A stretch of 64,000 nucleotides of DNA, taken from contig JANRLW010000051.1 in assembly GCA_033762295.1 (NCBI GenBank), positions 1-64,000 of the forward strand, read 5' to 3'. Each line of letters starts with the position of its first letter. Position 1 is the first letter of the stretch. This document shows positions 1-64,000 of this stretch, one piece after another. The translations under genes were made by a program, and so were the position numbers. The notes under the pieces are model-generated. The model saw only the letters and a list, made by a program, of their open reading frames with translations. It ran no database searches and had not been told where the DNA came from. The DNA comes from Capsulimonadales bacterium. GTDB taxonomy: Bacteria; Armatimonadota; Armatimonadia; Armatimonadales; Armatimonadaceae.

Positions 1-2
1 CG

Positions 3-2837
3 CTGTTCGAACTGTCTACCGGGAAAAAGGTAGGGACGCTCCGGATGAACCGCCCCGGCGACGGGATGGGCGCGGTCGCCTTCGCGCCGGACGGCAGCGG
101 CGCCATGGTGACCGGGGGCGCACATGGCCCGCCCGATTCCGACTTTCTGATGCTCTGGAATGCCACCTCCCCGAATGATCCCAGAGCCGGCGCATTACTG
201 CACGGGCACGAGCGATTCGTCCTTGCGGTCGCATTTTCGCCGGATGGCAAGACGATAGCCAGTGCGGGGCGGGATCGTGCGATCCGTTTGTGGAACCGGA
301 CGACCGGTGCGCCGATATCCGTCCTGGGCGGTGCGCAACAGATTCTCGCGGTCGCCGCGCAACCGGGACCGGACGGGAAATATCTGGCGAGCGGGGGCGC
401 CGACGGTTTGGTGCGGATATGGGATCGTCGTACGGGCGAGAGGAAACTGGTTCTCACCGGACACACCGGATCGGTTACCTCCGTCGCCTATACCCCGGAC
501 GGCAAACTGCTGGCGAGTGGTGGTCGTGACCGGACGATTCGGCTCTGGGATGCGGAGACCGGCCAGGCGGTCAGAACCGTTACCGCCGCAACGGGCGTCG
601 TCCATGCCCTGGCGTTTCTGCCGGAGGGTAAGGGTTTGATTGCGGGATGCGCCGGTAAGGACGGCGGCAATGGCACGATCCTTCGGATCGCCACGGAAAC
701 GGGTCAGGTCGTGAAGACGTTCGAGGAGACCAACACGGTCGGACCGGTCGTCGCCATCGCCGTATCTCCGGACGGGACATCGGTGGCGGCCGGCACCGGA
801 ACCATCGGTTCGAGTCAGGTGCGTTTCCACGATAACGAGACCGGAGCGCTCCGGAAGACGGACGAGATTCCGATGCCGGTGACCTCCGTTGCGTTTTCGC
901 AGGATGGCAAGATGGTCGCCGTAGGTACCGCACAACGGATGAGAGAGGATAACGCCTCGCCCGTCGGTGAAGAGATCCGCCTGTATCACGGACAGACATT
1001 CGTTTATCAAAAATCCTTGCTTGGCCCACGGGTCCGTAAAGATACCGATCCCGATGAATCTCCGGAAGCCGGGATCGCCGCTTTGGCCTTTGCGGAAAAA
1101 GGAAAGGCCCTGGTCAGTTCCGGGTTGGATGGCTGTCTTCGACTATGGAACCCCCGTACCGGAAACGGTCCGATTACCACTCTCCCCGGCCAACATCTGG
1201 GCGAGGCGACAGGCGCTATCGCTGTCTATGGCGATGATCGAGTGGCTACCGGCGGACGCGATAACGCGCTCCTGATCCACAAGACAAGTTCCGCCCTGGA
1301 AACCGGACTATTGCTGGCGACTCTATTGTCCGTTTCCGGTGACCGACCGGGCGATCCCGATGACGATTATCTGACGGTAACGGGGGACGGCTACTACGAC
1401 GGTTCCTCCGGAGCGGCACGGCGCATTACCTGGCGTGTCGGCGACGATCTGTTTCCGGTGGAAGCCTACGAGGACGCCCTGCGCAAACCCGAAGAGGTTC
1501 GCAAAGCCCTGGTGGGTAATGTGACGGATGCGCGGAGCACCCCGAGCGGTGGAAATGGGGTCCCCCCTTCCGCAGAACCGATGATCGCCCCGCTCCGCAA
1601 CCGGTTCGCCAGGGGAGAGGTCGTACCTCCGCAGGTCGCTTTCGAAATTCCTTCGGATGGCGACTCGCTCCCGAATGCGAACATGGTGACCGTCCGAGTG
1701 GCCGTCAGCGATGCCAAAAAAGTCGACCGTCTGGAGGTGCTCGCCAACGGACGAGCCATCGGTGCAAAACCGATCCAACTCGGTTCCAAGCCGATTCAGC
1801 TGGGGAGCAAGCCCATACAACTTGGCAGTAAGCCGATCCAACTTGGCTCCAAGCCGATTCAGTTAGGCAGTAAACCGATTCAAATGGGATCGAAAATAAT
1901 CCCGTCCGGTCACACGATTGAGCAGACCTTTGAGGTGAAGGTCCCCATTCCCGCCGGCAACGACCCGGTTACCCTGACCGCCGTGGCCTATGGCGCCGAT
2001 AACCTCTCCGGGCGTGAACAGATTCATCTCCTGCGCGGTGGCTCGGTAGGAACCGGTGAAACCGGCGGTAATCTGTACATTCTTGCGATAGGGGTCAGCG
2101 CCTACCGGAATCCCAGGTTCAACCTCAAGTATGCTCGCAATGATGCCGAAGCATTTTCCAACTTGTGGAAAGCTCCGACCGGTGGTGGCATTCCCCTGTA
2201 CAACAAGGTGGAAACGCGACTGGTTTGTGATGCGGAAGCGACCACCTCCGGAGTTCGTGCCGCACTCGCGAAACTATTGGAAACGGCCACGGAGAAGGAT
2301 ACGGTCGCGCTCTTTTTGTCGGGGCATGGAATGCGGATCGGGGAGGGAAACTACTACTTCGCCACGACGGATATTGATCCCTTAACGGCGGACTCCGTGG
2401 CAAAGACGGCGTTGCCCTGGACCGCCCTACAAACGACACTTGCCGGCATCAAGGCACGACGCGTCCTTCTCTTCCTGGATGCCTGCCATTCCGGCGGGGC
2501 ATTGGGCGAAGGACAGCAGGCGAGTGGCGAACGAATGGCGGAACTCCTGGCAAAACGGGCCGGAGTCCTGGTTTTTTCCTCGAGCCGGGGCAGCGAGTAC
2601 TCCTACGAACTGGATAGCCGGAAGCACGGTGCCTTCACTGCGGCGCTCATGGAGGCCATCGGCGGAAAAGCCGACCTGGATATCGCGGGCGGCGGCAAAG
2701 ACGGCGTCATCACGGCCGAGGAGATGCTGGCCTTTCTCCGTGCCCGGGTTCCCCAGCTCACCGAGAACCGCCAAACCCCCACCTGCCCTCTCCTGCGTGA
2801 TTTCGGAGACGCCTATCCCATCGCGCGTCTTCGGTAA
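3..2837 (+). CDS. WD40-repeat + Ig-like + caspase-like (peptidase C14) protein, 5'-truncated by window edge
   Basis: Frame is open from position 3 (LFELSTGKKVGTLRM...). Multiple WD40 repeats (GHERFVLAVAFSPDG...IRLWN; GHTGSVTSVAYTPDG...IRLWD). C-terminal caspase fold motifs LAIGVSAY, FLSGHG (His), FLDACHSG (Cys), HGAFT, QTP. Confidence 0.9.
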   Translation: MFELSTGKKVGTLRMNRPGDGMGAVAFAPDGSGAMVTGGAHGPPDSDFLMLWNATSPNDPRAGALLHGHERFVLAVAFSPDGKTIASAGRDRAIRLWNRTTGAPISVLGGAQQILAVAAQPGPDGKYLASGGADGLVRIWDRRTGERKLVLTGHTGSVTSVAYTPDGKLLASGGRDRTIRLWDAETGQAVRTVTAATGVVHALAFLPEGKGLIAGCAGKDGGNGTILRIATETGQVVKTFEETNTVGPVVAIAVSPDGTSVAAGTGTIGSSQVRFHDNETGALRKTDEIPMPVTSVAFSQDGKMVAVGTAQRMREDNASPVGEEIRLYHGQTFVYQKSLLGPRVRKDTDPDESPEAGIAALAFAEKGKALVSSGLDGCLRLWNPRTGNGPITTLPGQHLGEATGAIAVYGDDRVATGGRDNALLIHKTSSALETGLLLATLLSVSGDRPGDPDDDYLTVTGDGYYDGSSGAARRITWRVGDDLFPVEAYEDALRKPEEVRKALVGNVTDARSTPSGGNGVPPSAEPMIAPLRNRFARGEVVPPQVAFEIPSDGDSLPNANMVTVRVAVSDAKKVDRLEVLANGRAIGAKPIQLGSKPIQLGSKPIQLGSKPIQLGSKPIQLGSKPIQMGSKIIPSGHTIEQTFEVKVPIPAGNDPVTLTAVAYGADNLSGREQIHLLRGGSVGTGETGGNLYILAIGVSAYRNPRFNLKYARNDAEAFSNLWKAPTGGGIPLYNKVETRLVCDAEATTSGVRAALAKLLETATEKDTVALFLSGHGMRIGEGNYYFATTDIDPLTADSVAKTALPWTALQTTLAGIKARRVLLFLDACHSGGALGEGQQASGERMAELLAKRAGVLVFSSSRGSEYSYELDSRKHGAFTAALMEAIGGKADLDIAGGGKDGVITAEEMLAFLRARVPQLTENRQTPTCPLLRDFGDAYPIARLR
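1767..1892 (+). repeat. Six tandem 21-bp units encoding KPIQLGS x5 and KPIQMGS x1
   Basis: Read directly: AAACCGATCCAACTCGGTTCC / AAGCCGATTCAGCTGGGGAGC / AAGCCCATACAACTTGGCAGT / AAGCCGATCCAACTTGGCTCC / AAGCCGATTCAGTTAGGCAGT / AAACCGATTCAAATGGGATCG. Confidence 0.97.
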
Positions 2838-2885
2838 TGGGCGGCGATATCCTCCGGGGTTTCCCTACGAAAGATCCTCCGGTTC

Positions 2886-5231
2886 TCAGTCTTTCGATGC
2901 CTTTCGGCCCCGGTCCGGCAGCAAGCATTCCGCCTGCAGGTTCCCCCCCTGCGGGAACGCTTCTTTCGACCCGTCCGGGAGCATCAGATAGGTCGGCACC
3001 CCGACCGGCGTTCTTGCTTCCAGACGGAACCGCTTCCGGTCCGTCCGCCAGGCGACGGCGACCTCCCCTTCCGGGGTCATCAGGCGTCCGGCGGCATCCG
3101 CAAAAACCGGATGCGGTCGAAGCCCGATCGACGCAAATCCGGGCTGGCGCGGAACCACTCCCAGAACCGTCGAAAGGAACTCGACCGGCAGCCAGGCGGA
3201 CCAGGCATGGCAGTCCGAGCGCACCCCCGGCCCCGTGGATTCCGGCCAGGTCGTCAGGTGAAGGTCCAGGAACGCGCGATACTCGGGCAGGTACTGCGCC
3301 GTCGCCACGTCATACTCCCCCGCCTCGCGCATGGCCTGCGCGAACGGAAGCCCCTGCTGCAACGTCATCTTTGCCGCCGGCACGCCCTTTCGTATCGACC
3401 GAACCAGTCTGCGCCGCTGTCCCGGCTTGACCGCACCGGCCAGAATCGCCATCGCCTGGGTATGCTGGCTCACCGGCGCCTCCGGGAAGGCGACGCGCTC
3501 CACGAAGACCTCGCGTTTTTCCGACCAGGCGGACCGCACCGCCGCCAGCAGACGCCGACGGGTCGGCTCCCACCGTGCGACGTCCTCCGCATAGCCGACC
3601 GCCCGATGCAGGAAACGAGCCGTTTCCAGAGCGTACAGGAACAGCGCGGTCGCGTATACCGAACCGCCGTCGCGCAGAGCGTCCGCGACATCCGTACCCG
3701 GCGCATCGTCGCCGCCGATCGGATTCCAGTAAGGAAGCGCGGCGAGGAATCCGTCCTGGCGCAGGAGGTTCCGGAAGTACGACAGCACCGCATCGACCGT
3801 TATCAGGCAGCCACGCACAAACTCCCGCTCCCGGTCGCCCGCCCAGTCATAGAGATCGCGCACCATCGGAATCCACCAGAGCGCGAACAAGGGAATCGTC
3901 TGCCGCAGAGACGACGGCGTTCGAGAGGAGAGCATCCCGTCCGGGCGCAACGTGTCCCGAAACAGGCGGATCGTCCGTTTCGGAAGCGCCGTCTCCCCGC
4001 ACAGATACATCGAGAGCAACGCCTCGTTCCGCGCATCGTACAGGTAGTTCAGTTGCTCGTAGCCGGGGCAATCCTCGTAGGTTTCGTGCGAGCAGAGTTG
4101 CAGCGTCCGCCAGGAGACCTCCATCATCGTTTCGATATCGGGTTCCCCGCTTTTGAATTCCGCCCGCAGCGTCTGCGGATAGGTGGTAAAGCGGTAGGAC
4201 GCGTCCCGTAGCGTACAGGGCTCCTCACCGGGCAGAACGCGTACCCGCACGTAACGGAACGTTCGCCAGTGGAACGGCTCGTAGGTAAACACTCCGCCCG
4301 GCAGGATTACCGTATCCTGATAACCCTGCAGAATGCCCTTTTCGAGATCGTCCCGCACGCCTTTTTCCAATCGTCCGCCGCCGCCCCAGAGATAAGGCCG
4401 GCCATCATCGGGCTTTTCCGTCCGGTGCCAGACGTTTTCGGAGTAGAGAATCTCCACACGCCGTCCCGCCCCGCCCTCAAATACGAGCACGGGATAGCCG
4501 GTGGTCAGGACGTCGGTTTGCAGGAGGAATTCGTCCGCCGTATGCGTTGGCGGGGAGGTGAAGGCCCGCGGTTCCTCCGTCAGCGCCGGCAGTTCGCGGG
4601 GAACGAAATTCCAGACGAGGCCGGCCTCGGGGTCGCCGCCAGCGGCGGTCAGCGGGAACACGGCGGAGGCAACGGGCCAGTCCGAGTCGTCGAATTCCGG
4701 CGTCTCCCAGCCCTGCGGGTAGAGACGCCCGTCGAATTGCTCCATACCGCCCATAAACAGATGGGCGTTACAGGTGTATGGCGTCCGATCCCAGGTTAGC
4801 GCGGCGCAGTCGAACGCTTTCCACTTTCCCGGCGTATCCAGACCCAGCGATTCCGGTCCCTGCACCAGCAGACCGGGGAAGCCGCTATGCTCCTCCGAAA
4901 GCGGCCCGTTGTATCCGAACCAGAGAACGGCGACGGCGAGGACGTTTCTCCCCGGTTTCAGCAGGGGGGCGATCTCGTACTCCTCGACCGTGTAACGGCT
5001 CAGCGTGCCCTTCAGCGGACCCCGCCCGACCCGCTGTCCGTTGACATGGAGGATATACCGGCTGTCGGCGGTGACGAACAACCGGCAGGACGGGGGTGGG
5101 TTCGCCCCGTCGAAGACGCGACGAAAGAGCGCGAACTCGCCGGCATTATCCCGTCGTCGATCGGGCCAGGCGAAACCGGCGCGCCATCGGGCCGGAAGAA
5201 GACTGTCGAGAATCAGGGCATCGGGGTTCAT
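2886..5231 (-). CDS. Alpha-L-rhamnosidase family (GH78-like) glycoside hydrolase
   Basis: 781 aa; N-terminal TADSRYILHVNG, ETYEDCPGYEQL, C-terminal SDCHAWSA motifs typical of GH78 proteins. Confidence 0.85.
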   Translation of the reverse strand: MNPDALILDSLLPARWRAGFAWPDRRRDNAGEFALFRRVFDGANPPPSCRLFVTADSRYILHVNGQRVGRGPLKGTLSRYTVEEYEIAPLLKPGRNVLAVAVLWFGYNGPLSEEHSGFPGLLVQGPESLGLDTPGKWKAFDCAALTWDRTPYTCNAHLFMGGMEQFDGRLYPQGWETPEFDDSDWPVASAVFPLTAAGGDPEAGLVWNFVPRELPALTEEPRAFTSPPTHTADEFLLQTDVLTTGYPVLVFEGGAGRRVEILYSENVWHRTEKPDDGRPYLWGGGGRLEKGVRDDLEKGILQGYQDTVILPGGVFTYEPFHWRTFRYVRVRVLPGEEPCTLRDASYRFTTYPQTLRAEFKSGEPDIETMMEVSWRTLQLCSHETYEDCPGYEQLNYLYDARNEALLSMYLCGETALPKRTIRLFRDTLRPDGMLSSRTPSSLRQTIPLFALWWIPMVRDLYDWAGDREREFVRGCLITVDAVLSYFRNLLRQDGFLAALPYWNPIGGDDAPGTDVADALRDGGSVYATALFLYALETARFLHRAVGYAEDVARWEPTRRRLLAAVRSAWSEKREVFVERVAFPEAPVSQHTQAMAILAGAVKPGQRRRLVRSIRKGVPAAKMTLQQGLPFAQAMREAGEYDVATAQYLPEYRAFLDLHLTTWPESTGPGVRSDCHAWSAWLPVEFLSTVLGVVPRQPGFASIGLRPHPVFADAAGRLMTPEGEVAVAWRTDRKRFRLEARTPVGVPTYLMLPDGSKEAFPQGGNLQAECLLPDRGRKASKD

Positions 5232-5275
5232 GTCCGTCGATTTCGCCGGAGGCGGTCCCGTCTCCTGCCCGGTCG

Positions 5276-5300
5276 GTCCCGACCCGCTGGGGGTCGGGAC
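5276..5300 (-). terminator. GC-rich hairpin downstream of the 5313-5588 gene
   Basis: GTCCCGACCC-gctgg-GGGTCGGGAC perfect 10-bp inverted repeat; no clear U-tract. Confidence 0.45.
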
Positions 5301-5312
5301 GGAGCAACGCGG

Positions 5313-5588
5313 CTACCGCCGATCGGCGGGATCGCCGAGCGGGTCCATGCTGGCCGGCAGAATATTCTGATCCGCCGGATCGCCGAGCGGGTCCTGGCTC
5401 GCGGGCAGCACCTCCTGTCCGTTGTAACCGCCGGTCTGCGACACACCGTAGTCGGGACCGTCGTAGCCATGCTGTCGGAACAGCCCACCGAGTTGCCCCA
5501 GAATGCCGTCGGTATCGACCGTATCATTCTGCCGGGTCTGTCGATCGAACAGCCCCGAAACCTGATGAAAAAGAGAACCCAGATCCAT
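5313..5588 (-). CDS. Small hypothetical protein with two LPAS(Q/M)DPLGDPAD repeats
   Basis: 91 aa ORF; AAGGA upstream; duplicated 16-aa motif at the C-terminus. Confidence 0.75.
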   Translation of the reverse strand: MDLGSLFHQVSGLFDRQTRQNDTVDTDGILGQLGGLFRQHGYDGPDYGVSQTGGYNGQEVLPASQDPLGDPADQNILPASMDPLGDPADRR

Positions 5589-5609
5589 TGTTTTATTCCT
5601 TTCGCAGAG

Positions 5610-6143
5610 TTAACGCAGCGTGCGCGGACCGCCGACCGCGCCGGAGGACATCATAGAGTCGTCGAAATCGGAGAACGGCTGAGTTCGGTAGCCGGACGGA
5701 GCCGCGGGCGCTTCTCCGCGATACTGACGGTAGTTCGGAGCGTAACGCTGTACCTCCTCGGTCGGAACCTGCATCCCCTGGTTCGGGACGGTCAGCCAGA
5801 CCGGCCGGCCGTTCGCATCCCGGTAGTAAATGCCGCCGTTGCGGGAGCGATACAGCTGAGGCGTTCGACCGTTACCGGCGACATTTCCGGTCTGTCCGGC
5901 GGGGACATTGCGGGCACGTTCGGCATTCGCCTGGTGTTTGCGCCAGAGAAAGTACAGCAACGCCGCACCGCTCAGCAACAGCACCTTTTTCCCCGTGCTC
6001 ATACCCCGACGGGGCTGAGCGCTCTCCTGCTTTCGAGTAAAGATCTGTGCCGAAACCGGCGCTGCCAGCAGCGGCAACAGCAAATGAACGGCCAGCACGG
6101 CCGCTGCCAGACGGTTCCGGAACGAAACCGATCGCTTCGTCAT
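5610..6143 (-). CDS. Hypothetical exported/membrane protein
   Basis: 177 aa; AAGGAG RBS, signal peptide ending VSA-Q, second hydrophobic segment KKVLLLSGAALLYFLW, YRSRNGGIYYRDANG motif. Confidence 0.8.
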   Translation of the reverse strand: MTKRSVSFRNRLAAAVLAVHLLLPLLAAPVSAQIFTRKQESAQPRRGMSTGKKVLLLSGAALLYFLWRKHQANAERARNVPAGQTGNVAGNGRTPQLYRSRNGGIYYRDANGRPVWLTVPNQGMQVPTEEVQRYAPNYRQYRGEAPAAPSGYRTQPFSDFDDSMMSSGAVGGPRTLR

Positions 6144-6236
6144 CGTTGTCTCCTTTTCCGCCCCTTTCTGTCGGAGCGTGGGTGGCGATTCTTTCGATGA
6201 GGAAGTAGGGAAATCGGAAAGTCGTGTTCCGGATTT

Positions 6237-8387
6237 TCACGGGGTCGCGGACGGTCGGGGGTTCAGCCGGCGAGCGAGCAGCAGGGACGCGATCAGAAGC
6301 AGCCAGCCGACGATGCCCGCCGCCAGCCCGATACGAAAAGAGAGGGGCCAGACCCCGGCCTCCGGCGCGGGAGCGAAGTCCGCTCCGTCCGGATTCCGGT
6401 AGATGACCATATCCTCCCCGGCATAGACGGATTCGAAACCGGCAGCCGAGAGATCGGGAGCGTCCGGCGGTACGACCAGATACCTGGCCCGGAGAGTGCG
6501 CGCCGCCTCGACGCTTTTGACGAGGACCATGTTGCCGTTTTCGGGGGGCGCGGGATCCTCGCCGCCCGCTGCCCGAACGCGCTCCCGGGATTCCGCCGGA
6601 AACAGGGAGTCATACCCGGCCAGGTCATGCAGCCCGTAAACGGTCAATCCGTTGGGCGGAAGGACGGCATGAACCGGGGGCCTCCCGGCGTAGAGGCTCC
6701 AGTTTCGATTGAGCGGGGCGATCAACGCGTTCCCGGCATTGGCCTGCAGCCAGGCGATTCCCGGCGTTACCGGATAGACCTCGGCCGCCGGTCGGGTCGG
6801 GTTATAGCCGTACCCCTGGACGAACAGATCGGTCAGGGCGAGCGCCACGGCGGCGGGGCCGAGGAACGGACGCGGCGAGGACGCGCCGGCGAAAAGCAGG
6901 ACCGCTCCCAGCGCAAGGTGCAGGACGGCCATTCCGATTCCGGGCAGAGCGACGGTCAACAACGGGCCGAAGGACGTGCCGGGCAACGCGGACGCGGCGT
7001 ATCCGGCCGCCTGATTCGCTCCGAAGGCGGCCAGCAGCGTCGGCAGGATCAGGGCGACGACCGCCGCCCGGCGCTTGGCCGGCGGCGTCACCGCCGGGTT
7101 CGACAGGGCATCCAGTCCGAGCGCGGCCAGAACGGCGAAAGCCAAAGCGGCGACGACCAGAATCCGACCGGGGTTCGCCAGTTGCCCGAACCCCGGAACC
7201 AGAAAGAAGAGCGGCAGATTGATCGGCGTCCCGAAGGCGATCAACAGCGTCACGGCAAGAATCGCCGCAAACAGTCCGCGTTCCTGGTTGTGCTGCCCGC
7301 CCTTCCAGGGCAGAGCCAGCGCGAAGACGGCGAGCATCAACGGCAGTACACCGACATAACCGCACCATTCCGCATAATTGTTGCTGTTCCAGTAGAATCC
7401 CTCGTTCCGATTGGGATGTCCGAAGAAATCCGGAACGAGAAAGGCGACCAGTTGACGGACGGGGACGGCCGACGCCGTGAACGCCTGATACGCCTCCATC
7501 GTCGGCGGACCGGACGCGGCGCGATGCGAGATGCGGGAGAGTTCCAGGACCGGCAACACCTGCGGCAGAGCGACTCCGATCAGGACGACTCCTGCGACGA
7601 CGGCGGTCAGCAGCCATCGGGGAACCGTCGTCCGCTTTTGCCCTCGAACGGCGATATGCCCCTCCCAGAGCAGGGAGATCCCGGCGGCCAGCAGTCCGTA
7701 GAAGGCGATCTGCAGATGCCCCGCGAGCAGCATCAGTCCGCCGACCGCCCCCGCGCCGACCCCGTTTCGCAGGCCGCAGGGAGTACCCGCCCGCCGGTTC
7801 GCCCGGCGAATCAACAGCAGTATCCAGGGTATCCAGCAGGATACCGCCAGAAAGGTCGGCAGGGCGAGCCAGGTTATGACCGGACCGGAGAGGCCGAAGA
7901 CGGTCGCGCCGAGGAGGCAGGCGGAACGGCGCAGTTCCAGGGCGCGGAGATAGTGATACGTCCCTTTTATCCCGATCAGCAGATGTAAAGCGGCGGACAG
8001 GCCGAACGCATAGGGAAAGACGCCGATCAGATAACAGAGGAGAAACAGGAGGTTGGGCGGATAGAGCGGCGCGGACTGGGAGTTGGCCAGAAGCGGCGTC
8101 CCGCCGGAGGCGGCGAAGGCATACGGGTTTCGGAGCGGCAGTCGTCCCTGCGCCTGCTGCCGTGCCACCTCCAATCGCCAGGGATAGAACTGGGTAATAC
8201 CATCGAACCGGAGGACATTCCAGGGTTCCGGTTGGCTGACGACGGTTTTATAGGGCTGGAGGTGACCGAGTTGATCCGCGGGCAGGAACGCCTCACCGAG
8301 GAAGAGGGCGCGATGGAAAAGGAGCAGGGGTATCAGAAAGAGAAGGAGCGAGGCGAAGCGGCGAGCCGAAAGGCGACCTGTCATCAC
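6237..8387 (-). CDS. YfhO-like polytopic membrane protein (possible GT-C fold)
   Basis: 716 aa, many TM segments; QFYPWR...LPLRNPY...GTPLLANSQSAPLYP, LLAGHLQ and GYDSL motifs resemble YfhO-family proteins. Confidence 0.75.
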   Translation of the reverse strand: MMTGRLSARRFASLLLFLIPLLLFHRALFLGEAFLPADQLGHLQPYKTVVSQPEPWNVLRFDGITQFYPWRLEVARQQAQGRLPLRNPYAFAASGGTPLLANSQSAPLYPPNLLFLLCYLIGVFPYAFGLSAALHLLIGIKGTYHYLRALELRRSACLLGATVFGLSGPVITWLALPTFLAVSCWIPWILLLIRRANRRAGTPCGLRNGVGAGAVGGLMLLAGHLQIAFYGLLAAGISLLWEGHIAVRGQKRTTVPRWLLTAVVAGVVLIGVALPQVLPVLELSRISHRAASGPPTMEAYQAFTASAVPVRQLVAFLVPDFFGHPNRNEGFYWNSNNYAEWCGYVGVLPLMLAVFALALPWKGGQHNQERGLFAAILAVTLLIAFGTPINLPLFFLVPGFGQLANPGRILVVAALAFAVLAALGLDALSNPAVTPPAKRRAAVVALILPTLLAAFGANQAAGYAASALPGTSFGPLLTVALPGIGMAVLHLALGAVLLFAGASSPRPFLGPAAVALALTDLFVQGYGYNPTRPAAEVYPVTPGIAWLQANAGNALIAPLNRNWSLYAGRPPVHAVLPPNGLTVYGLHDLAGYDSLFPAESRERVRAAGGEDPAPPENGNMVLVKSVEAARTLRARYLVVPPDAPDLSAAGFESVYAGEDMVIYRNPDGADFAPAPEAGVWPLSFRIGLAAGIVGWLLLIASLLLARRLNPRPSATP

Positions 8388-8396
8388 GCGATAGTT

Positions 8397-8750
8397 CTAG
8401 GCGAGAAAATCCAGCTGCTTGATGGCTTCGTCGTTGAAGGGATCGAGGGTCAGTACGTGTTGAAAGGCTTTTTTGGCTTTGTCATCCTCACCGAACATGG
8501 CATAGGTCTTGCCGAGACTGATGATGAAGGCGATGTTGTTGGGGGAGAGTCGGACCGCCTTTTCCAGGGTGACGATGGTATCGTCATGCACACGGAACCC
8601 GTAGACCAGTCCGAGTTCGTGGTATGCGTCGGCATTTTGCGGTTGTTCGTCGATCACGGATCGGAAAAGCCGTTCGGCTTCGTCATACTCGCCGTTCAAT
8701 TTGTGCTGCACGCCTTTTGCAAACCGTTCCGCGGCACTGCCCTCAGCCAT
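8397..8750 (-). CDS. Small tetratricopeptide repeat protein
   Basis: TPR-like helices (PQNADAYHELG, LEKAVRLSPNN, LTLDPFN). Start set at MAEG by RBS spacing; the longer ORF N-terminus covers a promoter. Confidence 0.85.
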   Translation of the reverse strand: MAEGSAAERFAKGVQHKLNGEYDEAERLFRSVIDEQPQNADAYHELGLVYGFRVHDDTIVTLEKAVRLSPNNIAFIISLGKTYAMFGEDDKAKKAFQHVLTLDPFNDEAIKQLDFLA

Positions 8751-8873
8751 AGGGTTCATCCTTTCGGCGCGTTCCGTCCCACCCGTTCCGACACGCACAC
8801 CGGCAAAGTCACCGAATCGTCGCCGCGGAACGGGTATCCCGACCGTTCGCGGCTCCGGCCCTCTTGCGTCCGA

Positions 8874-8902
8874 ATTGTAGCATCTTATTTTGGGGAAATC
8901 AA
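8874..8902 (-). promoter_or_regulatory. Sigma70-type promoter for the TPR/YfhO genes
   Basis: Minus strand TTGATT-17 nt-TACAAT with extended -10 TG. Confidence 0.6.
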
Positions 8903-8957
8903 CCGTGCGGCAGGAAGTACGGCGTTTCCTGACCATAACAGTACCGGTTCAGCCAAA

Positions 8958-8992
8958 CATCCTGCAACGATCCGTCGGATCGTCGCAGGATG
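8958..8992 (-). terminator. Intrinsic terminator after sigH
   Basis: Minus strand CATCCTGCGACGATCC-gac-GGATCGTTGCAGGATG followed by TTT, just after the sigH stop. Confidence 0.65.
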
Positions 8993-9000
8993 CACACCGT

Positions 9001-9678
9001 TCAGAGCAATTCGGAGAGATCGGCATCTCCGACCGGAACGCCCGATACTTTTCGCTTGATGCGCGCGAGGGCATTGTCAACGGACTTGGTTTTGCAGCGC
9101 AGTTCGACGGCGATTTCGCGGTAGGATTTTCCGACCTGATATCCGGAAAGCACCCGCCATTCGAAATCGGAGAGCACTTGCTGGAGGGTATCGTGCAGTT
9201 GCCGGGTGTCCTCCGACCGCATCACGACCTCCTCCGGATTGATGGATTCGTCGCAGGTAAGGATGTCGGAGAGGTTCCAGTCGGCGGTCGGGTCTTCGGA
9301 GGGTGACTCCAGGGAAAGCGAGGTATTGAGCGGTTGCTGCTTCTGTCGGGTTGCCGTTTTAATGGCGGTAATGATATGACGTTGTATACAGACTTTGGCG
9401 AACGCGGGGAAGGAGATTGCCTTATCGCAACGGAAGTCCAGGACCGCCTGCCAGAGTCCGATCATGCCAACCTGCAACAGATCGTCCTTTTCCGCTCCGA
9501 CCAGGAAGTACGATTTAACTTTGGTCTTGACCAGGTTCCGGTATTTATAGAGCAGAAATTCGGCGGCGGGATTCTCCCCACGCTGTGCGCGGGCGACGAT
9601 CTCGCGGTCGGGGAGTTCCGCATACCGGAGCAGACTGGAACGGGGAACGTCGGTGAATGATTTCGTCGTTGGGATCAC
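9001..9678 (-). CDS. sigH: RNA polymerase sigma factor SigH family
   Basis: YFLVGAEKDDLLQVGMIGL, RHIITAIKTATRQKQQPLNTSLSL, LSDFEWRVL, GKSYREIA, KSVDNALARIKRK match Firmicute SigH signatures. Confidence 0.9.
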   Translation of the reverse strand: MIPTTKSFTDVPRSSLLRYAELPDREIVARAQRGENPAAEFLLYKYRNLVKTKVKSYFLVGAEKDDLLQVGMIGLWQAVLDFRCDKAISFPAFAKVCIQRHIITAIKTATRQKQQPLNTSLSLESPSEDPTADWNLSDILTCDESINPEEVVMRSEDTRQLHDTLQQVLSDFEWRVLSGYQVGKSYREIAVELRCKTKSVDNALARIKRKVSGVPVGDADLSELL

Positions 9679-10130
9679 GCCACGTATTCCTCAACAACGG
9701 CCGGGGCCGTGATTTTTTGGCTGAACGCCACGTCACCGGAAAAGCACCAGGGCGGAACCCGGTCCGACCCCTTCGTAACTAGACCTATGGTTTCGTGGTT
9801 CAGAGAGCGTTGACGGCAGCTACGTATTTTACGGCACTGTTCCCTCAAATTACGGGGAACCTCTCATGGTCTCATCCCCGTAGCGTACCGGGTGGCTCCG
9901 TCACGATTATACACCAAATTTCCGGGGCGCAACATTATTTTTCGCCGGTTTCGACAGAAATACGCAAAGTCGCGGTGTTCTCCGTCACTGAAATCGGTTT
10001 TGGTACGCGATAAACTCACCGGAGACGCATCCGGCGAAACGATTAGCAGGCGAACAACGCCACTTATGTTTTGAAGGTTACTCGAACGGATCGCGTCTAA
10101 ACGGGGAGAAAGCGAGAATGGTTATCAGCA

Positions 10131-10874
10131 ATGCCGGGAATCAACCTTCTGCGTACGACCGCCAGCCTGCTGCCGATGGGCGGTGAGGCGGCGATCAAGA
10201 CTGCGCTGACTATGCCCACTGCGTCCACTAGCGATTCCGGTTCCGTCCGAACGGCGGGACGCGCCGATGCGTATGAGGCCAACTCTGACGCCGCCCTCGC
10301 CCTGCAGGCGGCGGAAGGCGACATGGAGGCGTTTCGTGTGCTGGTCGAACGATACAAGCGGCCGATGGCGGCCCTGGTATCGCGGATCGCCGGAAACCCC
10401 GACGATGTGGACGATATCGTTCAGGAACTGTTTCTGCGGGCGTGGAAAGGACTCCCTCGCTTTCGGGGCGATGCCCAGTTCTCCACCTGGCTTTACCGGA
10501 TCGCCGTCAATACCGCCATAAAGCACCGATCCCGACACCGGAACGAAACGTCCCTTTCCCTTTCCACCGAGGAGATGAGCGGAGGGCTGGAGCGACTTTA
10601 CGTGCCGGAGGAGGCGACCCCCCACCAGGGCGGAGACCCTTTCCGCGCCGCCCATCGCAAGGAACGCGAACGGGCCGTGCGGGATGCCGTCCAGTCGCTG
10701 CCGGAAAAACAGCGCGCCGTCGTCGTCCTCCACTACTTCGAGGGCCACTCCTGCGAGGAGATCAGCAAGATCGTCGGCTGTTCGCTCGGCACCGTCTGGT
10801 CCCGACTGCACTACGCCTGCAAACGACTCAAGAGCGTGCTCGAATCGTCCGATGGTTCGGAAGGAATACTTTAA
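10131..10874 (+). CDS. ECF RNA polymerase sigma-70 factor
   Basis: DIVQELFLRAW, FRGDAQFSTWLYRIAVN, LPEKQRAVVVL...GTVWSRLHYA. Exact start uncertain. Confidence 0.9.
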   Translation: MPGINLLRTTASLLPMGGEAAIKTALTMPTASTSDSGSVRTAGRADAYEANSDAALALQAAEGDMEAFRVLVERYKRPMAALVSRIAGNPDDVDDIVQELFLRAWKGLPRFRGDAQFSTWLYRIAVNTAIKHRSRHRNETSLSLSTEEMSGGLERLYVPEEATPHQGGDPFRAAHRKERERAVRDAVQSLPEKQRAVVVLHYFEGHSCEEISKIVGCSLGTVWSRLHYACKRLKSVLESSDGSEGIL

Positions 10875-10943
10875 CGCCACCGACCGAACCGACGAGGGCG
10901 GATCTCCGGAATTTGTGATCGACGAATATTGTATACTATAAGA

Positions 10944-11927
10944 ATGCAAGCCATGATCGGGAAATTACGGAAGCGCTGGCAGTGCCAGAGAATCGCTCCG
11001 CTCCTGGTTCCGTTCTGCGAAAGCGAACTGCCGGAGCCGATGCGATCACGCGTCCTGTCGCATCTGGATCACTGCGAAGCCTGCCAGGAGCAACTGGCCG
11101 AAATCTCCGCGATGGGCGATTTCTTCCGCGCCAATCCGCCGACGCCGGCGTCGTCGCCGAACGATCTCTGGGCCAGGCTCGAACCCGCGATCCGCTCGAC
11201 CGGCTCGATCGGGACCACCGCCCCGATTCGCCGTCCCGTGACCGCCCGCCCCTCTCCGGCGACCCAGTGGCGTCGGGGCTTCATCGCGTTCGCGCAGGCC
11301 GCCCCGGCGGTCGCCGTGGTCGTCGCCGTTTTCCTGGTCGGTTTGGAGCGGTTCGGTCCCGCCTCGTCCGAACGTCCGTCGGCGGAACGACCGATCGCCC
11401 GCACCGCCCCGGATAGCCGCATCACTATCGTCCCCCTGCCCCGGCGCAGCCTCGACTCCGCATTACCCGGTAAACCCGGCAAGATGCTGGCCGCAGCCAC
11501 GCCTGCCACGAGCAAACCCCGGCCCGCGACCCGACCGACACCTTATAGCGTCAAACCCCGGATGATGGCGCGGACGACACCGGTTCGCGCACTCTCCGGC
11601 GGGCGGACGATCGCCCGCCGCGCGACGGAACCCACCGTCCCGGGTCTTTCCGTTGCCGGACGGACCGCATCCCCGGTTCTGACCCCGAAGGAGGCGCCCC
11701 GCGTCGTCGCGATGGCGAGCGAAACGATGTCGCGCTTCACTCTGCCTCTGCCCGATCCGGACGCCGCCATCGACGCCGTCCGGAGAGAAGGGCGATCCGA
11801 GGAGGAACGGTTCCGCACCGTGTCCTGGACACCGGGGGAGGACGAAAGCGTCCGCGCGGATTCAGCCGTCGAAACGGCCACCACCCTCTACCGCCAGCAG
11901 ACCATGTTCTCCTACGGGGCGCGGTAA
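10944..11927 (+). CDS. Zinc-finger (ZAS/zf-HC2) membrane anti-sigma factor
   Basis: HLDHCEAC motif, one TM (AVAVVVAVFLVGL), Pro/Arg/Ala-rich C-terminus; directly downstream of the ECF sigma. Confidence 0.8.
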   Translation: MQAMIGKLRKRWQCQRIAPLLVPFCESELPEPMRSRVLSHLDHCEACQEQLAEISAMGDFFRANPPTPASSPNDLWARLEPAIRSTGSIGTTAPIRRPVTARPSPATQWRRGFIAFAQAAPAVAVVVAVFLVGLERFGPASSERPSAERPIARTAPDSRITIVPLPRRSLDSALPGKPGKMLAAATPATSKPRPATRPTPYSVKPRMMARTTPVRALSGGRTIARRATEPTVPGLSVAGRTASPVLTPKEAPRVVAMASETMSRFTLPLPDPDAAIDAVRREGRSEEERFRTVSWTPGEDESVRADSAVETATTLYRQQTMFSYGAR

Positions 11928-11940
11928 GCGAGGCGGTCGG

Positions 11941-13812
11941 ATGCGCATCAATCTCCTTCGATTTTGTCATGGCAACGCGGTCCGCGTCTGTCTGCTCCGC
12001 GCTTATCGGGCCGCCGGGTCGCCCGCCGGATCGGGGAGTCTGGCCGTGGTCGCGATTTCGCTGCTTCCGGTCACCGGTCTTGCGCAGACGCCCGCCGCCC
12101 CTCCGTCTTCCGGGGAAGCGTACTCGCCGGAGACCCGGCCTCGTCCGGTACCGGCTTCCCCCCGTGCCGTGCCGAACGGCAAGATTGCGCCGCGCCCCCA
12201 CCCCCCGACCGGACTGCCCACCCCTTCGACCGTGCGGACCCTTCTGCGACAGGGAGACGATCGCGTTCGGGTGGCGGATATGCGGGGCGCAGCCCTCTGT
12301 TATGCCCGGGCGGCGGAAAATTCACCACGGGACCCGCTCATCCGTCTGGCTCTGGGCGTCACCCTCGCCGAACGGAACAGGCCGGAGGACGCCGTCTTCC
12401 AGTTCCGAAAGGCCGTCGAACTGGCCGAGGATGATGTGATTGCCGCCCTTCTGCTACGCAATGCCCTGATGGAACGAGGGGATAACGCCGAAGCGCAGGA
12501 CATCTACCTCGACACCTATCGCCGCTTCGGGCGGAAAACCGGCGGGTCACCGGACGCCACCACCTCCATCGTCCGGCTTCGGGCCGGGCTTCGGGAGAGT
12601 CCCGGTTCGCCTATCCTTCATCTGCTGCTCGGCGACGCCTGTCAGTTGTCCGAACGCTGGCCGGAGGCGGATGCGGCCTACGAGGAAGCGATCCGTCTCG
12701 CGCCGAACTGGGTCAAACCGCGCGTCAATCTCGGGCTGTCCCGCCTGGCGCAGAATCGGGCGGCGGAGGCGATCGCCCTGTTCGAAAAAGCGTTGAAGCT
12801 GGACCCGGGCAACGTCCAGGCCCAGTTGTGGAAGGGAGACGCCCAGCTTCGCACCGGTCAGAGCCGCCAGGCGATCACGACCTTTCAACGCGTTTCCAGG
12901 GTCGGTGCGGTACCGGTGACCATCGCCTCACAGGCAATGACCGGTATCGGACGAGCGTATGCCAATGTTCGCCAGGATACCCGGGCGCTGACCGCGCTGG
13001 ATGCCGCGCAGAAACTGGCGCCGAACGACCCGACCCCGTCCGCCGTCATCGGCGAGATCAACCTTCGGAACGGTGACGCGGAAGCGGCGGTCAGCGCGTA
13101 CGATACCGCTCTTCGCATCACCCGGGACGGCGGACTGTTCGCCCAGCGGCCCGTGCTGTACCGATCGCTGGCCGAGGCGTTGCTCTCCGCCGGGAACGCA
13201 CGGCGGGCGGAGGAGGTGCTGGCGCAGGCGTTGACCGAGGAGCCGGGTCAGGCCTCGCTCTGGCACCGACTGCTCGCGCATGTCGCCCTGAAATCCGGCG
13301 ACCCGGACGCGGCGCGACGTCACCTTAGGAACGCACTCGAGGCCGCCACCGGTCCCTATCCGCTGGAAACGCTCCGGGCGATCGACGCCCAGGGATTTCT
13401 CACCGAGTTTCGGGCCGAATACCGCAAACAGCGGGAGTTGCAGACGGTCGGACGCTATCAGGAGACGGGGAAGAACGGGGTCGAGATTACGGTGTACGGC
13501 CGGAATGCCACCAATCGAGGCATGCGTATCTCCGCCACTGCCGCCCTGGCGAACATCGCGCGTTATCGGAACGAGACCACGGAGGAGATCACCCTGCGAC
13601 GGGAACTTACCGCCCTGAGGGAAAACCCCTGGGACTGGTTCCTTCTGGCCGAGATCTACGACCGGCAATCGGGAGAATCCGGCAACGCCCGCGAAGCGTA
13701 CCTCCGTGCGCTGGAGCAGAACGCGCGGACCGGTGGCCTGACCGAGGCGGCGTTACAGTGGGCAAAGAAGCGGAACGCCGTTCTCACCGAAACGAGCTAC
13801 AAGCCGAAATAG
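11941..13812 (+). CDS. Exported tetratricopeptide repeat protein
   Basis: Signal-like segment (...PVTGLAQ) followed by many TPRs (YEEAIRLAPNW, FEKALKLDPGN). Confidence 0.85.
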   Translation: MRINLLRFCHGNAVRVCLLRAYRAAGSPAGSGSLAVVAISLLPVTGLAQTPAAPPSSGEAYSPETRPRPVPASPRAVPNGKIAPRPHPPTGLPTPSTVRTLLRQGDDRVRVADMRGAALCYARAAENSPRDPLIRLALGVTLAERNRPEDAVFQFRKAVELAEDDVIAALLLRNALMERGDNAEAQDIYLDTYRRFGRKTGGSPDATTSIVRLRAGLRESPGSPILHLLLGDACQLSERWPEADAAYEEAIRLAPNWVKPRVNLGLSRLAQNRAAEAIALFEKALKLDPGNVQAQLWKGDAQLRTGQSRQAITTFQRVSRVGAVPVTIASQAMTGIGRAYANVRQDTRALTALDAAQKLAPNDPTPSAVIGEINLRNGDAEAAVSAYDTALRITRDGGLFAQRPVLYRSLAEALLSAGNARRAEEVLAQALTEEPGQASLWHRLLAHVALKSGDPDAARRHLRNALEAATGPYPLETLRAIDAQGFLTEFRAEYRKQRELQTVGRYQETGKNGVEITVYGRNATNRGMRISATAALANIARYRNETTEEITLRRELTALRENPWDWFLLAEIYDRQSGESGNAREAYLRALEQNARTGGLTEAALQWAKKRNAVLTETSYKPK

Positions 13813-13833
13813 GTCCGCCCGCGACGGGCGGAC
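13813..13833. terminator. Hairpin between convergent genes
   Basis: GTCCGCCCG-cga-CGGGCGGAC between the stops at 13812 (+) and 13849 (-). Confidence 0.55.
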
Positions 13834-13848
13834 GGACCTCAGGACCGC

Positions 13849-15060
13849 TCAAACCACGTCGTCGAAATCCTCCGTAAACAGCGGACCTGCCGGTTCATCG
13901 GTTCCGACCGGGGCGTCCGGAAACTCGACCCCTTCCTCTTCGATCGCAAAACCGGGCATTATCTCCGACGGAAAGTTTTCGAAGTCCGGGAAATCCGCCG
14001 GAACGGATTCGATCAACGGAAAATCGGGGATCGTCGCCATCGCCAGCGGGACCTCCGTGAAATCGAGCAGTCCCTTCATTCCGAGTGGCCGGATCAAGCG
14101 GTTCGCATACTTTTTGCCGATCAGGATCACCGGTTTGGTTTTCGCCCCTCCGGCTTTCGTTCCGGCAACGCGCGGGCTCGGCGTTCGAACCGTCCAGCCG
14201 ATCTCCGCGCTGCGACAGATCACCTCCAGCGCGGTCGCCAGCGGGACGTTTTCGAACGTAAACGAGCGTTTGACGTTCTCCGGAACATCCTCTTCCAGCG
14301 CGTAATCAACCTCCGCCTGTTTCAGGACGTCCTTCAGCGCATCGCGAATATCGGCATTGCGAACGTCCAGTTTGACGCGGGTATCGGGCAGTCCGGCGCT
14401 GTTCAACCCCAGCACTCGTAAGGTAGGTCCCGTGCTCAGGCGGATGGCGTCCTGCGCCACCCGCATCGCCTGCTCGACCTGGGCTTTTCTCTCCCGGTCC
14501 AGCCGGAACGCGTCGACATCGTGCCGGGCTTTTCTCTCCTGATCCAGCCGGAAGGTATACGTCGACTGCCCCGGCGACCCGGCGATGGCGAAATCGCCGT
14601 ACCGGGCAACCTTTCCGATCTTCAGGGATACGCTCTCCCGGTCGCCGGACCGTGTTCTGGTCAGACGGTAGCCGACTCCGGCCTCCTGGGTCAGATACCC
14701 CAGCACGACCGAGGCGGGCACGTTCTTCATGGTCACGGTGATCGTTCGGTCTTTCGGCACATCACCGTCGACCTCGCAGGCAACGCCGATCCGTTCGGCC
14801 AGTTTCCTGAACGCGTCCGCGATCGGCATATTCTCGACTTCGAAGTCCACCTTTTTGCGCAGTTCCGGCGCGTTCCGGTTACTCAGCAACGTCATACCGT
14901 CTCCTACATAGACGGCGCTCACCGGGATTTCGGGAATCGGCGGAACCGGGGGAACGGCGGGTTCCTGTGCGTGCGCGGCCCCGGTCGTCAACAGCGTTCC
15001 GGCCAGCAACAGACCGGCGACCGGTCGGGACACCGTGACAACGGGAATTCGTATTCGCAT
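13849..15060 (-). CDS. Exported protein with two STN/secretin-N0-like domains
   Basis: Signal peptide ending AHA-Q; two related domains KVDFEVENMPIADAFRKLA...ITVTMKNVP...L and RVKLDVRNADIRDALKDVL...SFTFENVPLATAL; acidic tail; start by AGGA RBS. Confidence 0.75.
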   Translation of the reverse strand: MRIRIPVVTVSRPVAGLLLAGTLLTTGAAHAQEPAVPPVPPIPEIPVSAVYVGDGMTLLSNRNAPELRKKVDFEVENMPIADAFRKLAERIGVACEVDGDVPKDRTITVTMKNVPASVVLGYLTQEAGVGYRLTRTRSGDRESVSLKIGKVARYGDFAIAGSPGQSTYTFRLDQERKARHDVDAFRLDRERKAQVEQAMRVAQDAIRLSTGPTLRVLGLNSAGLPDTRVKLDVRNADIRDALKDVLKQAEVDYALEEDVPENVKRSFTFENVPLATALEVICRSAEIGWTVRTPSPRVAGTKAGGAKTKPVILIGKKYANRLIRPLGMKGLLDFTEVPLAMATIPDFPLIESVPADFPDFENFPSEIMPGFAIEEEGVEFPDAPVGTDEPAGPLFTEDFDDVV

Positions 15061-15123
15061 AGACTTTCCTCGAACTTTATCGTATTTCATGATGGCGTTT
15101 ACTTTCGATAACAATCAACCGCT

Positions 15124-15975
15124 TCAATCAGCGGGAGTATTTGCTGGCTGGTAGGCCATTTCCACGACCGCCGGGGTATAGGAGACCTCCGTCCCGTCCG
15201 GGCTGGTCTGCGTGATAACGACGGGGACGAGCACCCGCCCGTCCTCGGTCGCGTAGACCTCCGGTGCGGCGGTGGCGGCGATCGCGGCGACAGGCGCGTC
15301 TTTTTTCCCGCTGGTGGCATTTTCCGGCGCGAGTTTCGCCGATTCGCGCTCCGCATCGCCCACCTTCCGAACGTCCCGACTTTCGAGACGGGCATACGAC
15401 CGTCGATAGCGGGGTTTCGGGCGGGATGCGGTCCGCCGGAGGGTCGCCGGGCCGACTCGCCCGGCGCGTTCAGCCCGGGCCGTAACCCGGTCCGCCGTCT
15501 CCGCCGTTCCCTTGCCGGGTCGCTTCCGAGCGGCGGCGAACGATTCGGGCGAGTCGGTTTGCCCGGAATCGGGGGAACCGACCTCCGCCGACGGGCGGCT
15601 CTCCTGTCCTGCCGTTTTCGTTGACCCGGTCGTTTCCGTCGTCTCCGTCGTCTCCGTCGTTCGGGCGGCGAACGGTTCGAGCGGCGCTTCGGTCGCCCGT
15701 TCGAGGACCGGCATCCTGCCGGTAAGCGCAAACAGGGCGCAGGCGGCGGCGACTCCGGCAGTCGAAATCGTTCCCAGACCCCACCAGAGCCGGGCGTGTG
15801 GTTCCATTCGTCGTCGTGCCGGGAGTTCGCGTTCGATACGCCGTTGCGCGCGCTCGATGAAATCGCCCGGCGGCGTGTCGGGGGTCCAGGCCGACGCCTG
15901 TCGAAGCAGGCGTTCCGTTTTTTCCCGGCGGCGCTCCGGAGTGTCGGGCTGCCTCGGATTTGGCAGTGCTGTCAT
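15124..15975 (-). CDS. Putative single-pass anti-sigma factor
   Basis: 4-nt overlap with the upstream ECF sigma; one TM (LWWGLGTISTAGVAAACALFAL); low-complexity C-terminus. Confidence 0.65.
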   Translation of the reverse strand: MTALPNPRQPDTPERRREKTERLLRQASAWTPDTPPGDFIERAQRRIERELPARRRMEPHARLWWGLGTISTAGVAAACALFALTGRMPVLERATEAPLEPFAARTTETTETTETTGSTKTAGQESRPSAEVGSPDSGQTDSPESFAAARKRPGKGTAETADRVTARAERAGRVGPATLRRTASRPKPRYRRSYARLESRDVRKVGDAERESAKLAPENATSGKKDAPVAAIAATAAPEVYATEDGRVLVPVVITQTSPDGTEVSYTPAVVEMAYQPANTPAD

Positions 15976-16697
15976 CGGCTGTAACCTCTTTCCATTTCGA
16001 CGGCGCAGGGCGATCCGACCGGAGGCCGAACGGCCCGGCGGATGGCCGCCTGACGCTCGTTGCCGGGCGTTCGCTCGGGGAAATCCTCCCAGTCGCTTGC
16101 GATCGGCGGTTCGGATTCGAGGGTGGGGTTCCAGTCGGCCAGGGTTCGTTCCAGGCGTCTGAGGCCCGCTTTCACCCGACTGCGCACGGTCGACTCCGGA
16201 AGCCCTTCCAGGCGCGCGACCTCGGCCAGGGAGAATCCCTCAAAAAACATCAGCCAGATCGGCACCCGTTCCTGCGCTTTCAACCGGGCCACCTCCCTCC
16301 GCACCTGCCGCTGCATCTCCCGCTGCTGCGTCTCCTCGCTCGGTCCGGGCAGGGGAAGCGCGATGTCACTTTCCCGCCCGGTATCCCGGTGGGAGAAGAT
16401 CGCGCCCCAGGAAAGCACCCGGCGTTTCCACGCCGAGCGGACATGGTCGTGCGCCACATTGAGGGCGATGCGACACAGCCAGGCGCCGAAGGGCGCATCC
16501 CCGCGGTAGGTCGGCAACGCGGTCCAGGCTTTCAGGATCGCCTCCTGCGCCAGATCGTCCGTATCCGACCCGTTCCCGGTCACGGTCGCCACCGTCCGCC
16601 AGACCCGCAGACGGTGCGCTTCGCAGAGCCGGGCAAAGGCGCGGTTGTCCCCGGCCTTTGCCGACCGCAAAAGATTTTTCTCGTTCTCGATTTCCAA
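15972..16697 (-). CDS. ECF RNA polymerase sigma-70 factor
   Basis: DDLAQEAILKAW, YRGDAPFGAWLCRIALN, EGFSLAEVARL...STVRSRVKAG. Confidence 0.9.
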   Translation of the reverse strand: MEIENEKNLLRSAKAGDNRAFARLCEAHRLRVWRTVATVTGNGSDTDDLAQEAILKAWTALPTYRGDAPFGAWLCRIALNVAHDHVRSAWKRRVLSWGAIFSHRDTGRESDIALPLPGPSEETQQREMQRQVRREVARLKAQERVPIWLMFFEGFSLAEVARLEGLPESTVRSRVKAGLRRLERTLADWNPTLESEPPIASDWEDFPERTPGNERQAAIRRAVRPPVGSPCAVEMERGYSR

Positions 16698-16826
16698 GGC
16701 CCTCTCACTTCCTAGGACGACCCGGACGGAGGATTCCGCGAAAAATTTCGGTGGCGATTTTGTGAGATTCCGTCGATTTAATGCGGACTTAACCTATTTT
16801 CGGGCGATCTCGGATAGAAAAGGCAT

Positions 16827-18485
16827 ATGCGTTACCGGTCATCCGCTTTTCGAATCGTCGTCTGGCGTTTCGCCCTTCTTTCTCTGTTGGTATCGGCATC
16901 GTGCCTTCGTCCGGCGTTCGCGCAGGCGCCTGCGCCCAACCCGCCGCAGACCGTTCACGGCTGGCTGGTTCACTGGCCGGACCCCGCCTACCTGGACCGG
17001 GTTCTGGCCGCCGCGCCCCGGTACGGCGTCAACCATCTGGAACTCTCCCATGACATCATCATGCAGATCGATGAGGCGACGGAGAATGCGGAGCGGGGTC
17101 GGCTGATCGAATCGGTGGCGAAACGGGCGAAGGCGCAGGGAATCAAAACGTTTGTCTGGGCGCATGAAATCAACACGCGCGACAAAAACGCGCCGCTCGA
17201 CCCGGAATCCCCCGCCGGCAAGGCGTTCTGGGAGGGTCGCCGGGAGGCGTATCGTCGAACGCTGGCCGCCTGTCCGTCGGTCGAGGGTGTGGTCCTGATG
17301 TTCGGCTCCTCGCCGCTCGAGGTCTGGGACCGTCCGTCGACTCCCGGTCAGGGGGACGGATGGCAGCGGCGCACTCCGGCCGAGCGCATTCGCTTCATCA
17401 CGGACCTGGTCGGGGGCGTCGTCCGCGAGGAAGCGAAAAAGGCGCTGTTCGTCCGCGACTTCAACCATGGCCCCGCGCAGCTGGCGTCCATTCTGGAAGC
17501 GCTCAAAAACGACCGTCGGATCACGATCATCTCCAAGGCCGAACCGCAGGACTTCCAGCCGTTCTATCCGCACTCGTTTACCCTGGGCGCGTACGGTGCC
17601 ACACCGCAGATCGTTGAGATCGATCTTTGCGGCGAGTACTGGGGTCAGTCGGTCATTCCAATCTCGCTGGCGGAGTACCTTCCGTTCCGCCTGAAGTATG
17701 ACCAGGGCAAGGGAACCGTCGGTGCGGTCGGACGAGTGGACTGTTATTCCAATTCCGCCCTCGGTACCCCGGCCGAACTGAACCTGCACGCTTTCCGCCG
17801 CGCCCTGACCGACCGCGACATCACCGCCGACCGCATCCATGCCGAATGGATTGAGAACCGCTACCGCCTGAAGCCGGGTTCCGCCGGAGCCGCGAAACTG
17901 ACCGGGATTTACACCCGCAGCTGGACGATGGCGAAAAAGATGTACTATACACTGGGCTTCTGGACCTGGAAGAGTCAGTCGAGCATTCCGGAGAACTCCC
18001 GGAGCATCGACGGCGGCATTGCAGGGAAATCCTCCGCTCTCTGGGACCCGGCGCAAAAAGCGACGGAGCAGCGGCTCATTCGGCCTGACGGCGCGACCTT
18101 CCGCGAGATCGCCGCCGAAAAAGCGGAAGCCGTCGCTCTGGCGCGGGAAAATCTGGCCGCGCTTCCCAGTCTGAAGCAGGATCTGTCGGCGGCGGATTAC
18201 GCCGAATGGGAGCGGTATCTTGCCCTGACGGTCGATCTGGCCCGCACCTACGAAGCGTTCAACCTGGCCTACTGGCGGTTGAAACTGGCGGAGCATGCCC
18301 CGGCCGACCCGGACGCGGCCCGCTCCCGGGTTCGGGAGGCGATCGACTCGCTGACCCCCCTGTCGGATCATCTGTCGTTGCGCTGGGCGGACCTCCGGGC
18401 GGTCGTTCGGCAGGTTCCCCGCCTGAAAGCGTTCCAGGCCGACCTTCGCGCGCGGTTCGAGCGGCTGCCGTCCGCGACTCCGTAA
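16827..18485 (+). CDS. Exported hypothetical protein, possible glycoside hydrolase-like fold
   Basis: 552 aa with signal peptide (AFA-Q); alternating alpha/beta pattern; no family recognised with confidence. Confidence 0.7.
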
Positions 18486-18595
18486 CCCGGAACGAAGGGC
18501 GGCACCGTTTTCGTGCCGCGGACGGGTATACTTTCCCCGGCGCGATAACGCCCGACCATCACGAACGAAACGGAAACTTCGGAGGAAACGAAATC

Positions 18596-19207
18596 ATGGC
18601 CGAACATACCCTGCCGCCGCTTCCCTACCCCTACGATGCCCTCGCCCCGGTCATCAGCCAGGAGACGATGGAGTTCCATCACGACAAGCACCATGCGACC
18701 TACGTGACGAACCTGAACAATGCGCTGAAGGAGTCTCCGGACCTGCAGGCGAAGAGCATCGAGCAGCTTTTGAAAGATATCGATGCCGTTCCGGCCTCGA
18801 TCAAACAGGCGGTCATCAACAATGGCGGCGGCCATCACAACCACACGCTGTTCTGGGAGATCATGACTCCCGGCGGCGCGAAGGAACCGGCCGGCGAACT
18901 GGCGACCGCGATTCAAACCGCCTTCGGCAGCCTCGACGAGTTAAAGGCGAAGATGAACGATGCGGGCGCGAAGCGGTTCGGTTCCGGCTGGGCCTGGCTG
19001 GTGGTCAGCGGCGGACAGCTGGAAGTGACCTCCACCGCGAACCAGGACTCCCCGTTGATGGAGGGCAAGACGCCGATCCTGGGCGTCGATGTCTGGGAGC
19101 ATGCCTACTATATCGACTATCGCAACCGCCGCCCGGACTATCTGAAGTCCTGGTGGGATGTCGTCAACTGGGATAAGGTCGCCGAACTCTACGCCGCCGC
19201 AAAGTAA
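18596..19207 (+). CDS. sodA: Superoxide dismutase [Mn/Fe]
   Basis: [55 protein letters not shown] and NQD residues favour Mn-type. Confidence 0.95.
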
Positions 19208-19230
19208 GCGCGAACGACCGAGCGCGTCTG

Positions 19231-19271
19231 CGGGAAGCCGGGCGGAGGGTCCGCCCGGCTTCCCGTTTTTT
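19231..19271 (+). terminator. Rho-independent terminator after sodA
   Basis: CGGGAAGCCGGGCGGA-ggg-TCCGCCCGGCTTCCCG then TTTTTT. Confidence 0.9.
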
Positions 19272-19310
19272 CGGACTCCGTTCCTGTCCCATGGTATCCT
19301 CAAAGGCGTT

Positions 19311-20033
19311 ATGCGGACCCCCGAAGAGAAGGCCTTCTTCCTGCGCGAAGGTTATTTGCATGTCCCGGGCGTGCTGACGTCCGATTTGCTGGAGCAATTG
19401 CGTTCCGAATATGATCGGGTCTGGTCGGAGGGCAACGGCGTCCATGTCAACCAGCAGGAACTGCTCAGGCACCGTGCCTTTATCGACCTGATCGAATACC
19501 CGCCGATTCTGGAGCGGCACCGGGGGATTCTGGAGACGCAGGTCCAGTTGCTGCAGTACGATCTTCTGTATCAGGCTCCGGGCAGCGACTTTCCGCCGCG
19601 TGTCTGGCATCGTGATCTGGTGCACCCCGGCGACTTTCCCCTGTCGATCAATACCATTCTCTATCTCGACGACATGCCCCCCGAGCGTGGGCCGACGTAT
19701 GTGATTCCGGGTAGCCATCGTGGTTACGACCGTCCGCCGAAGGACCGGGTCTTCGATCCGCTGCCCGGCGAGACGCCGGTTCTCGCCGCCGCCGGGGACG
19801 CCGTTTTCATCAATTCGGCGATCTGGCATTCGGCGAGTCGGAACGTCAGCGACGGCGTTCGCCGGACGATCTACCTGTATTACGGCCACTGGTGGATGAA
19901 ACCGTACGAGGCGGATCAGGCGCGGCCCTGGCAGTGTCTGGTCGGGGCTTCGGAGCAGCGTCTGTGCCTTCTCGGGTACCGGATGCCGGATGGCGATCTG
20001 CATCAGTATCCGGGCGAGCCGGACGTCTGGTAG
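19311..20033 (+). CDS. Phytanoyl-CoA dioxygenase (PhyH) family protein
   Basis: FLREGYLHVPGVL, WHRD (HxD), GPTYVIPGSH, GDAVFIN...WH. Confidence 0.88.
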   Translation: MRTPEEKAFFLREGYLHVPGVLTSDLLEQLRSEYDRVWSEGNGVHVNQQELLRHRAFIDLIEYPPILERHRGILETQVQLLQYDLLYQAPGSDFPPRVWHRDLVHPGDFPLSINTILYLDDMPPERGPTYVIPGSHRGYDRPPKDRVFDPLPGETPVLAAAGDAVFINSAIWHSASRNVSDGVRRTIYLYYGHWWMKPYEADQARPWQCLVGASEQRLCLLGYRMPDGDLHQYPGEPDVW

Positions 20034-20043
20034 GGCTTCGGTG

Positions 20044-21030
20044 TCAGCGTTCGGTTCGTTTGCGTATGGCGGTCGGCGTCAGTCCGCTGGCGGTTTTGAG
20101 GACCCGTGCCAGGTAGGCGGCGTTACCGAAACCGGACCGCCGGGCGATCTCCTCGACCGGAATCCTTGTGGTCGCCAGGAGCATACGCGCCCGTTCCAGT
20201 CGCAGGTGGCGCAGATAGTTGCGCGGCGTACGTCCCATAGCGCGTGAAAAGACTTCGGTAAACCGGTCGGGGGAAAGGCAGACGGCGGCGGCCACCTGCT
20301 CGATGCGCAGCGGTCCGGCGAAATGAGTTTCCATGAACCGGAGAGCGTCGGCCACGGTCTCCTCTCGCGTATCGGCGGGACGGTCCCCTCTCGTGCCGGA
20401 CTCCGTGGTCTCGAAGCCGCGCGCGAGATGAGTCAACAGTCGCAGAAACAGGGCGCGGACGAGCAGGACGCCATCGGGCGTCCCCCGTCGCCACTCGGCG
20501 CGGAGTTCCGCGATTTCGGCGATGATCACCTCGTAGGCGACCGGCGTCAGATGCAGCCATCGTCGGTTGACGGCGGGTTGTTTTGCCGCTTCGCCGACGA
20601 ACAGCGCATGGAATCCGGGCAGGGTATTGAGAACGGCACGCTCCTCCGGGGTGAAGAGCCCGAGGGAAAAGTGGAGAGTATCGGCGGTCAGTTCCTCGGA
20701 GTCCCGGAACCAGTGCGTCATGCCCGGTCCCATCACATAGACATCGCCGCGCGCCACGGCGTAATCGGTCCCGTCGATCACGTGAATACCCCGACCGCTT
20801 CGAATCACGTAGAGCGAACAGAAATCCTCATGATGGTTGGCGACTCTTTGCGCATCCTCGCCGACGACGTCCCGTAGAATGACGATCGGCAGGGTGATGG
20901 CGGCGGAGGGAGATCGAACGTCGGTCAGATGCGCGAGCCGATGCGGTCGGAATTCGAGGGTCGGCGGAATGGTCGTCCTCGTGAGCGACAGGGGTTCCCG
21001 GTGTTTCGCCTCCGCCGTCGTCGCGCGCAT
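20044..21030 (-). CDS. AraC family transcriptional regulator with cupin sensor
   Basis: HHEDF...G.GIHVIDG cupin; C-terminal double HTH (LRLERARMLL...IARRSGFGN). Start approximate. Confidence 0.88.
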   Translation of the reverse strand: MRATTAEAKHREPLSLTRTTIPPTLEFRPHRLAHLTDVRSPSAAITLPIVILRDVVGEDAQRVANHHEDFCSLYVIRSGRGIHVIDGTDYAVARGDVYVMGPGMTHWFRDSEELTADTLHFSLGLFTPEERAVLNTLPGFHALFVGEAAKQPAVNRRWLHLTPVAYEVIIAEIAELRAEWRRGTPDGVLLVRALFLRLLTHLARGFETTESGTRGDRPADTREETVADALRFMETHFAGPLRIEQVAAAVCLSPDRFTEVFSRAMGRTPRNYLRHLRLERARMLLATTRIPVEEIARRSGFGNAAYLARVLKTASGLTPTAIRKRTER

Positions 21031-21085
21031 CTTCGCTATGGTATCACAATTTCCGTCCTTCGTTAAGGAAAGCATCGCGTGACGT

Positions 21086-22009
21086 TCAGTTTCGGCGGCG
21101 GCTGGCGAGGGCGACGGTGAGTGCGGCGATTCCGGTAGCGACGGCGGCGAGGGCGAGCGCCTTTCCGGGTTCGAGATTCGAACGGGACGCCTCCGCATTT
21201 CGCACGGGTCGAAAGAGCCGGGCGGTCATCCGTGCGGAGTTTTTCCGGGGAAGGAAGCGGGGGATTTGGACTACCCATTGATTCAGCGCTCCGACGACCG
21301 CGTGGGGGTGGTCCCCGTTCAGAGCGTCGATTCCCACACGGGCGACGTTTTCGGGCGTATCGTGCGGCAGGTTTTCGAAGCCTCCCCGGGTCAATCCGTC
21401 ACCGAAGTGTGTGGTGGTGCCTCCGGGACAGAGGGCGAGGATACGGACGGGGCTTCCGCACTCCTGCATTTCCGCCCAAAGCGCTTCGGAGAACGACTGG
21501 ACGAACGCTTTGGTAGCGGCATAGGTCGCCATGTAGGGGACGGGTTGGAAGGCGGCGGTCGAGCTGACGTTCAGGATAGCGCCGGATCCCCGTTCGACCA
21601 TTTCGGGCAGGTAAAGGCGGGTCAGGGCGGTGAGGGCGGCGATGTTGACCTGTACCATATCCCGTTCCTTTTCGGGCGTGAGGGTATGGAAGAACCCATG
21701 GGAGCCGAACCCGGCGTTATTGATCAGCAGGCCGATCGGCATTCCGAGACGATCGGTTTCGGCTTTAATTTTTTCGGGTGCATCCGGGTGGGAAAGATCG
21801 GCGGGCAGAACGACGATCGGGGCATCGGGGGGCATGGCGTATTTGATTCTCAGTTCCTTCGCCAGTTCCTCCAGTTCGTCCTGGGCTCGGGCGACCAGCA
21901 CCAGTCCGCCGATTCCTCGCGTCGCCAATTCTCGCACGAACGCGGCGCCGATCCCCCGTGACGCGCCCGTGACGAGAGCAATCCGACTTCGGTAGGGTAT
22001 TTCCATCAT
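21086..22009 (-). CDS. Short-chain dehydrogenase/reductase
   Basis: TGASRGIG, LINNAGFG, NVSS, YAATK. Confidence 0.92.
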   Translation of the reverse strand: MMEIPYRSRIALVTGASRGIGAAFVRELATRGIGGLVLVARAQDELEELAKELRIKYAMPPDAPIVVLPADLSHPDAPEKIKAETDRLGMPIGLLINNAGFGSHGFFHTLTPEKERDMVQVNIAALTALTRLYLPEMVERGSGAILNVSSTAAFQPVPYMATYAATKAFVQSFSEALWAEMQECGSPVRILALCPGGTTTHFGDGLTRGGFENLPHDTPENVARVGIDALNGDHPHAVVGALNQWVVQIPRFLPRKNSARMTARLFRPVRNAEASRSNLEPGKALALAAVATGIAALTVALASRRRN

Positions 22010-22096
22010 TGACTCCTTCCGTAAAGACCATCCGCATAAGGGACGTTTTCGACGGGGTCGGCGTTCCGGCGCGGCCTGTTTCGGCGCGGGGTTTTC

Positions 22097-22125
22097 TTGA
22101 CACTGTCAGTGAATTGTCGTATAGT
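22097..22125 (+). promoter_or_regulatory. Consensus-like sigma70 promoter of tRNA-Val
   Basis: TTGACA-17 nt-TATAGT, 13 nt upstream of the tRNA. Confidence 0.85.
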
Positions 22126-22138
22126 AGTGCGTCTTTTC

Positions 22139-22210
22139 GGGCGGTTGGCTCAGAGGTAGAGCGCTTCCTTGACACGGAAGAGGTCACAGGTTCAATTCCT
22201 GTACCGCCCA
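22139..22210 (+). tRNA. tRNA-Val(GAC), CCA not encoded
   Basis: Acceptor GGGCGGT/ACCGCCC, D arm GCTC-AGAGGTA-GAGC, anticodon arm CTTCC-TTGACAC-GGAAG, T arm ACAGG-TTCAATT-CCTGT. Confidence 0.96.
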
Positions 22211-22369
22211 TTTTCTATCGAGTTACTGCGACCTCTCGATAGATATTGATAACCCTTGATAGGGTGTTTGGCGTCTCGGCTGCCCTTCTTTCGACGAAAA
22301 TGAAGGGCAAAATGCAAAATGGACCGCTTCCTTTCGCAAAATCGAATGCCGCGATTTTGACCTCCGACC

Positions 22370-22709
22370 TCGCCCCACGATCCAGCGCCTCCAAAAAGAA
22401 CCGTCGGAACATGGCCATCTTGCGATTTACCGTAGCGATGGCGCAGGGACGCGTTTTTGTCTCCGGTGCGGCGACCAACACCCCAAGAAGCGATGAGCGA
22501 AAGGCGTGCAGATGATTCCTGGTAACAGCGGGAAGCGTCAATCCCCAGGCAGACGGAATAGTGAGCCGTTCGGCAAGATCGCTGGCATAGGCGCTGCGGG
22601 TGCGCTCCGACAACTGGCCCGCCACCAGGGCATCGGCCAAGCTGTCGGCATTGGTCACAGGAGCGAACCGGGCGGGAAGGGGAGGCGATGCGTGCGATAC
22701 CAGACTCAT
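22370..22709 (-). pseudogene. Truncated tyrosine recombinase/integrase (N-terminal core-binding domain only)
   Basis: LSERTRSAYASDL...HLHAFR...ATVNRKMAMFRRFF resembles the XerC/D-type N-terminal domain; no catalytic R-H-R-Y domain follows. Confidence 0.65.
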
Positions 22710-22747
22710 GCCATCCTCAGCAGGACCCTGTTGTGAAACCAGTTTTG

Positions 22748-23170
22748 TTATGGAATCTTCTCCACCCAGAGTATCACCGAAACCAGCGGGCTCGTTTGAA
22801 GCGCATTGTAGAGTTTCTCATCCGCAGTGACCATCTGGGTTTTCTCCCGGATGGCAAGTGCCAGATAGAGGCTGTCGTATACCGTGCGTCCAGCGTGACA
22901 GGCAATGGTTAGCGCCACCGTCACCAGGGGCCAGGAAGGAGAAACTTCGAGCGGCAAACTTCCCAGCGTTTGAAGAATCGTGTCCGCTTCGGTCGCCGTG
23001 ATATCGTTCCGTTGAACGCGCTTCCGGAGGATGTTGCCCACCTCGGGAAAAAGCAGATCGGGAACCAGCAGGGCATGCCCGCCAGTGAGCAGCCGTCTTG
23101 CATGCATGTCATGGACTTCAGGCAGGAACCACTTTATGGCGACACTGGCATCGACGACAAAGCGACTCAT
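22748..23170 (-). CDS. vapC: PIN-domain (VapC/FitB-like) toxin
   Basis: VVDASVAIKW, EVGNIL, TVYDSLYLALA, VTADEKL acidic PIN motifs; 4-nt overlap with antitoxin. Confidence 0.92.
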   Translation of the reverse strand: MSRFVVDASVAIKWFLPEVHDMHARRLLTGGHALLVPDLLFPEVGNILRKRVQRNDITATEADTILQTLGSLPLEVSPSWPLVTVALTIACHAGRTVYDSLYLALAIREKTQMVTADEKLYNALQTSPLVSVILWVEKIP

Positions 23171-23409
23171 CGCTCGCGGTCCTCGCGTAAGAGTTCCGTA
23201 CTGTCGCTCAGGCGTCGTCCAGCGAACATCGCCTGAACGCGCTCCAGAGTCGCCTGGATATCGTTTTCCTCATCCTGGTCGTCGGTAGCGGCTTGCTCCA
23301 GCACGAGTCGAAGCTCGGCTTCCAGCGAGCGATGATTCTTTCGCGCACGGCGTTTGAGTTTCTCCAGAATCACACTATCCACATCGCGGACCAGAACCTG
23401 AGACATCAT
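23167..23409 (-). CDS. FitA-like ribbon-helix-helix antitoxin
   Basis: QVLVRDVD...LKRRARKNHRSLEAELRLVL, C-terminal DSTELLREDR; AAGGAGGT RBS. Confidence 0.9.
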   Translation of the reverse strand: MMSQVLVRDVDSVILEKLKRRARKNHRSLEAELRLVLEQAATDDQDEENDIQATLERVQAMFAGRRLSDSTELLREDRER

Positions 23410-23423
23410 CTTTACCTCCTTAA

Positions 23424-23449
23424 TGCTATTGCTATCATAATGATAGCAA
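23424..23449. promoter_or_regulatory. Antitoxin operator palindrome
   Basis: TTGCTATCAT-A-ATGATAGCAA just upstream of the antitoxin RBS, plus a degenerate TGCTATTG half-site. Confidence 0.75.
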
Positions 23450-23517
23450 ACCAGGAGGAAAGCGTCAACGACGCAAACTCCACACGCGGGAATTCAAGAT
23501 CACTCACCGCATGGCGG

Positions 23518-23697
23518 GTGGTGGAGAGCTTTTTCGGAAGCCTGAAGCGGGAGTTAGTTCACCGAACGACGTTCTCCACGCGTCAGGAAGCTCGGTGCGC
23601 GTTGTTCGATTGGATCGAGATTTGGTACAACCGGGAGCGTCGACATTCGTCTTTGGGGAACGTTAGCCCGGAGGTGTTCGAGCGTCGGTATTGGTAG
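23518..23697 (+). mobile_element. IS3-family transposase C-terminal remnant
   Basis: VESFFGSLKREL...EAR..LFDWIEIWYNRERRHSSLGNVSP is the IS3 rve C-terminal signature; upstream part absent. Confidence 0.85.
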
Positions 23698-23906
23698 CAA
23701 GTGGAAGCAGGAAAGGGAGAGCAACGGCTGGCGATGGCGTGTTGATCGACTGTACGTGAAACCGGTCCCCATTCGCCGGTTCCCGTTTCATAGGGTAATG
23801 TATTCTCGAATCGGAGGAAGTCCGAAGGCCGCCCACGCGGCCTCCCGATCGGAAAACCTCCTTTGCCGATTCGGGCGACTGACGAGAGAAAGGCAGACAC
23901 CACACT

Positions 23907-25742
23907 ATGTGCGGCATTACCGGGTACGTCGGACCACGCCCCGGCGTTCGTACCGTCGTCGATATGCTCCGTCGCCTGGAGTACCGCGGGTACGACTCCG
24001 CCGGGGTGGCGATCGCGCGAGAGAGCGAGGTGGAAGTCATCAAGGCGGCCGGAAAGCTGGCCGTCCTCGAAAACCTCCTTCAGGATCACTGGGACAAGCC
24101 GGGAACGGCCATTGCCCATACCCGCTGGGCGACCCACGGCGGACCGACCACCCCGAACGCTCATCCTCACTACTCCAACGACGGACGGATCGCCCTGATC
24201 CATAACGGGATCATCGAGAACTACCAGGAACTCAAGGCGGAACTCGTGACCGAGGGGTTCGTTTTTACCTCCGATACCGATACCGAGGTAATGGTCCATC
24301 TGGTCGACCGGGCGTTTCGCACGACCCGCCGCATGGAACAGGCGGTGCGCGACGCCCTCAAACCGGTGCGCGGAGCCTACTCCCTCGTCGTCGTTTCGAC
24401 CCACGAACCGGAAACCCTTTACTGCACGAAGACCGCCTCTCCGCTGATTCTCGGACTCGGCCAGGACGAGAACTTCCTGGCCTCCGATATTCCCGCCCTG
24501 ATGCGCCATACCCGCCGGGTAATCGTGCTGGAAGACGGCGATTTCGCCGTCGTCACCCGCCAGACCGTCCGGCTCTCGGCGTCGGACGGCGCACCGGTGC
24601 GCCGTTCGGAGTTTTTCGTCTCCTGGGATGAACAGACCGCCGAGAAGGGCGGTTTCCCGCATTATATGCTGAAGGAGATCCATGAACAGCCGCGTGCCCT
24701 CGCCGATACGTTCCGCGGACGGATCACCGGCGACGACCGGGTACGCCTGACCGAACTCGATGGCTTCAAGCCGGAGCAGTGGGCCGCATTCCGACAGATC
24801 CATATCCTCGGGTGCGGAACCGCATACCATGCGGGCGTCGTCGCAAAGCGATTCTTCGAAAACGTCGTCCGGCGTCCGGTCGAGGTTTCCGTTGCCTCCG
24901 AGTACCGCTATTCCGATCCGCTCGCCGGTCCTGATACGCTCTGTATCGCCGTTTCCCAGTCCGGCGAATCGGTGGATACGCTGATGGCTCTGCGAGAGGC
25001 GAAACAGCGCGGCGCCACCGTGCTGAGCGTGGTCAATGTGATGGGATCGGCCATCGCGCGGGAGTCCCACGCAACCCTCTATACCCAGGCCGGACCGGAA
25101 ATCTCCGTCTGCTCCACCAAAGCATACGTCACCCAGGTCGCGGTGCTCTACCTGATCGGCCTGCATCTCGCCCATGCGCTCGGACGGATCGATACCCCGA
25201 CACAACAGGCGTTCGTCCGCGATCTGCTGGTTCTTCCGGATGCGGTCGAGTCCGTCATCGGCAATGCGCTGCTGGTCGAAAACCTGGCGGCAAGTCTGGC
25301 GGAGCGTTCGGTTTTCTTCTATCTCGGGCGGGGGTACGATTTCGCGGTCTCGCTGGAAGCGGCACTGAAAATGAAGGAGATCTCCTACCTGCATGCCGAG
25401 GCCTACGCGGGCGGGGAGATGAAACATGGCCCACTGGCGCTCGTGGAACCGGGCGTCGTCGTACTCTGTCTCGCGACCCAGCCGCTTCTGTTCGAGAAGA
25501 TGCTTTCCAATATCCGGGAGGTGGCCGCGCGCGGCGGTCAGGTCGTCGCGGTCGTCCCGAAGGGAGAGCATCGCGCGGATGCCGTCGCGGATCATATCCT
25601 CCACATTCCGCCGGTCCGGGCGGAATTCGCGCCAATCGTCGCCGTAGTGCCGCTCCAGCTACTCGCCTATCTGGTCGCCCGCGCCCGCGGTTGCGAGATC
25701 GATCAGCCACGCAATCTCGCGAAATCCGTCACCGTAGAGTGA
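23907..25742 (+). CDS. glmS: Glutamine--fructose-6-phosphate aminotransferase
   Basis: MCGI, LEYRGYDSAG, HTRWATHG, SQSGE, DQPRNLAKSVTVE. Confidence 0.98.
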   Translation: MCGITGYVGPRPGVRTVVDMLRRLEYRGYDSAGVAIARESEVEVIKAAGKLAVLENLLQDHWDKPGTAIAHTRWATHGGPTTPNAHPHYSNDGRIALIHNGIIENYQELKAELVTEGFVFTSDTDTEVMVHLVDRAFRTTRRMEQAVRDALKPVRGAYSLVVVSTHEPETLYCTKTASPLILGLGQDENFLASDIPALMRHTRRVIVLEDGDFAVVTRQTVRLSASDGAPVRRSEFFVSWDEQTAEKGGFPHYMLKEIHEQPRALADTFRGRITGDDRVRLTELDGFKPEQWAAFRQIHILGCGTAYHAGVVAKRFFENVVRRPVEVSVASEYRYSDPLAGPDTLCIAVSQSGESVDTLMALREAKQRGATVLSVVNVMGSAIARESHATLYTQAGPEISVCSTKAYVTQVAVLYLIGLHLAHALGRIDTPTQQAFVRDLLVLPDAVESVIGNALLVENLAASLAERSVFFYLGRGYDFAVSLEAALKMKEISYLHAEAYAGGEMKHGPLALVEPGVVVLCLATQPLLFEKMLSNIREVAARGGQVVAVVPKGEHRADAVADHILHIPPVRAEFAPIVAVVPLQLLAYLVARARGCEIDQPRNLAKSVTVE

Positions 25743-25767
25743 CCGACCGGGCCGGGTGAGATCAGGT

Positions 25768-26163
25768 CTAGATTCGGAGAAAGAACATGACGCGGGTGAC
25801 CGTATGCTGCCCGACGAAGAAGGGCGAATCGTCCACCCGAAAGAGTCGGACGGTCTCGGTCAGGCACCCGGCGGGCGGCGCGTTCGAACCCGCCGAGTCC
25901 ATTTCGGGGGAGTCCAGCCGAAGCAGAACCCGGTAGGCCGCCGCCGTCAACGAGTCCGGCCACCGCTCCGCCGATGTCGGGTCGGCCACCGGGAGGCACT
26001 CCGGCAGCAAATCCTTGCCCAGGAGACGCCGCCACTCGCGTGTCTCCGGCCGATCAAAATACCCCGAGGCCTTCGCCCAATCGAGGACGCCCTTAGGGAG
26101 GCTCACCCGACGGAGTTCCCGGCCTCTGGGCGAGCGCAGAAGAAAAGTCTGGTCCCAATCCAC
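25768..26163 (-). CDS. Hypothetical protein
   Basis: 131 aa ORF filling the gap after glmS; no recognised motif. Confidence 0.45.
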   Translation of the reverse strand: MDWDQTFLLRSPRGRELRRVSLPKGVLDWAKASGYFDRPETREWRRLLGKDLLPECLPVADPTSAERWPDSLTAAAYRVLLRLDSPEMDSAGSNAPPAGCLTETVRLFRVDDSPFFVGQHTVTRVMFFLRI

Positions 26164-26315
26164 GTTCGACGCCCATCATCCCGTTACAAGTGTCGATGTG
26201 ACAGGTCAATGTCACAACGCGAAGTTACCGAAAGATCGCCACTTTGTTATATTTTTATATTTGAGGATTGGGATAACCTCCCTGCCGGAGATGCGTTTTT
26301 TCGTTCGATGAACGG

Positions 26316-27020
26316 TCAGGGCGATGCCGTTCGACGGTAGAGAGGATAGTCGGGAATCAGCAGATGCCGCGGGGGAGCGTCCTCCTCGATGGCCGGAAAT
26401 CGCCCCGCCCCCTCCGGAAAGTAGTTGTCGATACGGTCGTCATTCACCCGGCTGACCTCTCCCACCAGCACCGTTCCCGCACCGGGCTTGCCCCGGAACC
26501 GGTGAAACAGACGCTGCGGCAGGCAGACGGATTCGCCCGGTTCCAGCAGGATCGTGCCGCCCGCCGGCACCTCACGCGGGATACCGTCCATCCATACCTC
26601 CACCGGCGTGTCCGGGTCCACGCCGTCCTCGGCGGTCGAGCGCCAGAGTCGCACCTCCAGAACGCCGCCTCCCCGATTGATGATGTCCTCCATCTTCCGA
26701 TAGTGGAAGTGTGTCGGTGTCACCTGACCGGGCTCGACCATCAGGACCTTCTCCGCATAGACCTTGCCCGTCGGACGGTCCATGTCCGCCGGAGTACCGT
26801 TGCGCATCGTGAACAGGAAAAGTCCGACCCTGGCGAAGTCGCCGGAACCGAAGTCGGTTATATCCCAGCCCAGTTGCTGCTCGACGATGGTGTCGACGCG
26901 ATGGGCGTTCGCCACCCACTGTTCGGGCGACCAGTAAGCGAAGGGCGGGAGCGCAAACCGGCGTTCCGCCAGAAAGTCTTTCGCCCGTTCCATGATCTGA
27001 TTGATCTCGGATCGTTTCAT
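26316..27020 (-). CDS. D-lyxose/D-mannose family sugar isomerase (cupin)
   Basis: MKRSEIN, LGWDITDFG, LFTMRNG, YAEK, TPTHFH.KMEDIINRGGG, GEVSRVNDD; GAAGGGGG RBS. Confidence 0.9.
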   Translation of the reverse strand: MKRSEINQIMERAKDFLAERRFALPPFAYWSPEQWVANAHRVDTIVEQQLGWDITDFGSGDFARVGLFLFTMRNGTPADMDRPTGKVYAEKVLMVEPGQVTPTHFHYRKMEDIINRGGGVLEVRLWRSTAEDGVDPDTPVEVWMDGIPREVPAGGTILLEPGESVCLPQRLFHRFRGKPGAGTVLVGEVSRVNDDRIDNYFPEGAGRFPAIEEDAPPRHLLIPDYPLYRRTASP

Positions 27021-27163
27021 CGTTCCCCCTTCGGATGAGAAAGTCCGCCGTTCCGGACCGATATCCGGGTTCCATGCTATACTCTTATCATTATGAATCG
27101 GCGTCCGGTGAGCGTTCCTTGCCTGACGCTCCGACAGGGATTGTCGGAAAGGATCTGACCTCG

Positions 27164-28351
27164 ATGCTCTTCCTCCGGATATTGCCCCTTGTGCCGTTGC
27201 TTTCCACCGTCGGTCTGTCCTGCGGGATCGTCGACGTTTCCGCGACGCCGGTCCCTGCGAACGCCGTCTCCGAAAAAGGGTCCCTCGCCGAAACCGTGCC
27301 ACTCCGAAAGACATTCGAAGGAAAATTCCGGATCGGGACCATTCTCAGTAACGCCGCGCTTCAGGGAAGAGACGCCCTGGATGTTTCGCTCGCCGAGACG
27401 CACTTCAGCGCCATCACCCCGGAAAACGCCCTCAAGCCGGACGCCGTCCAGCCGTCCGAGGGTCGTTTCACCTTCGAACAGGGAGACCGCCTGGTGGAAA
27501 TCGCGGCGAAGACCGGTGCGACCGCCGTCGGACACTGTCTGGTCTGGCATCAACAGACCCCCCGCTGGTTCTTCGAGGGCGCGAACGGTCAGCCGCTCAC
27601 GCGCGAAGTCGCCCTGGCGCGGCTGCGCAAACATATTTCGACCGTGGTCGGTCGTTACAAAGGTAAGATAAAAGAATGGGATGTGGTGAACGAGGCGATC
27701 CAGGATGGCCCCGGCACTCTGCGTCCTTCCCCCTGGCTTAAAGCGATCGGCGAGGACTATATCGCCGAAGCGTTCCGCGCCGCGCATGAGGCGGACCCGG
27801 AGGCTCTCCTTATCTATAACGACTATAATATCGAACTGCCCTACAAGCGTCCCAAGACCATCGAGTTCCTGAAATCCCTGCTGGCAAAGAAAGTGCCGAT
27901 CCATGCCGTGGGTATACAGTGCCACTGGCGCATGGAGAACCCTCCGATCGCCGAGACGGAGGCGGCGATTCGGGAGTATGCCGCTCTGGGCCTGAAGGTC
28001 ATGATCACCGAACTCGATATCGGCGTCCTGCCGACGAAGTATCAGGGAGCGGATATCTCGACCGTCGAGAACATGACAGCGGAGCAGGAGGCGGTTCTCA
28101 ACCCGTACACGAAAGGTCTTCCGGAGGCCGTTGCCCGACAGCAGGCCGAGCGTTACCGGCAGGCCTTCGAAATGTTCCTTCGTCACCGGGATAAGATCGG
28201 GCGCGTGACTTTCTGGGGGTCGCGCGACAGCCAGTCGTGGCTGAACAACTTCCCGATCCGGGGTCGTACCGACTATCCGTTGCTTTTCGATCGGGCGGGT
28301 CAGCCCAAACCGGCGTTTTCCGCCATCGTCGAAGCGGTCTCCAACCGCTGA
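27164..28351 (+). CDS. Endo-1,4-beta-xylanase (GH10), exported
   Basis: TPENALK, GHCLVWHQQ, WDVVNEA (acid/base), YNDYN, ITELDI (nucleophile), TFWG. Confidence 0.93.
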   Translation: MLFLRILPLVPLLSTVGLSCGIVDVSATPVPANAVSEKGSLAETVPLRKTFEGKFRIGTILSNAALQGRDALDVSLAETHFSAITPENALKPDAVQPSEGRFTFEQGDRLVEIAAKTGATAVGHCLVWHQQTPRWFFEGANGQPLTREVALARLRKHISTVVGRYKGKIKEWDVVNEAIQDGPGTLRPSPWLKAIGEDYIAEAFRAAHEADPEALLIYNDYNIELPYKRPKTIEFLKSLLAKKVPIHAVGIQCHWRMENPPIAETEAAIREYAALGLKVMITELDIGVLPTKYQGADISTVENMTAEQEAVLNPYTKGLPEAVARQQAERYRQAFEMFLRHRDKIGRVTFWGSRDSQSWLNNFPIRGRTDYPLLFDRAGQPKPAFSAIVEAVSNR

Positions 28352-28362
28352 CCCCGGCAGAA

Positions 28363-28390
28363 CCGGTGGAAACGACCTCGTTTCCACCGG
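28363..28390 (+). terminator. Hairpin after the xylanase
   Basis: CCGGTGGAAACGA-cc-TCGTTTCCACCGG. Confidence 0.55.
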
Positions 28391-28397
28391 CCCGAAT

Positions 28398-28438
28398 CCG
28401 AGGAACATAAATAAATACGGTTGCTTTATGTTCCTCGG
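28398..28438. promoter_or_regulatory. AT-rich inverted repeat upstream of the regulator
   Basis: CCGAGGAACATAAA-13 nt-TTTATGTTCCTCGG, perfect 14-bp arms. Confidence 0.45.
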
Positions 28439-28505
28439 TCAATCGCATTAACCGATTAACGGCATTGAAAAGTAATTTTCCAACGGCGGCAGGTGTATCC
28501 TTTCA

Positions 28506-29774
28506 ATGTTTTTTCACACAGGGGCCGTTTGCTTCGTCAGTGGCTTGCCCGATAACTCCGGCAGGACGCCCATCATCAAGGGATTGACGGAACAACTGGG
28601 CAGCTTCGCTCCGCTTCTGCACCCCTCGCCACGACTCGACCAGGGCGAGACGGATTTCGTTCGTCAGGAACACGATCTGCTCCGTATGTGCGCGGACGAC
28701 CCGGAGATCGCTGCGGTGGTCGTCATGCCCTATAACCCGGTTCTCAACCGATCCGCCTTCGAATATCTGCTCCGCTCCGGAAAGCCGGTCGTTATTCTCC
28801 TTCGGGACCTGAACGGCGACCTCGCCGAAACCTCCTATGATTTCGTCGGCGTCGATGACTTTAACTCCGCCCGGCGCATCACGCAGCACCTGATCGACCT
28901 CGGACATCGGCATATCGCCCATGTCACCACCTGGGAGCCGGTGTTCAACGTCCGTGAGCGCGAGCGCGGATATACGGAAGCGCTGGAATCCGCCGGTCTC
29001 CTGCGCCACAAGTGGGTCCTGCCCCATGAGAACGACGAGATCGGCCGCATTCTCATCTCCGAAGAGTGGCTGCGCCATCTGCTCGCGCAGCCGGACCGAC
29101 CGACCGCCATCTTTGCGCTCCACGACTGGGCCGCCCTGAATGTCCTGCTGACCGCCCATCTGATCGGTCTGTGTATACCCCGCGATCTCGCCGTCGCCGG
29201 TTTCGATGGCATCGCCCGGTTCCGACAGGGGCCGCCCCTGCTGACCACCGCCGTCCAGCCGTTCGAGGAGATCGGACGGCAGGCCGCAACGCTCCTCCAG
29301 GAACGCTTACGGGGTAAGGCGACCGGGGTCAAGCGGCTTTACTACCTCGAGGCGCCGCTGCACATCCATGAATCGACCGACCCGAGCCGGGGCGACACGG
29401 CGGGAAGCGATCTGCTGGTTCAGGATGGAGCGTGGCGTTCCCATCTGATCGATACCTGGATGCGTCTGCACTATGCCGAGGAGATCCGCCTGCACGATCT
29501 GGCCGCGGTCGTCAACGTCAGTCCGCGCCGCCTGCTGGAGGATTTCCAGCAGTATCAGGGCAAGTCCCCGATGCAGGCGCTTCAGGACGAACGCCTGTTG
29601 CGCGTTCGGGGGGCGCTATTGCACCCCGGTTCGAAAACCACGGTGGCGTCCGTCGCCTCGAACGGCGGTTTTTCCCACCTGGGCCGGTTTGCGGTTCTTT
29701 ACCGGCAACGATTCGGCGAATCGCCGTCGGATACCCTGCGTCGCGCCCGGACGCCGGATTCCGCCGCTTTCTGA
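28506..29774 (+). CDS. LacI-type sensor domain fused to C-terminal AraC DNA-binding domain
   Basis: HLIDLGHRHIA, PTAIFALHD, DLAVAGFDG, LTTAVQPFEEIG; C-terminal GFSHLGRFA..YRQRFGESPSDTLR. Confidence 0.85.
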   Translation: MFFHTGAVCFVSGLPDNSGRTPIIKGLTEQLGSFAPLLHPSPRLDQGETDFVRQEHDLLRMCADDPEIAAVVVMPYNPVLNRSAFEYLLRSGKPVVILLRDLNGDLAETSYDFVGVDDFNSARRITQHLIDLGHRHIAHVTTWEPVFNVRERERGYTEALESAGLLRHKWVLPHENDEIGRILISEEWLRHLLAQPDRPTAIFALHDWAALNVLLTAHLIGLCIPRDLAVAGFDGIARFRQGPPLLTTAVQPFEEIGRQAATLLQERLRGKATGVKRLYYLEAPLHIHESTDPSRGDTAGSDLLVQDGAWRSHLIDTWMRLHYAEEIRLHDLAAVVNVSPRRLLEDFQQYQGKSPMQALQDERLLRVRGALLHPGSKTTVASVASNGGFSHLGRFAVLYRQRFGESPSDTLRRARTPDSAAF

Positions 29775-30505
29775 GCGGCATCCGGTCCTCCGTCCGTGCG
29801 TTTTCGACGCCCGCCTCGCGCCCCCGAACGGTGTCGACTCAGGAGTGTCCCCACCCGCACCGGTCGGTGGCCGGTTGAGTACAGGGAGACGAAACGCGAA
29901 AGGATGATCGCCACATACATGATCCCGGCGATGGCCTGCAAAACACTTATCAGCCGAACCGGCCCGTTTCCCGGCACGATATCACCGAACCCCACGGTCG
30001 TCTGCGTCATGAAGCTGAAATACAGGATCTGATCGTATTGCACCGCCTTCGACGTCGTCGAGATCAGCGCTCCGGGAAAGTTCCACAGGATCAACGCATA
30101 GATGTTGGCAAACATAATCCCCATGACCAGAAAAAGGGAAATCGCATTCGTTATCTCGGCTTCCGTTACCACGGTCGTCGCCTTCAGCGAGCGAATCAGC
30201 GAATAACCGATGATGCTATGTGCCAGAAGCCAGCAAAGCCCCTCGATATCGATCGGTCCCTGGCGAAAATTCAGCAGGTCCAGCACCCACCCCGCCCCGG
30301 AAAAGAGGCCGAACAGAACCAGCGGGCGCACCGGACAGCCGAAAGCGCCCAGCAGAAGGCAAATGGCAATGAAGGTAACGGCGTCGAACAGGTGGTGAAA
30401 CGGCCCGGAGCCGGCCACCGCCAGTTCCAGCATTTCGCCCAGGAGAAAGACCGTCAGCAGATAGTGACCGCGCAGCGCCCTGATAAAGATCCGCACGAGA
30501 TTCAT
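29699..30505 (-). CDS. Potassium channel family protein
   Basis: YFSFMTQTTVGFGDIVP pore/filter, several TM helices. Tail overlaps the convergent regulator by 76 nt. Confidence 0.85.
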   Translation of the reverse strand: MNLVRIFIRALRGHYLLTVFLLGEMLELAVAGSGPFHHLFDAVTFIAICLLLGAFGCPVRPLVLFGLFSGAGWVLDLLNFRQGPIDIEGLCWLLAHSIIGYSLIRSLKATTVVTEAEITNAISLFLVMGIMFANIYALILWNFPGALISTTSKAVQYDQILYFSFMTQTTVGFGDIVPGNGPVRLISVLQAIAGIMYVAIILSRFVSLYSTGHRPVRVGTLLSRHRSGARGGRRKRTDGGPDAAQKAAESGVRARRRVSDGDSPNRCR

Positions 30506-30529
30506 ATATCATATATCGGACGCGGCGCG

Positions 30530-31264
30530 TTATGCGGTCGCGCCATCCCGTGCGGATTCCGCAATGTACGGATAAAGAACTCCTGCCAGTGCCGCCCCGA
30601 GGAGGGGGGCCACCCAGAACAGCCATAACTGCTCCAGCGCCCAGCCGCCGACAAACACGGCGGGGCCGGTGCTCCGCGCCGGGTTGACCGACAGATTGGT
30701 TACCGGGATGCCGAGCAGATGAATCAGGGTCAGCCCGAAGCCGATGGCAATCGGCGCGAAGCCGACGGGAGCGCGTCTATCGGTGGCCCCAAGAATAATC
30801 ATCAAGAACATAAACGTCAGGACAACTTCGGTCAGAAAACAGGCCATCAGGTTGTAGCCGCCGGGGGAGTGCGGCCCGAACCCATTGGAGGCCAGTCCTC
30901 CGCTCACACTGAAGCCCTGCTTTCCGCCGGCGATCACCGTCAGCACACCCGCGCCAATGATCGCTCCCATCACCTGTGCCAGGATATAGGGGAACGCCTC
31001 CCGGCCCGGAAATCGTTTACCGATCACCAGTCCGACGGTGACTGCGGGGTTCAGATGGCATCCGGAGATATGGCCGATCGCATACGCCATCGTCAGAACC
31101 GTCAACCCGAAGGCCAGCGAGACCCCCACAAAGGCGATGCCCATATTGATATTATTATTGTCCGAGGCGAGGAATTGGGCCGCAAGAACCGCGCTTCCGC
31201 ACCCACCGAACACCAGCCAGAAAGTCCCCAGCAGTTCCGCCAGCAGTCGCTTAACTAAAGGCAT
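30530..31264 (-). CDS. aqpZ: Aquaporin Z
   Basis: [37 protein letters not shown]. Confidence 0.96.
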
Positions 31265-31349
31265 GATCCGCCCTCCTTTGCATGAAATTAGCGATGGAAC
31301 CGGAGGCGTCGGTACACCGCTCCGGCAGCCATTCCGATCCTGTGATCCG

Positions 31350-32975
31350 TTATTTCGGATTGGTGAGTTCCGGGGGCAGTTTTTGATCTACGGCAGGGCG
31401 CTGATCCAGGTCGGCAACCTTCAGTAAGGTCAGAAATATCGTTCGAGTGACCCGTTCCATTTTTGCAAAGTCGATTTTCTCCACCTCATCTCCCGGCTGA
31501 TGATAGTCTTCATGGATTCCATCGAACCAGAACACGATCGGAATGCCCTTCTGCGCATAGAAGAAATGATCCGAACGATAAAAGATACGGTCAGGATCGT
31601 CGGGGGCGTCATACCGGTAATTGTATTCCATCCCGGTGAAGGCGTGGTTTGTCCGGAGCGTGATCCGACCCAGCGTCGAACTCATCATATTGGAGCCGAT
31701 GACATAGATCTCGTTCGGTTTCGTAAGATCCTTGTTGGCAGGGTTGGTGTCTCCTTCCCGTTTGCTGCGTCCGATCATATCGATGTTCAGCTGGGTGACG
31801 ACCTTTTTCAGATCAACGGTCGGATATTTGGTGAAGTATCTCGATCCGCGCTGCCCTCTTTCCTCGCTTGTGTGCCAGACGAAAAGCACGGAACGTTTCG
31901 GGCGTGTTTTTGTTTTCGCCAATGTTTCCGCCATGGCCAGGACCGCGACCGTTCCCGAACCGTCGTCATCCGCGCCATTGAAAATGACGTCTTCGTCCCC
32001 TTCGGGCACGTCCGAACCGAGATGATCGTAGTGCGCTCCGACAGCGACCATCTCCTCCTTCAGCTTGCGGTCTCGCCCTTCCCAGATCGCCACGACATTT
32101 TGTGTCGAGAACTTCTTTATCTCTCCGGTGAAGCCCACCGCCCCGGTTTTACGGATCACGAACGACTGACCGGAAGTCTCATTCCCCGCTTCCCCCTCCA
32201 GCAGGGCCTGTCCGACCCTGGCTCTGACGAACAGGACAGGAATGGCAGGGTCGGGAGTGGAGAGAGGTACATCCAGGCCCTCCGCCGAAAGCCCTGCCGC
32301 ACCGACAAGCGTTCTCCATAATTTCTCAATTTCCGGATGAACGATGACGATGACCGCCTTTGCGCCTTTCAGGGCCGCATACTGTACCGGGCTTGCCCAG
32401 TCCACACCCGACGTACCTTTTGTTATGTCTTCCTGAGTGACACCGGCCGGGGGTAGGGGAACCAGCCCTCCCTGATGGGCGGAAAGCACGACGATTTTAT
32501 CTTTGACATCGACTCCCGCGTAGGCGTCAATCCCTTTGGATTTGACCATCCAGCCATTTCCGGCAAACACAAACGTGCCCTCCGCGCTGCCGCTGCCACT
32601 GAAGCAGTAGAAGTCCCGACCATAGGCAAAGTTTTTGTCCCCTATTTTGAGCAGGGTCTTTTCAGGAACGGGCACGTTCTTGTTGAGGGTGATCTTTTGA
32701 AAGAATGTTCCGTTGTCTCCGCCCGGCTTGAAGCCCCATTGTTTGAGGTGGAAAGCGATAAATTGAGCCGTGACATTCTGACCTGCCGAGGGTGTCTCCC
32801 GGCCGCCGATCGCATCGGAAGCGACGAAGGTCAGGTAGTCCTTCAATTGTTCCGCCGTGATCTTCTCCGCGAGTTGACGTTCGGAACCGGATATCCTCAC
32901 TTCCGGTTGGGCCACCACGGACGAGGAGAGCGCCAGAATCAATAACAGGAATGCCGGGCGAATGGTTTTTCTCAT
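31350..32975 (-). CDS. M28 family peptidase with PA domain, exported
   Basis: [39 protein letters not shown]; signal peptide from MRKTIR. Confidence 0.92.
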
Positions 32976-33016
32976 AGGTTCATTTCTTCTGCGAAAAGCG
33001 AGACTATCGTTGTTTC

Positions 33017-35572
33017 TCAACGCTCCGTCACCGGAGTTTCCCCGGCGTTCAGCCCGCGCCGGACCAGAACCTGGCACTCGCGCAGATGGGCCAACGTTTC
33101 CCGGTCTCGGGCAGTCGCTTCCGCCTTTCGCAATCGAACGGACAGTTCCTCCAGCACCAGCCGCCCGGCGGCCCGATAGTCGCTGACCAGGATGTTGGAG
33201 GCGGTGGCGAGGTACGGAGGAACTCCGGCCCGGGTCAGTGACAATCGCATCGCACTCAGGTCCTTGACCGGCTCCCCCATGTTGTCAGAAAGCTGCCGCA
33301 GGTAGTTTCGTTGCAGGCTGCGCCGCAGCGGGTCGATCCGGAGGGCCCCCGAACGAATCTCGGCAAAAACGCCGTTCGTCAGGTCGGTCAGGTACTCCAC
33401 ATACGGGTAGCGATCCGCATCGTTGAAAAGGGCGGCGTCCTGCATGATGGTGGCCAGCGGCGGGGACAGCAGGGAGTTGAGCAGGGAGTTCTGACGTGCG
33501 GCGACCGCGTCCGCCAGAGCGAATGGCTGAATATTGGCATAGAGCGACGCGGGCATAAAGGCGGTCGGGCGCTGCAGGGCGTTGTCGAGCAGGAACTTGA
33601 GCGCGGCCTTCTGTCGGGCGCGTCCCACCCGCTGGAACTGCGCCCCGCGTCCTGCGAGCGTTCGGTTTTCCTGCACTCCGGCGATCTCCTTCACCGTCGA
33701 GCCGTGCAGGTCCAGCCAGGCATCCATGATCCCGCCGTACAGCTTTTCGGCATAGGCGAAGCTCCGTCCTTTCCGGTACGCGGTCGTCGGCAGGTAGGAA
33801 AGGGCGCGTTCCAGGTTTTTCAATCCCAGTCTCGTCGCTTCCAGCCGTTCCGCGCCGATGTTTTGCATCTGAACGCGCGGATCGAAAATATCCCGGTAGT
33901 CCTCCCCGGTCCAGATCAGCCAGGGGTTCGTCACCGCTTTCGCCGCCCAGGCATCCAGGGTCGGCCACTCCTCATTGGGCGTTCCGGCGTTCGGGATCGG
34001 CGAATATCCCCAGGCGATGACATGTTTATCGTAGGGAGCGATCTGCGCCATCAGGGACTCGGGGGGCAGTTTATCCTCCGGCTGCGCCACATAGTTGAAA
34101 CGTCCGTAGGCCATGATCGAAGCTACCGAGCCATGGCGGGCGGTGAACGCTTTGTCTCGCAGCTGTTTCACGGTGTAGGCGGTGCTGGCGCGATGGTTAT
34201 GACGCAGTCCCAGCGAATGGCCGACTTCATGCGCGATGACGTAGCGCAGCAAACGTCCGGTGACCTCGTCGGGCATCGGCAGGACCCGTGCGCGCGGGTC
34301 GGTTGCCGCGCACATCGTGTAGTACCAGGTCTGCGCCAGGGAAACCACCTGCGCCCAGATGAGGATATGCGCCGACAGGATCTCGCCGCTCCGCGGGTCA
34401 TGGATATTCGGCCCCATGGCGTTCGCTATCGGGGTCGACACCCAGCGGATCACGGAGTAGCGGGTATCTCCGGGGGTCCACTCCGGGTCCTCGGCGGCGG
34501 TCGGCGGATCACGCGCCACGATCGCGTTTTTGAATCCGGCCGCCTCGAAGGCGACCTGCCAGTCCTCCACCCCCTGCTTGAAGTACGGACGCCACTTTTC
34601 CGGCACTTCCGGGCTGATGTAGTATGTGATCGGTTGCACCGGTTCACTCAACGCCGCGCCCGGGTCCTTCTTTTCCAGCCGGTAGCGGGTGATGTAGGCC
34701 TTCTTTTCCACCCCGAAGGTCTTCTCTCCGGAATAGTCCTCAAAGTCGACCTTGAAATATCCCAGGCGTTCGTCGAAAAGACGGGGTTTCATCGGGGTAT
34801 CCGGCAGGAGCGTCAGACTGTGCCGGACGATGAAGGAGGCGCTTCCCGTACCGGGGAGCGCGTAGGTGAGCCGGACGGACGCCTCCAGATTTCGAGGGAA
34901 GGCCCGCACGTAGCCGATATCGCTCCGGCGCGGGTCAATAATTCCGCCGTTCAGGCCGCCGATCCGGAGGATGTTGCCGATCTTGAAATCGGGAATATCG
35001 GTCAAAAGAACATCGCCGATTTCGATCACGGCGTCGCCGGTCGGACTTTCCGCGACAATCGGGAACGCCAGGATCGTCACCGGTTCGCCGGACTGTTCCA
35101 GCGAGAGCCGCAGGGGATCTCGCTTCGATCCCTCCGCCGGATCGTTCCGCTGCGGCAGGCCATCGTCGCTCCGTTTCCTCGCCGCCGTATCGTACCCGGC
35201 GACCACGATACGGTCTCCGCGCCGCGACCACCGCACGAGGGATACACTGAGTTCCTCTCCGACACCCTCCGGAAAATCGGCAGGAACACGCGCTGCCTCG
35301 ACATGCCAGAGCATATCCCGGTCGTGCATGGCTTTCGGTATTTCCAGATACCATTTATCCTTCCGGGAGTAGACGGTGAAGAGGCCCGCGCGACGCGCGG
35401 CGTCCTTGACAATTCGCTCGTACGCCCCGGGGTCGGTCGGCGGTGTCTGCGCCGCCACCGGACGTACTCCGATCAGGAGCAACGCCAAAAGCAACGCCGA
35501 AAGCAACGCCGAAAACCGACGGAGAAACCGAAGGGGAAGCAGGGATTTTCGCATGTTCGCCTCAATAGCCAT
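33017..35572 (-). CDS. Zinc-dependent metalloprotease (Met-zincin, DUF5117/DUF4953-like)
   Basis: HEVGHSLGLRHN and SIMAY Met-turn, MKPRLFDERLGYF, DPRSGEIL; signal peptide. Confidence 0.9.
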   Translation of the reverse strand: MAIEANMRKSLLPLRFLRRFSALLSALLLALLLIGVRPVAAQTPPTDPGAYERIVKDAARRAGLFTVYSRKDKWYLEIPKAMHDRDMLWHVEAARVPADFPEGVGEELSVSLVRWSRRGDRIVVAGYDTAARKRSDDGLPQRNDPAEGSKRDPLRLSLEQSGEPVTILAFPIVAESPTGDAVIEIGDVLLTDIPDFKIGNILRIGGLNGGIIDPRRSDIGYVRAFPRNLEASVRLTYALPGTGSASFIVRHSLTLLPDTPMKPRLFDERLGYFKVDFEDYSGEKTFGVEKKAYITRYRLEKKDPGAALSEPVQPITYYISPEVPEKWRPYFKQGVEDWQVAFEAAGFKNAIVARDPPTAAEDPEWTPGDTRYSVIRWVSTPIANAMGPNIHDPRSGEILSAHILIWAQVVSLAQTWYYTMCAATDPRARVLPMPDEVTGRLLRYVIAHEVGHSLGLRHNHRASTAYTVKQLRDKAFTARHGSVASIMAYGRFNYVAQPEDKLPPESLMAQIAPYDKHVIAWGYSPIPNAGTPNEEWPTLDAWAAKAVTNPWLIWTGEDYRDIFDPRVQMQNIGAERLEATRLGLKNLERALSYLPTTAYRKGRSFAYAEKLYGGIMDAWLDLHGSTVKEIAGVQENRTLAGRGAQFQRVGRARQKAALKFLLDNALQRPTAFMPASLYANIQPFALADAVAARQNSLLNSLLSPPLATIMQDAALFNDADRYPYVEYLTDLTNGVFAEIRSGALRIDPLRRSLQRNYLRQLSDNMGEPVKDLSAMRLSLTRAGVPPYLATASNILVSDYRAAGRLVLEELSVRLRKAEATARDRETLAHLRECQVLVRRGLNAGETPVTER

Positions 35573-35587
35573 TCGCTCAGGTAACTT

Positions 35588-36373
35588 TCAGGGAACGACC
35601 TTCCGGAACTTCAGGATTCCGGTATCGATCGGTAACTGCAGGATCAGGTCTTCCTTTTCAAACAGGTAGCGGTTGGCGCTCTCCAGGTCTTTGAGGAAGG
35701 TCGCTGCGATGGAGTCGGGCGGGTCAGCCATTCGGGTGGCGGCCAGCGGTCCGATCTTCAGCGACCGATCCGACCCGGTTCGGAAGGAGCCGGTAAACCG
35801 GTTGTTTCCGGCTTTCCCGGTCAGTCGTTCGCCGGGACCGAACGTGACGCGCATCGTCTCGCCCGCCGGACGAACGGTGCGGTCATCGTTGTAGAGGATT
35901 TCGACCAGTTCCCAGGTAACTCCGGCAAGGGCGGCGGTCGTCTTCGACGCAACGAGCGGCCTGCAGTTCCAGCGGACCACCGTTTGTTCCTGCCGCTTCT
36001 CATTTCGCCGGATTGAGGTGAAACGCAGTTCGGTCGGAGTACGACGGATATCGGAGAGAAGAATGGTAATCGTCTCGCTCCCCTCCTGCCGTCGGAGGCG
36101 ATAACCGCTACCCGCCTTCCGCAGGGAATAGGTACGGCTTCCGGTCGCACCGGTTTCCGTATAGGTGGTCCGATCGATTCGCAGGGTCATGCCTACGATC
36201 GGTCCCTTGAACGTCTTCACCGAGATGCCATCCAGCCCCTGGCTTCGAGTTTTGGTAATAGTGGTGGTAATAGAACACACCTGCCAGTCGCCCTGAATTC
36301 CCTGCGCCCGGACCCCGGAAGCGCTGCCCGACAAAAGAGTCAACGCCAGGAGAGCACCGAATCGAGAAAACAC
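35588..36373 (-). CDS. Exported META (HslJ-like) domain protein
   Basis: LAGVTWELVEI...GKAGNNRFTGSF...IGPLAATRMA; signal peptide. Confidence 0.82.
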   Translation of the reverse strand: MFSRFGALLALTLLSGSASGVRAQGIQGDWQVCSITTTITKTRSQGLDGISVKTFKGPIVGMTLRIDRTTYTETGATGSRTYSLRKAGSGYRLRRQEGSETITILLSDIRRTPTELRFTSIRRNEKRQEQTVVRWNCRPLVASKTTAALAGVTWELVEILYNDDRTVRPAGETMRVTFGPGERLTGKAGNNRFTGSFRTGSDRSLKIGPLAATRMADPPDSIAATFLKDLESANRYLFEKEDLILQLPIDTGILKFRKVVP

Positions 36374-36554
36374 GCTTGCCTGCCCTTTCCCGGAATCCGA
36401 ACGGCGATCGGTCCGAAAGACGTCAGGACTCCGCTATTCAGTGTAAGGAGAGGACGCAACACTGTCTATCCGATAACTGCGTATAATCGTTCCGTTCGTC
36501 GCCAGATACGGATAGATCGTACGGATCGACCGGCGGACGGTTTCCTCCGCCGGT

Positions 36555-37715
36555 TCAGGCTTCGCTTTTTCCGAGAACCAGAAATCCGGCAAACAGGCCG
36601 CACAGAATCGCGACGGCGTACGGAAACCCGTACTGCGGACTCAGTGTCATGGCGAAACCGACCAGAAACGGCCCGACCAGCGCGCCGATCCCCCAGGCGA
36701 CGCTCATCAGCGCATAGATACCGATAAGATCTCCCCCACGGAACCGCTGTCCGAGCAGAGTCAGCATCACCGTATAGATCCCGACGAAGATACCACCCCA
36801 GACGAAAGCGAGGGTATTGGCGAGCGGAACGGAGGTCAGCGTCGCCGGCCAGAGCCAGGCGCCTGCGGTCGAGAGGACGGCCAGGGTCAGGGCCAGTCGG
36901 CGGGGATGACCGCAATCCGCCAGCCAGCCGATCGGCAGCTGAAGCAGGACCGCGCCGACCATCAGGAGGGAGACCATTTGCAGTCCCTGCGCCTCGCTCC
37001 ATCCGTTGTTGGTCGCATACAGAGTGATGAACGACAACCCGGCCGCTTCCACCGCCGCATTGAGAAACGAGGTGACGATGGCAATCGGGGCGATCAGTAG
37101 ATATCGGAAGGTCCGGGTGGTGCCGCTATCGGTCCGGGCGGGCGGGACGGCCCACGGTCCCAGCATCGGCAACAGCGCCAGGGCGGCGATCCCGGCGCCG
37201 ACTCCGAAAGCCGTCGGACCGGAACCGACCGCGGACAGGATCGCGGGTCCGCCCGCATACCCGAGCGAAATCGCCGAGGTGTATACAGCCATCGTGCGCC
37301 CGCGCGTCGTGTCGTCGCTCAGATCGTTGGCCCACGTTTCCGACAGCACAAACAGGGTTTCGGAGGCGATGCCCAGCACCAGTCGCAGAGGAAACCAGAG
37401 GTAGATCGACGTCACCGCCGGAAACGCGACCAGAATCATCGTGCTGAGCAATAACGCGGCGACGATCAGGACCCGTGCGCCGAAACGGTGCGCAAGGCGC
37501 GGGAGATAGGGCGCGATCGACAGCACGCCGACGGCGTGCAGGGCGGCATTCAGACCGATCAGCAGGGCGCCGCTTCCCCGCGCGGCAAGGTCCGCGGCAA
37601 TCAGCGGCGAAGTCAGACCGTAGGAGAGGCCGAAAATGGTAGCGACGGCGATCGCCTCGTACCTGCCGTTCGTTCGGCAGGTACCTGGAAACCTCCTTGC
37701 CGCTGCGTCGGGCAT
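36555..37715 (-). CDS. MFS transporter (YcaD-like), N-terminus apparently replaced
   Basis: About 12 TM segments, ETWAN...TRGRTMAVY, LQLPIGWLAD; first ~18 aa are atypical and overlap the upstream ORF. Confidence 0.8.
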   Translation of the reverse strand: MPDAAARRFPGTCRTNGRYEAIAVATIFGLSYGLTSPLIAADLAARGSGALLIGLNAALHAVGVLSIAPYLPRLAHRFGARVLIVAALLLSTMILVAFPAVTSIYLWFPLRLVLGIASETLFVLSETWANDLSDDTTRGRTMAVYTSAISLGYAGGPAILSAVGSGPTAFGVGAGIAALALLPMLGPWAVPPARTDSGTTRTFRYLLIAPIAIVTSFLNAAVEAAGLSFITLYATNNGWSEAQGLQMVSLLMVGAVLLQLPIGWLADCGHPRRLALTLAVLSTAGAWLWPATLTSVPLANTLAFVWGGIFVGIYTVMLTLLGQRFRGGDLIGIYALMSVAWGIGALVGPFLVGFAMTLSPQYGFPYAVAILCGLFAGFLVLGKSEA

Positions 37716-38535
37716 GGTCGTGCAGGATCAGGCCGACGGCCAGGAAGCCGCTGTTGGACGTAATCGGGTTGGCATGGGAGTATTTGAACTTGCCCCAGGG
37801 CGCGGTGATCCGCCCGGCTCCCAGGTCGATGATATTCTTCCATGCGTCCGCACCGCCCAGCAGAGGCGTTAGAAACTCGGATTTTTCCTTCGTCGTAATG
37901 AAAACCAGGGGCGTATTGTAGTATTCCCGCCAGAATTCGGTGTCGGTCGGTTCCACGATGCGGGGTTTGTTTCGTTCGGCAAGAGCCTCGTTCAATCGCC
38001 GCGCCCAGATCGGGCTGCTCGGCCCCCAGAGGATGGGCTTTTCCTTATCGTTCAGGATCGCCTGCATCGCTTCGCGCGAATCCGGATCACGGAAGCGGAT
38101 TTCGTACTGTCCGTCCGTCTCCCGGTTGAAGCCGGGAACCTCTTCCGCCAACCACTCCCGGTGAATCCCGGAGGCGACGAGGACCAGCGGGGTCCGGGTG
38201 GCGGCAGGCTGTGTCGGAGACGAAGCGACGGCGGGCAGGGTGCGTGTAAACACCGGCGTCGGCGCAGCCTCTTTACGTCGTGGCCGGATATCGAATCGAT
38301 AGCCGATCCGCACCTGGCCGCCGTCGAGAACGATATCCTCGCCGAAAAGGCTGGGGCGCGGGAGCAGATTGTATTCCACTTCCCCGAACAGTCCGTTGCG
38401 CATCTCCGCTCCCACAAAGACTTTGCCCCCGATCGTGGTCCGTCGATTCGACTGGGAGATCGGACGGGGATCGGATTTGATCCGGTACGGGTCGGTGGGG
38501 CGTGCAACCTGCGCCCGGGCTACGTTGTCTGCCAT
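37660..38535 (-). pseudogene. Mosaic ORF: beta-barrel-like C-terminal fragment fused to a truncated extracellular solute-binding domain
   Basis: GLFGEVEY...VRIGYRF barrel-type strands, then DSREAMQAIL...PILWGPSS...TPLVF...WGKFKYSHANPITSNSG, then the frame runs out of register through the MFS gene. Confidence 0.5.
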
Positions 38536-38886
38536 TCCGGGTCTATCCCGGTGAGATCGGCCTCACATCAACGATCCGGGTCAACCCATCGTGGAGTTTA
38601 AATCCACTGGCAGACGAGCGTCTATCCCAAAATTGCGGAGAACACCCCTGTTAACGTTCCGGAAACGGATAGACCATGACCGGGATTGTTCTTACAATGA
38701 AGGAGTCCCTGTGAAATTGAATCTTCCCGGATAGGCGACGTCCGAAATCGGACCTCGTCCGCCTTTCCTCTTCCGAACCGTCCGGTTGTCCGTCGGTTCG
38801 GAAGAGGAGACTTCGTCCCCCATGTCGGAAATTGAGAGAGGGCGGCCCCGGAGCGGCCCTCGACCGTAAGGAAGGTTTCCCCAATT

Positions 38887-39699
38887 ATGTTATCTCGAAA
38901 GCAGTTCTTAGTGACTTCCGCCACCGGTCTGGTGACGGTAACCTCGGGCATGATCGCCGGCTGCGGCGGTGGCAGCAATAACAGTCAGTCGGACGCGGTC
39001 AGCATTTCGACGTCGTTCAACGGTTCCCTGGCGAACGCGACGACGACCAACCCGGCTCCGGGCGCGGTCTTTATCGGACGCGCGACCGATTTCACCCTGG
39101 ATTTTGCCGGCGGCGATCCGCCCCGACAGTTCAACGTCGCCCTGCGCCGCTTCCTCGAACCGATCGGCGGTCAGTCCTTCCAGACACCGTCGCAGCGCAT
39201 CGAAATCTCGCAGATCACCAGCCGTTCCTGGCGCATCGCCCGGCGGGACAACTTCGATCTGGACTCCGGCGGCGTTTACTTCCTGGACCTGACCGCTTCC
39301 GGCGGCCAGCAGCAGCGCTTCGTCTTTATCGTCGGAACGACCCGCGCGGTGACCGAACGTCCCGGCACCAGTGGCTTCCTGGATGACGTTAACTTCAATC
39401 CGGACCCCGGCACCTACGGAATTACCAAATCGATCGGCGGTCAGGGATTCGAACTCGACTGGTCGCCCTCGTTCCCGCCGCCGTCCGAATTCACCGTTCG
39501 ACTGCGCCGCTACAAGGAACGACGCGGTAGCGATAACGGCGGAGATACCGAACAGGCCATCAACCTTTCCAAAGTCCGCGACTATACCTATCTGGTCCGC
39601 CGCAACAGTAACTTTGACCTCGACGGTCTGGCGGCCTACTACCTGGAGATCGAAGCGCCGGGTCAGGGAACGATCCGCGCGGCGTTCACCACCGCCTGA
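38887..39699 (+). CDS. Putative Tat lipoprotein with two homologous domains
   Basis: SRKQFL Tat-like motif, IAGC lipobox; internal duplication (PP..F.V.LRR..E ... RR..NFDLD....Y.L...A.G). Confidence 0.75.
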   Translation: MLSRKQFLVTSATGLVTVTSGMIAGCGGGSNNSQSDAVSISTSFNGSLANATTTNPAPGAVFIGRATDFTLDFAGGDPPRQFNVALRRFLEPIGGQSFQTPSQRIEISQITSRSWRIARRDNFDLDSGGVYFLDLTASGGQQQRFVFIVGTTRAVTERPGTSGFLDDVNFNPDPGTYGITKSIGGQGFELDWSPSFPPPSEFTVRLRRYKERRGSDNGGDTEQAINLSKVRDYTYLVRRNSNFDLDGLAAYYLEIEAPGQGTIRAAFTTA

Positions 39700-39721
39700 G
39701 TTCTTTCGACGGAGAATTTTC

Positions 39722-40621
39722 ATGAAATCACTCTTTCGAACCGCCATCGTCCTGCTTTCGCTTCTCGCGCTGATCGGCGGCAAGCCCGCCGTCGCCGAAG
39801 TGCGCGGCGAATACGGGATGAAAGTGCGTGTCAACCTGCGCAATGTCGATCTGACCTACCGACTGCGCCTGAATCGCCGATCCGACGGCGGAGACCGGCA
39901 GGGCGACGCGGAAATGACCGTCTCGCGCAACGGCTTTCTTCCGTCGTCGAACCGTACCGGGGACGATTACGGTTCCATCGCCACCGTCTACCTTCGGAAT
40001 CGGGATCGTGTGGTCCATCGCGGCACCTGGACGATGTACGATGACCGCATCACGGTCACCCTGAACGACATCGACGGACGCCGGGACCGGGCGGTCTTTA
40101 CCGGAACGGCGGACGACGGCGACCGGATTCTGAACCTGCGGACCGACAATACCGGAATGTACGGGAATAATGTCACCTTCCGGCTCGACCGCGACTTCCG
40201 CGACCGCCAGAACGGGAACAACTCGAACGACAATACGCCCGAGGAGTTTCAGGGCACGTACCAGACCACACATCAGCGCCGCATCGACGGACGATGGGTG
40301 CGGCTTGAGTATCGTCTGCGTCTGCGGGACGGCGGTAACGCGGAGATGGAAATCTCCACGCGGGACAATCCCGATGACGACCGCGATACCGGCCGCGCCT
40401 TCGGGTCGATTGCGACCGTGTATCTCCGGGATCGTCGCCGGGTCCGCCATACCGGACGCTGGACGGCGTCCGGAGACAACGTCACGGTGACCCTGGAGGA
40501 GATCGAGGGCCGTCGGGACCGGACAACGTTCACCGGTTCGCTGCGCCGAGATCGACTGAACCTGTCCTGCAACAACCGGGGCATGTACGGTGAGATGATC
40601 TTCCTGATGGATCGCCGCTAA
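39722..40621 (+). CDS. Exported protein with two homologous beta-rich domains
   Basis: Signal peptide (AVA-E); YRLRL...AEM...GSIATVYLR...H.G.W....TVTL..I.GRRDR..FTG present twice. Confidence 0.8.
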   Translation: MKSLFRTAIVLLSLLALIGGKPAVAEVRGEYGMKVRVNLRNVDLTYRLRLNRRSDGGDRQGDAEMTVSRNGFLPSSNRTGDDYGSIATVYLRNRDRVVHRGTWTMYDDRITVTLNDIDGRRDRAVFTGTADDGDRILNLRTDNTGMYGNNVTFRLDRDFRDRQNGNNSNDNTPEEFQGTYQTTHQRRIDGRWVRLEYRLRLRDGGNAEMEISTRDNPDDDRDTGRAFGSIATVYLRDRRRVRHTGRWTASGDNVTVTLEEIEGRRDRTTFTGSLRRDRLNLSCNNRGMYGEMIFLMDRR

Positions 40622-40815
40622 TTCCGTCCGACCCGGGTAATCCCCCTGCCCGGGTCGGTTTTCCGCCTCTTTACCTCTCCCGAAGCCCCCAAAATCGCGC
40701 CGCTCGCAAAGGAATCCGCCGTCCGTTCAAAGAATAATCGCCCGGACCCCGGTGGCCGACCGGCGAGGGAACGCTCCGTCCCTGCCGATGGCGGCATCAC
40801 GAAAGGACGGTTGTT

Positions 40816-42222
40816 GTGGAAAAGTTCGTTCTCCGGCTGCTTTCGGTCGGTCTTGCGCTCTGGTTGGGCACTCCGGCCTCGACCGCACAGACATGGGACC
40901 GGGACGTCGCGCCCGGCATCCTTTTCCGTATGGAGCGACAGGCGAACCCGCCACGCAATACCTACGGTCTGCGAATCGATCCGAAGATCGTCCGCGCGGA
41001 AAGCACACTGGGCGGAGACTCGATCTACGATCTTTCCCCGAACAACGGACGCCGCACGATGAGCCGGATGGTGCAGGAACACGAGGCCATCGGCGGCGTG
41101 AACGGGGACTACTTCCAGTTCGGAGGCGACCCCGGCGGCGATCCGTCCAACCTGATGGTGCATGGCGGCGAACTGCTGAGCCAGCCCGGTTCCGGGCCGC
41201 GCGGCGTCGCCGTCGGCTGGGACGCGCTCATGAACCTGAGTATGGGCAACGGGGAGTGGACCGCGACGTTTTCCGTCAACGGCGGCCCGCCGCAGGCGAT
41301 CGCCGGCCTGAACACCCGCACGGAGGGGGATCGGGTCACCCTTTCCACCGATTCGGCGGGCTACGCCTATGCGCCGGGCGAAGCGACCGCCGCACGCGTT
41401 CAGGTGGGCGCGTACCGTCTGAGCGCCGACCGGACGGTGGCCGGAACCGTCCTCGACGTGGTTCCCCTTGGCAGGGAACGACTCCGCGTCGCGCCCGGCG
41501 AAATGATCCTCTCCGGTTCCGGCAAGTCCGCCGACGCCGTTCGCTCGCTCCGCCCCGGCGATACGGTCCGGGTCACGGTGCGCGTGACCGGCTTCGACTG
41601 GAACCGGGTGCAGGAGGTCATCGGGGGTGGCCCTATCCTTCTGCAGGGCGGCAAAAACGTGCTGCCGTCCCGACCGGACAACTTCAACGACACGCGCCAC
41701 CCGCGAACGGCGATGGGCCGGACGGCGGACGGGCATATCTGGTTTCTTCTGACCGACGGTCGCCAGAGCATGAGCGTCGGCGCGACCGTGGCCGACCTGG
41801 CCGAAATCCTGCAACGCTGGGGTTGCACGGAGGCGATCAACCTGGACGGGGGCGGCAGCAGCGCCATGAACCTACTGGGCGTCACGCTCAATCGTCCGAG
41901 CGGCGGGATCGAACGCGCGGTCGCCAACGGGGTGCTGCTGTACGGACGCCGTCCCGCGTCGTCGCCGAAGGACCTCAAGATCGTACCGGTCACGGGCGGG
42001 ATCGTCGTCGGAACACCGGTACGCCTTTCGGTTACGGCGGAGAACGCCCCCGTCCCCGTCTCCCGGATCCTCTTTACCGCGCAGGGCGCGGGGTGGATCG
42101 ATCAGGAGGGAATGTTCCACCCGGAGAAGGAAGGGACGGCTGAGGTAACGGTTCTGGTGGACGGCGCGACCGCGCAGATCCGCCTGACGGTAACGCCGCG
42201 CCCGACCGCTCCCACCCCCTGA
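40816..42222 (+). CDS. Phosphodiester glycosidase (NAGPA/DUF2233) family protein
   Basis: GVNGDYF, RHPRTAMG, DGRQ..S.G.T, AINLDGGGSS, RAVANG. Confidence 0.9.
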   Translation: MEKFVLRLLSVGLALWLGTPASTAQTWDRDVAPGILFRMERQANPPRNTYGLRIDPKIVRAESTLGGDSIYDLSPNNGRRTMSRMVQEHEAIGGVNGDYFQFGGDPGGDPSNLMVHGGELLSQPGSGPRGVAVGWDALMNLSMGNGEWTATFSVNGGPPQAIAGLNTRTEGDRVTLSTDSAGYAYAPGEATAARVQVGAYRLSADRTVAGTVLDVVPLGRERLRVAPGEMILSGSGKSADAVRSLRPGDTVRVTVRVTGFDWNRVQEVIGGGPILLQGGKNVLPSRPDNFNDTRHPRTAMGRTADGHIWFLLTDGRQSMSVGATVADLAEILQRWGCTEAINLDGGGSSAMNLLGVTLNRPSGGIERAVANGVLLYGRRPASSPKDLKIVPVTGGIVVGTPVRLSVTAENAPVPVSRILFTAQGAGWIDQEGMFHPEKEGTAEVTVLVDGATAQIRLTVTPRPTAPTP

Positions 42223-42229
42223 TACTTAC

Positions 42230-42260
42230 GGATGCTTCCTGAACGGTCCGGAAGCATCCG
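42230..42260. terminator. Hairpin between convergent genes
   Basis: GGATGCTTCC...GGAAGCATCC inverted repeat between the stops at 42222 (+) and 42268 (-). Confidence 0.55.
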
Positions 42261-42267
42261 CCCACCG

Positions 42268-42441
42268 TTAGCACCGGTCGACTTTCACCCCCGGCGGCGG
42301 CGTGATGCCGGGGGGCATGGAAACGCAGGTCGGTTCCGGGTTGCTCCGAGGACGGTCGGAGCGCACGGCGACCTCCCCGAGAACCAGACCGGTCAGAATC
42401 AGCATCCACATTACCAGAAGAACCAGATTCTTTTTATTCAT
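42268..42441 (-). CDS. Small (57 aa) membrane/exported peptide
   Basis: GGAGG RBS; MNKKNLVLLVMWMLILTGLVLG hydrophobic N-terminus; two Cys flanking a Pro-rich tail. Confidence 0.6.
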   Translation of the reverse strand: MNKKNLVLLVMWMLILTGLVLGEVAVRSDRPRSNPEPTCVSMPPGITPPPGVKVDRC

Positions 42442-42815
42442 ATTAAATTTCCCTCCATGGAACGGCGTAACCCTTCGCAACGTTCCGCTTTTCCGCTGTC
42501 CGGTCGCCGTGCTTCCCGGCACCCGGAGAAAAAACTCGCAAAAGATAGTCTTAATGGCTATTACACCAAATCGGACGGATCGTAGATCGGTCGGGGACCG
42601 ATCCCCGGTTCCTGCTCCCACGTTCATGCTACCGGGGAACGATGGCGAATAGCGTGACCGGGGTGCTCTCTTCGTGACGGTCGCGTGACGGATGTTCGAC
42701 CGGTCCCGTTCTCCGTGTCACAAAGGTAGAACCTGTAGAATTGCCAACTCATTACCATACAAAAGTCGTCCAAAAATTAAAGTATCTCGTGGTCCCGTTT
42801 CCATTGGAGGATACG

Positions 42816-44342
42816 ATGCTCCTTTCTCCGGACGGTGTTCGACGCGGCGCACTGCCGCTTCTCGTCGGTCTCGTCGCCTTTGCCCTGCCGGTCGGGGCCC
42901 AGACCCCCGATCTCGGTGCCAACGCGGACCTGCGCGGCAAGCAGGTGCTTCCGCCCGATAACCCCTGGAATCAGGATATTTCCGGTCTGCCCGTCGATCC
43001 CAACTCGGCGACCCTGATCGCTTCCATCGGACTGACCGCCCGTCTGCACCCGGACTTTGGCAGCGGAAAGTACTGGACGGGAAAGCCGTACGGCATTCCG
43101 TACATCGTCGTACCGGGAACCCAACCCCTGGTGCCGGTGCGTTTCGACTACGCGTCGGAAAGCGATCCGGGGCCGTATCCGATCCCCGCCAATGCGCCGA
43201 TCGAGGGCGGCAACAACGCCGACGGCGATCGCCACGTCATCGTCATCGACCGTGACCGATGGAAGCTGCACGAGCTTTTTTATGCGTTTCCCCAGGCGAA
43301 CGGCAGCTGGCAGGCCGGGTCCGGTGCGGTCTTTCCGCTGAACTCGAACGCGTTGCGCCCGCTGTTTTGGACGTCCGCCGACGCCGCCGGTCTGCCGATC
43401 TTCCCCGGTCTGGTCCGTTACGATGAGGTGGTCGGGCGGGGCGCGATCCGCCATGCGTTGCGGTTCACGGTGGCGCGTACCCGTCGGGCGTTCGTCGCTC
43501 CGGCCCGGCACTTTGCCAGTTCGCTGACCGATCCGAAGTATCCGCCGATGGGAATGCGTGTCCGTCTGAAAGCGAGTTACGATATTTCCAAGTTTCCGTC
43601 GCAGGCGAAGGTGATCCTGACCGCTTTGAAAAAGTACGGGATGATCGTCGCCGACAACGGCAGTAACTGGTTCCTGTCGGGCGCGCCGGATGCCCGGTGG
43701 GACGACGACCAGTTGAACACGCTGAAGTCCGTTCCGGGCAGCGCGTTCGAGGTCGTTCGTATGGGTGATCCGATCACCGACCGCGTCTCGACGCCGACCG
43801 GACTGCGTGCGGTCGCCGGTCCGAATCTGGTGACGCTTTCGTGGAACGCCGCTTCGGGAGCGAGCAGCGGATATGTCATCAAGCGCAGTCGGATCAAAGG
43901 CGGTCCTTATGAAAATATCAAGCGGGGAGTGACGACGACGACCTACGCGGATACCGCCGTCACCGGAGGACTCACCTACTACTACGTGGTCGCGGGCGAA
44001 AACCCGACCGGACAGAGCGCGCCTTCCGCCGAGGTCGTGGCCGTTCCTCGCAACCCGAAGGTTCCCGCCGCGCCGACCAACCTGACCGCCGCCGTCGTTT
44101 CCGCCACGCAGGTGAACCTGACCTGGAAGAATACGGCAACGAATGCCACCCTGGTGCGGATACAGCGTTCGACCGACAACGTCCAATTCACGACAATCGC
44201 GACACCGGGGGGCAGTGCATGGTCCTCGTTCGTCGCTAACCTGACCCCCTCGACGACCTACTACTTCCGGGTCCGAACCGAGAACGCGGACGGCGTCTCC
44301 GCCTGGAGCAATGTCGCCACGGCAAAGACCAAAGCTCCCTAG
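42816..44342 (+). CDS. Exported protein: uncharacterised N-terminal domain + two fibronectin type III domains
   Basis: GGAGG RBS; PPDNPWNQDIS, GDRHVIVID, DAAGLP, YGMIVADNG; FN3 motifs PTGLRA...LSWNA...YYYVVAG and APTNLTA...LTW...TTYYFRVR. Confidence 0.85.
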   Translation: MLLSPDGVRRGALPLLVGLVAFALPVGAQTPDLGANADLRGKQVLPPDNPWNQDISGLPVDPNSATLIASIGLTARLHPDFGSGKYWTGKPYGIPYIVVPGTQPLVPVRFDYASESDPGPYPIPANAPIEGGNNADGDRHVIVIDRDRWKLHELFYAFPQANGSWQAGSGAVFPLNSNALRPLFWTSADAAGLPIFPGLVRYDEVVGRGAIRHALRFTVARTRRAFVAPARHFASSLTDPKYPPMGMRVRLKASYDISKFPSQAKVILTALKKYGMIVADNGSNWFLSGAPDARWDDDQLNTLKSVPGSAFEVVRMGDPITDRVSTPTGLRAVAGPNLVTLSWNAASGASSGYVIKRSRIKGGPYENIKRGVTTTTYADTAVTGGLTYYYVVAGENPTGQSAPSAEVVAVPRNPKVPAAPTNLTAAVVSATQVNLTWKNTATNATLVRIQRSTDNVQFTTIATPGGSAWSSFVANLTPSTTYYFRVRTENADGVSAWSNVATAKTKAP

Positions 44343-44534
44343 CTATCTTTAGCGGTCCTTATCGTTTTTTGGTAATCTTTAGCGACCGTTCGGAATGCGG
44401 ATGGCGCTCCCATCTTCGGGCCTGCGGCCGACCGGCCGCGGGCCCTTCGTTCGGACATGGACGCAATACGCACCGGTATGCTATACTTTTGCTAACCCCG
44501 AAGCCGGGCATCTGTCTGCCGTGTTCTCCCGATC

Positions 44535-47500
44535 ATGACCAAACCGTTGCGTTTCTCGTCGTTTCCGTCTCTTCCTCCATGCCGTCTCGTCCGCCGGACG
44601 CTCGGTTCGGTCCTGGTGATCGGATCGCTGTCGTCGGGAAGTCCGGCGCAGCAAGCGGGATCACCGGTTCCCGCCGCGCCTCAGACGGTCCCTCCGACCG
44701 CTCCCGCACAGACCGCTCCGGCCCCGACCCCGCCGGCGACACCGGCACAGCCATCCTCACAGCCGACGCCCCCGAAAACCGGCCCGGCGAACCCGAATCC
44801 GTCCGTTCCGGGACAGCCGACCACCAACCCGACCGGCAACCCGACCGCCAACCCGACCGGCGCGCCGACCACCGTCAATCCGCCGCCGAAGCCGGACGAT
44901 ACTCGCCGACCGCAGGGAGTCGGCAATCCGCTCCTGCTTTCCTCGCCCGAAAACGCGAACGCGCCGATTCTTTATTACGATCGCAACGGCCGACGGATCA
45001 ACCGGCCCCAGCAGGGCCAGGGCGAGTTCGGGACGTATCAACGCGGCCCCATCCGCACGAGCGCGGAGGAGCGCAGCCGCGCCCTGTCCGACTTTGCCGA
45101 GAACTTTTTCGAGTACCCGCGCCAGTTGATCCTCTCTCGCCGCGCTTCGTTGCAGCGTCAGTATGAGCCCCGGCCCCCGGCAGGCGTTCCCGAATCCGTT
45201 CCGACGGACGCCGGAGGAACGACCGTACCGGCAACCGTTCCGCCGACCGTTCCCTCAACCGTTCCCTCAACGACGGTTCCTCCGACCGCCGTTCCTCCGG
45301 CCTCCGCTTCGCCCACCGTGGTTTCTCCGATCGCTGTTTCTCCCACAGGCGCCCCGCTTACGGTTCCGGTCGCTGCGCCCGCTCCGGTTCTCGCGTCGGC
45401 GGTCGTGGTTCCGCCCGCGGCCCCGACCGGGACGCCGACGGACGCATTCCGTGAGTTCGCCGATCCGCTGAGTCAGCTTTCGCGGAACGTCTCCGCCTCC
45501 GTCCCGGCCGACTATCTACTGGCTCCCGGCGACCGATTGACCGTCCGTTTCGGTTCGGCAACCCTCGCCACACGGGAGTTCGTGCGTACCGTCGACTCGC
45601 AGGGGAATCTTTCGGTGGAGGGACTGGGCCGCGTCAATGTCGCCGGTCAGACTCTCGAACGCGCCGAGCGTCTTCTGACCCGCAGTCTGGCCCGACTGTA
45701 TCGCGGCGTCCGGGCGGAAATCGCTCTGACGGAACTGCGGACGATCAACGTCACGATCACCGGAGACGCCTTCGCGCCCGGAACCTATACCATTCCGAGC
45801 GTCGCCACCGCCTTCAACCTGCTGTATGCCGCCGGCGGCCCGACGGCGGAGGGAACTCTGCGCCGTATTCGCGTCCTGCGGCGCGGGCGGGTCGTCGGCG
45901 AGCTCGATTTTTACGCGTTCCTGACCGGCAGCGGACGGGTCGCTGACATTCCGTTGCAGTCGGGCGACGTCCTGAATATTCCCGGTCGCCTGTCCCGCGT
46001 CACGATCGAAGGCGAGGTGCGACGCCCCGCCATTTTCGAACTGACCGAACGCGAAACGCTGCAGGATGCCCTGCGCTTCGCGGGCGGGGTCAAGGCGTCG
46101 GCGGTCGACCAGCGGGTTCAGATCACGACGGTCGATCCGGGCGCGGCACGAGTTCTGCGCGATATCAATCTGCGGGATCGCGGCACCTTCGGGCGTCTCC
46201 CGATTTACGATGGCGATATCGTCTCCGTCTTCTCCGTTCGCCCGCAGGTCACCAATCTCGTCACGATCGAGGGCGCGGTTGACCAGCCGGGCGACTATGC
46301 CCTGGCCCCCGGAATGCGTGTCAGCGATCTGGTACGGCGTTCGCGCGGCATTCTTAACGAAGCGTACCCGGAACGCGCCGATCTTTACCGCTGGCAGCCT
46401 GACAATACGCTCCGCCTGGTGCGAATCGACCTGGCGAAGGCCCTCGGCAACGATCCCGAGGCGAATGTGTCCCTGCAGCGCTGGGATCGTTTGCGCATCT
46501 ATTCCCGCCAGGAGGTGGAATGGACCGGCCGGAGGGAGGTCACGATACGCGGGGCGGTCCAGCGACCCGGTATCTACGACCGCAGCGACGGTATGCGTAT
46601 CCGCGACCTGCTGCTGATGGCGGGCGGTCCCACGCCGGAAGCCTATCTGCCCCGCGCCTTTCTGCTGCACCAGCGTCCCGACGCCTCTTTTTCCTATCGG
46701 GAGGTCCGGGTCGGCGAAGCGATCAAGGGCAATCCGGAAGACGACGTTTTGCTGGAGGATAACGATGTCCTCGCCATCTACCGTGTGAACGAGGCGCAGT
46801 TCCAGCCGGAGCATGTCGTGACGATTACGGGCGAGGTGGTCTCCCCCGGCATCTATCCGCGCGGCGACGGCATGAAGATCACCGATCTTGTCCGGCTCGC
46901 GGGCGGGTTCAAGCCATCGGCGGCAGGCGTTCTGGTCCAGGCTCACGGCCGACGAAGCCCGGAATCGGCGGACCCGCGCAATCCCCAGCGTCCCCCGGTC
47001 ACCGTTCCGTTCGACCGGACCGGCACGATTCCGGCGGACGCCGACCGCCCGCTGGACGATGGCGATGTAATCACCGTCCAGAGTCTCGGCGGTTACAAGG
47101 AGCGGGTGGAGATCGTCTATGTGCGCGGCGCGGTCGCCAACCCCGGTCCCATCGTGGTTACCTCCAACAAAATGCACCTGTCGGAAGCCATTGCCGCCGC
47201 CGGCGGACTGCGACCGGAAGCCTTTCCCGAAGGCACCGAGTTCGACCGCAAACGGGAGTTGATCGCCTCGGAAAAGCAGCGTTCGCTCACCGCCCTGATC
47301 AGCCAGCTCAACGATATTCTGAACCGGGATACGTTCCAGAGAGAACAGGCGAAGGCCGACGTGGAACGTCTGAAGACGATCAGCCAGGCGACGAGCAGCA
47401 GCAACAGCACCCTGATCCCGGGTCTGGGCGGAAGCACCCCGGCCTCCTCGACGGCGGTCAACGTCGCCAATAACCTGCCGCCGCGCGATCTGGTCACGGC

Positions 47501-47960
47501 ACCGCGCTCTCTGGGTGAGGACGACCTGGTGCCCGGGGGCAGTCTGGCGGTCGATCTGCCGCAGGCGCTGTTAAACCCGAAATCGGCGGAGGATGTGATC
47601 CTGATGGATGGCGACGTCATTACGATCCCGGAGACGCCTTCGACCGTACAGGTGGTCGGAGCGGTCACCAACGGACGCGGGGTCGTCTATCGCGCCGGAG
47701 CGACACCGTCGTACTATATCGAGCGCACGGGCGGGTTCACGCGCGATGCGGCGACCGATCGGGTGATCGTCATTCGCTACGGCGGCGGCATCCTCCCGCT
47801 CAACAAGGTCAAGAGCATCCGCCCCGGCGATATTATTCTGGTGCCGACCAAAGTGCTCGCGCCCAGGCTGTCCTCCGGCAACAACCCGTTTGAGTCCTTC
47901 ATCCGCAGTCTCGCCGGCACGGCCATCACGATCCGGGTACTCGACTCACTCTTCCGATAG
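44535..47960 (+). CDS. Polysaccharide export protein with multiple SLBB domains (Wza/KpsD-like)
   Basis: DYLLAPGDRL poly_export motif, repeated V.I.G.V..PG.Y...AGG SLBB units; Pro/Thr-rich N-terminus. Confidence 0.9.
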   Translation: MTKPLRFSSFPSLPPCRLVRRTLGSVLVIGSLSSGSPAQQAGSPVPAAPQTVPPTAPAQTAPAPTPPATPAQPSSQPTPPKTGPANPNPSVPGQPTTNPTGNPTANPTGAPTTVNPPPKPDDTRRPQGVGNPLLLSSPENANAPILYYDRNGRRINRPQQGQGEFGTYQRGPIRTSAEERSRALSDFAENFFEYPRQLILSRRASLQRQYEPRPPAGVPESVPTDAGGTTVPATVPPTVPSTVPSTTVPPTAVPPASASPTVVSPIAVSPTGAPLTVPVAAPAPVLASAVVVPPAAPTGTPTDAFREFADPLSQLSRNVSASVPADYLLAPGDRLTVRFGSATLATREFVRTVDSQGNLSVEGLGRVNVAGQTLERAERLLTRSLARLYRGVRAEIALTELRTINVTITGDAFAPGTYTIPSVATAFNLLYAAGGPTAEGTLRRIRVLRRGRVVGELDFYAFLTGSGRVADIPLQSGDVLNIPGRLSRVTIEGEVRRPAIFELTERETLQDALRFAGGVKASAVDQRVQITTVDPGAARVLRDINLRDRGTFGRLPIYDGDIVSVFSVRPQVTNLVTIEGAVDQPGDYALAPGMRVSDLVRRSRGILNEAYPERADLYRWQPDNTLRLVRIDLAKALGNDPEANVSLQRWDRLRIYSRQEVEWTGRREVTIRGAVQRPGIYDRSDGMRIRDLLLMAGGPTPEAYLPRAFLLHQRPDASFSYREVRVGEAIKGNPEDDVLLEDNDVLAIYRVNEAQFQPEHVVTITGEVVSPGIYPRGDGMKITDLVRLAGGFKPSAAGVLVQAHGRRSPESADPRNPQRPPVTVPFDRTGTIPADADRPLDDGDVITVQSLGGYKERVEIVYVRGAVANPGPIVVTSNKMHLSEAIAAAGGLRPEAFPEGTEFDRKRELIASEKQRSLTALISQLNDILNRDTFQREQAKADVERLKTISQATSSSNSTLIPGLGGSTPASSTAVNVANNLPPRDLVTAPRSLGEDDLVPGGSLAVDLPQALLNPKSAEDVILMDGDVITIPETPSTVQVVGAVTNGRGVVYRAGATPSYYIERTGGFTRDAATDRVIVIRYGGGILPLNKVKSIRPGDIILVPTKVLAPRLSSGNNPFESFIRSLAGTAITIRVLDSLFR

Positions 47961-48020
47961 ACCGACCGCTTGCCCCGCCGGAGGGTGGGGCAAACGTGCG
48001 GGAAGGGGTTCCTTCAGGGG

Positions 48021-49148
48021 TCAGGGGTTTCCGGAGGCGTCCTTTCGGGCCTCGCGCAGAGCGCGAAGGTACTCCTTCGGCACGTTGGTCCGTTTCCACC
48101 AGTTCGGTTTCTGCGAATAGACCCAGACATACCTGTCGGATCGATTCAGCGCGGCGCGCACGGCGTCACGCAAATCGTCGGGCGGGAAGTAGTTTCCGGC
48201 GGCCGACGTCATGCTCCATCCGGTTTTCTGCCAGTCGGCGTCCAGCCAGATGCCGAAACCGGCGGTGACATACTTCCGGTAGCGGTCGGCATCCGGGGCT
48301 TCACGCGCCGCTTCCTCCTTGATGATCCGATAGGCGTCCGCAAACTGCGACTTCTCGCGATATTTGTACGATGGCTCGAACCCGTCCACGATGGATGTTT
48401 TCCCACGGGCCGCATCGGTCAATCCGTCAACGAACGCCGGGAGCAGGTCGTATCGAATTCCCGACGACTTTCGGGGCTTTCCACGTTCCGTGATCGCCAG
48501 GCTGCGCCCGAAAGAAAGGATCAACGTCAGGTCGGGGTACTCCTCCTGGATCGCCTCCAGGATCTCCCGTCCGCGCTGCCGCGCCTGTTCGCCGTACTGC
48601 TCGAGCGATTTCGTCGAGCGATTCCGCTGTTTGTCGTACGTAAAGATATATCCTTTGTTGGCGTACTGCTCCGTATCCAGAAAGATGCCTTTGACGCCGC
48701 CTTCGCGGGCGATCCGCGCCATCAGGCGGAGATTGCCGACGACCGGCGAATAATCGTCGAACCAGTCGATATCGGCGGGCATCAAATCCACGCGGAGAAA
48801 GTTATCGGTGAACTTCCGGAACTTCGTCGCTTTGAGGTCCTCGATCGCGGGCCGAGCCATCTCCGGGGAAAACGGCGTTTTGGACCAGGCGGAGCGGGAC
48901 AGATTGATCCGCCCGCCGCTGTCGCGGGGAGCGAACGCGAAAAAGATCGTCCCATCGAACGGTGACTTCTCCATCTCGGCGATGTTGGCGCGCATAAACC
49001 CGGTGTCCGGAATATCCCAGCCGAGTTCGATCAGTTTTTTGCCTTCGGTCTGCGCCGCCGCGCCGCCGATCGTCAGTATCACCGCCAGAATCCCCGACAA
49101 CAGGCTGGCCGTCAGCCTTTTCATCACCGGCACCATCGGTTGCTGCAT
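48021..49148 (-). CDS. Exported hypothetical protein, possible glycoside hydrolase-like TIM barrel
   Basis: Signal peptide (AAA-Q), GIFLDTEQY acidic motif; AGGAGG RBS. Confidence 0.75.
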   Translation of the reverse strand: MQQPMVPVMKRLTASLLSGILAVILTIGGAAAQTEGKKLIELGWDIPDTGFMRANIAEMEKSPFDGTIFFAFAPRDSGGRINLSRSAWSKTPFSPEMARPAIEDLKATKFRKFTDNFLRVDLMPADIDWFDDYSPVVGNLRLMARIAREGGVKGIFLDTEQYANKGYIFTYDKQRNRSTKSLEQYGEQARQRGREILEAIQEEYPDLTLILSFGRSLAITERGKPRKSSGIRYDLLPAFVDGLTDAARGKTSIVDGFEPSYKYREKSQFADAYRIIKEEAAREAPDADRYRKYVTAGFGIWLDADWQKTGWSMTSAAGNYFPPDDLRDAVRAALNRSDRYVWVYSQKPNWWKRTNVPKEYLRALREARKDASGNP

Positions 49149-49331
49149 CCGTCTTCCTCCTTATCGCCCGCGTCTTCGTCCGGGGTCCGTCACGATTCGC
49201 CTTTAATAGCGGGGAGTGTCCGTCGAAAGTTCCGCGTGTTATAATGACGCCGTTACCGTGGCGAAGATCGTTTTGCCGTCCGTCACGGACGTCCCACTGG
49301 CGGCAGGATAGCGGGGCGGACTCGGAAACGT

Positions 49332-50876
49332 ATGAGAGACAACCGGCAAACGCCTCCCCTTTCAACTTCCCTGTCGAACGGGGCGCACGCGATTCCTTCC
49401 GACGGAACCTTCGACGGACGTTTGTTTCACCGGACGGTTCTTCGCCATCGCGCGGTCCTTACGGGGGTGTTCGTCGGCGTGCTTGCGGTCCTCCTTCTCG
49501 GTTTGCTCGCCTTTTTCCCGCGCCGTTACACGACGGTTTCCTCGATCGCCTTCCAGCAGAACTCCGGCGCCGGCATCGGCGGTTCTCTGGCCAGCCTCGC
49601 CAACCTGAACCTGGGGTCGGGGAAGGTGTATGACGGTGTGCTTCGCAGTCGACGGTTCGCGGCGGCGGCGGTTCGTGATGCCGGGGTTTCCGATCTGTAC
49701 CGTCTGAACTCCGAGGAGAGTGTCCTTCTCGTTCAGGACGCGGTGATGACCGAGGACCCGAAAAACGGCCTGACTTATCTGCATGTGACGCTGCCCGGTC
49801 CGCCGATCCTCGCGCCCGGCGCGGCGGACCGGGAAAAACGGGTGATGGAAGCCGCCCGACTCGTCAACGACAGCCTGATCGCTTCGCTTCAGGACTACCT
49901 GGCGACGACGAACACCGATCATGACGCGGTCGTCCTCAAAAAAGCGAAAGAGCAGCTGGAATCGGCCCGGCGAGAGTACGATGCGGCGGTGGAGGCGATG
50001 ACCCGGCTCGTCCGGTCCGCGACCGGCGGGGCGATGGCGGCCCGCGCGGCTCGTTCCCCCGGCACGCCGCCTTCCGGAAACGCCCCGGATCGTTCCGCCC
50101 CGGCGTCGGCCACCGATCTCGCGACCGAGAATCTGGCGGCGTTGTACCGGACACGCGCGGAACTGGAGGTGAGCCTTCGGTCGGCGGAGGAGCAGTTGCG
50201 CGGTCAGACCCGGCTCGCGCGTGAGACCGCTTCCGGAGCGCATCTGCTGCCGGCGGAGGACCCGCTCCTCGGCGACGCCCGATTGCAGGTCCGACAGGCG
50301 GAGCGAGCGCTGGCGGAACTGCGCGTCACCCTGGCCGATTCCAATCCGCAGGTCGAAGTCGCCCGTCGTAACCTGGAGGCGGCCCGCCGCCGGCTGCGCG
50401 AGGAACAGTCGGCCTTCACTTCGGATCGCACCTCCGCCGCCGTCGATATCGCCGCGCTTCGGACCAAGTACGACGCCGTTCTGCGACAGATCGCGCGTGC
50501 GGAGAAGGATTTTAACCTCAGCCGCGACTACTCGACCGAAATGCTGCGGCGGAGGAACGAGATCGATATCCGGCTTGAGGTATTGAAATCGGCCGCCTCC
50601 CAGTTCGCGTTGCTCAACGTGACGTCCGTGGCGGGCGATGGGCTGATGGATGTCGTGGACGTCGCCACTCTCCCGGACCGGGGTCGGCCCGGGCTGCTCC
50701 TTCTCGGCGCGGCGAGCGTTTTCGGCGCGTTCGTGACCGCGCTGGCGCTGGCGTTCCTCGCCTACTTCCGGGAGTCCCGACGTCGTACCGCGCCGCTGTT
50801 CGAAGCGGCATCGTCGCCTTCGGAACCCGCCCGTCTGCGCGCCGGCCCCGAGTCGGAAGGTTTCGGACCGCCGTGA
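49332..50876 (+). CDS. Wzz/Wzc-like polysaccharide co-polymerase without kinase domain
   Basis: N- and C-terminal TMs flanking a long coiled coil, DSNPQV motif; no Walker A visible. Confidence 0.8.
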   Translation: MRDNRQTPPLSTSLSNGAHAIPSDGTFDGRLFHRTVLRHRAVLTGVFVGVLAVLLLGLLAFFPRRYTTVSSIAFQQNSGAGIGGSLASLANLNLGSGKVYDGVLRSRRFAAAAVRDAGVSDLYRLNSEESVLLVQDAVMTEDPKNGLTYLHVTLPGPPILAPGAADREKRVMEAARLVNDSLIASLQDYLATTNTDHDAVVLKKAKEQLESARREYDAAVEAMTRLVRSATGGAMAARAARSPGTPPSGNAPDRSAPASATDLATENLAALYRTRAELEVSLRSAEEQLRGQTRLARETASGAHLLPAEDPLLGDARLQVRQAERALAELRVTLADSNPQVEVARRNLEAARRRLREEQSAFTSDRTSAAVDIAALRTKYDAVLRQIARAEKDFNLSRDYSTEMLRRRNEIDIRLEVLKSAASQFALLNVTSVAGDGLMDVVDVATLPDRGRPGLLLLGAASVFGAFVTALALAFLAYFRESRRRTAPLFEAASSPSEPARLRAGPESEGFGPP

Positions 50877-52126
50877 GCCGGTTTCTCCGCAATCCGCTGC
50901 TCACCTTCCTGATGGTCTTTCCCGCCAGTTACAATGTCGCCAAGGCGGTTTTCATGGTTTTCGTGATCGGCGAAACACTGTGGGCAATCGTTCGCGGGGA
51001 ACGATTCCGCATCCATACGGGGGTCGTCCTCGGACTGCTGACCGTCCTTTTTCTGGGCATGTTTCTGGCGTTGTACGACCACTTACAGCTTCCCTTCGCC
51101 CAGTGGCGACAGGCCAACGTGTTTCTGACCGCACCGCTGATCTTTCTGCTGTTCACGCTGCTGTACTCGCACCGTCCCGACTTCGGTCCGACCCTGCACC
51201 ACTGTCTCTGTTCGGCTTCGTTTTTCATCGCGGTGAACGCTCTGGCCTACCTCGGCTTCGGGTTGATCGGCCGCCCCTATCCGCTGGAGTTTCTCGATCT
51301 CGACTACCGGCGCGGCATTGACGAACGGGGGTTCGCCGCCTACTCGACCAACAACCTGCCGATCCTTTGTTTTACCGTTCCTTACCTGCTGGCGAACGTG
51401 CTGTACACGGGCAACCGCTCGCGGTTCGCGGTTCTGACGCTGGCTCTCTCCGTTCTCGCCGCGCTGGCGTCGCTGCGCGTGGCGGTCATTCTTTCCGTCG
51501 TCGGGTCGGCGGTCGTCCTCTTCGGTCTGGTCTATCTCAAAGCGGACAGCGCAGGTCGCCGGACGATCCGGCGCGGCATCGTCCTCGCCGCGACCGCTCC
51601 GCTGGTGGCGGGGGTGATCGGCTATCTACTGCTCCCCTCCGGGCAGAAGGCACGGCTCGGTCTGATCGTCGAAGGCATCTACCTGTTGAAACTCTCCCGC
51701 AAGGTCTCCGGTGAGGACAGCCGTTACGAGCAGGCGAACTACTGGCTCCGCGCCTGGGAGAGACGCCCCTGGTTCGGACATGGCCTGAGCAGTACGGAAC
51801 TCATCACCTCGTCCATCGTCAAGCCCGGCACGGTCCAAAACCCGTACGGATACGAACTCACTTATCTTCGCCTTCTTTCCGAGATCGGTCTGCTGCCGCT
51901 TCTGCTTTACGCTTATCTGCTGCTGCGGTCGGCGCGGTGGCTGGCGGAGTGCGCATGGCGCGGCGAAACGGCGGAGCGTCGCGAGGCGCTGGGGCATTTA
52001 CTCGGCATGATCGGCTTTCTGTTCGCGTCGGGGACCAACGGTTACCTGCTCACCTTCGGCGTTGCCTGGACGGTGTTTCTTCCGGTCGCGTACGGCAATC
52101 GTCTCCTGACGGAGGAGACGGCATGA
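50873..52126 (+). CDS. Wzy-like polymerase / O-antigen ligase family protein
   Basis: About 10 TMs, RPWFGHGL and YELTYLRLLSEIGLL motifs; coupled to neighbours. Confidence 0.78.
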   Translation: MSRFLRNPLLTFLMVFPASYNVAKAVFMVFVIGETLWAIVRGERFRIHTGVVLGLLTVLFLGMFLALYDHLQLPFAQWRQANVFLTAPLIFLLFTLLYSHRPDFGPTLHHCLCSASFFIAVNALAYLGFGLIGRPYPLEFLDLDYRRGIDERGFAAYSTNNLPILCFTVPYLLANVLYTGNRSRFAVLTLALSVLAALASLRVAVILSVVGSAVVLFGLVYLKADSAGRRTIRRGIVLAATAPLVAGVIGYLLLPSGQKARLGLIVEGIYLLKLSRKVSGEDSRYEQANYWLRAWERRPWFGHGLSSTELITSSIVKPGTVQNPYGYELTYLRLLSEIGLLPLLLYAYLLLRSARWLAECAWRGETAERREALGHLLGMIGFLFASGTNGYLLTFGVAWTVFLPVAYGNRLLTEETA

Positions 52127-53430
52127 GCGAGGAACCGTCGCGTCGCTTCCGCTCCGTCGGGATTTCCCTCTCCCTGGCCGCGCTTGCGCTGGGTAATATG
52201 CTCCTGGGATTCGTGCAGAACTGGTATATTACGACGACACTCGGACTCGGCGTCGCCACGGACGCCTTCAACGCCGGGTTGGCTCTGCCGCAGTTTCTGC
52301 TGGCGGTCGCGGGCAATCCCCTCGGTCAGGTCATTCTGCCGATTCTGGCGGCAAGCGGCGACCGAACGGAACGGCGGGAGGCGGCCGGCGCGCTGCTGTT
52401 CGTCGCCGGCGTCCTGGCTCCGGGCATCGCCGCCCTGCTGATGTTCGCCGCCCCGTTCTGGGTTCCGCTGACGGTGCCCGGATTTTCGACGGCGGCGCAG
52501 GAATTGACCGTGACCATGGCGCGAATCCACCTGCTCGGTCTGGTTTTTGCCGTGCTCTTTCTCGTTCAGCGGGCCTTTCTCAACGCCTCCGAACGGTTTT
52601 TGCTGGCGGAGTTCGGGCTGCTGGCCGGCAACCTGATCGGTGTCAGTTTCCTCTGGTATTCGCTGCCCCGGTTCGGGCCGACGATGGCCGCGTGGGCGTT
52701 GACGATGGAACTGGGCCTGCCCGTGCTGTTCGTGCTTCCGCTTCTCGGCATTCGCGCCCGCTGGTCCCACCCGGCTGTCCGACAGACCGGGGAGCGTCTC
52801 CGTCCCCTGCTTCTGGGAACCGCCTACTACAAAACCGAACTGCTCCTGGATCGCGCGCTCGCCTCGCTGATGCCGACGGGTTCGCTGTCGCTCCATCAGC
52901 TTTCGATCCAGCTCTATTCGAACGGCCTGAACCTGGCGAACAAGGCGCTGGTCACGCCGGTCGTGCCCGGACTGGCCCGTCATGCCGCCCGTCACGACTG
53001 GCCGCGTTTCCACCGGATGCTGGCGCGGCGCGGTCTGATCCTTCTGGCGTTCGGCATCGGGGTTACCCTGCTTCTGGCCCTCGTCGGCAGGCCGGTCCTG
53101 CTGTTCGTCTTCGCGCGCGGCCGCCTGACGCCGGAGCAGGTCGGTATCCTGTTCGCCCTGATGCTTGCCCTCACCGGCTACTGGCTGGGGGCTCTGGGCG
53201 GTTCGATCACCTCCTCCGCCTTTTACGCACGCGGGGATACCCGCTTTCCGACGCGCCTCGGAGCGATCAGTCATACGATCTCGATACCGCTGAAAATCCT
53301 GGCGGCGATGCGGTTCGGCCTGTTCGGACTGGCGGCGGTCGTCAGTCTGCAGTACACGTTGAATCTTCTGGCCTACATGATCGCCCTCCGGCGCGGACAG
53401 CGACGGGAAACGGAGGCGGGGACCCCATGA
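52123..53430 (+). CDS. MurJ/MviN-like lipid-linked oligosaccharide flippase
   Basis: TDAFNAGLALP, LTVPGF, DRALAS, AFYARGDTRFP; GGAGG RBS. Confidence 0.82.
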   Translation: MSEEPSRRFRSVGISLSLAALALGNMLLGFVQNWYITTTLGLGVATDAFNAGLALPQFLLAVAGNPLGQVILPILAASGDRTERREAAGALLFVAGVLAPGIAALLMFAAPFWVPLTVPGFSTAAQELTVTMARIHLLGLVFAVLFLVQRAFLNASERFLLAEFGLLAGNLIGVSFLWYSLPRFGPTMAAWALTMELGLPVLFVLPLLGIRARWSHPAVRQTGERLRPLLLGTAYYKTELLLDRALASLMPTGSLSLHQLSIQLYSNGLNLANKALVTPVVPGLARHAARHDWPRFHRMLARRGLILLAFGIGVTLLLALVGRPVLLFVFARGRLTPEQVGILFALMLALTGYWLGALGGSITSSAFYARGDTRFPTRLGAISHTISIPLKILAAMRFGLFGLAAVVSLQYTLNLLAYMIALRRGQRRETEAGTP

Positions 53431-54497
53431 CCGAACCGCTTCGCGTGACCGCCCTGACTTCCGGGCGCAATATGCCCTCGACACGTTTCCGGGTGCGCCA
53501 GCATCTGCCCTATCTTGCGTCGCAGGGCGTTTCGGTGCGGGAATACGCCCCAGCCATCGCCAAGACCGCCGGGATTCCGCTATGGCCCCGCACCTGGAGC
53601 CCGAAGTACGTACTGCCGCTGTACGGTCTCTGGCAGGGGATGAAACTGGCAACCCGTGTCCCCGGTCTGCTCGCCTCCTTCCGCTCGGGCGTCGTCTGGC
53701 TTCAGCGGGAGATTTTGCCCGGCTATCTGACGCTGGAACCGCTGCTGGCCCGCCCTATCGCCTTCGATATCGACGACGCCATCTGGATGGCCCGCCCTTA
53801 CGGGCCGCGAACCGTGCGCGAAATCGCCCGCCGTTCCGCTGTCGTGCTGGCCGGAAACTCCTATCTGGCCGACTGGCTTTCGGATAGCGCACGCCGGGTT
53901 CGTATCCTGCCGACCGCGATCGATACCGACCGCTTTCATCCGGTCTCCGGGCCGAAGGCGGACGGTGCGACGTTTGTCGTCGGCTGGACGGGTATCGCCG
54001 CCAACTATCCTTACCTGTACGCGATCGAAACCGGCCTGCGCCGATTTCTGGATCGGTGTTCCGTCGCCGAACTGCGGATCGTGGCCGAGGAGCCACCGCG
54101 CTTTCGCGAGATCGCGCCGGAACGGGTACGGTTCGTCCGCTGGACCCCGGAGAACGAAGCGAGCGTTCTCCGGGAGATGGATGTGGGTCTGATGCCGCTT
54201 CCGGATACGGAATGGACACGGGGGAAGTGCAGTTTCAAGATGCTGCAGTATATGGCGACCGGGCTTCCGGTTCTGGCGTCGCCGGTCGGCCTGAACGCCG
54301 ATATTCACCGGATGGGCGAGGTCGGATTCGCTCCGACGACGGACGAGGAGTGGACGGACGCGCTGGACACGCTCTTCGCCTCGGAGGAGTTGCGTCGCCG
54401 GATGGGCAAGGTCGGTCGTCGTATCACGGTCGAGCGGTTCGGCATTCCGGTGATCGGGGCGAGGATCGCGGACGCTCTGCGGGAGGCCGCCGAATGA
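53427..54497 (+). CDS. Glycosyltransferase family 4
   Basis: DIDDAIW, DVGLMPL...GKCSFKMLQYMATGLPVLASPVG. Confidence 0.9.
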   Translation: MTEPLRVTALTSGRNMPSTRFRVRQHLPYLASQGVSVREYAPAIAKTAGIPLWPRTWSPKYVLPLYGLWQGMKLATRVPGLLASFRSGVVWLQREILPGYLTLEPLLARPIAFDIDDAIWMARPYGPRTVREIARRSAVVLAGNSYLADWLSDSARRVRILPTAIDTDRFHPVSGPKADGATFVVGWTGIAANYPYLYAIETGLRRFLDRCSVAELRIVAEEPPRFREIAPERVRFVRWTPENEASVLREMDVGLMPLPDTEWTRGKCSFKMLQYMATGLPVLASPVGLNADIHRMGEVGFAPTTDEEWTDALDTLFASEELRRRMGKVGRRITVERFGIPVIGARIADALREAAE

Positions 54498-55648
54498 GCT
54501 TCCGGATGGCGTTTCTGTTCGCGCATCTGCACAAGGGCGGGATGCAAAAAGCGGTCAGCACCCTCTCCTGCGCACTGCCGGACGATATCCGGCAGCATCT
54601 CCTCTACTTCGGCACGGAGAATCCGGGGTTCGCTTACCGGGCGGAGGAGAAAAATCTGGGCGCGACCATTCCGCGCGGACGGAACCCGGTCGGCAAAGCG
54701 CGAGCGGCCCTCGCTCGTGTGCGTCGGCTCCAGGCGTTCATCGACGCGGAAAAACCGGACGTCATCGTCAGCTTCGGTGAGGCGGCCAACATCCTCAATC
54801 TGCTGACCCGCCGTAAGCGAACCGTCCTCTCGGTGCGGGTCTCGCTGCCGGAATCCCTGGCGGGCATGGCCCCGTACGGATCGGTTTATGGGGTGCTGGT
54901 GCGGCGGCTCTACCCGCGGGCGGACCGGATCGTCGCCGTCTCGGAAGGGATCGCCGACCAGTTGACCGACGGGTTCGGCGTCCCCCGTCGGCTCGTGACC
55001 GTGATTCGAAACGGGTACGACGCGGAACGGATTCGCGCACTGGCAAAGGAACCGCTGCCTGACGATCGAACGGCACAATTTTTCTCCGCGCCGACGGTGA
55101 CCAATGTGGCCTCGCTTGCGCCGCAGAAAGGGCAGGAGCATTTGATTCGCGCGTTCGCGCGGGCGCGGCGGGAGATTCCCGACCTGCGGCTGTGTCTGGT
55201 CGGGCGCGGTGAGAAGCAGGCCGAGTTCGAGCGTCTGGCCGAATCCCTCGGGGTGCGGGACTCGGTTCTGTTTGCCGGTTTCGATCCGAATCCGTACCGT
55301 TACCTGTCTCGCTCCCGCGTCTTCGTGCTTCCTTCCCGGTTCGAGGGGTTCCCGAATGCGCTGGTCGAGGCGATGATCTGCGGTCTGCCGGTGATCGCGA
55401 CCGACTGCCCGACCGGGCCGCGCGAGATACTCGGCGCGTCGGAACATGGTATCCTTGCGGAGGCGGTGACCGACGAGCACGGGGCACAGGCGGAGGCGCA
55501 GATCGCCGAAGGAATCGTGCGCCTGATCACCACCGGGGACGGTCGTCTCTTTGCGGAACGCGCACGGCGGCGCAGCGCGGAGTTTCGCCTGGAGACGGCG
55601 GTGGCTCGCTGGCTGGAGGTCATCGGCTACGCGCCTGAGAGATCATGA
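54494..55648 (+). CDS. Glycosyltransferase family 4
   Basis: GGMQK, QKGQEHLI, SRFEGFPNALVEAMICGLPVIATDCPTGPREIL. Confidence 0.92.
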   Translation: MSFRMAFLFAHLHKGGMQKAVSTLSCALPDDIRQHLLYFGTENPGFAYRAEEKNLGATIPRGRNPVGKARAALARVRRLQAFIDAEKPDVIVSFGEAANILNLLTRRKRTVLSVRVSLPESLAGMAPYGSVYGVLVRRLYPRADRIVAVSEGIADQLTDGFGVPRRLVTVIRNGYDAERIRALAKEPLPDDRTAQFFSAPTVTNVASLAPQKGQEHLIRAFARARREIPDLRLCLVGRGEKQAEFERLAESLGVRDSVLFAGFDPNPYRYLSRSRVFVLPSRFEGFPNALVEAMICGLPVIATDCPTGPREILGASEHGILAEAVTDEHGAQAEAQIAEGIVRLITTGDGRLFAERARRRSAEFRLETAVARWLEVIGYAPERS

Positions 55649-56619
55649 GTTCGCTCCCTCTTTTACGCATCCTGCTGGTCAACTGGAACTCGGGCGACCA
55701 GTTACGCGCCTGTCTGCGTTCCGTCGCGCAGGTCGCCCGGCACGATACTTTCCGCTTCGAGCAGGTCGTCGTCGTCGACAACGCCTCCTCGGACGGTTCC
55801 GCCGACGATCCGGAAACGACCTTCGCCTCGGGGCCGGCGGCGATTCCCCTGCGTGTTCTGCGCAACGAGACAAATCGGGGATTCGCGGCCGCCTGCAACC
55901 AGGGCGCGGAAGGGTCGGAGGCCGACTATCTCCTGCTGCTCAATCCCGATACGGTCGCCTATCCGGACTCTTTCGACGCGCCGATCGCTTTTCTCGAACG
56001 TCCGGAGAACCGTCGGATCGGGATTCTGGGGATCCGTCTGCTCGATGAGAACGGCCAGGTCAGCCGTCGCTGCGCCCGTTTTCCCACGCCTCGTCTGCTG
56101 ATCGGACGTTCGTTCGGCGCCGATGTTCTCCTTCCGTCCCGGTTTCCGTCCCAGTTCATGAAGGAGTGGGACCATGAGGACAGCCGCGAGGTCGATCAGG
56201 TGATGGGCGCGTATTTTCTGGTGCGTCGGCAGGTCTGGGAGGAGATCGGGGGTATGGACGAGCGTTTCTTCGTCTACTTCGAGGACGTGGACTTCGCCCT
56301 GCGCGCGAAGCGGGCCGGCTGGGTGAGTTATTACTGGAACGGGGCATCGATCTTCCACAAGGGGGGCGGAACGACGGAGCGGGTGAAAGCGGTCCGCCTG
56401 GCGTACTCCCTGTTCGGGAGGATTCAGTATGCCCGCAAGCACTTTTCACCGTGGGGCGCGACGGGGGTTTTACTGGCGGTTCTTCTGGGGGATTCGGCGA
56501 CCCGTCTCGGACGCGCCCTTCTGCGCCGCTCACCCGCCGAGGCGGCGGAAACCCTGCGGGCGTTCGTCCTGCTGGCCCGGGGGTTGCGCCGCGGCACGAT
56601 CCTTCCGGGGAAGGGGTGA
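55645..56619 (+). CDS. Glycosyltransferase family 2 (rhamnosyltransferase-like)
   Basis: VNWNS, VVDNASSDGS, NRGFAAACN, LLNPD, DERFFVYFEDVD. Confidence 0.92.
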   Translation: MSSLPLLRILLVNWNSGDQLRACLRSVAQVARHDTFRFEQVVVVDNASSDGSADDPETTFASGPAAIPLRVLRNETNRGFAAACNQGAEGSEADYLLLLNPDTVAYPDSFDAPIAFLERPENRRIGILGIRLLDENGQVSRRCARFPTPRLLIGRSFGADVLLPSRFPSQFMKEWDHEDSREVDQVMGAYFLVRRQVWEEIGGMDERFFVYFEDVDFALRAKRAGWVSYYWNGASIFHKGGGTTERVKAVRLAYSLFGRIQYARKHFSPWGATGVLLAVLLGDSATRLGRALLRRSPAEAAETLRAFVLLARGLRRGTILPGKG

Positions 56620-56627
56620 TTTCGAGC

Positions 56628-57734
56628 ATGCGTCTGCTTCTTCTGCCGAAATACGGTCGCCGGGCGGCCAGCAGCCGACTTCGCTACTTTCAGTATGTTC
56701 CCTATCTGGAGAGCCAGGGGATCGTCTGTACCGTCTCGCCGCTGTTTGAGGACGAGTATGTCGCCCGCCGTTCTCGCTCGCGGGGCGGTGCGGCGAAGGC
56801 CGCGGGTCTGCTCGGCCTGGCGCAGGCGTTCGTCCGCCGCGCACAGGCGATCCGTTCGGCGCGCGGCTTCGACCTGATCCTGATGCACTGCGAGGCGTTC
56901 CCCTACCTGCCCCCGATTCTCGAACGGCAATTGCAACGACTCGGCGTTCCGTATGCGGTCGACTACGATGATGCGATCTTTCATAACTACGATCTGCATC
57001 GCCGGGCGATCGTCCGTCGGGTTCTGGGAGGCAAGATCGCGTCGGTGCTGCGCGGCGCGTCGGCGGTCATCGCCGGAAGCGAGTATCTCGCCGAGTACGC
57101 GCGACGGGTGAACGATCAGGTTCATGTGCTGCCGACCGTAATTGATACGGAACGTTACGGTCTTTCCGCCCGTCCGGTAAGCGTAGGGAACGAGTTCCGG
57201 ATCGGCTGGATCGGTTCCTTCTCGACGATGCCGTATCTGCGACTGATCGAGGAAGCCCTCGCCGGGTACTGTCGGGAGGGCAAAGCGCGTCTGACGGTCG
57301 TCGGCGCGGGCAAAATGGACCTGTCCGTGTCTCCGGTCGAGTTCCGTGAGTGGTCGGAGGCGACCGAGGTGAACGATTGCCGTGCGTTTGACGTCGGCAT
57401 TATGCCGTTGCCCGACACTCCCTGGGCGCGCGGCAAATGCGGCTACAAGCTGATTCAATATATGGGTTGCGGTCTCCCCGTGATCGCCTCCCCGGTCGGC
57501 GCGAACAACGATATCGTTCGATCCGGCGAGAACGGATTTCTGGCGAAGACGACGGCGGAGTGGCAGGAGGCGCTGGAGACCCTGCGGAAGGACCCGGTTC
57601 TGGCGCGAACGATGGGGGAGACGGGTCGTCGCCTGGTCGAGGAGCGGTACTCTCTGCGGGCGACCGCTCCCGAACTGAAACGGATTCTGGAAACGTGCGG
57701 AAAGACGACGTCCGCCGCACGGGTTCCTCTGTAA
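56628..57734 (+). CDS. Glycosyltransferase family 4
   Basis: ASSRLRYFQY, DYDDAIF, DVGIMPL...GKCGYKLIQYMGCGLPVIASPVG. Confidence 0.9.
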   Translation: MRLLLLPKYGRRAASSRLRYFQYVPYLESQGIVCTVSPLFEDEYVARRSRSRGGAAKAAGLLGLAQAFVRRAQAIRSARGFDLILMHCEAFPYLPPILERQLQRLGVPYAVDYDDAIFHNYDLHRRAIVRRVLGGKIASVLRGASAVIAGSEYLAEYARRVNDQVHVLPTVIDTERYGLSARPVSVGNEFRIGWIGSFSTMPYLRLIEEALAGYCREGKARLTVVGAGKMDLSVSPVEFREWSEATEVNDCRAFDVGIMPLPDTPWARGKCGYKLIQYMGCGLPVIASPVGANNDIVRSGENGFLAKTTAEWQEALETLRKDPVLARTMGETGRRLVEERYSLRATAPELKRILETCGKTTSAARVPL

Positions 57735-57739
57735 ACGAA

Positions 57740-58752
57740 ATGAATGAACAAGCAAATACGGTTCTGGTAACGGGTGCGGCGGGGTTCATCGGGTATCACC
57801 TGACGCGACGGCTTCTCGAAGGCGGGCGACGGGTCATCGGGTACGATAACCTGAACGATTTCTACGATGTCGGTCTCAAACAGGCGCGGTTGGGTCTGCT
57901 GGACCCCTTCGAGAACTTCCAGTTCTTTCGCGCCCACCTCGAGGACGCCGACGCCCTGCATCAGGTGTTCGCGCGGTTTCGTCCCGATGTCGTGGTGAAC
58001 CTGGCGGCTCAGGCGGGCGTCCGCTATTCCATCACCAACCCCGACTGTTTCATACGGAGCAATATCGTCGGTTTTCATCATCTGCTGGAAGCCTGCCGCC
58101 GCCATCCCGTCCGCCATCTGGTCTATGCCTCCTCCTCCTCGGTGTACGGCGCGAACACGAAGATGCCGTTTTCGCCGCACGACCCGACCGCCCATCCGGT
58201 CAGTCTGTACGCCGCGAGCAAAAAAACCAACGAACTGATGGCTCATGCCTACAGTCAGTGTTTCGGGGTTCCGACGACCGGCATTCGGTTCTTCACGGTT
58301 TACGGTCCGTACGGTCGTCCGGATATGGCGCTTTTTCGATTCACCCGGAACATACTGGCGGGCGAGCCGATCGACATCTACAATCACGGGCAGATGCGGC
58401 GGAACTTTACGTTCGTCGACGATGCGGTGGAGGGGATTCTTCGGATCATCGACCGGCCGCCCGTGCCGAACCCGGAATGGACGCCGGGCGACTTTCCGGA
58501 CCCGGCGACGAGCGCCGCGCCCTACCGGGTCTACAACGTCGGCAATAACGAACCGACGGAGTTGATGGATTTCGTTCGGTGTATCGAGAAAGAGGTCGGC
58601 CGGGAGGCGATCAAGCGGTTTCTGCCGCTACAGGCGGGCGACATTCTGGCGACGTATGCCGATATCAGCGACTTCGTGCGGGACACCGGTTACCAGCCGC
58701 GCGTCGGCGTCGAGGAGGGCGTCGCGCGGTTTGTCGCCTGGTACCGGGAGTT

Positions 58753-58765
<13 letters not shown>
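57740..58765 (+). CDS. NAD-dependent epimerase (UDP-glucuronate 4-epimerase-like)
   Basis: TGAAGFIG, LAAQAGVRYS, YASSSSVYG, YAASKK, RFFTVYGP.GRPDMA. Confidence 0.93.
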
Positions 58766-59811
<1,046 letters not shown>

Positions 59812-59988
59812 GTTTTTCCGTCCTTGTTTCTTTGCCGGCAAATTGTAGCCGATGGGCGAAGCGGCGGTCAACCGGCCTGAATTATTTCGGGGGTTCGACC
59901 GACAATCGGATCACGTCGCCGCGCGTTTCGCGGGCGTCGAAACAGGGTATACTTCCCGTTGGGTTATGGCGCGTCGTGGCGCTCGGAA

Positions 59989-60018
59989 TTGACGCTTTTG
60001 GGCGTCATACGATAGAAT
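59989..60018 (+). promoter_or_regulatory. Sigma70-type promoter of the wzm operon with an overlapping palindrome
   Basis: TTGACG-18 nt-TAGAAT; TGACGC-TTTTGG-GCGTCA inverted repeat overlaps the -35. Confidence 0.55.
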
Positions 60019-60031
60019 CCTGTAAGCCACC

Positions 60032-60889
60032 ATGAACCAAACGGTAACTTTGGCCGACCGCAAGCCGGTTGTTCTCCGCCCCGCCACCCGTTGGAGCGCC
60101 TTCAACTTAGAGGAGGTCCTTCACTACAGCGACCTTCTGACGATGTTCGCACTGCGCGATGTCAAGTTGCGCTACCGACAGACCGCTCTCGGCGTCATCT
60201 GGGTAGTCTTCCAACCCCTCCTTGCGGCGGCGATTTTTCTGATCATCTTTAACAAGGTGGCGCAGACACCGACCGACGACATTTCGCCGTTCGTTTTCTA
60301 CTACGCCGGATTGATGGCCTATAAGTCCTTCGAGAACACGGTGAACAAGGCCAGCATGTGCATGATCGGGAACGCGCAACTGGTCGCCAAGGTCTTCTTT
60401 CCGAGAATTATCCTGCCTGTTTCCACGGTCCTCGGTTCGTTGCTGGACTTTGCCGTCTCCGCCGTGGTGCTGGCGGTCCTGATGCTGGTGTTCCGTGTGC
60501 CCCCGTCGCCGTTTCTGTTGCTTCTGCCCGTCTGGCTTCTCTTCCTGCAGTTGACGGCTCTCGGCCTTGGCTTCTACTTTGCCGCGCTGACGGTACGTTA
60601 TCGGGATATCCAGTATGCCCTGCCGGTGCTGGTTCAGTTCGGTCTCTATGCGACCCCGGTCGGATTTTCGGTCGCCTTCCTGCTGGGCAAGCTGCCGAAA
60701 GCCCTGCATTTCCTGGTTTTCCTGAATCCGTTGACCGGCCTGCTCGATGCGTTCCGCTGGTCGGTTCTGGGAACGCCGATCTACTCCTGGCCGATCGTGA
60801 TCTACGGGATTCTTGCTTCGGTCGCCCTCTTCGTGCTCGGAGCCATGGCTTTCACTCAGATGGAGCAAAGTTTTGCCGATGTCATCTAA
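60032..60889 (+). CDS. wzm: ABC-2 polysaccharide export permease (Wzm/TagG-like)
   Basis: RDVKLRYRQTALG, KVFFPR, YRDIQY, YATPV, NPLTG. Confidence 0.9.
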   Translation: MNQTVTLADRKPVVLRPATRWSAFNLEEVLHYSDLLTMFALRDVKLRYRQTALGVIWVVFQPLLAAAIFLIIFNKVAQTPTDDISPFVFYYAGLMAYKSFENTVNKASMCMIGNAQLVAKVFFPRIILPVSTVLGSLLDFAVSAVVLAVLMLVFRVPPSPFLLLLPVWLLFLQLTALGLGFYFAALTVRYRDIQYALPVLVQFGLYATPVGFSVAFLLGKLPKALHFLVFLNPLTGLLDAFRWSVLGTPIYSWPIVIYGILASVALFVLGAMAFTQMEQSFADVI

Positions 60890-62192
60890 CAACGGTCACG
60901 TCACCGCCTCCCACGGCAAAAGCCACCCGGCCATATCGATCCGCGGCTTGTCGAAGATGTATCGCCTGGGGGGAGCCGCCGAACCCTACCGCACCGTTCA
61001 GGAATCGCTTCTGCATCGTCTGCGGAACCCGCTTGAAAAGGCGGAGTTTCAGCAGTTCTGGGCTCTGCGGGATATTTCGTTCGATGTCGAACCGGGCGAT
61101 GTTGTCGGTGTGATCGGGCGCAACGGTGCAGGGAAGTCGACTCTGCTGAAAATCCTTTCCCGAATCACTCGCCCTACGCAGGGAGAAGTGATCCTCCGCG
61201 GTCGAGTCGGAAGCCTGCTGGAAGTTGGGACCGGTTTTCATCCGGAGTTGACCGGGCGCGAGAATATCTACCTGAACGGTTCCATTCTCGGGATGAAACG
61301 TCATGAAATCGAAAGGCAGTTCGATTCGATTGTCGAGTTCGCCGAAGTGGAAAAATTTCTGGACACCCCGGTCAAACGTTACTCCTCGGGAATGTACGTT
61401 CGACTGGCGTTCGCGGTCGCCGCGCACCTGAATCCGGAGATTCTGATCGTCGATGAGGTACTGGCGGTCGGAGATGCCCAGTTTCAGAAGAAATGTCTCG
61501 GGAAAATGGGGGAGGTAGCGCAGGGCGGACGCACCGTCCTTTTTGTCAGTCATAACATGGGAGCGGTTGCCACGCTGACAAAACACTGCGCTTTTCTTGC
61601 CAAGGGACAACTGGTGTCGTTCGGTCCGACCGAAGAGGTTCTGCGCCAGTATTCACAGTCCGGCCAGGCGCAGAACGACCTGGTGTACAGCGCCGCGTCG
61701 TCCGAGGAGATGCCACGGGTCACTCGTGTGGAAGTGATCACGACCAGCCCCGACAACGTTCAGATTTGCGGTAGGCCCATGGAGGTGATTGTCGAAGTAT
61801 CCACGCCCGAACCTATCCGGGGCTGTCGACTTTCGTTTCAGATCTGCAACGAGTTGGAGCAACCCATCGTCCATCTATGGTTGTATGATTCCGATCGCCC
61901 GATCTGCCGGGAACCGGGCATCTATCGCTTCCGCTGCCGCATTCCTCATCTGCATCTGTATCTGGGGCGCTATTCCTTGACCGTCTACCTGGGTGAGTTC
62001 TTCGGGGGCCAACAGTTTGAAAAGATCGAACTGATCTGCCCCTTCGATGTCGTCATTCCCGACAAACAGAAGGAAGGTGGCTGGTTCCGAGGGACCTGCG
62101 CCTACCTTGAAGAAGGGGATTGGGACGTGGAAACGTTGTCGCCCTCGCAAACCGTGTCGCCGATGGCCGGCAAAGTTATCTCCGTCCTCTGA
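60879..62192 (+). CDS. wzt: ABC polysaccharide export ATPase with C-terminal Wzt domain
   Basis: GRNGAGKST, YSSGMYVRLAF, IVDEVLAVGD, plus about 170 aa beta-rich C-terminal extension. Confidence 0.92.
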   Translation: MSSNNGHVTASHGKSHPAISIRGLSKMYRLGGAAEPYRTVQESLLHRLRNPLEKAEFQQFWALRDISFDVEPGDVVGVIGRNGAGKSTLLKILSRITRPTQGEVILRGRVGSLLEVGTGFHPELTGRENIYLNGSILGMKRHEIERQFDSIVEFAEVEKFLDTPVKRYSSGMYVRLAFAVAAHLNPEILIVDEVLAVGDAQFQKKCLGKMGEVAQGGRTVLFVSHNMGAVATLTKHCAFLAKGQLVSFGPTEEVLRQYSQSGQAQNDLVYSAASSEEMPRVTRVEVITTSPDNVQICGRPMEVIVEVSTPEPIRGCRLSFQICNELEQPIVHLWLYDSDRPICREPGIYRFRCRIPHLHLYLGRYSLTVYLGEFFGGQQFEKIELICPFDVVIPDKQKEGGWFRGTCAYLEEGDWDVETLSPSQTVSPMAGKVISVL

Positions 62193-62231
62193 TTTCCGTG
62201 TGACGCTTTAGGAAGAATCACCGTGCATCTC

Positions 62232-62948
62232 ATGAACGAATCCACCCCGTCGCTGGCGGATGAATTTCTTCATCCGAGGTCCGATCCGGCCTTTCTTGAT
62301 AAGTATTTCCATCGCTGTAATCTTCTGCAGGCGGTGAAAGCGGAACTGCCGCACCTTCATGGAAGACTGCTCGATATCGGCGCGGGCGATATGCCGTACA
62401 AATCGTTCATTCTCAATGCCGGACGCGTCACCGACTACATCGCTCTTGATCTGGAGGTGACGGCCTATTCCAAACCGGATGTGGTTTGGGACGGGCGGAT
62501 CATGCCCCTGGGCGACGCCACATTTGATTGCGCGATGGCAACGGAGGTTTTCGAACACTGTCCCGAACCGGAAATCGTCATGCGCGAAGCATACCGTGTC
62601 CTCAAACCCGGCGGCCTGCTTTTCCTGACCGTTCCCTACCTGTGGCCGCTACATTGCGCTCCGTACGACGAGTACCGCTACACGCCGTTTGCGCTGGAAC
62701 GGCATTTGCGTAACTCGGGCTACGAGGATATCCGTTTACGCCCACTTAGCGGATGGGACGGCGCCCTGGCGCAAATGATCGGCCTCTGGGTTCGTCGCCG
62801 ACCGATGGGACCGCGCAAACGTCAGATTTTGTCGATGGTTTTGCGTCCTCTGATCCTGAAACTGATCGGTATGGATACTCCGAACGAACCGTTTGGCGAG
62901 GGCCAGATGCTCACCGGGCTTGCCGGCACGGCCCGGAAGGCGTCCTGA
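62232..62948 (+). CDS. Class I SAM-dependent methyltransferase
   Basis: LLDIGAGDMPY, TEVFEH, RVLKPGG, H..PYDEYRYT. Start may be GTG at 62223. Confidence 0.9.
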   Translation: MNESTPSLADEFLHPRSDPAFLDKYFHRCNLLQAVKAELPHLHGRLLDIGAGDMPYKSFILNAGRVTDYIALDLEVTAYSKPDVVWDGRIMPLGDATFDCAMATEVFEHCPEPEIVMREAYRVLKPGGLLFLTVPYLWPLHCAPYDEYRYTPFALERHLRNSGYEDIRLRPLSGWDGALAQMIGLWVRRRPMGPRKRQILSMVLRPLILKLIGMDTPNEPFGEGQMLTGLAGTARKAS

Positions 62949-62965
62949 CCTTGAAAGGCGCCCGT

Positions 62966-64000
62966 ATGGCCGAGGAAAGACGTCCGACCGTATGCGTGGT
63001 AACGCCACAGCGGGATGTCCTCAGTGAAACCTTTATTCGTGCCCACATTGAATTGTTGCCGCTCCCGGTCTACCCTCTTTACGGTGGCTACCCTTTCCTC
63101 TCCGATGCCGAAGGCCGATGGCTGGCCCGTCCTTCTCCGGCCTATCGATTGCGACAGCGGGCGGCGCATCTGTTGCGGCGCGACTCGGATGCGGTTCGGA
63201 CGGCGGCGCATCTGAAACGGCACCAGGTTTCGGTCGTGCTGGCGGAATACGGCCCGACCGGTGCATTGATGCTACCCGCCTGCCGTCTGGCGAACCTCCC
63301 GATGGTCGTTCACTTCCACGGTTATGATGCGACGCAAAAGGAGTGCCTGGCGGAGTTCGGGGCGGCATACCGGGAGATGTTTGCGTATGTCTCCCGGATT
63401 GTCTGCGTCTCTCATCAAATGCATCGTCATCTGGTCGCACTCGGTGCGCCGGAGGAGAAACTTCTGCTCAGTCCGTACGGAGTGGATGCGTCGACCTTTG
63501 CGGATGCCGTCCCGGAAAATGCCCCCCCGGTCTTTATAGGTGTTGGCCGCTTCGTTGAGAAGAAAGCCCCCTACCTGACGATCCTCGCTTTTTCGAAGGT
63601 CGTGAGCGCTGTCCCGGAGGCGCGTCTGGTCCTGATCGGCGACGGCCCACTGCTCGGACCCTGCCGTCGACTGGTCGACGCGTTGCACCTGGGCGACACG
63701 GTCGAACTTCCGGGCGCACGTCCCCATGCCGAGGTAGCCGACCGGATGCGGACCGCACGGGCGTTTGTCCAGCACTCCCTGCAAGCCGCCAACGGGGATT
63801 GCGAGGGGACGCCGGTCGCCATCCTCGAAGCCGGAGCCTCCGGTCTTCCGGTCGTTTCCACCCGTCATGCCGGTATTCCGGATGTCATCGTCGAAGGACA
63901 GACCGGTTTCCTGACGAATGAGGGGGATGCGGACGGCATGGCGGACGGAATGATCCGTCTGGCCAGAGACCCGTCACTCGCCGGCACCCTGGGCCGAGCC
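62966..64000 (+). CDS. Glycosyltransferase family 4 (WcaL-like), 3'-truncated by window edge
   Basis: Manual translation from ATG 62966: MAEERRPTVCVV...SETFIRAHIE...HFHGYD...GRFVEKK...EGTPVAILEAGASGLPVVSTRHAGIPD; absent from the ORF track because there is no stop. Confidence 0.9.
   Translation, partial: MAEERRPTVCVVTPQRDVLSETFIRAHIELLPLPVYPLYGGYPFLSDAEGRWLARPSPAYRLRQRAAHLLRRDSDAVRTAAHLKRHQVSVVLAEYGPTGALMLPACRLANLPMVVHFHGYDATQKECLAEFGAAYREMFAYVSRIVCVSHQMHRHLVALGAPEEKLLLSPYGVDASTFADAVPENAPPVFIGVGRFVEKKAPYLTILAFSKVVSAVPEARLVLIGDGPLLGPCRRLVDALHLGDTVELPGARPHAEVADRMRTARAFVQHSLQAANGDCEGTPVAILEAGASGLPVVSTRHAGIPDVIVEGQTGFLTNEGDADGMADGMIRLARDPSLAGTLGRA

Follow-up and report, generated by a model that had tools for sequence, protein, structure and literature searches.

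A conserved heptad array in caspase-fold proteases of Armatimonadota as a candidate built-in peptide precursor for neighbouring NB-ARC-TPR proteins

Here we describe a locus of a Capsulimonadales bacterium (Armatimonadota; assembly GCA_033762295.1, genome G000) within a window of 64,000 nucleotides, which is the whole stretch of DNA analysed (contig JANRLW010000051.1, positions 1 to 64,000). The window begins at the contig end and opens on the 3' part of a gene for a WD40-Ig-Peptidase_C14 protease, whose features are collected in Table 1. The 5' part lies at the end of contig C78, which shares a 27-nt exact overlap with the window. It has a signal-peptide-like start and is located directly behind a gene for an NB-ARC-TPR (STAND) protein (C78:65836-68526), in which a domain search identified TIR_2, NB-ARC and TPR regions. 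The heptad array occupies a loop of the Ig domain. Farther along the window, at 10131-13812 on the forward strand, ECF sigma-like, zinc-finger anti-sigma-like and TPR genes follow one another in a row, as judged by reading the sequence.

Table 1 Features of the protease gene and its heptad array (window positions in nucleotides).
Feature	Position	Strand	Basis
WD40-Ig-Peptidase_C14 gene, 3' part, 944 aa	3..2837	+	
WD40 beta-propeller repeats	3..1310 (end approximate)	+	Pfam matches to WD40 and propeller families
Bacterial Ig-like domain, interrupted by the array	1629..2040 (end approximate)	+	Big_7 match; AlphaFold strands
Heptad array	1767..1895	+	Five PIQLGSK and one PIQMGSK set between seven lysines in register (K589 to K631, open-frame numbering)
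Six heptapeptides predicted as mature products of cutting after every lysine	1770..1895	+	Inferred from boundaries and acidic S1 residues
Peptidase_C14 caspase-fold domain	2082..2786	+	Pfam PF00656 above cut-off; best Foldseek matches MALT1 and metacaspases
Asp714, predicted S1-pocket acid	2142..2144	+	Invariant in 43/43 homologues; role inferred from PMC2064784
Catalytic His775	2325..2327	+	Invariant in 43/43 homologues
Asp826 (predicted S1 pocket) and catalytic Cys828	2478..2486	+	Each invariant in 43/43 homologues

An AlphaFold model of the last 495 residues (68 sequences, pTM 0.86) has confident Ig and protease domains. The first array unit is ordered as a strand (block pLDDT 94) and the middle units are disordered (53-64); ESM Atlas returned only sub-0.9 Big_7/C14 leads. 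The caspase fold, His-Cys dyad and acidic S1 residues suggest a meta/orthocaspase-like enzyme with predicted cleavage at Arg or Lys. Acidic S1 residues of this kind are reported to set Arg/Lys specificity (PMC2064784), and by their position the C14 protease is likely Lys/Arg-specific.

The six units of the array start at 1767, 1788, 1809, 1830, 1851 and 1872 and translate as KPIQLGS five times, then KPIQMGS, with a seventh in-register Lys directly after them (1893-1895). The earlier note had described six distinct 21-bp units with 41 of 42 residues conserved, and re-reading of 1767-1892 bore this out, down to the exact codons for Ser (TCC, AGC, AGT, TCC, AGT, TCG), Leu (CTC, CTG, CTT, CTT, TTA) and Ile (ATC, ATT, ATA). 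Pairwise, the units differ at 3-9 of 21 nt, with a mean of 6.33. The tandem motif is found only once in the genome (5.16 Mb), and a genome-wide search gave no other carrier of it. Six KPIQLGS units occupy the same place, with different codons, in G003 and G014, two genomes of another genus, so an assembly artefact, which the earlier note had wanted checked, can be ruled out. Between-unit divergence exceeds what codons drawn independently at genome frequencies would give (P=0.001), is only marginally higher than own-gene usage predicts (P=0.045) and is ordinary under uniform synonymous codon use (P=0.38).

We collected 43 close C14 homologues, the query included, from 81 matches; close matches were present in 14 of the 401 phylum genomes searched. 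Heptads occur in 39 of the 43, and further heptad-bearing members were found outside this set. Heptad matches in unrelated proteins were set aside as generic low-complexity sequence, and a metagenome locus scan yielded one partial locus. Among 160 C14 units, position 1 is Lys in 148 and Arg in 11, position 2 is Pro in 129 and Ala in 20, and position 3 is Ile or Leu in 155. Similarity among units is 84% within a protein versus 51% between proteins, synonymous sites are saturated and position 1 is basic in 159/160, all of which upholds the proposal of residue-level selection and function. A second C14 protease of the same genome (G000:C83:23894-30824, L118), with a C14-PEGA-like-TPR architecture, a signal-like start and no array seen, lies beside a DUF4062-nSTAND1-TPR gene; a like pairing occurs at L042.

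The codon scrambling itself is synonymous saturation under purifying selection, in a mixture of young homogeneous and old arrays. Across 41 arrays with DNA, identical residues share the same codon in a fraction of 0.38, and the codon usage of each gene predicts 0.38 (Stouffer z -0.07). All units are distinct in DNA in 36/41 arrays, and adjacent units share a codon at 389/1072 positions versus 806/2131 for non-adjacent ones. Selection against recombinational collapse, which had been suggested as a possible cause, is thus not supported in general. The C14 arrays alone lean to over-dispersion (z 3.55 for six arrays that are related rather than independent), and this may leave room for a mild survival bias against slippage. 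The earlier picture of an old array rather than a recent slippage expansion needs qualifying, as the array is not static. Full-unit copy number among C14 homologues runs from 1 to 11, and block duplications are visible in the window array (units 1/4 and 2/5) and in G014, where units 1/5 and 2/6 are one base apart. A sibling-strain contig (run X1, 269 nt, depth 3) spanning 1812-2059 differs by two letters and has one extra exact copy of unit 4. The array is still turning over. Positional orthology of units was not detected between G000 and G003 or G014 (P 0.90 and 0.94) and is weak between G003 and G014 (P 0.08).

An amino-acid repeat scan of 1297 long ORFs in the genome found eight repeats, of which the KPIQLGS array alone falls below the independent-codon expectation. 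Perfect peptide repeats near G000:C77 33094 and G000:C9 75371-79895 (an 8-mer x3 and a 5-mer x3) have codons more alike than chance, unlike the KPIQLGS array. Short 12-24 bp tandem repeats in the window at 44694-45343 and 35478-35527 probably encode proline-rich linkers.

The same scan revealed RPISIPD x4 in a loop of a probably exported TPR-CHAT protease (G000:C121:18432-21449, L119), whose gene is divergent from a cyclase-like NB-ARC-TPR gene and which is a second member of the module. These units, too, are scrambled in codons; they hold two prolines each, and the loop is predicted to be disordered. A further TPR-CHAT protease (G000:C132:5742-12041, L171) has one unit between two arginines and lies behind a SARP-like NB-ARC-TPR gene. 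Among the 120 CHAT homologues listed, arginine heptads are present in 60 of the closest 68 and in 0/52 of the others, and the dyad is intact (His 119/120, Cys 120/120). Several loci (L179/L216, L182, L190, L158) contain clusters of 2-4 CHAT genes whose array units are related but not the same, and some of these share one STAND gene.

The limits of the arrays were determined with units defined by their inner pattern, leaving the basic residue out of the definition. A Lys or Arg directly precedes the first unit in 27/27 C14 and 53/55 CHAT arrays; the last unit has Lys as its seventh residue in 27/27 C14 arrays and Arg in 55/55 CHAT arrays. Outside these brackets CHAT sequences depart from the unit, with matches at residues -2 and -3 in 5/55 and 4/55 and at the residue after the last Arg in 3/55. 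The C14 arrays are looser, with upstream matches in 18/27 and 11/27, at +1 in 17/27 and at +3 in 1/27. Single-unit minimal forms are seen in G000 C132 and at L179, L186 and L198. The conserved layout is therefore n copies of P-phi-x-x-x-x-K/R between n+1 basic residues, which, as read from sequence, is that of a propeptide cut at monobasic sites. Slippage expansion of a linker that is neutral or has a structural role only would account for the variable copy number, the disordered middle units and the ongoing duplications. We consider it highly improbable, since residues are conserved while silent sites are saturated, only one of the eight amino-acid repeats of the genome falls below the independent-codon expectation, and the same grammar appears in two protease families.

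In other phyla, distant WD40-Ig-C14 proteins carry a single RG-type motif at the array loop (22/50, by a pattern that missed some visible ones), so the heptad appears to be an amplified basic motif. As these proteins have a single such motif and no STAND of this type, the ancestral role was probably not peptide release. Abditibacterium-type C14 homologues (L042-L046) have no array and instead carry an RG motif behind the Ig domain; no NB-ARC partner of the array-linked type was found for them.

We next consider the neighbouring genes. The home genome has 11 NB-ARC matches, and all three array-bearing proteases adjoin one; its array-less CHAT (C116) has no adjoining NB-ARC. A STAND lies within 0-3.1 kb at 6/10 array C14 loci. 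Three others are cut by contig ends and L047 has none, which gives 6/7 informative loci, versus 0/5 array-less close and 0/69 distant C14 loci. At home-family CHAT loci a STAND is present in 12/21, with most of the others ending at contig edges, and L167 has neither array nor STAND. In a fresh CHAT set of 40 loci, covering 46/53 out-of-family matches (seven near contig ends were left out), a STAND was found within 1 kb at 12/21 array loci versus 0/19 array-less loci; L214, at a contig edge, was scored array-less though it carries an Arg-Ala array. Restricting the set to loci with 2.5 kb or more on each side gives 12/18 versus 0/10 (Fisher P 0.0009, overstated by kinship). Common ancestry links array presence with STAND pairing, and these counts are therefore not independent tests. 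The pairs differ in gene order, orientation and N-terminal effector; TIR effectors were assigned by Pfam, and cyclase-like and SARP-like ones were judged from sequence and the Pfam labels of relatives. PADLOC 2.0 gave no full-length system-specific match, only partial generic TPR, TIR, WD40-like and caspase matches for six proteins.

The paired STANDs have a common sensor type. The TPR parts of 27/30 are 30-39% alike mutually, versus 18-25% to the eight unpaired STANDs of G000, and their NB parts fall in different clades. Of the three exceptions, one is truncated, one is a second STAND further off and one is a true misfit. The four TIR sensors paired with C14 proteases group together (SH-aLRT 97, quick tree). 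Four residues separate paired from unpaired sensors: D682 (19/22 versus 0/8), N709 (20/22 versus 1/8), and R781 and E832 (each 18/22 versus 1/8). Plausibly, they contact the backbone, termini and basic side chain of a peptide. Sequence matches of the sensors in the PDB are peptide-binding TPRs, LGN and kinesin light chain, and more weakly Rap (E 0.003). Covariation between peptide and sensor similarity was not significant over 22 pairs (r 0.19, P 0.09) or with CHAT only (r 0.09, P 0.28).

We propose that the array is a built-in multi-copy propeptide, cut by the protease and read as heptapeptides by the TPR sensor of the neighbouring STAND, and we give this reading an even chance. The C14 protease is likely exported. 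Most C14 members start with a signal-like stretch, as read by eye; we relied on this reading because a screen by hydrophobicity failed to tell signal peptides apart (positive in 32/35 C14 and 49/57 CHAT proteins, yet also in 11/22 STANDs). An exported protease and a cytoplasmic STAND would need a diffusible link, which the array could supply. A trigger at the WD40 propellers would activate the protease, which would cut after each lysine and free about six PIQLGSK peptides. An oligopeptide transporter would import these into the cytoplasm (G000 has two SBP_bac_5 genes for oligopeptide ABC binding proteins), and the heptapeptide would bind the TPR sensor of the TIR-NB-ARC-TPR protein and activate its TIR output. 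Copy number would set the gain. Units would be kept identical by the requirement that every copy fit a single receptor and a single active site, while silent sites would drift to saturation between duplications. Some Armatimonas CHATs have no visible signal peptide and would signal inside the cytoplasm; none is visible either in array CHATs of one genus at L163-L165, L168, L158 and L159. The wider proposal is trans-envelope signalling in which a sensor protease is its own multi-copy peptide precursor with a paired NLR-like STAND as receptor, built twice in Armatimonadota (caspase-like and CHAT) with swappable TIR, cyclase-like or SARP-like outputs; we rate it at somewhat less than even.

Several observations count against a propeptide. 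Pro directly follows the basic residue in 129/160 C14 units, and a P1' proline blocks many proteases. The ordered first C14 unit may point to a docking or structural role, and 6/18 informative array CHAT loci and 1/7 C14 loci have no STAND neighbour. Clostripain, on the other hand, is reported to remove Pro-amide after Arg (PMC13709457). Because the Lys-Pro bond is the weak step, we place the propeptide reading no higher than stated and regard an uncut pseudosubstrate latch as its main rival, though an unlikely one. Here Lys-Pro or Arg-Pro units would fill the acidic S1 pocket and resist cutting, copy number would set the threshold, and the STAND would be linked in some other way. The P1' proline of most units and the ordered first unit are consistent with such a latch, as are derivation from the single RG-type motif of distant C14s and an RG in the last 16 residues of 62/120 CHAT loops, a possible true cut site. 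However, one site would be enough for a latch, and identical interiors with n+1 basic brackets are left unexplained, as are a dedicated TPR sensor type and pairing with two different protease families; the CHAT array is also predicted to be disordered.

Less probable again is a bait or activation loop with many cuttable sites, where nicking by the protease itself or another basic-specific protease would switch the enzyme on and the fragments would not signal, or, in a variant, an uncut array that is a multivalent docking site for TPR or propeller. Orthocaspases are described as needing autoprocessing (PMC5756287), and in the array-less Abditibacterium homologues the RG motif has moved behind the Ig domain. 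Direct STAND contact is possible for those Armatimonas CHATs that lack a visible signal peptide, but the signal-like start of most C14 members separates them from the STAND. A bait loop would also be expected to have varied rather than identical units, and does not explain the strict seven-residue spacing and lineage-specific interiors.

The propeptide reading invites comparison with the RRNPPA systems of Bacillota (Rap/Phr, NprR/NprX, PlcR/PapR, AimR/AimP). RRNPPA propeptides are reported to hold up to six identical pheromones in some cases, beside TPR receptor genes (PMC9765709, PMC11343458), and heptapeptides to bind the TPR cleft (PMC3763537). The likeness is one of layout, namely an exported precursor (export here being judged by eye), identical short peptides and an adjacent TPR-protein gene. 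These sources describe precursors processed outside the cell and a cytoplasmic TPR receptor (PMC9765709, PMC11343458, PMC3763537). NprX7, SKPDIVG, resembles a rotation of the KPIQLGS unit, as a resemblance only. In contrast, the array precursor forms a loop within a protease of 100-130 kDa rather than a small ORF. The RRNPPA receptor, as described, is an HTH or three-helix bundle plus TPR with no NTPase, whereas here it would be a STAND NTPase with a TIR, cyclase-like or SARP-like N-terminus. The hosts are Armatimonadota rather than Bacillota, and peptide release and binding are predictions here. We therefore do not assign the module to RRNPPA, given its receptor architecture and lack of a small dedicated propeptide gene.

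Bacterial WD40 meta/orthocaspases share with the C14 protein a Peptidase_C14 His-Cys dyad, an acidic S1, WD40 and a signal-like N-terminus, and the portions of those reports considered here describe no heptad array or STAND partner (PMC3501461, PMC5756287). The periplasmic TPR-CHAT anti-sigma DdvA of Myxococcus (PMC11506125) and the SAVED-CHAT/PCaspase cascade (10.1101/2023.06.23.546230) are likewise caspase-fold signal transducers with proposed self-cleavage, in one case across a membrane. As far as those accounts go, they act by releasing sigma factors or cleaving downstream proteins, and have neither a repeated peptide nor an NB-ARC-TPR partner. NLR/effector pairs with BASS motifs (10.1101/2020.01.06.895854) resemble the module in their adjacent NB-ARC-TPR gene and short repeated-looking motif. 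An amyloid signalling motif of RHIM/BASS3-like type linking protease and NLR was considered on this basis, as the IQLG of the unit also resembles a phi-Q-phi-G core. It is most doubtful: Gln occurs in only 18/160 units, Pro stands in place of the leading Gly, CHAT units have two prolines each, the motif is internal rather than terminal, and no matching motif was found in the NLR (P0082). We rejected a BASS/RHIM pair because the G-phi-Q-phi-G core is absent and no motif is shared between NLR N-terminus and partner C-terminus. The array motif is proline-rich, and information would flow from protease to NLR. Literature searches, mostly at title level, found no description of the protease/STAND two-gene module, which appears to be undescribed.

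To our knowledge, substrates have yet to be assigned to most bacterial caspase-like and TPR-CHAT proteases, and ligands to most NB-ARC-TPR proteins. The loci described here comprise some thirty protease/STAND pairs, and for every pair a synthesisable seven-residue ligand is predicted. Should the latch hold instead, the arrays would still provide tunable autoinhibition, acquired by two protease families. If the propeptide reading is true, a single two-gene unit outside Bacillota would combine NLR activation with proteolysis by a caspase fold and the logic of peptide pheromones, and a whole class of bacterial NB-ARC-TPR proteins would gain a predicted endogenous ligand.
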